Positions 1 through 16,168 of a stretch of 16,168 nucleotides of DNA are shown in pieces. This DNA is from a virus. Positions within the stretch are counted from its first letter, which is position 1, and every line of letters starts with the position of its first letter. The stretch lies in the UHGV virus genome UHGV-0141345. One strand, written 5' to 3'. The translations under genes were made by a program, and so were the position numbers. The notes beneath the pieces are model-generated. The model saw nothing but the letters and a program-made list of their open reading frames with translations. It made no database searches and had not been told where the DNA came from.

Positions 1-51
1 AGCTGTATCGGGTGATGAGTGGTATCTGTCAGGGAATTACGTGGGGGCTTA

Positions 52-705
52 ATGAGTAATAAATATTGCCAGGAGCTGGTGGAACTGCGGAACAAACCAG
101 CCCATGAACTGAAGGAAGTGGGTGATCAGTGGCGCACGCCGGACAACATTTTCTGGGGAATTAACACCCTGTTTGGCCCGTTTGTTCTGGATCTGTTCAC
201 TGACGGTGATAACGCCAAATGTGCCGCGTATTACACGGCGGAAGACAACGCGCTGGCGCATGACTGGTCAGAACGCCTTGCGGAGCTTAAAGGTGCTGCC
301 TTTGGTAATCCTCCATACAGCCGCGCCAGTCAGCATGAAGGGCAATACATCACCGGCATGCGTTACATCATGAAACATGCCAGTGCCATGCGTGATAAGG
401 GCGGGCGCTATGTTTTCCTGATCAAAGCTGCCACCAGCGAAGTGTGGTGGCCGGAAGATGCGGACCATATTGCTTTTATTCGCGGGCGTATTGGTTTTGA
501 ACTGCCTGCCTGGTTTATCCCGAAGGACGAGAAGCAGGTGCCGACAGGAGCTTTTTTCGCTGGTGCTATTGCTGTTTTTGACAAGACCTGGAAGGGACCG
601 GCAATCAGCTACATCGGGCGCGATGAACTTGAGGCATGTGGTGAGGCCTTTCTGGCGCAGGTTCGCCAGCAGGCAGAAAAACTTGTCAGGGAGATGGCGG
701 CATGA
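52..705 (+). CDS. Phage-type DNA N6-adenine methyltransferase (Dam family, PF05869-like)
   Basis: ORF 19..705; I place the start at ATG 52 (G-rich stretch 43-47 upstream), but GTG 19 directly after an in-frame TGA at 16-18 is possible. NPPY catalytic motif (FGNPPYS) and the W-TP ... LD ... GR-GF pattern typical of phage Dam proteins found in lambdoid nin regions. Stop overlaps the next start (ATGA at 702-705). Confidence 0.85.
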   Translation: MSNKYCQELVELRNKPAHELKEVGDQWRTPDNIFWGINTLFGPFVLDLFTDGDNAKCAAYYTAEDNALAHDWSERLAELKGAAFGNPPYSRASQHEGQYITGMRYIMKHASAMRDKGGRYVFLIKAATSEVWWPEDADHIAFIRGRIGFELPAWFIPKDEKQVPTGAFFAGAIAVFDKTWKGPAISYIGRDELEACGEAFLAQVRQQAEKLVREMAA

Positions 706-1028
706 CGACGTTAACTCAATGCCAGCAGCAGGTGCTGGATATGCTGATTTCTTACCAGAAAGAACGTGGCTTTCCGCCAACCAATCAGGAGGTGGCAACC
801 ATGCTGGGATACCGTTCAGTGAATGCAGCGGTGGAGCATCTTCGCGCACTGGAGAAAAAAGGCGTCATCACGATAAAGCGTGGCGTGGCCCGGGGGATCA
901 CGCTTCATACCGCAGTGAAGGACGACGACAGCGAAGCGGTCGGTATCATCCGCGCACTGCTTGCCGGTGAGGAGAACGCCAGGCTGCGTGCAGCCCACTG
1001 GTTACATGAGAGGGGCCTGAAAGTATGA
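702..1028 (+). CDS. LexA N-terminal DNA-binding domain protein (winged HTH) lacking the S24 peptidase domain
   Basis: 108 aa. Residues ~4-68 align well by eye with the E. coli LexA N-terminal domain (PPT-EIA--LG-RS-NAA-EHL-AL--KGVI-I--G--RGI-L). A linker-like 'LLAGEE' resembles the LexA 'VAAGEP' cleavage-site region, but there is no downstream catalytic domain. ATGA overlaps at both ends (702-705 and 1025-1028). Confidence 0.8.
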   Translation: MTTLTQCQQQVLDMLISYQKERGFPPTNQEVATMLGYRSVNAAVEHLRALEKKGVITIKRGVARGITLHTAVKDDDSEAVGIIRALLAGEENARLRAAHWLHERGLKV

Positions 1029-1414
1029 AGTTGATCCTTCCTTTCCCGCCCAGTGTGAACACGTACTGGCGACACCCCAACAAAGGGGCATTTGCTGGTA
1101 AGAGCCTGATAAGCGAGGCGGGGCGAAAATTTCAGAGCGCGGCGTGCGCAGCAATAGTTGAGCAGTTACGTCGTCTGCCGAAACCAACGTCGGCACCTGC
1201 TTCAGTGGAGATCGTGTTGTTTCCTCCGGATAACCGGATCCGCGATCTGGACAACTATAACAAGGCTCTGTTTGACGCCCTGACCCACGCGGGTGTGTGG
1301 GAAGACGACAGACAGGTGAAAAGAATGCTGGTGGAGTGGGGACCGGTTATCCCGAAAGGGAAGGTCGAGATCACTATCAGTAAGTATGAGAAACCGGCGG
1401 GTGCAGCCGCCTGA
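1025..1414 (+). CDS. rusA: Holliday-junction resolvase RusA (crossover junction endodeoxyribonuclease)
   Basis: 129 aa; RusA-family pattern (PPS-N-YWRH, DLDNY-KA-FDALT-AGVW-DD-QV). Start overlaps the upstream stop. Usual nin-region position upstream of Q. Confidence 0.85.
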   Translation: MKLILPFPPSVNTYWRHPNKGAFAGKSLISEAGRKFQSAACAAIVEQLRRLPKPTSAPASVEIVLFPPDNRIRDLDNYNKALFDALTHAGVWEDDRQVKRMLVEWGPVIPKGKVEITISKYEKPAGAAA

Positions 1415-1433
1415 TTAAGAGGAGAAACGAAGT

Positions 1434-2243
1434 ATGAATAATCTGATGGTCATTGATGGTATTGAAGTTCGTCGTGATGCTTATGGGCGTTACAGCCTGA
1501 ACGATCTGCATCGCGCAGCAGTAGCATCTGGTGCAAATGCCAGAACCAAGGAGCCAGGAAAGTTTCTTTCCAGCCAACAAACTGTTGAGCTTGTTCATGA
1601 ATTGACCAACACCCAGAATTTGGGTGTTGACCCGGTGAGTGTGATTCATGGGGGAAATGAACGGGGAACGTATGTCTGCAAGGAACTGGTGTATGCCTAT
1701 GCAATGTGGATCAGCCCGTCATTCCATCTGAAGGTGATCCGTACTTTCGACATGGTAACCAGCGCACCGGAAAAATTATCCGGACAGGCTGCTGACAAGA
1801 TGCAGGCTGGTGTGATTCTGCTGGACTTTATGCGCCGGGAATTAAACCTGTCTAACTCTTCAGTGCTTGGTGCCTGTCAGAAACTCCAGGAGGCTGTTGG
1901 CTTACCGAATCTGGCACCGCGCTATGCCATTGATGCTCCTGCTGACGCGCCTGATGGCTCAAGTCGTCCTACGCTGTCGCTGAGTGCACTGCTGAAACAG
2001 TATGGTATCCGCCTTACGGCTAATCAGGCATATCACCAGATGGCGAAGCTGGGGATCGTTGAACAACGCGAACGATACAGCCGTACCGCGATTAACAACA
2101 TCAAAAAATTCTGGTCGCTGACAGCGAAAGGTTGCATGTTCGGCAAGAACATCACCAGTCCCGCAAATCCGCGCGAGACGCAGCCGCATTTCTTCGAATC
2201 CCGATTCCCTGAGCTGTTAAAGCTGCTCGATACCGTTCATTGA
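1434..2243 (+). CDS. KilA-N domain protein with antirepressor-like (KilAC/ANT-type) C-terminal region
   Basis: 269 aa. Strong SD (AAGAGGAGA) 7 nt upstream of the ATG. N-terminus shows KilA-N hallmarks (YSLNDLHRA, GGNERGTYVCKELVYAYAMWISPSF). C-terminal half resembles an antirepressor KilAC/ANT domain. Confidence 0.8.
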   Translation: MNNLMVIDGIEVRRDAYGRYSLNDLHRAAVASGANARTKEPGKFLSSQQTVELVHELTNTQNLGVDPVSVIHGGNERGTYVCKELVYAYAMWISPSFHLKVIRTFDMVTSAPEKLSGQAADKMQAGVILLDFMRRELNLSNSSVLGACQKLQEAVGLPNLAPRYAIDAPADAPDGSSRPTLSLSALLKQYGIRLTANQAYHQMAKLGIVEQRERYSRTAINNIKKFWSLTAKGCMFGKNITSPANPRETQPHFFESRFPELLKLLDTVH

Positions 2244-2244
2244 G

Positions 2245-3240
2245 GTGACCGTGAGAGCACTACTGACCCCTGAAATTGCCCCGCGTATGGGGATCGTATT
2301 GTTCAGGCCAGGTTCAGAGCTGATGCCCCTGTTTATGCAGGGGCGTGTCCTGCTGGAGCCTGAGCCGGAACGTTATTCATCTTTCGCCAGTGGTGCCGTT
2401 CCGGCGGCATCACAACCGCTGGCGGATGATCCTGCCGTTCGGGCCGTGTTCCGCAATGAGGAAGTGATCCGTCGTGCTGGTGGCGTGGAATGTCTTGAAA
2501 GCTGGTTACTTCGTGAAAAAGGCTGCCAGTGGCCTCATTCCGACTGGCACAGCGAGAACATGACAACAATGCGACACGCGCCGGGCGCAATCCGTCTGTG
2601 CTGGCACTGCGATAACCAGCTGCGCGATCAGTTCACGGAACGGCTGGAATCAATGGCAACGGATAACTGTGCCCGCTGGGTGTTGTCTGTTGTGCGTCGG
2701 GATCTCGGTTTTGATGATAGTCACGTTGTGACAATGCCGGAACTGTGCTGGTGGCTGATTCGTAATGACCTGGCGGATGCCTTACCGGAAAGTGCAGCCC
2801 GTAAGGCACTGAGATTACCGAAGCCTGTTGTGCCGTCTGTCACCCGGGAAAGTGACCTTGTGCCTTCGGTTCCTGCCACCAGCATCATCCAGGATAAGGC
2901 GAAAAAGGTGCTGGCGCTGAAAGTGGATCCGGAGTCGCCGGAGTCTTTTATGTTACGCCCAAAACGTCGCCGCTGGGTTAATGAAAAGTACACACGCTGG
3001 GTTAAGACACAGCCGTGTGCATGTTGTGGAAAGCCTGCTGATGATCCCCACCACCTGATAGGCCACGGTCAGGGGGGAATGGGTACAAAAGCGCATGACC
3101 TCTTTGTGTTGCCTTTGTGCAGAAAGCATCACGACGAGCTGCATGCGGATACCGTGGCATTTGAAGAGAAGTATGGCTCCCAGCTGGAGCTGATATTTCG
3201 TTTTATCGATCGTGCGCTGGCAATTGGCGTGCTGGCCTGA
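2245..3240 (+). CDS. DUF968-like phage protein with C-terminal Cys/His (HNH-like) metal-binding cluster
   Basis: 331 aa ORF starting at GTG 2245 directly after the upstream stop; start uncertain (in-frame ATG at 2287). C-terminal CACCGKP...HHLIGHG...H[12 protein letters not shown] motif. Sits immediately upstream of Q, as DUF968 genes do in E. coli lambdoid prophages. Confidence 0.7.
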
Positions 3241-3257
3241 TTTTGTGGAGAACGTTG

Positions 3258-3623
3258 ATGCGTGATATTCAAATGGTTCTTGAACGTTGGGGGGCATGGG
3301 TGGCAAATAATCACGAGGATGTCACCTGGTCGTCTATTGCTGCAGGATTTAAAGGACTAATCCCTTCAAAAGTAAAATCCCGCCCGCAATGTTGTGACGA
3401 TGATGCGATGATCATTTGTGGGTGCATGGCTCGCCTGAAAAAGAACAACAGCGATTTGCACGATTTATTAGTGGATTATTATGTAGGTGGTATGACGTTT
3501 ATGGCGCTTGCCCGTAAACATGGGCGTTCTGATTGCTGGGTTGGGCGTTTATTGCAAAAGGCTGAAGGTGTAGTTGATGGCATGTTAATGATGTTAGAAA
3601 TTGAGCTAGAGATGGATCGTTAG
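3258..3623 (+). CDS. Late-gene antitermination protein Q (short Q-like, Phage_antitermQ family, QuuD-type)
   Basis: Start at ATG 3258 with GGAG 7 nt upstream (the track ORF begins at TTG 3243). 121 aa with Cys-rich segment ([16 protein letters not shown]). Position immediately upstream of the lysis region. Confidence 0.8.
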
Positions 3624-3665
3624 AAGACCTCTTATTGAGGGGGTAATTGAATCAGTTTAATGTGT

Positions 3666-3700
3666 GGGGAGTCGATTTATTCTCCCCATTTTATTTAATT
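3666..3700 (+). terminator. Putative rho-independent terminator downstream of Q
   Basis: Stem GGGGAG (3666-3671) / CTCCCC (3682-3687) with 10-nt loop, followed by ATTTTATTTAATT. The tail is U-rich only on the + strand. Lies between convergent genes Q (+) and the lipoprotein gene (-). Confidence 0.4.
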
Positions 3701-3707
3701 AATTTAC

Positions 3708-4154
3708 TTAAGGTTTTAATTCATCAAGACGTTGTTGGATAGTGTTTTTGCTTGCGTTGTCTGTTATAGCCATTTGTTGTACTTGCCCCATTGCCATTTG
3801 AGTTTCCATCCACATATCGGCCCACACTTTTGTATCGTTATTAACTTGAGCGATAGTAAATCTGACTTTTGATACCGGGGTTGTTGAATAGGCATTGCCG
3901 ATTAACATTTGTCCAAAAACAGCAGAGCCGCCTTCCAGTTCTTTACCACATATAACACTGCTGTTATCCGCGTTGTAAATTATCAACCCTCTACTATTGC
4001 AGTAATTCACAAGGGCATCTTTGACTTTATCTTTTGTCATATTTTGATAAACCCCCTCAGGTTTTCCTGATTGAGTTTTCTTTATCAATGGTACGGAAGA
4101 AGTACAACCTGAAATGATAGTTGCGCTAAGTAATAGTACAGTCATTTTATTCAT
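3708..4154 (-). CDS. Hypothetical lipoprotein (accessory gene convergent with Q)
   Basis: 148 aa. N-terminus MNKMTVLLLSATIISGC has a signal peptide and lipobox (ISG|C). The gene and surroundings are visibly AT-rich relative to flanking phage genes. No family recognised. Confidence 0.65.
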   Translation of the reverse strand: MNKMTVLLLSATIISGCTSSVPLIKKTQSGKPEGVYQNMTKDKVKDALVNYCNSRGLIIYNADNSSVICGKELEGGSAVFGQMLIGNAYSTTPVSKVRFTIAQVNNDTKVWADMWMETQMAMGQVQQMAITDNASKNTIQQRLDELKP

Positions 4155-4182
4155 GTTTCTTATCCATTGTTAAGGGCATACC

Positions 4183-4216
4183 CACACAATTATTTTTATT
4201 GGAGATGAATAATCAA
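4183..4216 (-). promoter_or_regulatory. Candidate sigma70 promoter for the lipoprotein gene
   Basis: On the - strand: -35 TTGATT (complement of 4211-4216), 16-bp spacer, -10 AATAAT (complement of 4189-4194), about 30 nt upstream of the ATG at 4154. Prediction by eye only. Confidence 0.3.
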
Positions 4217-4277
4217 CCGTTTACAATCGTAAAAAATCAAATATGCTGTTAAGAGTGGTTACTTCGCCACACAACTT

Positions 4278-4302
4278 AAACCCGCCGCTGAGCGGTTTTT
4301 TT
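4278..4302 (+). terminator. Putative rho-independent terminator (possibly tR'-like)
   Basis: Short GC stem CCGC(4285-4288)/GCGG(4292-4295) with 3-nt loop followed by T7 (4296-4302). Weak stem, strong U-tract. Confidence 0.35.
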
Positions 4303-4424
4303 GTACCTGTAAACTTGGTGCAGTACAGTAAACACGCTGGTGGTCGTGAATACTGACTTTTTATCTTGCTGGCTTTTTAGACAAGAGTTATTGGTATGTC
4401 ATGTTAACCAGAAGGGGAAAAGAC

Positions 4425-4628
4425 ATGCTAAAACAGCAAGATATGACAGAAACCGCCGCCGCAGTCCTTCATTTCTTACCTGCTGACAAGTGGGTAACGC
4501 CACGCATGATGACGAGAACTACCGGAGTAAGCGAAGCCCGGTGCCAGTTAATACTGACCCAGTTAGTTCTGGCGGGTCTGGCGAAGGGTAACGGCGGGTA
4601 CGGGAATAAATTCAGACGCTGCCAGTAA
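4425..4628 (+). CDS. Small winged-helix DNA-binding protein, tentatively FaeA/PapI-like
   Basis: 67 aa from ATG 4425, with SD-like AAGGGGA (4412-4418) 6 nt upstream (track ORF begins at ATG 4401, which lacks an SD). Pattern VLHFL...VT...GVSEAR-QLILTQLVLAGLA...GG resembles small wHTH regulators of the PapI/FaeA type. Assignment from pattern memory only. Confidence 0.45.
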   Translation: MLKQQDMTETAAAVLHFLPADKWVTPRMMTRTTGVSEARCQLILTQLVLAGLAKGNGGYGNKFRRCQ

Positions 4629-4778
4629 TGGCGGTTTCCTGCTGTGAAAATGGGCGGCTGGTGGGTGTTGGTAGCACCTGCCAGCCATTCGCTCATGCTT
4701 ACTGGTCACAAGCGAACCACGGCCCACTGCTTTAGCGCAAAAGCAGAGTGAGCCTACCAGAGTTACGCTTACTGATCC

Positions 4779-5831
4779 ATGAAAAACACTGTAAAAATAA
4801 ACAGTGTTGATTTAATCAACGCTGATTGCCTGCATTTTATTCAGTCCCTGCCTGATGATTCCATTGACCTGATTGTTACCGATCCGCCGTACTTCAAGGT
4901 GAAACCCAACGGCTGGGACAATCAGTGGAAAGGGGACGAAGATTACCTTAAGTGGCTGGATCACTGTCTGGCCCAGTTCTGGCGGGTGTTAAAACCTGCT
5001 GGAAGCCTTTACCTGTTCTGTGGGCATCGCCTGGCATCTGATATTGAGATCATGATGCGTGAACGTTTCAACGTGCTTAACCATATCATCTGGGCGAAGC
5101 CGTCCGGACGTTGGAATGGGTGTAATAAAGAAAGTCTGCGCGCATATTTTCCTGCCACAGAGCGCGTTCTGTTTGCTGAACATTACCAGGGGCCATATCG
5201 CGGCAAAAGTGACGGCTATGCGGCAAAAGAAAGGGAACTCAAACAGCACATAATGGCACCGCTGATATCGTATTTCAGGGATGCTCGTGCCGAACTGGGT
5301 ATAACGGCAAAACAAATTGCCGAAGCCACAGGTAAGAAAAATATGGTTTCCCACTGGTTTGGTGCCAGTCAGTGGCAGTTGCCGAATGAGGCTGACTATC
5401 GGAAGTTACAGGCACTGTTTTCCCGTATAGCGGCAGAGAAGTTTCAGGAACAACAACTGGAACAACCACACCACCAGCTGGTGGCATCTTATGATTCACT
5501 GAATCGCAAATATTCTGAATTGCTGGATGAGTTTAAATCTCTCCGGCGCTATTTCTCCGTATCAGTCTCCGTGCCTTATACCGATGTCTGGACGCATAAG
5601 CCCGTTCAGTTCTACCCGGGTAAACATCCGTGCGAGAAACCGGCGGATATGCTCCGGCAAATAATCAATGCCAGTAGTCGACCTGGTGATCTGGTTGCTG
5701 ATTTCTTTATGGGATCCGGTTCCACAATAAAAGCGGCAATGGCGCTGGGGCGTCAGGCGTTAGGTGTTGAACTTGAGTCAGAGCGGTTTAATCAGACGGT
5801 GAAAGAGGTAAGTGAACTGGTGGGGAAATAA
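4779..5831 (+). CDS. Beta-class DNA amino-methyltransferase (N6_N4_Mtase-like; probably N6-adenine), orphan
   Basis: 350 aa. Motif IV DPPY near the N-terminus (TDPPYF) and motif I FxGSGST near the C-terminus (FFMGSGSTIKAA), the beta-class order with a central target-recognition region. DPPY rather than SPPF favours N6-adenine. No restriction endonuclease gene is adjacent. Confidence 0.85.
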   Translation: MKNTVKINSVDLINADCLHFIQSLPDDSIDLIVTDPPYFKVKPNGWDNQWKGDEDYLKWLDHCLAQFWRVLKPAGSLYLFCGHRLASDIEIMMRERFNVLNHIIWAKPSGRWNGCNKESLRAYFPATERVLFAEHYQGPYRGKSDGYAAKERELKQHIMAPLISYFRDARAELGITAKQIAEATGKKNMVSHWFGASQWQLPNEADYRKLQALFSRIAAEKFQEQQLEQPHHQLVASYDSLNRKYSELLDEFKSLRRYFSVSVSVPYTDVWTHKPVQFYPGKHPCEKPADMLRQIINASSRPGDLVADFFMGSGSTIKAAMALGRQALGVELESERFNQTVKEVSELVGK

Positions 5832-5836
5832 TTCTG

Positions 5837-5864
5837 GTGGCCACGTTGCGTGGCCTTTTTATTT
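5837..5864 (+). terminator. Rho-independent terminator after the methyltransferase
   Basis: Perfect 7-bp stem GGCCACG (5839-5845) / CGTGGCC (5849-5855) with loop TTG, followed by TTTTTATTT. Confidence 0.6.
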
Positions 5865-5907
5865 CCAACACAGCACCCGCAAATATCGCGAGGTGAGAGA
5901 TGACGAA

Positions 5908-6243
5908 ATGCCTCATAACCCAAATACATGGCCGGACTGGCTGGAGTTGTTTCAGAGCTGGTGGCGTGGAGACACACCGCTTGGTGCAGTGATTATGTCG
6001 ATCGTTATGGCTGGTTTGCGCATCGCCTATTTTGGCGGTGGTGGTGGCTGGAAGCGAAAAACGCTCGAGATTTTGCTATGTGGCGCTCTGACGCTGACCT
6101 TTGCATCCGCTCTTGAGTATGTCGGATGGCCTAAATCGCTTTCTGTTGCCATTGGTGGTGGCGTGGGGCTGATCGGTGTCGATGCTATTCGTGGGGCTGC
6201 AATGCGAGTAATCGGTAACAAATTTGGTAGCTCGAAGGAGTAA
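5908..6243 (+). CDS. S: Holin, lambda S family (class I)
   Basis: 111 aa from ATG 5908 with SD AGGTGAGAG (5891-5899). The C-terminal two-thirds resemble lambda S (AY-G---GG-----T-------C; SL-VAIGGGVGLIGVDAI). The N-terminus differs from lambda S and has no Met-Lys-Met dual-start motif. Directly precedes R. Confidence 0.8.
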   Translation: MPHNPNTWPDWLELFQSWWRGDTPLGAVIMSIVMAGLRIAYFGGGGGWKRKTLEILLCGALTLTFASALEYVGWPKSLSVAIGGGVGLIGVDAIRGAAMRVIGNKFGSSKE

Positions 6244-6246
6244 TTT

Positions 6247-6723
6247 ATGCAGGCACTAAATTCCCAGCGTAAAGCTTTCCTGGATATGGTGGCATGGTCA
6301 GAAGGAACGGATAACGGACGGCAGAAAACCAGAAATCATGGTTATGACGTCATTGTAGGCGGAGAGCTATTTACTGATTACTCCGATCACCCTCGCAAGC
6401 TTGTCACGCTAAACCCCAAACTCAAATCAACAGCAGCCGGACGTTATCAGCTTCTTTCACGCTGGTGGGATGCTTACCGTAAGCAGCTTGGCCTGAAAGA
6501 CTTCTCCCCCAAAAGCCAGGACGCAGTGGCATTGCAGCAGATTAAAGAACGTGGCGCTTTACCGATGATTGATCGCGGTGATATCCGTCAGGCAATCGAC
6601 CGTTGCAGCAATATCTGGGCTTCACTGCCGGGGGCTGGTTATGGTCAGTTCGAGCATAAGGCTGACAACCTGATTGCAAAATTCAAAGAAGCTGGCGGAA
6701 TGGTCAGAGAGATTGAGGTATGA
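6247..6723 (+). CDS. R: Endolysin R (lytic transglycosylase), near-identical to lambda R
   Basis: 158 aa; from residue ~5 onward matches my recollection of lambda R almost exactly ([46 protein letters not shown]...). SD AAGGAG upstream. Confidence 0.95.
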
Positions 6724-7157
6724 GCAGAGTAACCGCGATTATCTCCGCTCTGGTTATCTGCATCATCGTCTGCCTGTCGTGGGCGGTCAATCATTACCGT
6801 GATAACGCCATGACCTACAAAGAGCAGCGCGATAAAGCCACATCCATCATCGCTGATATGCAGAAGCGTCAACGTGATGTAGCAGAACTCGACGCCAGAT
6901 ACACAAAGGAGCTTGCTGATGCTAACGCGACTATCGAAAGTCTCCGTGCTGATGTTTCTGCTGGTCGTAAGCGCCTGCAAGTCGCCGCCACCTGTGCAAA
7001 GTCAACGACCGGAGCCAGCGGCATGGGCGATGGAGAAAGCCCAAGACTTACAGCAGATGCTGAACTCAATTATTACCGTCTCCGAAGTGGAATCGACAAG
7101 ATAACCGCGCAGGTTAACTACCTGCAGGAGTACATCAGGACGCAATGCCTGAAATAA
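6720..7157 (+). CDS. Rz: Spanin inner-membrane subunit Rz
   Basis: 145 aa; N-terminus [30 protein letters not shown] matches lambda Rz. Start overlaps the R stop (ATGA). Confidence 0.9.
6919..7104 (+). CDS. Rz1: Spanin outer-membrane lipoprotein Rz1, embedded in the +1 frame of Rz
   Basis: 61 aa from ATG 6919. Signal peptide with lipobox (VVSAC) followed by a Pro-rich segment ([13 protein letters not shown]). Entirely nested inside Rz, as in lambda. Confidence 0.75.
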
Positions 7158-7188
7158 TTTTTTTGCAAATCACAAAGTCAATTTAATG

Positions 7189-7211
7189 AGCCTCGCGATG
7201 CGGGGCTTTTT
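7189..7211 (+). terminator. Rho-independent terminator downstream of Rz/Rz1
   Basis: 8-bp stem AGCCTCGC (7189-7196) / GCGGGGCT (7200-7207) with one G-U pair, loop GAT, followed by TTTT. Confidence 0.5.
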
Positions 7212-7218
7212 GCAATAA

Positions 7219-7243
7219 ATGCGTACCGCAACGCATGTTTTTT
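7219..7243 (+). terminator. Second tandem terminator-like hairpin
   Basis: Perfect inverted repeat ATGCGT (7219-7224) / ACGCAT (7231-7236), 6-nt loop, then G + T6 (7238-7243). Confidence 0.4.
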
Positions 7244-7358
7244 ACACCGAACCTGCCCCTTTGGAATGGGCCTTTGAGGATACCAGTTAGTGCTGGCGAG
7301 CCTCGGTGGGCTGGTTTCCTGTGCGGCAAAGGTTCATTTCAAAGAGTAGGTACACGCT

Positions 7359-7895
7359 ATGAAATCATTAACCCTCTTCAATCAACCAATTCGTATCGGT
7401 GAAGATGGCATGATCTGCCTCACTGATATGTGGAAAGCCAGTGGTAAAAGTGAATCTGAATCGCCTTACCACTACCTGCGAAACAAGCAGACCAAAGAGT
7501 TCTTAGCCGAGCTGGAGAAAAACCACGAATCTGTGGTTTTTACTGAGCGCGGTGTACACGGTGGAACATATGGCGGGAAGTTTGTTGCTTACGATTATGC
7601 GGCTTGGTTAAACCCCGGGTTCAAGTACGCGGCCTATAAAGTCCTCGATGACTACTTCACCGGAGAACTTCAGCATCGCAACAGCTTAAGTGCGCAGCTC
7701 AACATGAAATGTCATGAGTTTGACCAGAAGAAAGACATGGCGAGCTTCTGCGGACAAGGGCTGGCAGCATGGCGCTATACGAAGCCAGTGTTGGTCGCTG
7801 AGATTAACTCCCTGGCTAACCAGCTGCAGATAACGATCCCCGGGCTGTCCGGTATTTGCCGGTATGAAATTACCGGAAGGCGCGGTCGTTACTGA
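7359..7895 (+). CDS. KilA-N domain protein (second copy in window)
   Basis: 178 aa; KilA-N hallmarks (ICLTDMWKASGK, ERGVHGGTYGGKFVAYDYAAWLNPGFKYAAYKVL). Lies between the lysis cassette and cos. Followed by hairpin GCAGCCC/GGGCTGC at 7914-7936. Confidence 0.75.
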   Translation: MKSLTLFNQPIRIGEDGMICLTDMWKASGKSESESPYHYLRNKQTKEFLAELEKNHESVVFTERGVHGGTYGGKFVAYDYAAWLNPGFKYAAYKVLDDYFTGELQHRNSLSAQLNMKCHEFDQKKDMASFCGQGLAAWRYTKPVLVAEINSLANQLQITIPGLSGICRYEITGRRGRY

Positions 7896-8139
7896 GTAAG
7901 AGCAGGCATTACAGCAGCCCTTCACTGAGGGGCTGCGATAATGTGAGGAATAAAAAACCGGCAGGGGAAATCCATTGAAGATTTGCCGGTGGCAAAAGAT
8001 GGCCATGCTTTTAACCTTAGTAGCAGAGCTACGGAGTTCAACAACGACCGTCGCCGTTATCTTGCTGAAAGGCGTTTCAATGATTTTCATCAATTTATTC
8101 ATCAGCAATGGTGATAATCACTCTCATTTTGGCGGGTCC

Positions 8140-8330
8140 TTCCGGTGGGGTGGCCTGCCACGGGGCGGAAGGCGCGCAGGTTTTCGCTATTTATGAAAAT
8201 TTTCCGGTTTAAGGCGTTTCCGTTCTTCTTCGCCGTAACTTAATGTTTTTATTTAAAACACCCCCTGAAAAGAAAGGAAACGACAGGTGCTGAAAACGGG
8301 CTTTTTGGCCTCTGTCGTTTCCTTTCTCTG
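8140..8330. other. cos region: cosN-equivalent (~8163-8174) and cosB with R3, R2/R1 terminase-binding repeats
   Basis: The segment GGTTTTCGCTATTTATGAAAATTTTCCGGTTTAAGGCGTTTCCGTTCTTCTTCG...AAAGGAAACGACAG...CTGTCGTTTCCTTTCTCTG matches my memory of the lambda left end, ending at the Nu1 start codon. Perfect 15-bp inverted repeat GAAAGGAAACGACAG (8272-8286) / CTGTCGTTTCCTTTC (8312-8326) corresponds to R2/R1. The 12-mer at the cosN position is GGGCGGAAGGCG, not canonical GGGCGGCGACCT. Confidence 0.75.
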
Positions 8331-8351
8331 TTTTTGTCCGTGGAATGAACA

Positions 8352-8871
8352 ATGGAAGTCAACAAAAAGCAGCTGGCTGACATTTTCGGTGCGAGTATCC
8401 GTACCATTCAGAACTGGCAGGAGCAGGGAATGCCCGTTCTGCGAGGCGGTGGGAAGGGTAATGAGGTGCTTTATGACTCTGCCGCCGTCATAAAATGGTA
8501 TGCCGAAAGGGATGCTGAAATTGAGAACGAAAAGCTGCGCCGGGAAGTTGAAGAACTGCGGCAGGCCAGCGAGACAGATCTGCAGCCAGGGACTATTGAG
8601 TACGAACGCCATCGACTTACGCGTGCGCAGGCCGACGCACAGGAGCTGAAGAATGCCAGAGACTCCGCTGAAGTGGTGGAAACCGCATTCTGTACTTTCG
8701 TGCTGTCGCGGATCGCAGGTGAAATTGCCAGTATTCTCGACGGGATCCCCCTGTCGGTGCAGCGGCGTTTTCCGGAACTGGAAAACCGACATGTTGATTT
8801 CCTGAAATGGGATATCATCAAAGCCATGAACAAAGCAGCCGCGCTGGATGAACTGATACCGGGGTTGCTGA

Positions 8872-8897
<26 letters not shown>
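8352..8897 (+). CDS. Nu1: Terminase small subunit Nu1
   Basis: 181 aa; essentially identical to lambda gpNu1 as I recall it (MEVNKKQLADIFGASIRTIQNWQEQGMPVLRGGGKGNEVLYDSAAVIKWYAERD...). Confidence 0.97.
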
Positions 8898-12578
<3,681 letters not shown>

Positions 12579-12598
<20 letters not shown>

Positions 12599-13898
12599 TC
12601 TCCCGCATATTGCCAGCATGGCCTTTAATGAGCCGCTGATGCTTGAACCCGCCTATGCGCGGGTTTTCTTTTGTGCACTTGCAGGCCAGCTTGGGATCAG
12701 CCGCCTGACGGATGCGGTGTCCGGTGACAGCCTGGCTGCCGGAGAGGCACCCGCGACGCTGGCGTTATCCGGTGATGATGACGGACCACGACAGGCCCGC
12801 AGTTATCAGGTCATGAACGGCATCGCCGTGCTGCCGGTGTCCGGCACGCTGGTCAGCCGGACGCGGGCGCTGCAGCCGTATTCGGGGATGACCGGTTACA
12901 ACGGCATTATCGCCCGTCTGCAACAGGCTGCCAGCGATCCGATGGTGGACGGCATTCTGCTCGATATGGACACGCCAGGCGGAATGGTGGCGGGAGCATT
13001 TGACTGCGCTGACATCATCGCCCGTGTGCGTGACATAAAACCGGTATGGGCGCTGGCCAACGACATGAACTGCAGTGCAGGTCAGCTGCTTGCCAGTGCT
13101 GCCTCCCGGCGTCTGGTCACGCAGACCGCCCGGACAGGCTCCATCGGCGTCATGATGGCTCACAGTAATTACGGTGCTGCGCTGGAGAAACAGGGTGTGG
13201 AAATCACGCTGATTTACAGCGGCAGCCATAAGGTGGATGGCAACCCCTACAGCCATCTTCCGGATGACGTCCGGGAGACACTACAGTCCCGGATGGACGC
13301 AACCCGCCAGATGTTTGCGCAGAAGGTGTCGGCATATACCGGCCTGTCCGTGCAGGCTGTGCTGGATACCGAGGCTGCAGTGTACAGCGGTCAGGAGGCC
13401 ATTGATGCCGGACTGGCTGATGAACTTGTTAACAGCACCGATGCGATCACCGTTATGCGTGATGCACTGGATGCACGTAAATCCCGTCTCTCAGGAGGGC
13501 GAATGACCAAAGAGACTCAATCAACAACTGTTTCAGCCACCGCTTCGCAGGCTGACGTTACTGACGTGGTGCCAGTGACGGATGGCGAAAACGCCAGCGC
13601 GGCGCAGCCGGACGTGAACGCGCAGATCACCGCAGCGGTTGCGGCAGAAAACAGCCGCATTATGGGGATCCTCAACTGTGAGGAGGCTCACGGACGCGAA
13701 GAACAGGCGCGCGTTCTGGCAGAAACCCCCGGAATGACCGTGGAAACGGCCCGCCGCATTCTGGCCGCAGCACCACAGAGTGCACAGGCGCGCAGTGACA
13801 CTGCGCTGGATCGTCTGATGCAGGGGGCACCGGCACCGCTGGCTGCAGGTAACCCGGCATCTGATGCCGTTAACGATTTGCTGAACACACCAGTGTAA
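12579..13898 (+). CDS. C: Head maturation protease / scaffold C
   Basis: 439 aa from GTG 12579 with SD GAGGAGGA (12566-12573); sequence from V/MTAELRNLPHIASMAFNEPLML matches lambda gpC. The track ORF begins at 12444, but that extension overlaps the B C-terminus and has no RBS. Confidence 0.9.
13503..13898 (+). CDS. Nu3: Scaffolding protein Nu3, in-frame nested in the C 3' region
   Basis: ATG 13503 preceded by GGAGGG; in frame with C; product MTKETQSTTVSATASQADVTD... matches lambda gpNu3. Confidence 0.8.
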   Translation: MTKETQSTTVSATASQADVTDVVPVTDGENASAAQPDVNAQITAAVAAENSRIMGILNCEEAHGREEQARVLAETPGMTVETARRILAAAPQSAQARSDTALDRLMQGAPAPLAAGNPASDAVNDLLNTPV

Positions 13899-13907
13899 GG
13901 GATGTTT

Positions 13908-14240
13908 ATGACGAGCAAAGAAACCTTTACCCATTACCAGCCGCTGGGCAACAGTGACCCGGCTCATACCGCAACCGCGCCCGGCGGATTGAGTGCGAAA
14001 GCGCCTGCAATGACCCCGCTGATGCTGGACACCTCCACCCGTAAGCTGGTTGCGTGGGATGGCACCACCGACGGTGCTGCCGTTGGCATTCTTGCGGTTG
14101 CTGCCGACCAGACCAGCACCACGCTGACGTTCTACAAGTCCGGCACGTTCCGTTATGAGGATGTGCTCTGGCCGGAGGCTGCCAGCGACGAGACGAAAAA
14201 ACGAACCGCGTTTGCCGGAACGGCAATCAGCATCGTTTAA
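13908..14240 (+). CDS. D: Head decoration protein D
   Basis: 110 aa from ATG 13908 (SD AAGGGA); [12 protein letters not shown]...AISIV matches lambda gpD. The track ORF starts two codons earlier at 13902. Confidence 0.95.
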
Positions 14241-14257
14241 CCTGACCCTTCATCACT

Positions 14258-14282
14258 AAAGGCCGCCTGTGCGGCTTTTTTT
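14258..14282 (+). terminator. Terminator/attenuator-like hairpin between D and E
   Basis: Stem GCCGC (14262-14266) / GCGGC (14271-14275) extended by A-U pairs, loop CTGT, followed by T7 (14276-14282). Sits inside the late operon, so probably partial or stabilising rather than a full stop. Confidence 0.4.
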
Positions 14283-14295
14283 ACGGGATTTTTTT

Positions 14296-15321
14296 ATGTC
14301 GATGTACACAACCGCCCAGCTGCTGGCGGCAAATGAGCAGAAATTTAAGTTTGATCCGCTGTTTCTGCGTCTCTTTTTCCGTGAGAGCTATCCCTTCACC
14401 ACGGAGAAAGTCTATCTCTCACAAATTCCGGGACTGGTAAACATGGCGCTGTACGTTTCGCCGATTGTTTCCGGTGAGGTTATCCGTTCCCGTGGCGGCT
14501 CCACCTCTGAATTTACGCCGGGATATGTCAAACCCAAGCATGAGGTGAATCCGCAGATGACCCTGCGTCGCCTGCCGGATGAAGATCCGCAGAATCTGGC
14601 GGACCCAGCTTACCGCCGCCGTCGCATCATCATGCAGAACATGCGTGACGAAGAGCTGGCCATTGCTCAGGTCGAAGAGATGCAGGCAGTTTCTGCCGTG
14701 CTTAAGGGCAAATACACCATGACCGGTGAAGCCTTCGATCCGGTTGAGGTGGATATGGGCCGCAGTGCGGCGAATAACATCACGCAGTCCGGCGGCACGG
14801 AGTGGAGCAAGCGTGACAAGTCCACGTATGACCCGACCGACGATATCGAAGCCTACGCGCTGAACGCCAGCGGTGTGGTGAATATCATCGTGTTTGATCC
14901 GAAAGGCTGGGCGCTGTTCCGTTCCTTCAAAGCCGTCAAGGAGAAGCTGGATACCCGTCGTGGCTCTCATTCCGAGCTGGAGACAGCGGTGAAAGACCTG
15001 GGTAAAGCGGTGTCCTATAAGGGGATGTATGGCGATGTTGCCATCGTCGTGTATTCCGGACAGTACGTGGAAAACGGTGTCAAAAAGAACTTCCTGCCGG
15101 ACAACACGATGGTGCTGGGGAACACTCAGGCACGCGGTCTGCGTACCTATGGCTGTATTCAGGATGCGGACGCACAGCGCGAAGGCATTAACGCCTCTGC
15201 CCGTTACCCGAAAAACTGGGTGACCACCGGCGATCCGGCGCGTGAGTTCACCATGATTCAGTCAGCACCGCTGATGCTGCTGGCTGACCCTGATGAGTTC
15301 GTGTCCGTACAACTGGCGTAA
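14296..15321 (+). CDS. E: Major capsid protein E
   Basis: 341 aa from ATG 14296; MSMYTTAQLLAANEQKFKFDPLFLRLFFRESYPF... matches lambda gpE. The track ORF start at 14269 lies within the preceding hairpin. Confidence 0.97.
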   Translation: MSMYTTAQLLAANEQKFKFDPLFLRLFFRESYPFTTEKVYLSQIPGLVNMALYVSPIVSGEVIRSRGGSTSEFTPGYVKPKHEVNPQMTLRRLPDEDPQNLADPAYRRRRIIMQNMRDEELAIAQVEEMQAVSAVLKGKYTMTGEAFDPVEVDMGRSAANNITQSGGTEWSKRDKSTYDPTDDIEAYALNASGVVNIIVFDPKGWALFRSFKAVKEKLDTRRGSHSELETAVKDLGKAVSYKGMYGDVAIVVYSGQYVENGVKKNFLPDNTMVLGNTQARGLRTYGCIQDADAQREGINASARYPKNWVTTGDPAREFTMIQSAPLMLLADPDEFVSVQLA

Positions 15322-15323
15322 TC

Positions 15324-15350
15324 ATGGCCCTTCGGGGCCATTTTCTCTCT
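15324..15350 (+). terminator. Hairpin with UUCG tetraloop plus U-rich tail between E and FI
   Basis: Stem ATGGCCC (15324-15330) / GGGCCAT (15335-15341), loop TTCG, followed by TTTCTCTCT. Confidence 0.4.
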
Positions 15351-15362
15351 GTGGAGGAGTCC

Positions 15363-15761
15363 ATGACGAAAGATGAACTGATTGCCCGCCTCCGCTCGTT
15401 GGGTGAGCAACTGAACCGTGATGTCAGTCTGACGGGGACGAAAGAAGAACTGGCGCTCCGTGTGGCAGAGCTGGAAGAGGAGCTTGATGACACGGATGAC
15501 ACTGCCGGTCAGGACACCCCTCTCAGCCCGGAAAATGTGCTGACCGGGCATGAAAATGAGGCTGTATCAGCGCAGCCGGATACCGTGATTCAGGATGCGG
15601 CTGATCTGGTCACCGTTGTGGCACTGGTGACGCTGCATACTGATGCACTTCACGCCATCCGGGATGAACCTGTGGCATTTGTGATGCCGGGAACGGCGTT
15701 CCGTGTCTCTGCCGGTGTGGCAACCGAAATGACAGAACGCGGCCTGGCCAGAATGCAATAA
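15363..15761 (+). CDS. FI: DNA-packaging/head assembly protein FI
   Basis: 132 aa from ATG 15363 with SD GGAGGAG; MTKDELIARLRSLGEQLNRDVSLTGTKEELALRVAEL... matches lambda gpFI. Confidence 0.93.
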   Translation: MTKDELIARLRSLGEQLNRDVSLTGTKEELALRVAELEEELDDTDDTAGQDTPLSPENVLTGHENEAVSAQPDTVIQDAADLVTVVALVTLHTDALHAIRDEPVAFVMPGTAFRVSAGVATEMTERGLARMQ

Positions 15762-15772
15762 CGGGAGGCGCT

Positions 15773-16126
15773 GTGGCTGATTTCGATAACCTGTTCGATG
15801 CTGCCATTGCCCGCGCCGATGAAACGATACGCGGGTACATGGGAACGTCAGCCACCATTACATCCGGTGAGCAGTCCGGTGCTGTGATACGTGGTGTTTT
15901 TGATGACCCTGAAAATATCAGCTATGCCGGACAGGGCGTGCGCGTTGAAGGCTCCAGCCCGTCCCTGTTTGTCCGGACTGATGAGGTACGGCAGCTGCGG
16001 CGCGGCGACACGCTGACCATCGGTGAGGAAAACTTCTGGGTAGACCGGGTTTCGCCGGATGATGGCGGAAGCTGTCATCTCTGGCTTGGGCGTGGCGTGC
16101 CGCCTGCCGTTAACCGTCGCCGCTGA
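15773..16126 (+). CDS. FII: Head-tail connector/head completion protein FII
   Basis: 117 aa, GTG start with SD GGGAGG; MADFDNLFDAAIARADETIRGYMGTSATITSGEQSGAVIRG... matches lambda gpFII. Confidence 0.93.
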   Translation: MADFDNLFDAAIARADETIRGYMGTSATITSGEQSGAVIRGVFDDPENISYAGQGVRVEGSSPSLFVRTDEVRQLRRGDTLTIGEENFWVDRVSPDDGGSCHLWLGRGVPPAVNRRR

Positions 16127-16137
16127 AAGGGGGATGT

Positions 16138-16168
16138 ATGGCCATAAAAGGTCTTGAGCAGGCCGTTG
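16138..16168 (+). CDS. Z: Tail protein Z, 5' fragment (truncated by window end)
   Basis: ATG 16138 with SD AAAGGGGGA; first codons MAIKGLEQAV match the lambda gpZ N-terminus. Confidence 0.7.
   Translation, partial: MAIKGLEQAV

Follow-up and report, generated by a model that had tools for sequence, protein, structure and literature searches.

The DNA analysed here (the window) is a stretch of 16,168 nucleotides belonging to a lambda-like E. coli prophage of the SfV / CPS-53 / mEp460 / Stx2-phage type, with the lambda-type head genes Nu1, A, W, B, C, D and E. Within it lie two intact, unrelated orphan N6-adenine DNA methyltransferase genes, both on the plus strand, one early (positions 52..705) and one late (4779..5831); RefSeq annotates both with identical boundaries in the best-matching E. 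coli chromosome. A first-pass annotation had described two unrelated adenine methyltransferases, one in a nin-like region and one between Q and S. Gene order bears out these positions, and the two proteins show no similarity to each other in sequence (BLASTP, best E = 0.086) or in profile-profile comparison (probability 0.14%).

The early enzyme is a protein of 217 aa, read from the ATG at 52 to a stop at 705, which matches PF05869 ('Dam') with E = 1.1e-45 and 155.7 bits (cutoff 28.1) and TIGR01712 (phage_N6A_met) with 255.6 bits (cutoff 97.05). The motifs DxWxTP, LD, NPPY (aa 86-89, nt 307-318) and GRxxF are all present, and all 14 invariant columns are kept in an alignment with the T1, VT2-Sakai, PY54, phage 88 and Chi-like homologues; W27, T29, D47, N54, N86, P87, P88, G145, R146 and F149 are invariant in nine diverse PF05869 members including this one. 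The earlier label 'Dam-type' is right as to the Pfam name and wrong as to kinship: the reading frame 19-705 has no match to PF02086 (MethyltransfD12), with PF05869 alone reported at E <= 0.01, which rules out a homologue of the alpha-class Dam of E. coli or T4 and leaves the enzyme a 'Dam' by Pfam name only. We take it to be the intact counterpart of the yfdM remnant in K-12 CPS-53. The start of the gene overlaps the stop of an upstream PerC/YfdN-like gene (TAATG), and its stop overlaps the start of a LexA-like gene (ATGA). Structure prediction for this protein was unsuccessful (pLDDT 38).

The late enzyme, of 350 aa (ATG at 4779, stop at 5831), is a beta-class N6-adenine methyltransferase of the M.EcoGII family. 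It matches PF01555 (N6_N4_Mtase) with E = 1.4e-42 and shows the beta-class motif order, with an N-terminal DPPY (aa 35-38, nt 4881-4892), a target-recognition region and a C-terminal FxGxG motif, here FFMGSGST (aa 309-316, nt 5703-5726). The first-pass annotation had named the same pairs of motif and family, NPPY early and DPPY with a GSGST motif late, and these profile matches uphold them; it had also allowed that one of the two reading frames might be catalytically dead, and on motif alignment neither looks so. Identity to M.EcoGII is 81% over 349 aa with 2 gaps, 77% in the four-helix target-recognition region (aa 160-237), where 23% of positions thus differ, and 72% in the linker; these identities are approximate, because the M.EcoGII query was extracted by machine from a PDF supplement and has minor errors in it. 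Among other relatives, the late enzyme shares 99% identity with SfV orf48, 89% with the experimentally active ancestor Anc291, 71% with SUPREM and 52.7% with PhiARM81ld_p56.

Neither gene belongs to a restriction-modification system of type II, in which the cognate endonuclease gene is adjacent. Profile and defence-model searches of the neighbouring genes found no restriction endonuclease adjoining either methyltransferase, in agreement with the earlier reading, and PADLOC reported no defence proteins among the neighbours besides the two methyltransferases themselves. The neighbours have ordinary phage functions; among them are two nucleases encoded between the methyltransferases, RusA (1025-1414) and a DUF968/HNH-like protein (2245-3240), both of them usual in the nin region of lambdoid phages.

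The delayed-early operon ends with the gene for the late-gene antiterminator Q (3243..3623, plus strand; 126 aa, PF06530). It is followed on the minus strand by an AT-rich moron (3708..4154) encoding a predicted lipoprotein (lipobox ISGC, phrog_3152), and then by a candidate late promoter pR' at 4220..4247 on the plus strand (TTTACA, 16-nt spacer, TATGCT), which is a consensus match only, at 9 of 12 positions, in a region where promoter-like sites are not enriched (12 found, 9.0 expected). This candidate sits within a Q-specific segment that is absent from SfV. Downstream, a tR'-like intrinsic terminator on the plus strand (4284..4303; hairpin GCCGCTGAGCGGT followed by a run of T) is homologous to the SfV terminator annotated downstream of Q. 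Next come a small winged-helix reading frame (4401..4628, plus strand; 75 aa from ATG 4401), which in 72 of 72 related loci precedes the late methyltransferase, and a structured leader of 150 nt (4629..4778, plus strand), in which we saw no clear Shine-Dalgarno sequence before ATG 4779. Most databases start the small reading frame at ATG 4425, which gives 67 aa. Directly 3' of the methyltransferase stop lies a strong intrinsic terminator (5839..5865, plus strand; GGCCACGTTGCGTGGCC and a T-rich tail), and the SfV depositors annotated both homologous terminators. The small reading frame and the late methyltransferase are thus flanked by the candidate pR' and the tR' hairpin on the 5' side and by the second terminator on the 3' side. 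Among the large genes of the late operon the methyltransferase comes first, directly ahead of holin S (5908..6243, plus strand), with which the lysis cassette (S, R, Rz/Rz1) begins. The order small reading frame, methyltransferase, holin recurs in PY54, PhiARM81ld and the Stx2a phage WGPS2.

The closest relatives of the late enzyme suggest what it does. M.EcoGII and M.EcoGI, from prophages of E. coli O104:H4 C227-11 (Murray et al. 2018, PMC5778455), are likewise prophage-borne PF01555 enzymes of the beta class, 349-350 aa long, with the same arrangement of DPPY, central target-recognition region and FxGxG; the late enzyme differs from them in belonging to another allele group, that of SfV orf48. 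M.EcoGII methylates adenine in any context, stays unexpressed in lysogens and retards growth if it is produced (PMC5778455), and a 99% homologue of M.EcoGI is transcriptionally silent in EC958 (PMC4659465). Anc291 and SUPREM are non-specific by experiment (PMC11551740), as are, with no or extremely relaxed specificity, PhiARM81ld_p56 of Aeromonas and PhiOS31_p25 of Serratia, which share the family and the position directly upstream of the holin/lysis cassette (PMC7556043). Enzymes of the family, down to about 53% identity, have been shown to act on adenine in almost every context (PMC5778455, PMC7556043), and we infer that the late enzyme would also methylate adenine regardless of sequence context.

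T1 Dam and HP1 Dam are GATC-specific. These two, together with M.EcoVT2Dam and S. aureus PamA, represent the PF05869 / TIGR01712 family, which resembles the early enzyme in consisting of small orphan N6-adenine methyltransferases encoded at early or replication-proximal positions in temperate phages. VT2 Dam is reported to be GATC-specific (PMC6602927), and so, by DpnI assay, is PamA (PMC12435837), which agrees in length and motif position with phage 88 ORF034, a protein 36% identical to the early enzyme. GATC is the likely target of the early enzyme; it is an extrapolation, because identity to the characterised relatives VT2 Dam, PamA and T1 Dam is only 24-36%. Host Dam is reported to leave the virion DNA of lambda and P22 under-methylated (bioRxiv 10.1101/2020.10.05.325894).

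These observations suggest a model for the two enzymes that, taken as a whole (an early GATC enzyme and a late, Q-gated, non-specific one), we consider probable. The early enzyme would be made during phage DNA replication, because its gene lies in the delayed-early, nin-like operon, and would methylate GATC, topping up host Dam on the fast-replicating phage DNA. In the lysogen the toxic late enzyme would stay silent, since transcription is expected to end at tR'; upon induction, Q-modified RNA polymerase would read through tR', and the late enzyme would then methylate adenines across the progeny genomes just before packaging, which may protect them from adenine-sensitive restriction systems of the next host. 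The placement of the late gene fits the published picture of an enzyme that is silent in lysogens, activated by Q and responsible for blanket anti-restriction methylation of progeny DNA. The first-pass annotation had suggested distinct timing and distinct targets, for example for anti-restriction coverage of progeny DNA or for separate regulatory roles. Gene position gives good support for the difference in timing, whereas distinct targets are unlikely: the late enzyme is probably non-specific, so its target set would contain that of the early enzyme, and the two would methylate the same motif insofar as one set probably lies inside the other. The anti-restriction role agrees with what is known of the M.EcoGII family and is not new, the rationale and the silence in lysogens having both been published (PMC5778455, PMC4659465).

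Several other readings have to be weighed against this model, and the one that survives best, though we think it unlikely, is that the early enzyme has a specificity other than GATC, so that an early site-specific activity, regulatory or dedicated to protection, would be followed by a late blanket pattern. Besides the low identity to GATC-specific relatives, the enzyme shows an insertion peculiar to its subfamily (QHEGQYITGM), which follows NPPY, its C-terminus is longer by about 50 aa that are missing from VT2 Dam and PamA, and a GATC enzyme seems redundant in a Dam-positive host. Against this, equally divergent characterised members of the family, such as VT2 Dam and T1 Dam at 33% identity, are all reported to be GATC-specific, and in the window GATC shows neither avoidance nor enrichment (58 sites, where base composition predicts 62 and a Markov model 79).

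In phage Mu, mom/com is a late, tightly gated and toxic DNA-modification gene, off in lysogens, with an anti-restriction role. The late enzyme resembles Mom as a potentially toxic, broad adenine-modifying enzyme at the very end of a regulatory cascade, but differs in chemistry (methylation rather than carbamoylmethylation), in being an unrelated protein and in its control elements, which in Mu are Com and Dam/OxyR. In PhiARM81ld a Com-like translational regulator precedes the methyltransferase gene, where the window has the winged-helix reading frame and the structured leader. It is conceivable, but in our judgement decidedly unlikely, that the winged-helix protein and the leader with its poor ribosome-binding site form a dedicated local gate of the com/mom kind or, alternatively or in addition, that the early enzyme is not a GATC enzyme, with the pair then acting as an ordered programme of two methylation steps and not as two accessory genes independent of each other.

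The distribution of the early gene bears on whether it matters to the phage at all. It is found in 51 of 72 close relatives, and the other 21 still carry the late methyltransferase at >= 98% identity; in 13 of these the early gene is cleanly missing and the yfdN-like gene adjoins the LexA-like gene, and 3 are yfdN-'dam deletion remnants. The early gene is a dispensable accessory cassette, and since so many close relatives lack it any benefit must be conditional. That it is a functionless or decaying passenger in a mosaic cassette, with the late enzyme alone of use to the phage, is nonetheless very unlikely. Its reading frame is intact with every invariant residue kept, it is translationally coupled to both neighbours through the overlapping start and stop codons, it is present in 1725 of 5426 complete E. 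coli genomes with 95-99% nucleotide conservation, and homologues are kept across Salmonella, Cronobacter, Atlantibacter and Chi-like lytic phages.

A further reading makes one or both enzymes mainly epigenetic regulators in the lysogen, comparable to PamA in S. aureus or M.EcoGIII in E. coli O104:H4, rather than anti-restriction enzymes. PamA, a prophage enzyme of the PF05869 type, does alter host virulence gene expression (PMC12435837), and in the SfV record dam has a promoter of its own marked upstream. Yet host Dam already methylates E. coli GATC fully, genes of the M.EcoGI/II type give neither a methylation signal nor a transcript in lysogens (PMC5778455, PMC4659465), and the late gene, part of the late operon, is preceded by a terminator, which together make this reading highly improbable. 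Least probable of all is that the allele group of SfV orf48 has gained a defined sequence preference: we found no published methylome data for this group in the literature and the late enzyme diverges from M.EcoGII by 19% overall and more in the target-recognition region, but non-specific members, from M.EcoGII and Anc291 to SUPREM and PhiARM81ld_p56 (53%), bracket it in sequence space (PMC11551740, PMC7556043).

The pairing of an early with a late methyltransferase, which we favour reading as a GATC enzyme and a Q-gated non-specific one, is ordinary. Both families have been described, the late one is available commercially as a reagent (EcoGII), and phage genomes with the two-gene backbone have been public since the SfV deposit, so that the pairing carries little weight as a discovery. 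Shigella flexneri phage V (SfV, GenBank U82619) has both genes, as 'dam' and 'orf48', likewise ordered and flanked by the same terminators, at about 97% DNA identity over the shared segments; it differs from the window in its Q gene and Q-to-pR' segment, in lacking the reverse-strand lipoprotein gene and in its head genes. In the Stx2a phage WGPS2 an M.EcoGII-type enzyme (93% identical) occupies the same position, beside a 99%-identical copy of the early enzyme, and the same backbone is found in cdtI, mEp460 and the Stx2a and Stx2c phages, as well as in hundreds of E. coli genomes. Once induced, such phages, Stx2a and Stx2c converting phages among them, may exit the cell with heavily adenine-methylated DNA, which would have consequences for their host range, for transduction past restriction barriers and for how sensitive they are to type IV defence systems that depend on m6A. 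Roughly one complete E. coli genome in three has the early gene and one in five the late allele (1136 of 5426), and at least 80% of the whole 6.3-kb segment is found in 290 genomes.

The window (16.2 kb) comes from a lambdoid prophage and contains both adenine methyltransferase genes of the first-pass annotation, with the ends assigned there. On the + strand, the 3' end of a PerC/YfdN-like gene is followed by the early methyltransferase (52-705, 217 aa), a LexA-like DNA-binding protein (702-1028), RusA (1025-1414), a KilA-N protein (1434-2243), a DUF968/HNH-like protein (2245-3240) and the antiterminator Q (3243-3623). Beyond a reverse-strand lipoprotein gene (3708-4154) lie, again on the + strand, a small winged-helix ORF (4401-4628, alternative start 4425; 75 or 67 aa, phrog_331), the late methyltransferase (4779-5831, 350 aa), the lysis genes for holin S, endolysin and Rz/Rz1 (5908-7157) and, after a further KilA-N gene, the lambda-type head genes Nu1, A, W, B, C, D, E and FII. 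The best chromosomal match, in E. coli RL465, is 99.0% identical across bases 2-6300, and upstream of the matching segment this strain carries the usual immunity and replication genes. Pairing of two methyltransferases is nothing unusual in lambdoid prophages and has been documented before.

The late enzyme matches PF01555 (E = 1.4e-42) and has its motifs in the beta-class order, with DPPY at residues 35-38 and FFMGSGST at 309-316, in agreement with its original description as a beta-class DPPY/FxGSGST enzyme. It is 99% identical to orf48 of Shigella flexneri phage V (SfV). Its other identities are approximate because the reference sequences were machine-read from Supplementary Table S1 of PMC11551740: 81% to M.EcoGII across 349 residues, 71% to SUPREM and 89% to Anc291, a reconstructed ancestor that is active. 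Across residues 160-237, predicted to form the four-helix bundle for target recognition, the values are 77% for M.EcoGII and 86% for Anc291. M.EcoGII methylates adenine whatever the flanking sequence; it is unexpressed in its own lysogen, and its expression slows growth (PMC5778455). In EC958 (ST131), a homologue of M.EcoGI at 99% identity is transcriptionally silent (PMC4659465). PhiARM81ld_p56, which is 52.7% identical to the late enzyme, and Serratia PhiOS31_p25 have no or extremely relaxed specificity by experiment (PMC7556043). As these more distant relatives are also non-specific, non-specific members bracket the late enzyme in sequence space, and its probable targets, judged from this placement, are all adenines.

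The early enzyme matches PF05869, named 'Dam' (E = 1.1e-45), and the NCBI equivalog TIGR01712 'phage N-6-adenine-methyltransferase' (255.6 bits against a cutoff of 97), and has no match to PF02086, which indicates that the Dam enzymes of E. coli and T4 are not its homologues. The label 'Dam-type' thus holds for the Pfam family name only. Its alignment covered eight homologues, of which those from Salmonella and Cronobacter are close and the others come from T1, VT2-Sakai, PY54 (gp55), S. aureus phage 88, a Chi-like Salmonella phage and a Pseudomonas phage. All invariant columns are kept, namely W27/T29 (DxWxTP), D47, N54, N86-P87-P88 (NPPY), G145-R146 and F149. Loss of catalytic function in one of the two enzymes, an alternative raised in the first-pass annotation, finds no support in the conserved motifs, and both genes look functional. 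Close homologues of the early enzyme (at least 75% identical) occur in E. coli, Salmonella, Cronobacter, Atlantibacter and others under the sole annotation 'phage N-6-adenine-methyltransferase', and Chi-like and related lytic phages have homologues at 40-48% identity. The best PHROGs placement of the early protein is phrog_33262, labelled 'phosphoadenosine phosphosulfate reductase'; this profile describes a 495-residue fusion architecture of which only the C-terminal 210 residues match, and the stand-alone methyltransferase is consequently mislabelled as a PAPS reductase in RefSeq phages (e.g. cdtI, mEp460 and SfV NC_003444).

Characterised relatives of the early enzyme, all of them distant, point to GATC as its likely target. 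T1 Dam, which is GATC-specific, is 24% identical to it. The Dam of VT2-Sakai, reported to be GATC-specific (PMC6602927), is 31% identical by BLASTP and 27% in the multiple alignment, and ORF034 of phage 88, at 36% identity, exactly fits the description of S. aureus PamA (141 aa, NPPY at 64-67), for which GATC methylation was reported by DpnI assay (PMC12435837). VT2 and T1 Dam are themselves only 33% identical, and the characterised relatives are as distant from one another as from the early enzyme. Since GATC specificity spans equal distances among them, we consider GATC the most likely specificity of the early enzyme, with fair though by no means full confidence. Literature searches for PF05869 and TIGR01712 found no specificity data for its subfamily, and counts of GATC and other four-base palindromes in the window carried no signal on specificity; GATC is not depleted across the window (58 observed, 62 expected). 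Neither a single-sequence nor a nine-sequence profile search of the PDB returned a solved relative, and an AlphaFold2 model, for which the alignment was restricted to close homologues with 75% or higher identity, was too poor to use (mean pLDDT 38). A plausible role for the early enzyme would be to keep GATC methylated on fast-replicating phage DNA; host Dam reportedly leaves the virion DNA of lambda and P22 under-methylated (bioRxiv 10.1101/2020.10.05.325894).

Neither BLASTP nor profile-profile comparison with hhalign detects similarity between the two enzymes, which supports the proposal that they are unrelated at the sequence level; a Rossmann fold is assumed to be common to both families. 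Their different timing, early and late, is likewise backed by gene position. The further suggestion that they have distinct targets is unsupported, because the probable targets of the late enzyme include those of the early one. An anti-restriction role had also been put forward; this is the interpretation already published for the M.EcoGII family, whose authors proposed that such enzymes are turned on at induction against restriction (PMC5778455). A hidden restriction-modification or defence system can be set aside, no neighbour matching a restriction endonuclease or defence-system model, and the absence of an adjacent endonuclease is thereby upheld.

Between Q and the late methyltransferase lie the lipoprotein gene, a candidate sigma-70 promoter (4220-4247, +; 9-of-12 consensus match), a terminator formed by a hairpin and T-run (4284-4303) and the small ORF; promoter-like sites are not enriched in this region. 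A second strong terminator (5839-5865) lies 3' of the late methyltransferase stop, and both terminators are annotated as 'putative rho-independent terminator' in the SfV record. Homology to SfV is broken across Q and on to 4278, and restarts exactly at the first terminator. Together with the terminators, this break fits the pattern expected of a pR'/qut module specific to Q with tR' behind it. The layout of promoter and terminators suggests, from position, that no large gene precedes the late methyltransferase on the Q-dependent late transcript.

PY54, PhiARM81ld and WGPS2, an O157:H7 Stx2a phage, also have a small ORF, a methyltransferase and a holin gene in this order; the methyltransferase of WGPS2 is 93% identical to M.EcoGII and lies just upstream of tRNAs and stx2AB. 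The small ORF of the window is found 5' of the late gene in all 72 related viral loci, where it falls into two allele groups with identities of about 97% and about 54%; the motif RCQLILTQL is invariant. AlphaFold2 models it (pLDDT 86) as a free-standing winged helix whose matches are generic only (Zalpha, TrmB, IclR, MarR and PefI), and it has no similarity to the proteins at the same position in PY54 (ORF59) and PhiARM81ld (Com-like). The 150-nt leader between the two genes (4629-4778, +) is predicted to be more stable than shuffled controls (-64.8 kcal/mol, z = -2.76) and contains a long hairpin, GGCUGGUGGGUGUUGG...CCUGCCAGCC; the relatives are too alike in sequence for an analysis of covariation. 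No obvious Shine-Dalgarno sequence precedes the ATG at 4779, and the ribosome-binding site is weak. Together with the small ORF and the leader, this weak site may take part in local control of the toxic late enzyme. An Rfam search of the window returned no known RNA.

The lipoprotein gene (3708-4154, -) is an insertion that separates Q from the candidate late promoter. It is AT-rich (GC 0.39-0.40, against roughly 0.48-0.57 elsewhere in the early and lysis region) and travels with the Q allele of the window (9 of 72 loci). Its predicted 148-aa product has a signal peptide and the lipobox ISGC (phrog_3152), with no match in Pfam, NCBIfam or the PDB. WGPS2 has two different reverse-strand genes at this site, which therefore looks like a hot spot for inserted genes.

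The early gene, which shares overlapping stop and start codons with both neighbours (TAATG and ATGA), behaves as a presence/absence cassette among 72 viral contigs in which the late methyltransferase is 98% or more identical and the upstream sequence spans 5 kb or more. It is present (at least 98% identical) in 51 and cleanly absent from 13 (IMG/VR loci L015, L024, L042, L043 and others), in which the YfdN-like gene directly adjoins the LexA-like gene. Three contigs (L035, L040 and L047) retain only a yfdN-'dam deletion remnant, a 109-aa fusion ending ...RQAEKLVREMAA, and five differ in other ways. The early and late genes are thus probably not an obligate functional pair. Public databases also hold PerC-Dam fusion proteins of 379-380 aa, one of which (P0012) occurs on 12 contigs. 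Such a fusion in the window would need one extra G in the G5 run (43-47) at the junction of the yfdN-like and early genes; the run is G5 in 51 of 51 related loci with a matching junction, and we therefore attribute the fusions to rare variation or sequencing error.

The segment with both genes also occurs in SfV, cdtI, mEp460, several ECOR-derived phages and Stx2c phages, while Stx2a phages carry an M.EcoGII-type late allele, on the same backbone in WGPS2. Among 5426 complete E. coli genomes, 290 contain at least 80% of bases 1-6300, 1725 the early gene and 1136 the late allele of the window. The linear-plasmid prophage PY54 (NC_005069) has both families: gp55 (38596-39228), PF05869-like and 28% identical to the early enzyme, and gp60 (41231-42304), M.EcoGII-like, 60% identical to the late enzyme and upstream of the holin gene. 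Its presence in so distant a relative indicates that the combination recurs beyond one phage lineage.

Three minor features of the window were also seen. The KilA-N/ORF11CD3 gene (7359-7895, +), between Rz/Rz1 and Nu1, adjoins the expected cos region, weakly matches PADLOC PDC-S22 (E = 1.4e-8) and is replaced by a different gene in the best-matching E. coli chromosome. CTAG occurs once in the whole window, where base composition predicts about 62 occurrences and a second-order Markov estimate predicts 4.2; its depletion is usual in enterobacteria. Finally, a 63-aa Rz1-type lipoprotein ORF (...LLVVSACKS...; 6913-7104, +) lies in the +1 frame within Rz (6720-7157), the classical embedded spanin arrangement.

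Follow-up and report, generated by a model that had tools for sequence, protein, structure and literature searches.

A probable cargo cassette with an antisense lipoprotein gene between the antiterminator gene Q and an intact late promoter in a lambdoid prophage of Escherichia coli

Introduction

Why does a small AT-rich gene, read antisense, stand directly behind the late antiterminator gene Q, where the late promoter pR' would be expected, and where does Q-dependent transcription then start? These questions are raised by the virus genome UHGV-0141345, from which a stretch of 16,168 nucleotides, hereafter the window, was analyzed. An earlier note on this DNA considered the late promoter to be displaced and proposed two sites for it, one at about 3634-3661, just after the Q stop codon, and one at 4220-4247 followed by a terminator at 4278-4302, leaving it unclear where the late transcript begins. 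The explanation developed here is that a cargo cassette has been placed between Q and an intact pR', and that it encodes an outer-membrane lipoprotein made in the lysogen to the benefit of the prophage. As a whole, this explanation is considered probable, whereas its structural and promoter part is held with high confidence.

The late promoter

The elements of the late regulatory region and of the operon that follows are located as follows.

3258..3623, plus strand: late antiterminator gene Q, 121 aa, Q21 family (PF06530, E 2e-51)
4220..4247, plus strand: late promoter pR' from a promoter scan, with -35 TTTACA (4220-4225), a 16-nt spacer and -10 TATGCT (4242-4247)
4220..4236, plus strand: candidate Q-binding element, a palindrome TTTAC-AATC-GTAAA with an A-tract, overlapping the -35 and the spacer
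4248..4277, plus strand: discriminator and initial transcribed region GTTAAGAGTGGTTACTTCGCCACACAACTT, conserved, predicted start A4254
4278..4302, plus strand: tR'-like intrinsic terminator, a short GC hairpin with T7 (terminator scan, RNA fold)
4425..7157, plus strand: start of the late operon under pR'/Q control, with a small ORF (phrog_331), then the methyltransferase and lysis genes
4779-5831, plus strand: DNA methyltransferase of the late operon
5908-6243, plus strand: holin of the late operon
6247-6723, plus strand: endolysin of the late operon
6720-7157, plus strand: Rz of the late operon

Q, named 'antiterminator Q family protein' in RefSeq, is 85% identical to QuuD of the E. coli K-12 prophage DLP12 and is a distant match to the phage 21 Q structures 6p18 and 6jnx (E 7.5e-9). 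The block at 4220-4302 is orthologous to the one standing directly after Q in phage 1720a-02, Trabulsiella, Pantoea, and Xenorhabdus. At the empty site of 1720a-02, the promoter block begins 7 nt past the Q stop, and the gap between the Q stop and the promoter measures 3-9 nt in cargo-free loci of E. coli/Shigella (L133-134), Trabulsiella, Pantoea, Xenorhabdus, Providencia, and Photorhabdus (such gaps being found in 1720a-02, L133, L139-141, L144-154, and L164). The TAnnnT at the -10 position does not vary among 26 diverse loci belonging to about 15 genera, G[AT]TAAGAGTG is conserved across genera in the discriminator and initial transcribed region, and the element TTTACnnnnGTAAAAA occurs a single time in the window, against 0.04 occurrences expected by chance. 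For the IMG/VR loci, which were chosen by an exact 26-nt leader match, leader conservation holds by construction, whereas the genome set is unbiased in this respect.

A start at A4254 is predicted because of the position of the -10 hexamer and the geometry of phage 21. The late transcript would thus begin at about 4254, and its predicted leader would extend over about 49 nt, up to the terminator at 4278-4302. In phages Ayreon and SfV, this last element bears the annotation 'terminator', and relatives carry a hairpin and a T-run of different sequence at the place of tR'. The putative leader hairpin GTGGT-N6-GCCAC is paired in 88.5% of the cells compared, with just one pair co-varying. As in a Q21-type cassette, the PF06530 protein goes with a sigma-70 promoter and an intrinsic terminator within about 50 nt, upstream of the lysis genes and conserved across genera. 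Both elements of the second site had been correctly located by the earlier note, and its reading as late promoter and tR' is borne out by the orthology described above and by the one-to-one co-variation of the upstream half of the block with the class of Q.

Phage 21, whose Q21 complexes are described by structures 6P18/6P19 (10.1101/651190), is a close model for this architecture, with its pR'21, Q-binding element (QBE), SDPE, and terminator. Its Q also belongs to the PF06530 family, its 50-nt leader is of similar length, and its annotated order is the same, namely the Q stop, about 6 nt, the -35, a specificity element in the spacer, the -10, a start 7 nt later, and the terminator. However, both Q proteins share only about 30% identity, and the QBE of phage 21 consists of two direct 8-bp repeats (ATTGAGCA, AATGAGCA), whereas the window displays a palindrome over the -35 and no such repeats. 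In phage 21, pR' follows Q without intervening cargo, and a -10-like pause element is found at +2, whereas no such element is evident downstream of the predicted start in the window, where TAAGAG/AAGAGT (4250-4256) straddles this start.

This last difference leads to another geometry, in which the TAnnnT at 4242-4247 is itself the sigma-dependent pause element and the real -10 overlaps the A-tract (TAAAAA, 4230-4235), with a start near 4241. Indeed, TATGCT resembles the pause element TAAGCT of phage 21, the following GTTAAGAGTGGTTAC resembles GCCGTTAGTGAC of the same phage, and the start at 4254 is the one that leaves no -10-like element downstream. We nevertheless regard this geometry as improbable, since many loci have T4 in place of the A-tract (CGCATTTT), which destroys the -10 there, and since its -35 would land in the variable cassette or inside Q, where it is not conserved. 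Moreover, conservation starts exactly at a TTTAC[AG] or [CT]TAACG hexamer located 16-18 nt from TAnnnT, which is the distance of a -35.

The other site put forward by the earlier note, at about 3634-3661, would make 4220-4302 an unrelated short transcription unit, and its position directly after Q is the sole point in its favor. The promoter scan gave no promoter-like match there, a plus-strand terminator and the antisense gene come directly after it, and the surrounding DNA (3624-3707) belongs to the cassette, being missing both from loci of the same Q class with other cargo and from cargo-free loci, whereas Q co-varies with the 4220 block. This site is thus very hard to credit as the late promoter.

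With pR' at 4220-4247, an intact late regulatory unit adjoins the right side of the cassette, with the promoter, the palindrome, a predicted start near 4254, a leader of about 49 nt, the terminator, and then the methyltransferase and lysis genes. The notion of a displaced promoter is therefore right in that the cassette occupies the place where the promoter would abut Q, as it does in cargo-free relatives, but the promoter itself is intact and has only been moved by 596 bp. Since Q works in trans, on the RNA polymerase present at pR', this separation should not matter, and the doubt about where Q-dependent transcription starts is settled at the level of the promoter.

Other assignments were tried and rejected. 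Neither a -10 placed in the A-tract nor one at TATTGT, located 5 nt upstream, is conserved across classes. The leader was also compared with that of pR' of phage 82 (GCC at +15-17, T at +25), but Q belongs here to the Q21 family and the phage 82 pause element misfits TTACTT/TACTTC. A full-text literature search with the leader sequence returned nothing relevant.

Q classes and their palindromes

The palindrome covering the -35 and the spacer is a candidate Q-binding element, the binding being deduced from the way it follows the Q protein. Each Q cluster goes with a single class of palindrome, in 12/12, 17/17, 38/38, and 41/42 cases, making 108 paired IMG/VR loci, and again in 8/8, 10/10, and 5/5 cases among 23 loci from species-representative genomes, found independently via the Q protein. 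This pairing persists though at least 25 different cassettes intervene between both partners. Palindromes of other sequence, to be set against TTTAC/GTAAA, include GCGTACGC and GCGGTCCGC.

The cassette and its borders

The DNA separating Q from pR' carries the following features.

3624..4219, no strand assigned: AT-rich cargo cassette (moron) of 596 bp, from the Q stop codon to the -35 of pR'
3666..3705, plus strand: hairpin GGGGAG-N10-CTCCCC then a T-rich run, predicted to end rightward (early/Q) transcription as an intrinsic terminator (terminator scan)
3708..4154, minus strand: lipoprotein gene, 148 aa, uncharacterized family phrog_3152, no Pfam model
4104..4154, minus strand: signal peptide and lipobox I-S-G-C with Cys17 (translation)
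4189..4216, minus strand: candidate sigma-70 promoter of the lipoprotein gene, TTGATT (4216-4211), 16 nt, AATAAT (4194-4189), 9/12 matches in a consensus scan

The AT-rich block recognized in the earlier note is clearly distinct in composition, with a GC content of 36.7% for the cassette and 37.8% for the lipoprotein ORF, against 54.0% for the remaining window. It also separates the Q stop and pR', which are neighbors in related phages; composition and placement are thus both those of a moron. Its limits fall exactly at the Q stop codon on one side and at the -35 of the late promoter on the other. Both borders were set from loci having the same Q class and other cargo (L029, L074, and DLP12), and they are confirmed by cargo-free loci. 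Positions 3624-4219 would therefore constitute a self-contained cargo cassette of a lambdoid E. coli prophage, inserted at an apparent hotspot of recombination that extends from the Q stop codon to the -35 hexamer of pR', and loaded with a post-Q hairpin/terminator, one antisense lipoprotein gene, and the candidate promoter of this gene.

The hairpin folds as RNA with -13.2 kcal/mol and a plus-strand z-score of -3.3. For the minus strand, the z-score is -1.7, and there the hairpin (3666-3687) comes after the lipoprotein stop without a U-tract. A hairpin or terminator directly 3' of Q also opens other cassettes found at this site. At the opposite end, the TTGATT/AATAAT strings reported earlier are indeed present as a promoter candidate, which lies inside the cassette, back-to-back with pR', with 3 bp between both -35 hexamers. 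A search of Rfam yielded only a sub-threshold match to STnc130, on the minus strand.

As a whole unit, the cassette is present in 185 of 5426 complete E. coli genomes, from strains collected from humans, pigs, chickens, and water. The region is also found, at 99.3% identity, in PhiR40_1 and PhiR55_1, two phage isolates, and viable phages with exactly this arrangement are thus known.

The junction as a cargo site

In relatives, the Q/pR' junction houses at least 25 other cassettes, mostly antisense. They include Kiwa KwaB, PDC-S20, PDC-S60, PDC-M53A, an HNH nuclease, NsnA/PD-T4-2 with a methyltransferase, and a HEC-04-like ATPase. The defense-type cargo includes Kiwa, several candidate systems of PADLOC, such as PDC-S20 and PDC-S60, and RM-like genes. 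Among 19 other cargo proteins tested at this junction, eight match defense models. Known phage cassette hotspots have the same features, namely a fixed junction of conserved genes receiving many alternative, mostly lysogen-expressed cassettes, among which are known defense systems, but they concern another phage group and another junction. Within an incomplete library, nothing specific was found in the literature on the Q/pR' junction as a hotspot or on the pR' of DLP12.

The prophage DLP12 of E. coli K-12 offers a second example of the arrangement. It carries quuD, the antisense outer-membrane cargo gene nmpC, the same promoter/leader block GTTTACGTACGTAAAAAATTGGTTATGCTGTTAAGAGTGGTTACTTCGTCACACAGCTTAAACCCGCCG and then essD-rrrD-rzpD, and its palindrome arms (TTTAC/GTAAA) are identical to those of the window. 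However, its cargo is not a lipoprotein gene but a porin gene interrupted by IS5, spanning 2.9 kb. The related lc porin gene of phage PA-2 is presumably located at the equivalent place.

The lipoprotein

The minus-strand ORF at 3708-4154, convergent with Q and directly downstream of it, is a genuine lipoprotein gene as judged from its sequence. The protein begins with MNKMTVLLLSATIISGC, in which the signal peptide MNK-MTVLLLSATI-ISGC combines a positive n-region, a hydrophobic core, and a lipobox conforming to [LVI][ASTVI][GAS]C. Cys17 is invariant and the lipobox [LVI][STVA][GA]C is kept in all 21 aligned homologues. The protein has 31 close homologues in Enterobacterales, and a profile search detects 823 cluster representatives. 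Compared with the Salmonella, Jejubacter, and Phytobacter copies, pS amounts to 0.61-0.85 and pN to 0.08-0.32, with a dN/dS of 0.07-0.22 where dS is unsaturated, as expected under purifying selection. The antisense lipoprotein gene described in the earlier note is thereby confirmed. The AlphaFold model (pLDDT 85) displays a generic helix-grip fold, with a compact alpha/beta domain on a linker of about 15 residues. That the ORF is open only by chance, within AT-rich spacer DNA, as its RefSeq label of a mere 'hypothetical protein' and its weak Shine-Dalgarno sequence might suggest, can be dismissed almost with certainty in view of the motifs conserved in hundreds of homologues, the strong purifying selection, and the confident fold prediction.

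Sorting of lipoproteins between membranes is governed by the Lol '+2 rule'. Cys17 is directly followed by Thr-Ser, with no Asp, and sorting to the outer membrane is therefore predicted. No match was found to the PADLOC 2.0 (0 families), Pfam, or NCBIfam models. The name 'VirB7', given in UniRef to a Xenorhabdus homologue, was considered and rejected as evidence of identity, the label being driven by the lipobox.

All homologues are prophage-borne, and their recurrent place is between the tail-tip genes K and I/J. Thus, homologues of 48-72% identity lie in sense orientation in the late tail operon of Salmonella, Jejubacter, Citrobacter, and Kluyvera prophages, between K and I/J, and another one is located in the early nin region. 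Relatives of the domain are in many cases apparently chromosomal, and some are fused to PDZ domains. The ancestral role of the domain was therefore probably not phage-specific, and the PDZ fusions suggest a protein-binding role.

Possible roles of the lipoprotein

The protein would be made in the lysogen from its own promoter, exported, and lipidated at Cys17, then sorted to the inner leaflet of the outer membrane, where its alpha/beta (helix-grip-like) domain may act on an envelope component. The role put forward as the likeliest, though only tentatively, is a benefit to the prophage at the cell surface, through the exclusion of other phages or the masking of a receptor. Superinfection exclusion or lysogenic conversion is plausible; for exclusion, this is because the gene is located in a defense-rich hotspot and its homologues adjoin tail-tip genes.

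Llp of T5 and Cor of phi80, N15, and T1 are phage lipoproteins that block the receptor of their own phage, FhuA. Like the window lipoprotein, whose location is a predicted one, they are small phage-carried outer-membrane lipoproteins, and their genes often adjoin receptor-binding tail genes, as do several homologues of the window gene. However, the window lipoprotein is about twice as long, and no sequence or fold relationship to Llp, Cor, or Bor/Iss was detected. In contrast with the Llp/Cor case, the phages carrying this family have no common receptor-binding domain. Indeed, the J tail-tip proteins of three homologue-carrying prophages do not share a C-terminal receptor-binding region with the J of this prophage, and a blockade of its own receptor therefore gets no support.

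Bor is the classic moron lipoprotein of lysogenic conversion, expressed in lysogens. Lambda Bor and BorD of K-12 are small, and their genes oppose the late operon in the vicinity of the lysis genes, as does that of the window lipoprotein, but bor is located downstream of the lysis genes and not between Q and pR', and no sequence similarity to Bor was found (no Pfam match). The comparison leads to the possibility that the lipoprotein is a factor of host interaction or fitness, with no effect on phages, acting in serum resistance as Bor/Iss of lambda, in adhesion, or in envelope stress. This is in line with an outer-membrane-type lipoprotein gene running divergently from the late genes, as borD does in K-12 after the lysis genes, and with the porin gene, not a defense system, that DLP12 harbors at the same junction. 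The lack of a PADLOC match and the variety of sources of the carrier strains point the same way. A host factor is nonetheless rated as unlikely, since the protein resembles neither Bor/Iss nor any Pfam family, since the defense matches among its fellow cargo speak for another function, and since no enrichment in pathogens is apparent among carriers.

Somewhat less likely still is a role in the lytic cycle of the phage itself, in which the protein would guard the progeny against inactivation on the debris of lysed cells, or aid the tail tip or lysis, and would not be a lysogen-expressed conversion factor. The sense-oriented homologues in the late tail operon speak for it. In the window, however, the gene runs against the late operon under a candidate promoter of its own, and Q-dependent transcription would oppose it. 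Furthermore, one homologue is located in the early nin region, and the gene is absent from most lambdoid phages, being found in only 2 of 50,697 phage records.

Implications

The lipoprotein cassette belongs to an ordinary kind of cargo, the morons, to which it adds a new member. A bolder reading, which is speculative, is that the Q/pR' junction of Q21-family phages is a widespread and apparently undescribed hotspot of defense and conversion genes, that the lipoprotein founds a new family of outer-membrane exclusion factors, and that this subfamily of Q recognizes, over the -35, a palindrome specific to each class, while lacking a canonical downstream pause element. If true, the Q subfamily would load onto RNA polymerase differently from Q-lambda and Q21.

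The four Q classes strictly paired with four palindromes amount to a specificity code open to testing, for a Q subfamily to which QuuD of K-12 belongs, as does Q from some Shiga-toxin phages of the 1720a-02 type, in which Q and pR' control toxin output. The late promoter and terminator of a common type of E. coli prophage can now be placed in annotation, and the distance from Q to its promoter is evidently no constraint. The Q/pR' junction offers a catalogue of lysogen-expressed cargo, with known defense systems alongside many uncharacterized one- or two-gene cassettes. It is thus a practical hunting ground for new defense or conversion functions, for which the lipoprotein is one candidate.

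Gene order around the late regulatory region

The window belongs to a lambdoid E. coli prophage: strain RL465 (NZ_LT594504) carries it at 100% identity, and the isolated phages PhiR40_1 and PhiR55_1 at 99.3%. Phages with this layout are shown to be viable. The antiterminator gene Q of the window is separated by foreign DNA from an intact late promoter pR' and the leader terminator tR'.

Features of the window around the Q/pR' junction
1434-2243, KilA-N gene
2245-3240, DUF968 gene
3258-3623, plus strand, Q (PF06530; PDB 6p18 at E 7.5e-9)
3708-4154, minus strand, antisense lipoprotein ORF, 148 aa
4220-4225, pR' -35, TTTACA, followed by a 16-nt spacer
4242-4247, pR' -10, TATGCT
A4254, predicted late transcription start
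4278-4302, tR'-like hairpin with T7, leader of ~49 nt
4425-4628, small ORF (phrog_331)
4779-5831, DNA methyltransferase gene (350 aa, N6/N4)
5908-7157, holin, endolysin and Rz genes
After Rz, terminase and head genes

The interval between tR' and the holin gene (4425-5831) holds the phrog_331 small ORF, of unassigned function, and the N6/N4 DNA methyltransferase gene; the RL465 annotation places an earlier adenine methyltransferase in the 19-705 region. The module running from the terminator to the methyltransferase shares 98% identity with mEp460, cdtI, Ayreon and Stx2c phages, whose Q genes are unrelated. The DUF968/HNH-like gene upstream of Q (2245-3240; 509-1498 and 1-99 in the related loci L002 and L003) is named 'antitermination protein Q' in KF030445 and LR595868, which looks like an annotation error copied from the neighbour. 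On the minus strand at 4270-4406, Rfam gave a hit below threshold to STnc130, a Salmonella sRNA family (26 bits, where the gathering score is 55; E 0.27), which is probably due to chance.

A cassette between Q and the late promoter

The 596 bp at 3624-4219 form a cassette, inserted or exchanged, that separates the Q stop codon from the late promoter, because borders coincide among relatives of the same Q class and cargo-free relatives display the uninterrupted state. Indeed, the loci L029 and L074 and the E. coli K-12 cryptic prophage DLP12, which share the Q class of the window and carry other cargo, diverge from it directly past the Q stop codon and rejoin it exactly at G/TTTAC (4219/4220). 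Shiga-toxin phage 1720a-02, which lacks cargo, has 7 nt after the Q stop and then TTAGCG-cggtccgcaaaaagtatgtcagtat-GTTAAGAGTGGTTACTTCGCCACACAGCTTAAACCCGCCGCGAGCGGGTTTTTTT, and a cargo-free Trabulsiella locus reads TAA-aaaaag-TTTACG-tacgtaaaaaacagaa-TACTCT-gttaagAgtgg. Loci of Pantoea, Xenorhabdus, Providencia and Photorhabdus likewise have the Q stop 3-9 nt ahead of the -35. For Morganella and part of the Pantoea loci (L151, L153, L156), the stop codon lies inside the promoter palindrome, within GTAA; as the palindrome overlaps the end of the reading frame, Q and its candidate target site are physically fused there. The earlier note had described the block as AT-rich, which is confirmed by a GC content of 36.7% vs 54.0% for the remaining window, and the promoter-like and terminator-like strings that it quoted are all present at the coordinates given there.

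The hairpin opening the cassette (3666-3705) has a U-rich tail on the plus strand and none on the minus strand. It is predicted to terminate in the plus direction only and would halt early transcription leaving Q, unless antiterminated. A hairpin or bidirectional terminator also opens other cassettes at this junction. The candidate lipoprotein promoter and pR' stand divergent and back-to-back (4189-4225), with 3 bp between their -35 hexamers, so that each might hinder or require the activity of the other.

The late promoter and its leader

Two positions had been proposed for the late promoter. That at 3634-3661 is cassette DNA and is ruled out by its absence from relatives and by the lack of any promoter-like match. 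The other (4220-4247, with the terminator at 4278-4302) can be assigned to pR' and tR' on comparative grounds, because of its phage 21 geometry, invariant -10 bases and conserved terminator position. The phage 21 GenBank record, annotated from experiments, served as reference: the Q stop is followed by 6 nt, a -35 TTGACA, a Q-binding element (QBE) in the spacer, the -10 and a start 7 nt on, then by a pause element at +2 and the terminator, for a leader of 50 nt. Both Q proteins belong to the same family (PF06530) and the window block matches phage 21 in geometry, whereas the spacer QBE of phage 21 is built from two direct repeats of 8 bp and the element of the window is a palindrome. Of the -10, the T, A and last T do not vary across 26 diverse sequences drawn from ~15 genera. 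Phages Ayreon and SfV, which have only that part in common with the window, have the element at 4278-4302 annotated as a terminator, and other genera carry a different hairpin and T-run at the same distance.

No -10-like pause element was found downstream of the predicted start (4248-4270). The sole -10-like strings, TAAGAG and AAGAGT at 4250-4256, straddle this start and resemble two pause elements, TAAGCT of phage 21 and AACGAT of lambda; conservation within the block is highest here, in G[AT]TAAGAGTG, which lies across the start. A geometry in which TAnnnT serves as pause element instead of -10 has a low probability, as the required -35 would fall in non-conserved DNA and the corresponding -10 is lost in T4 variants. 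The window leader AAGAGTGG-TTACTTCGC resembles the lambda pR' leader AACGATGGGTTAATTCGC, and its inverted repeat GTGGT-N6-GCCAC is 88.5% paired in the 26 sequences, with one co-varying pair only.

Pairing of Q classes with promoter palindromes

Through an exact leader match, 120 IMG/VR loci were gathered. A Q21-family gene lies upstream in 109 of 126 loci, reference loci included, which is nearly all of those with enough upstream sequence. Grouped at 70% identity, the Q proteins form four clusters, and to each belongs a single palindrome that spans the -35 and spacer (positions compared: window 4220-4236 and the equivalent site in L002-L212).

Palindromic elements and loci in which each pairs with one Q cluster
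TGTTATAACA, 12/12 loci
TTTAC-N4-GTAAA (element of the window, 4220-4236), 17/17 loci
GCGTACGC, 38/38 loci
GCGGTCCGC, 41/42 loci

A second set, found via the Q protein with one genome per species and free of leader-match bias, gave the same pairing at 8/8, 10/10 and 5/5, together with one locus bearing TGTAATTACA, a variant form of TGTTATAACA. As Q and its promoter are adjacent, co-inheritance alone could yield such a correlation. The intervening DNA has been exchanged repeatedly within classes (~13 different cassettes in one, 7 in another and 4 in that of the window), and the pairing stays unbroken despite this exchange. Such persistence provides good, though indirect, evidence for the palindrome as a candidate QBE, to which we infer that Q binds.

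The junction as a cargo slot

The junction of the window (3624-4219) was compared with L003, L005 and L006-L126, from the Q stop to the GTTAAGAG block. Among the IMG/VR loci, cargo is absent only in 1720a-02-like Stx phages, where 27-38 nt separate the Q stop from the conserved leader; the remaining loci carry 0.5-3.8 kb of cargo. At least 25 types of cassette occur, and nearly every one runs antisense to the late operon. The species-representative set divides into eight loci without cargo, one with 167 nt and 15 with 1.1-2.9 kb. An instance is K-12 DLP12, where quuD, whose product is 85% identical to the window Q, precedes antisense nmpC with its IS5; the promoter block found in the window and essD come next. 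The porin genes nmpC and lc are a classical case at this position.

PADLOC matches were obtained for 8 of the 19 junction cargo proteins scanned. They include KwaB of Kiwa (E 2e-150) with an adjoining membrane partner, PDC-S20 (E 3e-177), PDC-S60, PDC-M53A, an HNH nuclease (PDC-M68A), NsnA/PD-T4-2_A with an adjoining C5-methyltransferase, and a HEC-04/ATPase-Toprim protein. Most of the remaining scanned proteins have no Pfam match. Many other cassettes are of a two-gene type, coding for a soluble plus a multi-pass membrane protein, without Pfam or PADLOC match. Cargo at phage junctions has long been known, as with morons (independently transcribed cargo genes) and the P2/P4 hotspots (PMC9122126, PMC9519451); the Q/pR' junction was not found described as a hotspot in a literature search. 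The cassette is a typical moron in kind, at a busy cargo slot.

The lipoprotein and its relatives

The minus-strand ORF, already proposed to encode a lipoprotein, is on sequence evidence a real gene under purifying selection. Its 148-aa product starts with MNKMTVLLLSATIISGC, with a positive n-region, a hydrophobic core and a lipobox whose Cys is followed by Thr-Ser. The predicted lipid-attachment Cys and 24 further positions are invariant in 21 aligned sequences. Compared with three homologous genes, pS is 0.61-0.85 (near saturation) vs a pN of 0.08-0.32, and dN/dS is 0.07 and 0.22 in the only computable comparisons.

When 1.84 billion representatives were searched with a profile, 823 relatives, counted after clustering at 50%, had E <= 1e-3, and 408 had E <= 1e-10. 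The AlphaFold model is confident (pLDDT 85, pTM 0.75), with a linker of ~15 residues past the lipobox Cys and then a compact alpha/beta domain; Pfam, NCBIfam and PADLOC gave no match, and the PHROG family, phrog_3152, is without known function. A C-terminal PDZ domain in ~15 of 63 sampled distant relatives (P0046-P0193) points to a putative periplasmic protein-binding module. TPR/YfiO or SH3 domains occur in single members of the family.

A word-indexed search gave 31 close homologues, in Escherichia, Shigella, Salmonella, Jejubacter, Citrobacter, Xenorhabdus, Morganella, Enterobacter and Phytobacter. Close homologues are prophage-borne in every case, at differing positions: between tail genes K and I/J on the sense strand in Salmonella, Jejubacter, Citrobacter and Kluyvera prophages, and in the nin region in Phytobacter. 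Therefore, the gene travels as a unit among phage positions. Three homologue groups lie between K and I of lambdoid prophages (loci considered: L128, L129, L216-L218). The gene is found in 2 of 50,697 phage records vs 185 of 5426 complete E. coli genomes. Locus L214 (E. coli SCU-306, NZ_CP053231 4124925-4128518) is a 93% identical copy of the region in which every gene is flagged frameshifted, the unannotated lipoprotein ORF among them; either the prophage is in decay or the assembly is of low quality.

Likely role and significance

In the lysogen, the lipoprotein gene would be transcribed from the candidate minus-strand promoter (4216-4189), and its product would be lipidated, sorted to the outer membrane and act on an envelope component. 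Phage exclusion or receptor masking is tentatively proposed, because the slot is defence-rich here and homologues lie close to the tail-tip gene elsewhere. An indirect test of this was negative: the tail-tip J proteins of carrier prophages have no receptor-binding end in common with the J of this prophage. A host-fitness role is unlikely, and a role in the lytic cycle of the phage itself slightly more so. The cargo hotspot and the pairing of Q classes with palindromes are more interesting by-products than the lipoprotein cassette.

Follow-up and report, generated by a model that had tools for sequence, protein, structure and literature searches.

We have found a conserved, structured RNA leader directly in front of the start codon of a phage adenine methylase gene. 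The gene lies in the 16,168 nt stretch of virus genome UHGV-0141345 that was analysed here as a whole (the window), and by its sequence the enzyme is a member of the M.EcoGII family, a characterised and very common group of non-specific adenine methylases in phages. The leader is a new element between the methylase gene and a small winged-helix gene upstream of it, and it probably gates translation of the toxic methylase. In the reading that we favour, and consider likely, the two genes are the first cargo unit of a Q-dependent late operon in a lambdoid prophage, where terminators and a leader that switches translation restrain an anti-restriction methylase.

Layout of the late region

The features of the late region are as follows.

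3243..3623, + strand: Q antiterminator gene, marking the start of the late region (PF06530, E=2.1e-51; PGAP 'antiterminator Q family protein')
4220..4247, + strand: putative pR'-like late promoter (TTTACA, 16-nt spacer, TATGCT; 9/12 consensus matches)
4284..4303, + strand: tR'-like intrinsic terminator, GCCGCTGAGCGGT then T7 (terminator scan)
4413..4418, + strand: Shine-Dalgarno-like AGGGGA of the small ORF (read from the sequence)
4425..4628, + strand: gene for the 67-aa winged-helix protein (phrog_331, E=2e-25; PGAP CDS WP_063268626.1)
4779..5831, + strand: gene for the 350-aa beta-class N6-adenine methyltransferase of the M.EcoGII family (PF01555, phrog_67, PADLOC, identity to M.EcoGII)
5839..5864, + strand: strong intrinsic terminator at the end of the methylase gene, ahead of the holin gene (terminator scan)
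5908..6243, + strand: lambda-family holin, the first lysis gene (PF05106, E=5.9e-27; PGAP, with the PGAP start at 5908)

Q is followed by the promoter-like site, the conserved terminator, the small ORF/methylase unit and the holin gene, in this order. The original prediction had located a small ORF, methylase motifs and a strong terminator in the cargo slot between Q and S; all of them are present, and the slot is bounded by the PF06530 match of Q and the PF05106 match of the holin. The terminator of the methylase gene has a stem at 5839-5855 with 7 pairs (6 G-C), followed by the T-run TTTTTATTT.

A pR'-like site just upstream of a conserved terminator was also seen in the Stx2a phage Stx2_95 and in a Providencia phage, and in both the pairing of the tR' stem is kept through different sequences. 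At the equivalent place in phage N15, directly before gp52, a promoter and a terminator are annotated. Judged from its sequence, the tR'-like terminator would end a 6S/StxS-like transcript of ~50 nt; small RNAs are known from the slot that follows pR' in EHEC prophages (PMC4104026, PMC7547250). Between the small ORF and the methylase gene we found no convincing promoter (6 promoter-like sites versus 4.1 expected by chance).

The methylase

The methylase matches PF01555 (E=1.4e-42 in the Pfam scan, residues 29-341 covered), phrog_67 (E=7e-102) and PADLOC MTase_II (E=5e-152). Its motifs stand in beta-class order, with DPPY near the N-terminus (residues 35-38, positions 4881-4892) and the SAM-binding FxGxG near the C-terminus (FMGSGS, residues 310-315, positions 5706-5723). 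No endonuclease gene adjoins the methylase gene in the ORF list or in the annotation of the locus, which agrees with the earlier description of a beta-class adenine methyltransferase without a partner endonuclease.

M.EcoGII and M.EcoGI are non-specific adenine methyltransferases of prophages of E. coli O104:H4 C227-11. The window methylase aligns with M.EcoGII end to end, with 2 gaps and 282 of 349 residues identical (81%), a figure affected by a few read errors in the M.EcoGII query sequence, which was machine-read from a supplement PDF. The target-recognition domain with its HTH lies around 5256-5489; residues 172-185 of the protein read ELGITAKQIAEATG, and the recognition-domain stretch LGITAKQIA.ATGKKNMV.HWF is kept between the two enzymes. 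A four-helix target-recognition domain was already described for the M.EcoGII family (PMC11551740), and the 'HTH-like insert' that had been singled out as a special feature of the methylase is this domain.

M.EcoGII modifies any adenine, is not expressed in lysogens and is deleterious on expression (PMC5778455, PMC12707154). The absence of a motif on DNA was shown for M.EcoGII and M.EcoGI (PMC5778455, PMC11551740). On RNA, Nanopore sequencing gave no sequence motif for M.EcoGII, Anc291 and SUPREM, and all six reconstructed ancestors of the M.EcoGII clade methylated both DNA and RNA (PMC11551740); M.EcoGII and M.EcoGI likewise act on both nucleic acids (PMC5778455, PMC11551740). By analogy, the window methylase would methylate adenine in any context; its 19% divergence from M.EcoGII could in principle alter its specificity. 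Its position behind tR', together with the literature, suggests that it is silent in the lysogen.

The methylase has thus turned out to be a common, characterised prophage enzyme of the M.EcoGII type, an outcome that the original prediction had named as contrary to it. As a methylase gene pair the unit is ordinary: the enzyme is an allele of a well-known, very widespread phage enzyme, and the pair should therefore not be treated as a new epigenetic system.

The small winged-helix protein

An alternative start at 4401 would extend the small protein to 75 aa; its homologues and PGAP begin at 4425. The search for homologues found 150. The N-terminus (MLKQQDMTETA) and helix 3 (RCQLILTQ) are near-invariant. 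The median dN/dS of 0.19 over 489 pairs indicates purifying selection, and the AlphaFold2 model (pLDDT 83) has a confident winged-helix topology. The small ORF, as had been supposed, is a genuine, conserved gene with a predicted wHTH fold, and it is usually co-resident with the methylase.

The protein had been described as a PapI/FaeA-like winged helix. The model bears out the winged helix; the resemblance to PapI/FaeA found no confirmation in Pfam, in the PDB profile search or in the structural matches. The Pfam scan at E<=0.1 gave no PF04703 (FaeA/PapI) match and returned only MarR_2 at E=0.068; PapI was not found when PDB sequences were searched with the small-protein profile at E<=10, and it was not among the top structural matches of the model. 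There was no match to NCBIfam and no Xre or C-protein signature. On the signatures searched for, the protein is neither of the two things proposed for it, a PF04703 FaeA-like regulator or an Xre-type C-protein; we class it as a generic protein of the winged-helix kind and not as a switch regulator like PapI.

The best fold match is Z-alpha, with the winged helices of IclR, MarR, ArsR and TrmB scoring nearly equal; SelB bound to SECIS RNA is also among the fold matches. Sequence identity to Z-alpha domains is 8-17%. These domains, known from ADAR1, ZBP1, PKZ and the poxvirus E3L family, have as their signature an Asn and a Tyr in helix 3, with Pro-Pro-x-Trp in the wing. A Z-alpha identity was rejected by hand alignment, in which helix 3 (RCQLILTQL) has Q41 and T45 where ADAR1 has Asn and Tyr, and the wing GNGGYGNKFRRCQ is without Pro-Pro-x-Trp. 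PGAP labels relatives of the protein 'TrmB family transcriptional regulator', and the TrmB Pfam signal in these relatives is weak (E=8e-4 to 3e-3, below cut-off). Conserved blocks are present in the 5' UTR of the small ORF. The protein is neither needed for the leader nor confined to methylase loci, and for this reason we leave its role wide: it could be a co-regulator or have an independent late function.

Distribution and linkage

The pair of small ORF and methylase was found in 2625 of 5426 complete E. coli genomes, about half, and also across Enterobacterales; a pairing that recurs in this way is not due to chance. The same layout of small ORF, leader and methylase occurs where the methylase is 93-95% identical to M.EcoGII (Stx2a phage Stx2_95 and E. 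albertii). The small ORF stands upstream of the methylase in 78/79, 57/74 and 50/77 loci of three sets, and the methylase stands downstream of the small ORF in 69/76 loci. The linkage is strong both ways and not obligatory: 15 loci retain the leader intact but lack the small ORF, and cases where the small ORF follows Q with no methylase are also seen.

The leader RNA

The elements of the leader and of the start region are as follows.

4619..4646, + strand: hairpin P0 (CTGCCA / TGGCGG), with the small-ORF stop codon in its GTAA loop and a U-rich tail after it
4647..4778, + strand: conserved structured leader of ~130 nt (nhmmer, covariation, covariance model, folding z-score)
4651-4655 with 4722-4726, + strand: leader helix P1
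4656-4667 with 4675-4686, + strand: leader helix P2
4688-4693 with 4711-4716, + strand: leader helix P3
4704..4714, + strand: P3 loop and 3' strand, GGTCACAAGCG, able to pair instead with 4766-4777 (minimum-free-energy fold, RNAduplex)
4727-4733 with 4740-4746, + strand: leader helix P4, followed by a weak P5 and the start region
4766..4781, + strand: methylase translation-initiation region, CGCTTACTGATCC plus ATG (sequence, alignment, alternative pairing)

The stretch 4629-4778 had been taken for plain intergenic DNA; 4647-4778 of it is a conserved, covarying leader. Searches by nhmmer found the leader in 53 loci, with a single copy in each that runs up to the ATG of the methylase, and a covariance model detected it in 73 of 80 N15-type loci. 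Its distance from this ATG is constant in all loci, and, a recombination remnant aside, the leader was never found away from the methylase. In Xenorhabdus and Photorhabdus loci there is only a short hairpin-plus-U leader. In 13 of 14 comparisons the nucleotide identity of the leader equals or is higher than that of the coding sequence beside it (for example, 90% versus 74.5%).

The diversity needed for covariation came from the N15 gp52 query; a viral-contig scan with the window methylase as query gave only 98-100% identical copies, which were of no use for this purpose. In the MAFFT alignment 13 pairs of the leader had compensating double changes, compared with 5.5±1.2 in shuffled alignments (none of 500 shuffles reached 13) and 5-8 for slid structures. 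In a wider alignment, fitted to the model, double changes were present in 26 of 32 pairs, and the covariation score was 0.42 versus 0.14 shuffled and 0.05-0.11 slid. A separate compensatory change is seen in the long-range helix P1, and the folding z-scores were -4.9 and -3.5.

The fold is a three-way junction of P1, P2 and P3 followed by hairpins, with the invariant unpaired nucleotides AAUGGGCG, CAUU and AACCAAGGCCCA at the junction. Single-sequence minimum-free-energy folds differ in detail from this covariation-supported structure. Counts of G·U versus A·C (50 versus 65 and 49 versus 82) leave either strand compatible, and P3 has, in 13 sequences, a C·A mismatch for which the opposite strand would give a G·U pair. 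Hairpin P0, weak in the window, is terminator-like in relatives; a hairpin with a T-run is present at its position in 57 of 105 distinct upstream contexts, and the stems covary.

No Rfam match to the leader was obtained at E<=1 for positions 3000-8500, and no relevant one at E<=10 for 4590-4800. In the part of the literature that was covered we found neither the leader nor the small ORF described. We also considered a hidden small ORF in the spacer, which has an invariant ATG and, in the window, a frame of 33 codons. It was rejected, and the leader is regarded as non-coding, because relatives have 1-nt indels in the loops and in most sequences the frame ends after 7 codons.

The methylase start codon has no Shine-Dalgarno sequence; the small ORF has a good one. 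The duplex of the P3 3' half with the start region has a median energy of -10 kcal/mol with z=-2.2 (RNAduplex, 100 sequences; z from related sequences) and is preserved by three sequence solutions, AAGCG/CGCUU, GGA/UCC and CAGGC/GCCUG. Counted within this alternative pairing is a pseudoknot that would join GRUCA of the P3 loop to UGAUC ahead of the AUG, both sides of which are nearly invariant. The translation-initiation region contains a nearly invariant GATC at 4774-4777. The alternative pairing is weak or absent in the N15 group and in loci L230, L233 and L225. Because the P3 3' half can pair with the 12 nt before the AUG, we infer that the leader is a cis-acting translational switch.

Proposed mechanism and its alternatives

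In the late-operon reading, Q would let RNA polymerase pass tR', and only then would the methylase be made. Progeny phage DNA would be blanket-methylated and would thereby escape the restriction enzymes of the next host; the suggestion that the methylase serves late-gene anti-restriction had been made before, and we judge it plausible. The toxicity of the enzyme would explain its placement behind several safety layers. The first would be tR' at 4284-4303, the second the terminator-like hairpin at 4619-4646 with the small-ORF stop codon in its loop, and the third the ~130-nt leader at 4647-4778, abutting a start codon that has no Shine-Dalgarno sequence. The small protein would be translated off the same, presumably single, transcript from its good ribosome-binding site. 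The family identity of the methylase comes from the analysis itself, and its activity and timing are carried over from the family.

A more far-reaching version of this proposal we put forward tentatively, as more doubtful than probable. The leader would be an undescribed class of cis-regulatory RNA, a three-way-junction switch responding to a ligand or a protein, and the small protein would either be its Com-like partner or serve to read or shield nucleic acid that is hypermethylated.

The mom gene of phage Mu encodes a toxic modification enzyme that is silent in the lysogen; Com is encoded upstream on the same mRNA, and mRNA structure occludes the mom start. By a circuit of this kind the small protein would bind the leader RNA and free the start region, and the methylase would be translated only once the small protein has built up. 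Several observations fit: the gene of the small protein lies directly before that of the methylase and has a good Shine-Dalgarno sequence where the methylase has none, the leader is structured and is predicted to pair alternatively across the start region, winged-helix domains can bind RNA hairpins (compare the SelB/SECIS match), and the linkage of the two genes is about 80-98% in both directions. However, the 15 loci with an intact leader and no small ORF, and the small ORFs that follow Q without a methylase, are hard to reconcile with it, and Com is a zinc finger rather than a winged helix. Helix 3 (RCQL[I/L]LTQ) is moreover unchanged where the P2 loop (in locus L074) or the whole leader (in Xenorhabdus) differs, and no covariation of the recognition helix with the P2 loop or the leader type was seen. 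A recognition helix that stays invariant while its presumed target changes speaks against a simple partnership of protein and leader, and on this evidence we consider such a circuit unlikely.

The persistence of the leader without the small ORF would be natural for a metabolite-sensing riboswitch independent of the small protein. SAM and SAH would be the candidate ligands; the downstream gene consumes SAM, and covarying helices round a junction of invariant unpaired nucleotides, followed by a translational expression platform, have the look of a riboswitch. Yet no known Rfam class was matched even at E<=10, a single hairpin suffices in the Xenorhabdus and Photorhabdus relatives, and metabolite sensing is less obviously needed by a phage late gene expressed for minutes. 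We give a riboswitch a low probability.

A similarly low probability attaches to the small protein being a transcription factor in the style of C-proteins, which would act on DNA at 4303-4424 or 4629-4778 and time or limit methylase transcription. Its predicted DNA-binding fold with an invariant recognition helix, the TrmB regulator names given by PGAP to its relatives with their sub-cut-off Pfam signal, and the conserved blocks in the 5' UTR of its gene are all compatible with such a role. It is difficult to place, however, at a locus that has no convincing promoter between the two genes and where polymerase modified by Q passes in any case; the fold differs from Xre, the locus has neither a C-box nor an endonuclease to delay, and the small ORF is also present without the methylase.

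The strong structure of the leader (z=-4.9 and -3.5) and its location in the slot after pR', which in EHEC prophages hosts small RNAs (PMC4104026, PMC7547250), would also suit a role in processing or stability, or in giving rise to a trans-acting small RNA, instead of translational switching. Against this, the spacing to the methylase ATG is fixed, the leader is not found away from the methylase save for the recombination remnant, the pairing with the start region covaries, and no terminator marks a discrete small-RNA 3' end; this explanation is quite improbable.

Finally, the original idea of an epigenetic module, a phase-variation-like switch run in the lysogen by a PapI/FaeA-type small protein and a sequence-specific methylase, can draw on the predicted winged-helix fold and on a GATC 2 nt ahead of the methylase ATG, but we regard it as very improbable indeed, since such a switch needs a sequence-specific methylase active in the lysogen and the unit lies behind tR' in a late operon, its methylase is 81% identical to M.EcoGII in a family that is non-specific and silent in lysogens, and the small protein has no FaeA/PapI sequence signal and no PapI among its top structural matches.

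Significance

M.EcoGII has wide use as a reagent, chromatin and RNA m6A footprinting being examples, and it serves as a model of how phages escape restriction. How phages keep a toxic enzyme of the M.EcoGII type off until late infection has had no description so far. In the tentative, more far-reaching version of our proposal, tR', the stop-codon hairpin and the leader with the small protein would together act as a safety catch on blanket DNA methylation. A covarying leader absent from Rfam and fixed to the start codon, accompanied by a travelling winged-helix gene, makes a concrete and easily testable hypothesis of control; the leader is a candidate for a new RNA motif of bacteria or phages, with copies in thousands of genomes.

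Comparison with known systems

With the PapI/FaeA-Dam-Lrp switches the locus shares a small winged-helix protein and adenine methylation. It differs in that the small protein has no sequence similarity and no preferential structural similarity to PapI/FaeA, and in that the methylase is a non-specific, phage-late enzyme, not the GATC enzyme of growing cells; the context is a phage late operon, and neither a fimbrial operon nor a paired GATC-box architecture is present in the window. Restriction-modification systems with C-proteins likewise have a gene for a small DNA-binding-type protein adjoining the methylase gene. C-proteins have an Xre-type HTH, autoregulate at C-boxes and delay the endonuclease, whereas here we find a winged helix, no endonuclease and no identified C-box.

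The com-mom operon of Mu resembles the locus in having a gene for a small protein directly upstream of a toxic DNA-modification gene. Unlike here, Com is a zinc finger and com overlaps mom, where in the window the small protein is a winged helix and 150 nt separate the two genes; Mom does not belong to the SAM methylases; and the leader of the window is a multi-helix junction, while that of Mu is a single stem-loop. This comparison draws also on a review (PMC12707154).

In phage N15, gp52 is 56% identical to the window methylase, has the same leader (covariance model E~1e-13) and is followed by a holin gene. N15 gp51 (75 aa) has the same winged-helix pattern, with a marginal profile match to the small protein (E=1e-3). 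The annotated promoter and terminator of N15 lie, unlike in the window, between gp51 and the leader, which puts gp51 outside the late transcript. As a separate observation, the deposited start of gp52 appears to be ~230 nt too far downstream, which suggests a mis-annotation.

In the published work on M.EcoGII, which covers the enzyme only, we found no mention of an upstream ORF or of an RNA leader. The window methylase is a separate allele, 19% divergent and of predicted activity only. It shares with M.EcoGII its length (350 versus 349 aa), 81% identity, the beta-class motif order, the HTH-bearing recognition domain, a charged linker and the prophage slot downstream of Q.

A conserved leader RNA in front of the methylase gene

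The interest of this locus lies in a previously unnoticed conserved regulatory anatomy, chiefly in a leader RNA. The original prediction treated the spacer between the gene for the small winged-helix protein (the small ORF) and the gene for the beta-class adenine methyltransferase (the methylase) as plain intergenic DNA; in fact, positions 4647-4778 hold a conserved, covarying leader. The elements of the region are as follows.

3243-3623, plus: Q antiterminator (PF06530)
3708-4154, minus: lipoprotein-like moron, 148 aa, phrog_3152, between Q and the pR'-like site
4220-4247, plus: pR'-like promoter site (promoter-like sequence)
4284-4303, plus: tR'-like terminator (terminator sequence)
4413-4418, plus: AGGGGA 5' of the small ORF (sequence)
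4425-4628, plus: small ORF, 67 aa; start as in homologues and PGAP, alternative 75-aa form from 4401
4619-4646, plus: hairpin P0 (4619-4634) with U-rich tail, its loop holding the small-ORF stop TAA (4626-4628)
4647-4778, assigned to plus: leader, with helices P1 (4651-4655/4722-4726), P2 (4656-4667/4675-4686), P3 (4688-4693/4711-4716) and P4 (4727-4733/4740-4746)
4779-5831, plus: methylase ORF, 350 aa; DPPY at residues 35-38, ELGITAKQIAEATG at 172-185, FMGSGS at 310-315
5839-5864, plus: strong terminator after the methylase (sequence)
5908-6243, plus: lambda-family holin (lambda-family assignment)

Pairwise comparisons of loci show that the 150-nt spacer is conserved above either gene: it is 90% identical in the Mangrovibacter locus L034 versus 74.5% for the methylase coding sequence, and 77% versus 62% in a distant viral locus (L216). 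There is one copy of the leader per locus (nhmmer), and its end is always at the methylase ATG. A 52-sequence MAFFT alignment folded with RNAalifold gives a three-way junction, in which a long-range helix P1 (UGGGC/GCCCA, with one compensatory change from G-C to A-U) encloses the hairpins P2 and P3 and is followed by P4. Pairs were counted on our own four-helix structure, with shuffles and slid structures as controls.

Pairing and covariation in the leader (measure; MAFFT alignment; model-fitted alignment of N15-type loci). The latter was fitted to a covariance model itself built on the MAFFT alignment, a caveat on its covariation figures.
Standard-pair cells; 85%; 83%
Pairs with compensating double changes; 13; 26 of 32
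Double-change pairs, shuffled; 5.5±1.2 (0 of 500 reach 13); 18.8±1.2 (0 of 500 reach 26)
Double-change pairs, slid structures; 5-8; 10-12
Covariation score; 0.112; 0.42
Covariation score, shuffled; 0.061; 0.14
Covariation score, slid; 0.034-0.086; 0.05-0.11

The covariance model finds the leader in 73 of the 80 loci retrieved with gp52, the methylase homologue of phage N15 (methylases 59-100% identical to gp52). The stability of single-sequence folds is unusually high, at z=-4.9 for the window leader and z=-3.5 for that of N15. A reading of the leader as coding sequence was rejected, as 1-nt indels occur in loops and most sequences have a stop 7 codons past the invariant AUG. No family resembling the leader was detected in Rfam 15, and literature searches found no description of it. 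Counts of G·U versus A·C do not favour either strand; its assignment to the plus strand rests on the operon setting and on the leader's fixed attachment to the start codon.

Carriers of the leader are Enterobacteriaceae, Morganellaceae and N15-type phages, and some of the loci have no small ORF. The Xenorhabdus/Photorhabdus loci (L051-L083) keep the small ORF, with an invariant RCQLLLTQ helix, and carry instead of the long leader a short single hairpin followed by Us ∼100 nt 5' of the methylase, which may be an extra terminator. In N15 itself (L003, AF064539; 2956-4089), methylase homology and leader position place the gp52 start ∼230 nt 5' of the deposited one, with the ORF beginning at record position 41387 or earlier rather than at 41621.

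The small winged-helix protein and its linkage to the methylase

The small ORF is a real gene. Its product belongs to phrog_331, a PHROG family with no annotated function, and 150 relatives in the databases come from Escherichia, Salmonella, Klebsiella, Pantoea and Kosakonia, annotated as 'hypothetical' or as 'TrmB family transcriptional regulator'. The median dN/dS of the ORF is 0.19 (489 pairs), and MLKQQDMTETA at the N-terminus and RCQLILTQ in helix 3 are near-invariant while synonymous sites vary. IclR, MarR, ArsR, TrmB and SelB domains stand close behind its best structural match. A Z-alpha identity was rejected, since a hand alignment of helix 3 lacks the signature residues. The proposed resemblance to PapI/FaeA did not hold up: profile searches of Pfam, NCBIfam and PDB gave no such match, and PapI is outside the top structural matches.

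The linkage of the two genes is strong in both directions and not obligatory. In profile searches the small ORF was located just 5' of the methylase for 78 of 79 viral loci from E. coli, 57 of 74 loci with one genome per species and 50 of 77 N15-type loci; in the reverse search the methylase lies ∼155 nt 3' of the O157-type small ORF in 69 of 76 loci. Methylase and leader are kept without the small ORF in 15 loci, and prophages with the small ORF after Q and no methylase also occur. Two loci with this last arrangement are L247 (2387-3435) and L246 (2387-2584). In L247 an AraC-type gene occupies the methylase's place, and the leader is reduced to a recombination scar consisting of the P2 hairpin and the 5' strand of P1. 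The N15 protein gp51, a marginal homologue of the small protein, is encoded upstream of the N15 promoter and terminator.

Proposed late transcription and control of the methylase

The window is an E. coli lambdoid prophage, whose segment 3600-6300 matches one RefSeq chromosome at 100% identity. As the original prediction listed, the small ORF, the methylase ORF with its motifs and the closing terminator are all present and the unit lies between Q and the holin; the methylase is indeed an orphan, no endonuclease gene having been found nearby. A phage Dam-type adenine methyltransferase (PF05869, E=1e-45) is encoded at 19-705, in the nin-like region, and the prophage therefore has two unrelated adenine methylases. 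A palindromic stretch at 8266-8332, just 5' of the Nu1-like small terminase gene (8352-8897), gave spurious microRNA hits on both strands and probably belongs to the cos region.

The lipoprotein-like gene, whose product matches no Pfam family, has a promoter-like site of its own (4173-4144, 10 of 12 matches) and is missing from the equivalent place in the Stx2a phage Stx2_95. The hairpin at 3666-3685 could serve as terminator for both this gene and Q. Two phages, Stx2_95 and one of Providencia, have Q-proximal regions that align with the terminator at 4284-4303 and its surroundings and keep the stem paired via different sequences. A promoter and a terminator are also annotated at the corresponding position in N15; from these comparisons we infer that 4220-4303 is pR'/tR'. 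If so, the Q-dependent late transcript would have the small ORF and the methylase as its first genes, and pR' and tR' should give a ∼50-nt transcript comparable to the 6S RNA of lambda or to StxS, a small RNA of Stx phages. Where the small ORF is missing, tR' directly adjoins the leader.

Of 105 distinct contexts, 57 have a terminator-like hairpin at the P0 position, with covarying stems. A ribosome that ends translation at the small-ORF stop would melt this hairpin, which suggests a coupling of translation and transcription.

No Shine-Dalgarno sequence precedes the methylase start codon, where the sequence reads CGCUUACUGAUCC-AUG. A predicted alternative pairing joins the loop and 3' strand of P3 (4704-4714) to 4766-4777, replacing the 5' strand of P3. 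Among 100 distinct leaders the median for this duplex is -10 kcal/mol (z=-2.2 versus shuffles), and control duplexes from other leader segments range from -4 to -9 kcal/mol. The duplex is kept by three sequence solutions (AAGCG/CGCUU, GGA/UCC and CAGGC/GCCUG); in the N15 group, as in a few other lineages, it is weak. Located 2 nt ahead of the methylase ATG is a near-invariant GATC (4774-4777), complementary to GRUCA in the P3 loop (4704-4708); this could reflect either RNA pairing or DNA-level Dam/SeqA biology.

The methylase, which would provide blanket methylation for anti-restriction, is probably kept under three locks: tR', the second, translation-sensitive hairpin, and the leader, which would set the accessibility of the start region. 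Candidate triggers for the leader are the winged-helix protein, a metabolite, the methylase itself or simply co-transcriptional folding. A com-mom-like partnership of the small protein with the leader is attractive; it is made less likely by loci with the leader and without the small ORF, and by the absence of protein-RNA co-variation between the two. At lower probability, the leader could be a riboswitch, a processing element or a small RNA, and the small protein a C-protein-like transcription factor. The epigenetic switch by small protein and methylase, as first proposed, was not borne out and is essentially excluded.

The methylase and its known relatives

The methylase matches PF01555 (E=1.4e-42), phrog_67 and the PADLOC type II methyltransferase model (E=5e-152); its nearest solved relatives are ordinary beta-class enzymes, similar in the catalytic domain only. 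End to end, it is identical to M.EcoGII at 282 of 349 positions, the reference being machine-read text with a few errors from the supplement of PMC11551740. M.EcoGII methylates adenine in any context, is unexpressed in the lysogen and is harmful if expressed (PMC5778455). All six reconstructed clade ancestors methylate both DNA and RNA, and by Nanopore sequencing M.EcoGII, Anc291 and SUPREM have no RNA sequence motif (PMC11551740). The 'HTH-like insert' of the original prediction does contain an HTH, with a weak Pfam HTH_3 signal at residues 167-193; it is the known four-helix target-recognition domain that forms the central region in the M.EcoGII clade (PMC11551740).

At a query coverage of at least 80%, 2625 of the 5426 complete E. 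coli genomes contain the small ORF, leader and methylase together, individual genomes having as many as 8 copies. Methylase homologues lie directly 5' of the tRNA and stx genes in Stx2a and Stx2c phages. These observations, along with the identity to M.EcoGII, make the methylase one of a common, characterised kind. The gene pair represents a new allele within a known, very common system and is of low novelty, and the leader anatomy described here holds equally for the M.EcoGII locus itself.

Follow-up and report, generated by a model that had tools for sequence, protein, structure and literature searches.

The window analyzed here, a 16,168-nt stretch of the virus genome UHGV-0141345, is a lambda-like late region that runs from nin-type genes through head genes. 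Its order is nin-type genes (KilA-N and DUF968), a Q-family antiterminator and a DNA methylase, and then holin, lysozyme, and Rz. The main features, in positions of the window, are the following.

1434–2243, early KilA-N gene, located among the nin-type genes (Pfam KilA-N, E = 2.4e-22)
6247–6723, lysozyme gene
6720–7157, + strand, Rz spanin gene, the last lysis gene before the slot (Pfam Phage_lysis, E = 1.3e-36)
7188–7212, + strand, intrinsic terminator after Rz (9-bp stem 7188–7196/7200–7208, 3-nt loop, T5)
7213–7361, + strand, conserved leader RNA of about 150 nt (covariance model R1, covariation)
7359–7895, + strand, KilA-N-ORF11CD3 gene, ATG start, 178 aa (Pfam, phrog_129)
7847–7943, + strand, 3' remnant of a phiP27-L33-like gene with its downstream hairpin (joint at 7846/7847)
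8113–8351, + strand, cos region, aligned to the lambda right and left ends
8113–8130, + strand, cosQ-like box, from the alignment to the lambda ends
8163–8174, + strand, cosN, which reads GGGCGGAAGGCG (lambda equivalent, GGGCGGCGACCT)
8175–8351, + strand, cosB, almost identical to that of lambda and extending up to Nu1
8352–8897, + strand, Nu1 small terminase gene, the first head gene past the slot, followed by A (Pfam Phage_Nu1, E = 2.2e-100)

The alignment to the lambda ends and the record of phage cdtI, which ends exactly at window position 8162, set the Rz-cos interval at 7158–8162. An initial annotation of this DNA, made from the sequence alone, described the interval as one that holds bor and other nonessential genes in lambda. 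This agrees with the lambda record, which has bor and two other ORFs there; alignment of the lambda bor region to window positions 7158–8170 showed no similarity. The annotation also placed cos after the late KilA-N gene, where it is indeed present, about 270 nt further on. Its observation that the window carries two different KilA-N proteins was confirmed as well; the early and the late protein share only 28% identity over 89 residues. The KilAC/ANT-type C terminus attributed to the early protein was not recovered: KilA-N was its only Pfam domain at an E value of ≤0.01, with no ANT or KilAC match.

Domains of the late KilA-N protein

Pfam supports the proposed 178-aa KilA-N ORF. KilA-N (PF04383) covers residues 9 to 101 (nt 7383–7661; E = 1.5e-15; 57.4 bits against a gathering score of 23.8) and spans profile positions 8 to 106 of 107. 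The C-terminal residues, for which the initial annotation had suggested a domain search, contain ORF11CD3 (PF10549) at residues 109 to 161 (nt 7683–7841; E = 2.8e-13; 50.3 bits against a gathering score of 25), matched end to end over profile positions 1 to 54 of 54. The product was assigned to phrog_129, “transcriptional regulator.” Pfam found neither Phage_pRha (PF09669) nor a nuclease motif in the protein, and NCBIfam gave zero matches.

The AlphaFold2 (AF2) model of the protein (pLDDT, 78) has an N-terminal domain composed of a beta-hairpin and a helix, followed by two long C-terminal helices (residues 103 to 131 and 136 to 156). A Foldseek search of this model against the PDB returned nothing at an E value of ≤0.001; the top match, the APSES DNA-binding domain of Mbp1, was nonsignificant (E = 0.22; TM score, 0.22 to 0.28). 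A PDB search with the sequence likewise gave nothing meaningful. The protein would consist of an exchangeable N-terminal predicted DNA-binding module joined to an ORF11CD3 module that is predicted to form a helical hairpin. Our literature search found no functional study of a KilA-N-ORF11CD3 protein or of its leader.

The gene is a regular occupant of the post-Rz slot

By megablast, window positions 7100–7852 match PhiR49_1, ECP1, and many Stx1 and Stx2 phages at 94 to 99% identity, always directly after Rz. The ORF alone also matches gene hkbK of the P22-like phage HK620, annotated as “similar to P1 KilA,” and relatives of the protein occur in Salmonella, Cronobacter, Pantoea, Yersinia, Enterobacter, and one Erwinia phage. 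The canonical protein has 165 aa and ends in ITIPGLPG, and its gene overlaps the next ORF, hkbL (ATGA; phrog_875), in the orientation of the late operon. Residues 1 to 163 of the 165-aa PhiR49_1 protein are identical to those of the window protein, and HK620 HkbK differs from it only within about the first 16 residues.

The initial annotation had regarded the gene as a notable insertion and had suggested a comparison with what occupies this interval in other lambdoid phages. That comparison gives the same gene, with the same domains, after Rz in HK620, ECP1, PhiR49_1, and Stx phages 1717 and 2851, and the ORF is found in 504 of 5,426 complete Escherichia coli genomes. The window gene is a common, dispensable accessory gene of many lambda-like phages that occupies the classical rha slot.

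The slot is also held by other genes behind the same upstream DNA. A sensitive search with positions 7158–7400 as the query showed that 7245–7371 share 93% identity with the sequence that precedes P22 rha (ORF201). More-diverged versions precede ES18 gene 79 (Rha), HK544 gp62, P13374 ORF55, and an HNH gene of a Klebsiella phage. HK544 gp62 is a different KilA-N protein. P22 Rha and P13374 ORF55 both consist of Phage_pRha and ORF11CD3 according to Pfam, and over its C-terminal 69 residues the window protein shares 35% identity with P22 Rha. The primary paper on rha is reportedly that of Henthorn and Friedman from 1995. Rha inhibits growth in IHF-deficient hosts, as described below; an IHF consensus scan found 10 matches against 10.7 expected, with no enrichment, and two IHF-like sites near 7358–7392 were no more than chance would give.

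A recombination joint alters the C terminus

Homology to the canonical gene breaks off at about 7852–7855, and we placed its end at 7846, with the joint at 7846/7847 in a short CCGG-rich microhomology. Positions 7840–7943 are 92% identical to phiP27, where this sequence encodes ...CPVFAGMKLPEGAVVTE* in another frame. In the window, nt 7847–7895 encode a nonnative, out-of-frame 15-residue tail, SGICRYEITGRRGRY, which replaces only the last two canonical residues. Short-homology recombination at 7846/7847 would thus explain why the protein ends in a tail predicted to be disordered (pLDDT of <50 for residues 167 to 178 in the AF2 model) while both domains are intact. The tail may impair the protein.

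The genes usually found between the KilA-N gene and cos are absent from the window: the canonical version keeps hkbL, whereas the window version lacks hkbL and the genes that follow. On this comparison, the derived feature of the window is a deletion downstream of the gene rather than an insertion. The same joint occurs in cdtI orf60 and phi458 Orf23, and the loss in these two phages extends further, to the terminators and leader and to the first 58 codons (phrog_10441). Since both are inducible phages, the KilA-N gene is dispensable. The full configuration of the window, at 100% identity, was found in only 1 of the 5,426 complete E. coli genomes, that of strain EFF60.

The window copy could therefore be a decaying remnant that is heading for loss and whose product is nonfunctional. 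Its out-of-frame 3' end with a tail predicted to be disordered, the sister phages that share the joint and lack the 5' third of the gene, and the single complete E. coli genome with the full configuration all point in this direction. Yet both Pfam domains are complete, ORF11CD3 over its entire profile, just two canonical residues are lost, and active phages carry copies of the leader and of codons 1 to 163 that differ little or not at all from those of the window. We consider decay unlikely on balance.

Terminators, hairpins, and promoters around the gene

Two tandem terminators after Rz had been proposed. The first, at 7188–7212, is clearly an intrinsic terminator and folds at −14.1 kcal/mol (z = −3.2), better than every one of 200 shuffled sequences. 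Positions 7158–7211 are 100% identical to the annotated “terminator” of phi80 and mEp235, and HK97-like records show the same. The second, a hairpin at 7219–7236 with GT6 (to 7243), is weak (−6.9 kcal/mol; z = −1.7; matched by 14 of 200 shuffles), although our terminator scan picked it up. A U tract follows its stem only in the lineage of the window, and most relatives have no T run there; this hairpin is instead a conserved stem of the leader described below. A third hairpin, proposed to belong to the gene, is the core of an 18-nt inverted repeat at 7907–7943 that is very stable (−25.1 kcal/mol; z = −5.1). However, neither strand has a U tract after it, and it is therefore not a canonical intrinsic terminator.

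Independent expression of the gene had also been suggested. A consensus scan, which weak or noncanonical sites could escape, found no sigma-70-like promoter on the + strand between 6900 and 8400, and no −35 or −10 element is conserved across the leader alignments. A promoter-like site on the minus strand (7181–7154) is within chance, with 1 found against 1.4 expected. Given that the gene is conserved at its position and that we saw no independent regulation, the case for its being notable in itself largely fails.

These results bear on whether the gene is a moron in the sense of Hendrix and Juhala, that is, a gene with its own promoter and terminator that stays active in the repressed prophage and benefits the lysogen. 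Such a gene would fit the hairpins on both sides, a location in the same interval as lambda bor, which is expressed in lysogens, and mobility among phages. Against it stand the lack of a promoter-like site on the + strand of 6900–8400 and of any site conserved across leader types, and the downstream hairpin has no U tract and is part of the fragment of another gene. Moreover, the canonical gene shares an ATGA overlap with the ORF that follows and has the orientation of the late operon, and in the window the leader masks the Shine-Dalgarno (SD) sequence. Taken together, these observations make a moron improbable.

The same transcriptional context matters for a role in defense, in which the KilA-N domain would sense incoming phage DNA and trigger abortive infection, in the manner of BstA. 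The description of BstA in PMC8585504 places a KilA-N domain at its N terminus, and PADLOC gave the window protein a weak match to the candidate family PDC-S22 (E = 1.4e-8). However, this match is confined to residues 60 to 90, some 31 residues within KilA-N, and the early KilA-N protein, though unrelated, matches PDC-S22 too. No model named BstA was among the PADLOC matches, and the C-terminal domain of the window protein is ORF11CD3, common to Rha and Ant-like proteins. In addition, a promoterless late gene behind a terminator cannot protect a lysogen, and we regard exclusion of the BstA type as very unlikely.

A conserved leader RNA precedes the gene

The DNA between the terminator and the start codon encodes a structured RNA, whose elements are listed here.

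7219–7236, + strand, leader stem P1, the first small helix, previously taken for the second terminator
7251–7351, + strand, long imperfect hairpin beyond an A/C-rich spacer, the 3' foot of which pairs with the SD sequence
7347–7351, + strand, SD sequence UAGGU, paired by the hairpin foot, with the ATG at 7359

Segment 7244–7365 folds at −48.7 kcal/mol (z = −3.2) into the long imperfect hairpin with its foot paired to the SD sequence, the unpaired probability of which is 0.00 to 0.03 in the window leader. Among 75 distinct leaders, the SD hexamer lies at the hairpin foot; its mean unpaired probability stays under 0.25 in 51% of these leaders and under 0.5 in 85%. An ORF at 7235–7402 (55 aa) was considered as an upstream ORF and rejected, since it lies inside the structured leader and in a different frame.

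The covariance model R1 matches the window in a single copy, over model positions 1 to 143 of 143 and ending at the ATG. The + strand scores 137.8 bits and the − strand 12 bits; the former score is partly by construction, given that the seed alignment of R1 includes the window sequence. Independent leader copies score 110 to 137 bits. RNAalifold, run with 8 and with 61 sequences, gave the same structure both times, with many compensatory changes and invariant U-G pairs. In the model-fitted alignment, 97.8% of the cells are paired, against 37 to 51% with slid partners, and both sides change in 17 of 28 leader pairs; this alignment is biased toward the structure, and independent MAFFT alignments give the same compensations. 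The covariation score of the leader, 0.424 against 0.200 in shuffles, was reached by none of 500 shuffles. Nucleotides of the leader that are unpaired, such as the CUGUGCG internal loop, are highly conserved.

Two Rfam searches at E-value thresholds found no matching family for the leader and returned only subthreshold chance matches. Namely, STnc470 scored 18.9 bits against a gathering cutoff (GA) of 80 and was no longer returned once the search was narrowed, and the matches of isrJ and rimP were confined to the terminator hairpin.

Distribution of the leader and of the genes behind it

A pattern scan of IMG/VR found 120 loci, which together with the earlier loci make 135 copies, 81 of them distinct, that fall into four or five sequence types. 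A search with R1 found 110 copies in 99 sources. Among these are diverged copies before the late ant gene of Stx phages, before further HNH genes, and before a gene for a 140-aa unknown protein. The post-Rz terminator motif lies upstream of 75 of the 135 copies. Of 126 copies, 91 have an Rz homolog upstream on the same strand; most of the others follow a gene that, by inspection rather than by a profile search, looks like a lysozyme, a Q-like antiterminator, or a spanin of another type. The downstream genes form 11 protein clusters, which include Phage_pRha, KilA-N plus ORF11CD3, HNH_3, KilA-N plus P63C, P22_AR_N plus ORF11CD3, KilA-N alone, T5orf172, and others. The window gene has the arrangement of these cassettes, with an R1 match directly 5' of its start codon and a + strand position between Rz and Nu1.

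Leaders of the window type occur in 954 of 5,426 E. coli genomes (about 18%), where they are mostly unannotated or absorbed into overlong “Rha family” gene calls; RefSeq carries no annotation of the leader itself. When species-representative genomes were scanned for the exact pattern, the leader turned up in at least 28 species, nearly all of them Enterobacterales.

The leader DNA might be conserved for another reason. The slot behind this leader also holds genes for HNH_3 and T5orf172 nucleases, mosaic breakpoints coincide exactly with the leader edges (7245 and about 7354), and the domains of the Bro network have a noted structural similarity to homing endonucleases (PMC10111431). All this would suit selfish cassettes akin to free-standing homing-endonuclease genes, for which the leader would be a landing site or homology arm conserved through recombination. 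Yet the compensatory double changes, the invariant U-G pairs, and the strand specificity of the R1 match argue for selection on RNA structure and not for mere DNA identity, and the window protein has no nuclease motif. We therefore find selfish cassettes highly unlikely as the explanation. The selfish-cassette and RNA-structure readings are not mutually exclusive.

Proposed expression and role of the gene

We consider it likely, if well short of certain, that the window gene occupies a slot between the spanin and packaging genes, is expressed by late Q-dependent read-through, is translated under the restraint of its leader, and encodes a dispensable DNA-binding factor. In lambda and P22, polymerase modified by Q (gp23 in P22) reads through intrinsic terminators, and late transcription on circular or concatemeric DNA crosses cos from the lysis genes into the head genes. 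Given this biology and that no promoter was found, the window gene should be a late gene. The terminator after Rz would silence it in the repressed prophage, and Q-modified RNA polymerase would pass this terminator at 7188–7212, so that the gene would be transcribed with the late operon. The long leader hairpin, by pairing with the SD region, would then throttle translation and keep a potentially harmful DNA-binding protein at a low dose within a very strongly transcribed operon. A limit on dosage at the level of translation is suggested by the SD sequence being paired in the window and located at the hairpin foot across leaders.

SD occlusion is only partial in other leader types, and so the leader may act otherwise, for example, as a processing site for RNase III or RNase E or as a protein-binding site. 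The conserved unpaired nucleotides also suggest a processing or factor-binding role beyond simple SD masking. We propose, as a conjecture that we rate a little below an even chance, that the leader is an uncatalogued cis-regulatory RNA family of Enterobacterales. It would mark and control a slot of phage late operons into which cassettes for potentially toxic DNA-binding proteins or nucleases (Rha, KilA-N, Ant-like, HNH, and T5orf172) are swapped. Its internal loops may bind an RNase or a phage or host factor, and the leader would then work as a timer or dosage valve rather than as a passive SD mask. If so, the gating leader would be an unexplained control point behind toxicity of the Rha type.

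From what is known of its protein families, the product would be a dispensable, late-acting DNA-binding regulator or antirepressor-type factor, which probably serves in conflict with other resident elements or with the host and not in virion production. By analogy with Rha in IHF-deficient hosts, it may be harmful if overexpressed.

The gene itself changes nothing in this picture of lambda-like phages, as it is a widespread, annotated accessory gene of which the window carries a deletion derivative. The leader is a new lead, if a modest one: a conserved and apparently uncatalogued RNA that defines, in temperate phages of enterobacteria, a cassette slot of the late operon. It gives a handle on how phages hold Bro-network, Rha, and antirepressor-like proteins at a low dose in the late operon. 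It also corrects start codons that have been annotated inside it, as in P22 ORF201, Ss-VASD gp49, and several “Rha family” genes of RefSeq, and it can serve as a marker for locating variable accessory slots in prophages.

Comparison with known systems

The window shares with the lambda bor region and with classical morons a variable, nonessential interval between Rz and cos. In contrast, lambda bor lies on the opposite strand, whereas the window gene, for which no promoter was found, is co-oriented with the late operon and has no sequence similarity to it. An N-terminal KilA-N domain is what the window protein shares with BstA, the abortive-infection protein of BTP1-like prophages; the two differ in C-terminal domain, location, and expression logic.

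A parallel for the leader comes from T4, where the homing-endonuclease genes mobE and I-TevI have upstream hairpins that sequester the ribosome-binding site and are relieved by late promoters inside the hairpin. There, as we propose by analogy for the leader, pairing of the ribosome-binding site curbs translation of a DNA-targeting protein in a strong phage operon. The T4 hairpins have no sequence relationship to the leader, and no such promoter was found inside the window hairpin.

The closest relatives share the slot or the C-terminal module. The late “Ant” proteins of Stx phages (P13374 Ant and Ss-VASD gp47) have the ORF11CD3 C terminus of the window protein, and a diverged leader copy precedes their genes (64 to 67 bits with R1). 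They differ in having a P22_AR_N N terminus and in lying between lysozyme and Rz, one gene earlier than the window gene. P22 rha (ORF201) and ES18 gene 79 occupy the same post-Rz slot as the window gene behind a common leader. Rha is described, at second hand in PMC4936722 and in the annotation of ES18 gene 79, as a late-operon product that inhibits growth in IHF-deficient hosts. This phenotype is known for rha. The N-terminal domain of P22 Rha is Phage_pRha, and the window protein has KilA-N instead; since it lacks Phage_pRha, it falls outside the Rha family and is rather a slot-mate and domain-swap relative of Rha.

Start codons and copy number of the leader

For P22 ORF201, Ss-VASD gp49, and several RefSeq Rha genes, the start codon has been annotated within the structured leader, a conserved RNA of about 150 nt that forms a long hairpin 5′ of the late KilA-N gene (window 7213-7361).

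Genes with a start called within the leader
P22, 1546-2151: ORF201
Ss-VASD, 1568-2134: gp49
RefSeq: several “Rha family transcriptional regulator” annotations

The leader-encoded N terminus that results from such start calls translates as VLASLGGLVS..., and the true start of these genes is likely the ATG directly 3′ of the hairpin.

In some phages the leader occurs twice within a single late operon. Stx phages are an example: copy 1 precedes the late ant gene, in the lysozyme-Rz interval, and copy 2 precedes the post-Rz gene.

Late operons with two leader copies
P13374: 199-344 and 1563-1705
Ss-VASD: 123-268 and 1493-1639
L066, L088, and L091 (comparison loci): likewise

Searching the window with the leader covariance model revealed no copy upstream of the early KilA-N gene (1434-2243), whose 269-aa product belongs to phrog_129 and which is followed one base later by a DUF968/HNHc_6 gene (2245-3240).

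Mosaic relationships of the region

Only one genome, E. coli EFF60 (L001, locus 1-5100), matches window 7100-8360 at 100%. Upstream of Q the two diverge, EFF60 having IS1 and yfdP/Q/R-type genes in place of the KilA-N/DUF968 region of the window, so the window comes from a different mosaic relative. Two features lie between Q and the holin gene:

3708-4154, minus strand: 148-aa ORF, with no Pfam match
4779-5831, plus strand: N6/N4 DNA methylase, also found at the equivalent position in cdtI and EFF60

A further element, roughly 50 nt long (7892-7943), is a hairpin with 18-nt arms and a folding energy of −25 kcal/mol and lacks a U tract. Counterparts with 87-94% identity to it lie between the lysis and terminase genes of phiP27, Fels-1, and several Klebsiella phages, in which it is thus conserved.

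Copies of the hairpin element
phiP27: about 2553-2601
Fels-1: 2501-2547
Klebsiella Kp4882-3: 2501-2553

The cos region

Directly 5′ of Nu1, an inverted repeat (8271-8327) has 26-nt arms that are 85% complementary; alignment shows that lambda shares it. Its matches to microRNA families in Rfam were rejected as chance. The window cosN coincides in position with the end of phage cdtI and is flanked by a lambda-like cosQ-like box and cosB. Its overhang (8163-8174), GGGCGGAAGGCG, differs from that of lambda, GGGCGGCGACCT, at 6 of 12 bases.

Follow-up and report, generated by a model that had tools for sequence, protein, structure and literature searches.

A probably functional natural cosN allele with a changed right half in the lambda-like cos of a lambdoid prophage

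The window, by which we mean the whole 16,168-nucleotide stretch analyzed here (UHGV virus genome UHGV-0141345), is the late region of a lambdoid prophage. From left to right it encodes a Dam-type methylase, a LexA-like protein, RusA, a KilA-N protein, DUF968 and Q, followed by an N6/N4 methylase, holin, endolysin, Rz and a KilA-N/ORF11CD3 protein, then cos, and beyond cos Nu1, A, W, B, C, D, E, FI and FII. Homology to lambda begins only at about position 8112, with 97.1% identity to the deposited lambda record over 8112-10979 and sequence unrelated to lambda upstream. Phage PhiR46_1 matches the window from 8111 to its end at 97.6% identity (cos through the head genes), and a prophage of E. 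coli EFF60 matches from 3236 to the end at 99.95% identity. The annotation of this near-identical EFF60 prophage has the head genes Nu1 through FII at full length and an IS1 upstream of Q, and because of that IS1 individual prophage copies may be decaying for reasons unrelated to cosN. Upstream of 3236 the two diverge, such that EFF60 (1-4136) carries the IS1, adjoining Q, together with yfdP/Q/R-like genes, and window positions 1-3235 hold the Dam, LexA-like, RusA, KilA-N and DUF968 genes instead. The interval between Q and holin, a position held in related phages by stx or other morons, contains a small ORF and the N6/N4 DNA methyltransferase, which is one of two methyltransferases in the window, the other being the Dam-type methylase (Table 1).

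Table 1. Positions of the cos elements, terminase genes and selected other genes in the window.
Feature	Position	Strand	Remark
Dam-type methylase	19-705		
148-aa ORF	3708-4154	-	Q-holin interval; without Pfam match
N6/N4 DNA methyltransferase, 350 aa	4779-5831	+	Q-holin interval
cosQ, GGGTCCT (packaging-termination signal)	8134-8140	+	identical to lambda cosQ
cosQ-cosN spacer, TCCGGTGGGGTGGCCTGCCACG, 22 bp	8141-8162	+	aligned to lambda (23 bp)
cosN core (CG flank, 12-bp cohesive end, CG flank)	8161-8176		
CG flanks of the predicted nicks	8161-8162 and 8175-8176		
Predicted top-strand nick	8162/8163		by homology with lambda
Predicted bottom-strand nick	8174/8175		by homology with lambda
Cohesive-end sequence, GGGCGGAAGGCG	8163-8174	+	
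Cohesive-end bp 1-6, GGGCGG	8163-8168	+	same as lambda
Cohesive-end bp 7-12, AAGGCG	8169-8174	+	bp 7, 8, 9, 10 and 12 changed relative to lambda
CGCAG, then GTTTTCGCTATTTATGAAAATTTTCC	8175-8179 (CGCAG)	+	
bp 16 G>A	8178	+	rare variant just outside the 16-bp cosN
cosB overall	8212-8326	+	by alignment
cosB R3	8212-8227	+	exact lambda match
cosB IHF site I1	8236-8258	+	exact lambda match
cosB R2 (inverted)	8272-8286		exact lambda match
cosB R1	8312-8326	+	exact lambda match
Nu1 (TerS), 181 aa	8352-8897	+	Pfam Phage_Nu1, E = 2e-100
A (TerL, gpA), 641 aa	8872-10797	+	

The site is built as a lambda-like cos, with identity to the lambda cohesive end at 7 of 12 positions, CG dinucleotides flanking both predicted nicks, a cosQ upstream, and a complex cosB accompanied by TerS and TerL genes. 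The four cosB elements (R3-I1-R2-R1), whose roles are described in PMC4669245 and PMC9026076, keep the positions and spacing that they have in lambda. The cosQ sequence, which served as the fixed anchor of our search patterns, lies in the same register across all related cos sites, and the motif CG^NG is kept in both nick contexts. Counted from the left end, Nu1 starts at bp 190, and A comes next.

To describe how this cos departs from lambda, we relied on an alignment to lambda from the database record. The cohesive ends differ at 5 of 12 positions, with bp 11 being C in both, and these five substitutions within 8169-8174 are accompanied by the single one at 8178 and by nine in a 12-bp patch of the spacer (8148-8159). 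The spacer also has a T run 1 bp shorter than that of lambda and is without lambda's GATC site. The changed patches are separated by invariant ACG/GGGCGG and CGC, and the sequence is identical to lambda from bp 18 onward, such that the two sites share cosQ, the CG flanks, bp 1-6, bp 11, bp 13-15 and bp 17 onward, and differ in bp 7-10 and 12, bp 16, and the length and sequence of the spacer. The predicted overhang Tm is 51 C in the window vs 53 C in lambda, with a G+C content of 10/12 in both.

This alignment revises part of an earlier sequence-only reading of the same DNA. That reading quoted the cos sequence of the window exactly (8134-8179) and gave a lambda core, CCGGTGATCCGACAGGTTACG GGGCGGCGACCT CGCGG, that agrees with the deposited record, and it described cosB, Nu1 and A as lambda-like, which is borne out by the exact cosB elements and by a gpA that differs at only 3 of 641 residues. 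It was also right that GGGCGG is conserved and that the right half of the 12-nt core is changed, but it counted 6 of 12 differences where there are 5, bp 11 being kept. Its single replacement of about 40 bp resolves into two separate variable patches plus bp 16, split by the invariant ACG/GGGCGG, and the left flank that it gave as lambda, CTCTCATTTTGGCGGGTCCTT, reads ATCATTATCACTTTACGGGTCCTTT in lambda, only cosQ and some 20 bp of looser similarity preceding it being common to both. A 1-bp cosB deletion relative to lambda was considered and rejected, as it is absent in the alignment to the deposited record. Separately, about 3-20 bp upstream of cosQ (8112-8131) lies a motif containing TGATAATCA, which is partly kept across the otherwise different cos left flanks of the window, lambda, PhiR46_1 and Stx1 phages; its lambda counterpart is a near-perfect palindrome, TGATAATCATTATCA, which we take to resemble a Fur-box-like sequence.

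The terminase genes next to this changed cohesive end are close to those of lambda. [quoted passage not shown] Judged from these sequences, gpA and Nu1 are under strong purifying selection.

Natural cosN sequences were reportedly surveyed by Vahanian et al. 2017. According to Feiss et al. 2015, differences at bp 7-12 are common among lambda-like phages, with cosN differing at bp 9 and 12 in N15 and phiD326 and at bp 8, 9 and 11 in Gifsy-1, whereas bp 1-6, the nick-flanking CG dinucleotides and cosQ are conserved (PMC4669245). A further cosN variant, GGGCGGCGCGCT, is known from mEp213 and LLS (PMC12315714). In the experimental work of Feiss et al. many right-half mutations had minimal phenotypes and the symmetric left-half mutations were severe (G2C lowered yield about 10-fold, C11G had no effect), an asymmetry ascribed to TerS at R3 anchoring TerL for bottom-strand nicking, and lambda and N15-hybrid terminases displayed no cosN specificity (PMC4669245). 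The right half of cosN is thus described as unread by TerL and naturally variable, which removes the ground on which the changed core had been called unexpected beside a near-identical gpA (PMC4669245).

Set against these systems, the window is alike in where it changes and different in how much. As in N15, phiD326, Gifsy-1 and mEp213/LLS, its changes within the cohesive end fall in the right half only, with the left half, CG flanks and cosQ kept. Unlike the variants of the Feiss laboratory, it has 5 of 6 right-half positions changed at once, and its TerL is essentially lambda's own, whereas theirs are relatives of about 65% identity. The mismatch test from that laboratory covered only 2 of 12 positions, which were tolerated with reduced yield (PMC4669245). 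The right-half divergence in the window exceeds the cases with readable experimental data (5 vs 2-3 changes), yet it is anticipated by existing genetics. Going by the sequence comparison, the window follows the published cosN rule exactly, in that all constrained elements are unchanged and all changes sit at positions described as unconstrained, and the cosN variant would be an ordinary polymorphism whose right-half changes lie only at positions reported as unread by the enzyme.

The same overhang, GGGCGGAAGGCG, is also present in PhiR46_1, YDC107_1, E. coli 504239, E. coli EFF60 and Escherichia sp. E1V33. Both PhiR46_1 (PV340565) and YDC107_1 (CP025712) pair it with a lambda-type cosB, and PhiR46_1 departs from the window in its 23-bp lambda-like spacer and in having G at bp 16. 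Its annotation is that of an N15-like linear-plasmid prophage (telL/telR, ParAB), and its record names a heterologous propagation host (ECOR13), holds full lambda-type head and tail genes, and is written in the prophage (telomere) permutation, so virion ends are not documented there. A literature search for a paper describing PhiR46_1 or ECOR-derived phages found none, and a search with the exact 12-mer returned a single match, an unrelated plant paper.

Beyond these named relatives, a targeted IMG/VR scan gave 86 contigs with the AAGGCG core, 82-83 of them in a genuine cos context, and the AAGGCG cos contigs differed among themselves, with no fewer than 25 spacer variants and cosB/TerS of three types. 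Among the matches listed, 120 lambda-type IMG/VR cos sites had bp 7-12 alleles CGACCT (109), AAGGCG (8, or 6.7%), CAGCGG (2) and CGACCG (1), with at least 23 spacer alleles and 7 spacers of 22 bp. To locate variation along the site, 200 IMG/VR cos sites anchored solely on cosQ and bp 19-34 were pooled; this pool was enriched for AAGGCG by the targeted scan and is not readable as allele frequencies. Across the pool, bp -3 to +5 were invariant, bp 6 nearly so, bp 7-10 and 12 variable, and bp 11 and 13-16 nearly invariant. At bp 16 all 200 sites had G, where the window has A, a base also present in E. coli EFF60, a Kluyvera georgiana prophage and one IMG/VR contig.

The elements of these sites also combine in several ways. 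The spacer allele of the window occurs with a lambda-type overhang in E. coli ETEC1738, with a CAGCGG overhang (GGGCGGCAGCGG) in E. coli RM8082 and EC11, and with a GAGCGT overhang (GGGCGGGAGCGT) in E. coli Br_190_kylling, where a DUF1441 TerS module lies downstream. The RM8082/EC11 and Br_190_kylling sites have the same cosQ, 22-bp spacer and GGGCGG as the window, but differ from it in the right half and in the downstream cosB and terminase modules. Because one spacer allele occurs with the lambda, CAGCGG and GAGCGT overhangs, spacer, right half and cosB reassort freely. In several E. coli prophages homology to the lysis-to-cosQ region of the window ends inside cosN, at 8168 or 8176, and in Br_190_kylling (10150-10260) GGGCGG is followed by GAGCGT-CGCGG, an unrelated cosB, the DUF1441 TerS and a different TerL. 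Since homology stops at these positions and Br_190_kylling switches module there, the middle of the cohesive end, at the conserved GGGCGG, is a junction of modules that separates the 'termination' half of cos from the 'initiation' half.

Three further observations concern other records. In IMGVR_UViG_2645728091_000007 (3676-7204), which has the AAGGCG overhang, AlpA is followed by cos, a divergent Nu1-like protein of 183 aa, a 91-aa ORF, an oppositely oriented Abi_C and a gpE that is truncated. The arrangement resembles that of a cos-type satellite (PICI, Rpp-like), or else of a prophage that has undergone deletion, and the cosB type of this contig, one of the three linked to AAGGCG, occurs in 4 IMG/VR contigs. 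A 56-kb metagenomic viral contig (IMGVR_UViG_3300045988_113976) has two AAGGCG cos sites in opposite orientation, which could reflect adjacent elements or a chimeric assembly. Lambda cos fragments of about 400 bp (99.3-99.8% identity) with no other lambda sequence are present in Raphidiopsis brookii D9, Aeromicrobium sp. PE09-221 and an Alicyclobacillus fastidiosus plasmid, and are most likely the cos cassette of a cosmid or fosmid vector left in the assemblies.

Our preferred reading, to which we assign a probability of roughly 85%, is that the cos in the window is a working cos of a lambda-like prophage with a natural cosN allele. Viability of the allele is inferred from the propagation host named in the PhiR46_1 record and from purifying selection. 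A functional alternative cosN was among the options raised from the sequence, and it gains support from the distribution of the same overhang, which is carried by deposited phages and by numerous independent prophages whose packaging genes are intact and under purifying selection. In the mechanism that we propose from lambda genetics, TerS (Nu1) would bind R3, R2 and R1 of cosB and IHF would bind I1, and this assembly would hold TerL (gpA) at a fixed distance and in register. TerL would then cut between bp 12 and 13 on the bottom strand and immediately 5' of bp 1 on the top strand, leaving a 12-nt 5' overhang, 5'-GGGCGGAAGGCG. The TerS-R3 anchor, and not recognition of the bases, would set the position of the bottom-strand nick, so that bp 7-12 would be free to vary, and constraint would rest on bp 1-6, the CG flanks and cosQ, all of which are unchanged in the window. 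The altered overhang would be self-complementary and need no change of enzyme, because both chromosome ends derive from one duplex cos. The central part of the cosQ-cosN spacer is likewise hypervariable in nature.

Among the alternatives, the one that survives best, though we consider it quite improbable, is that this is a packaging-defective cos in a decaying cryptic prophage, where nicking is abolished or misplaced as a result of the right-half changes, of bp 16 G>A or of a spacer that is 1 bp shorter. It draws on the absence of A at bp 16 from the pooled IMG/VR sites, on the IS1 near Q in the EFF60 sister prophage, and on the finding that, among IMG/VR contigs, used as a proxy for virion ends, none begins at the predicted left end beyond internal sites. 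Yet AAGGCG overhangs are found repeatedly, as are 22-bp spacers, in many independent elements whose terminase genes are intact, the allele is present in a deposited, propagated phage, A at bp 16 recurs in the Kluyvera prophage, and both the strong purifying selection on gpA and Nu1 and the published mutation tolerance of the right half (PMC4669245) count against decay. The packaging-defective option of the sequence-only reading is also unsupported by the site itself, where cosQ, both CG flanks and bp 1-6 are intact, as are R3-I1-R2-R1 and the distances between them.

Highly improbable, in our estimate, is a co-evolved specificity switch, in which the terminase of this lineage was altered to recognize the new right half and cosN formed a new specificity class. 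The candidate change would be gpA R50H, which is private to the window and EFF60, but the other five AAGGCG carriers all have R at that position. We compared 36 full-length gpA sequences of 641 aa, of which 7 accompany AAGGCG and the remaining 29 CGACCT or CGACCG, and among these 36 no gpA column separated AAGGCG carriers from the rest; at 98.8-99.5% identity to the gpA of the window, AAGGCG and CGACCT carriers were instead mixed with one another. The lambda overhang is moreover used with TerLs of only about 66% identity, and the published tests that found no cosN specificity (PMC4669245) likewise speak against a switch. Of equally slight probability is a non-functional scar, left where illegitimate recombination or repair acted on the cohesive ends, or else an error of assembly, since even though the arrest of homology at 8168 or 8176 in other E. 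coli prophages marks cosN as a mosaic junction, those junctions join alternative intact alleles and create no damage, the cos elements with a known requirement are all intact, length and register are exactly preserved save in the spacer, whose length recurs as an allele elsewhere, and the same sequence recurs in many independent assemblies, which refutes restriction to one lineage.

Returning to a functional natural allele, we considered whether the right-half alleles (CGACCT, AAGGCG, CAGCGG/GAGCGT) are discrete cohesive-end compatibility types that act as a partial exchange barrier between co-infecting lambdoid phages and cos satellites, an idea that we hold tentatively and judge unlikely, though less so than the alternatives above. 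If it were true, a chromosome cut from a hybrid concatemer, running from a lambda-type cos to an AAGGCG cos, would have ends in which 5 of 12 contiguous-block positions do not pair, and would be expected not to cyclize, and the right-half alleles might be maintained as such a barrier. The idea is consistent with the lack of intermediates between CGACCT and AAGGCG, none of which was seen in about 200 IMG/VR cos sites.

In practical terms, annotation and end-prediction tools that seek GGGCGGCGACCT will miss about 7% of lambda-type cos sites (the share among the matches listed), and DNA of AAGGCG phages would not be expected to anneal to lambda cohesive ends. As it is already on record that cosN bp 7-12 vary in nature and tolerate mutation, the allele itself has little discovery value. 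It does offer a natural experiment of modest value, in which a near-lambda terminase goes with an overhang that has 5 of 6 right-half positions altered, and this pairing supports placement of the bottom-strand nick by the TerS-R3 anchor rather than by base recognition.
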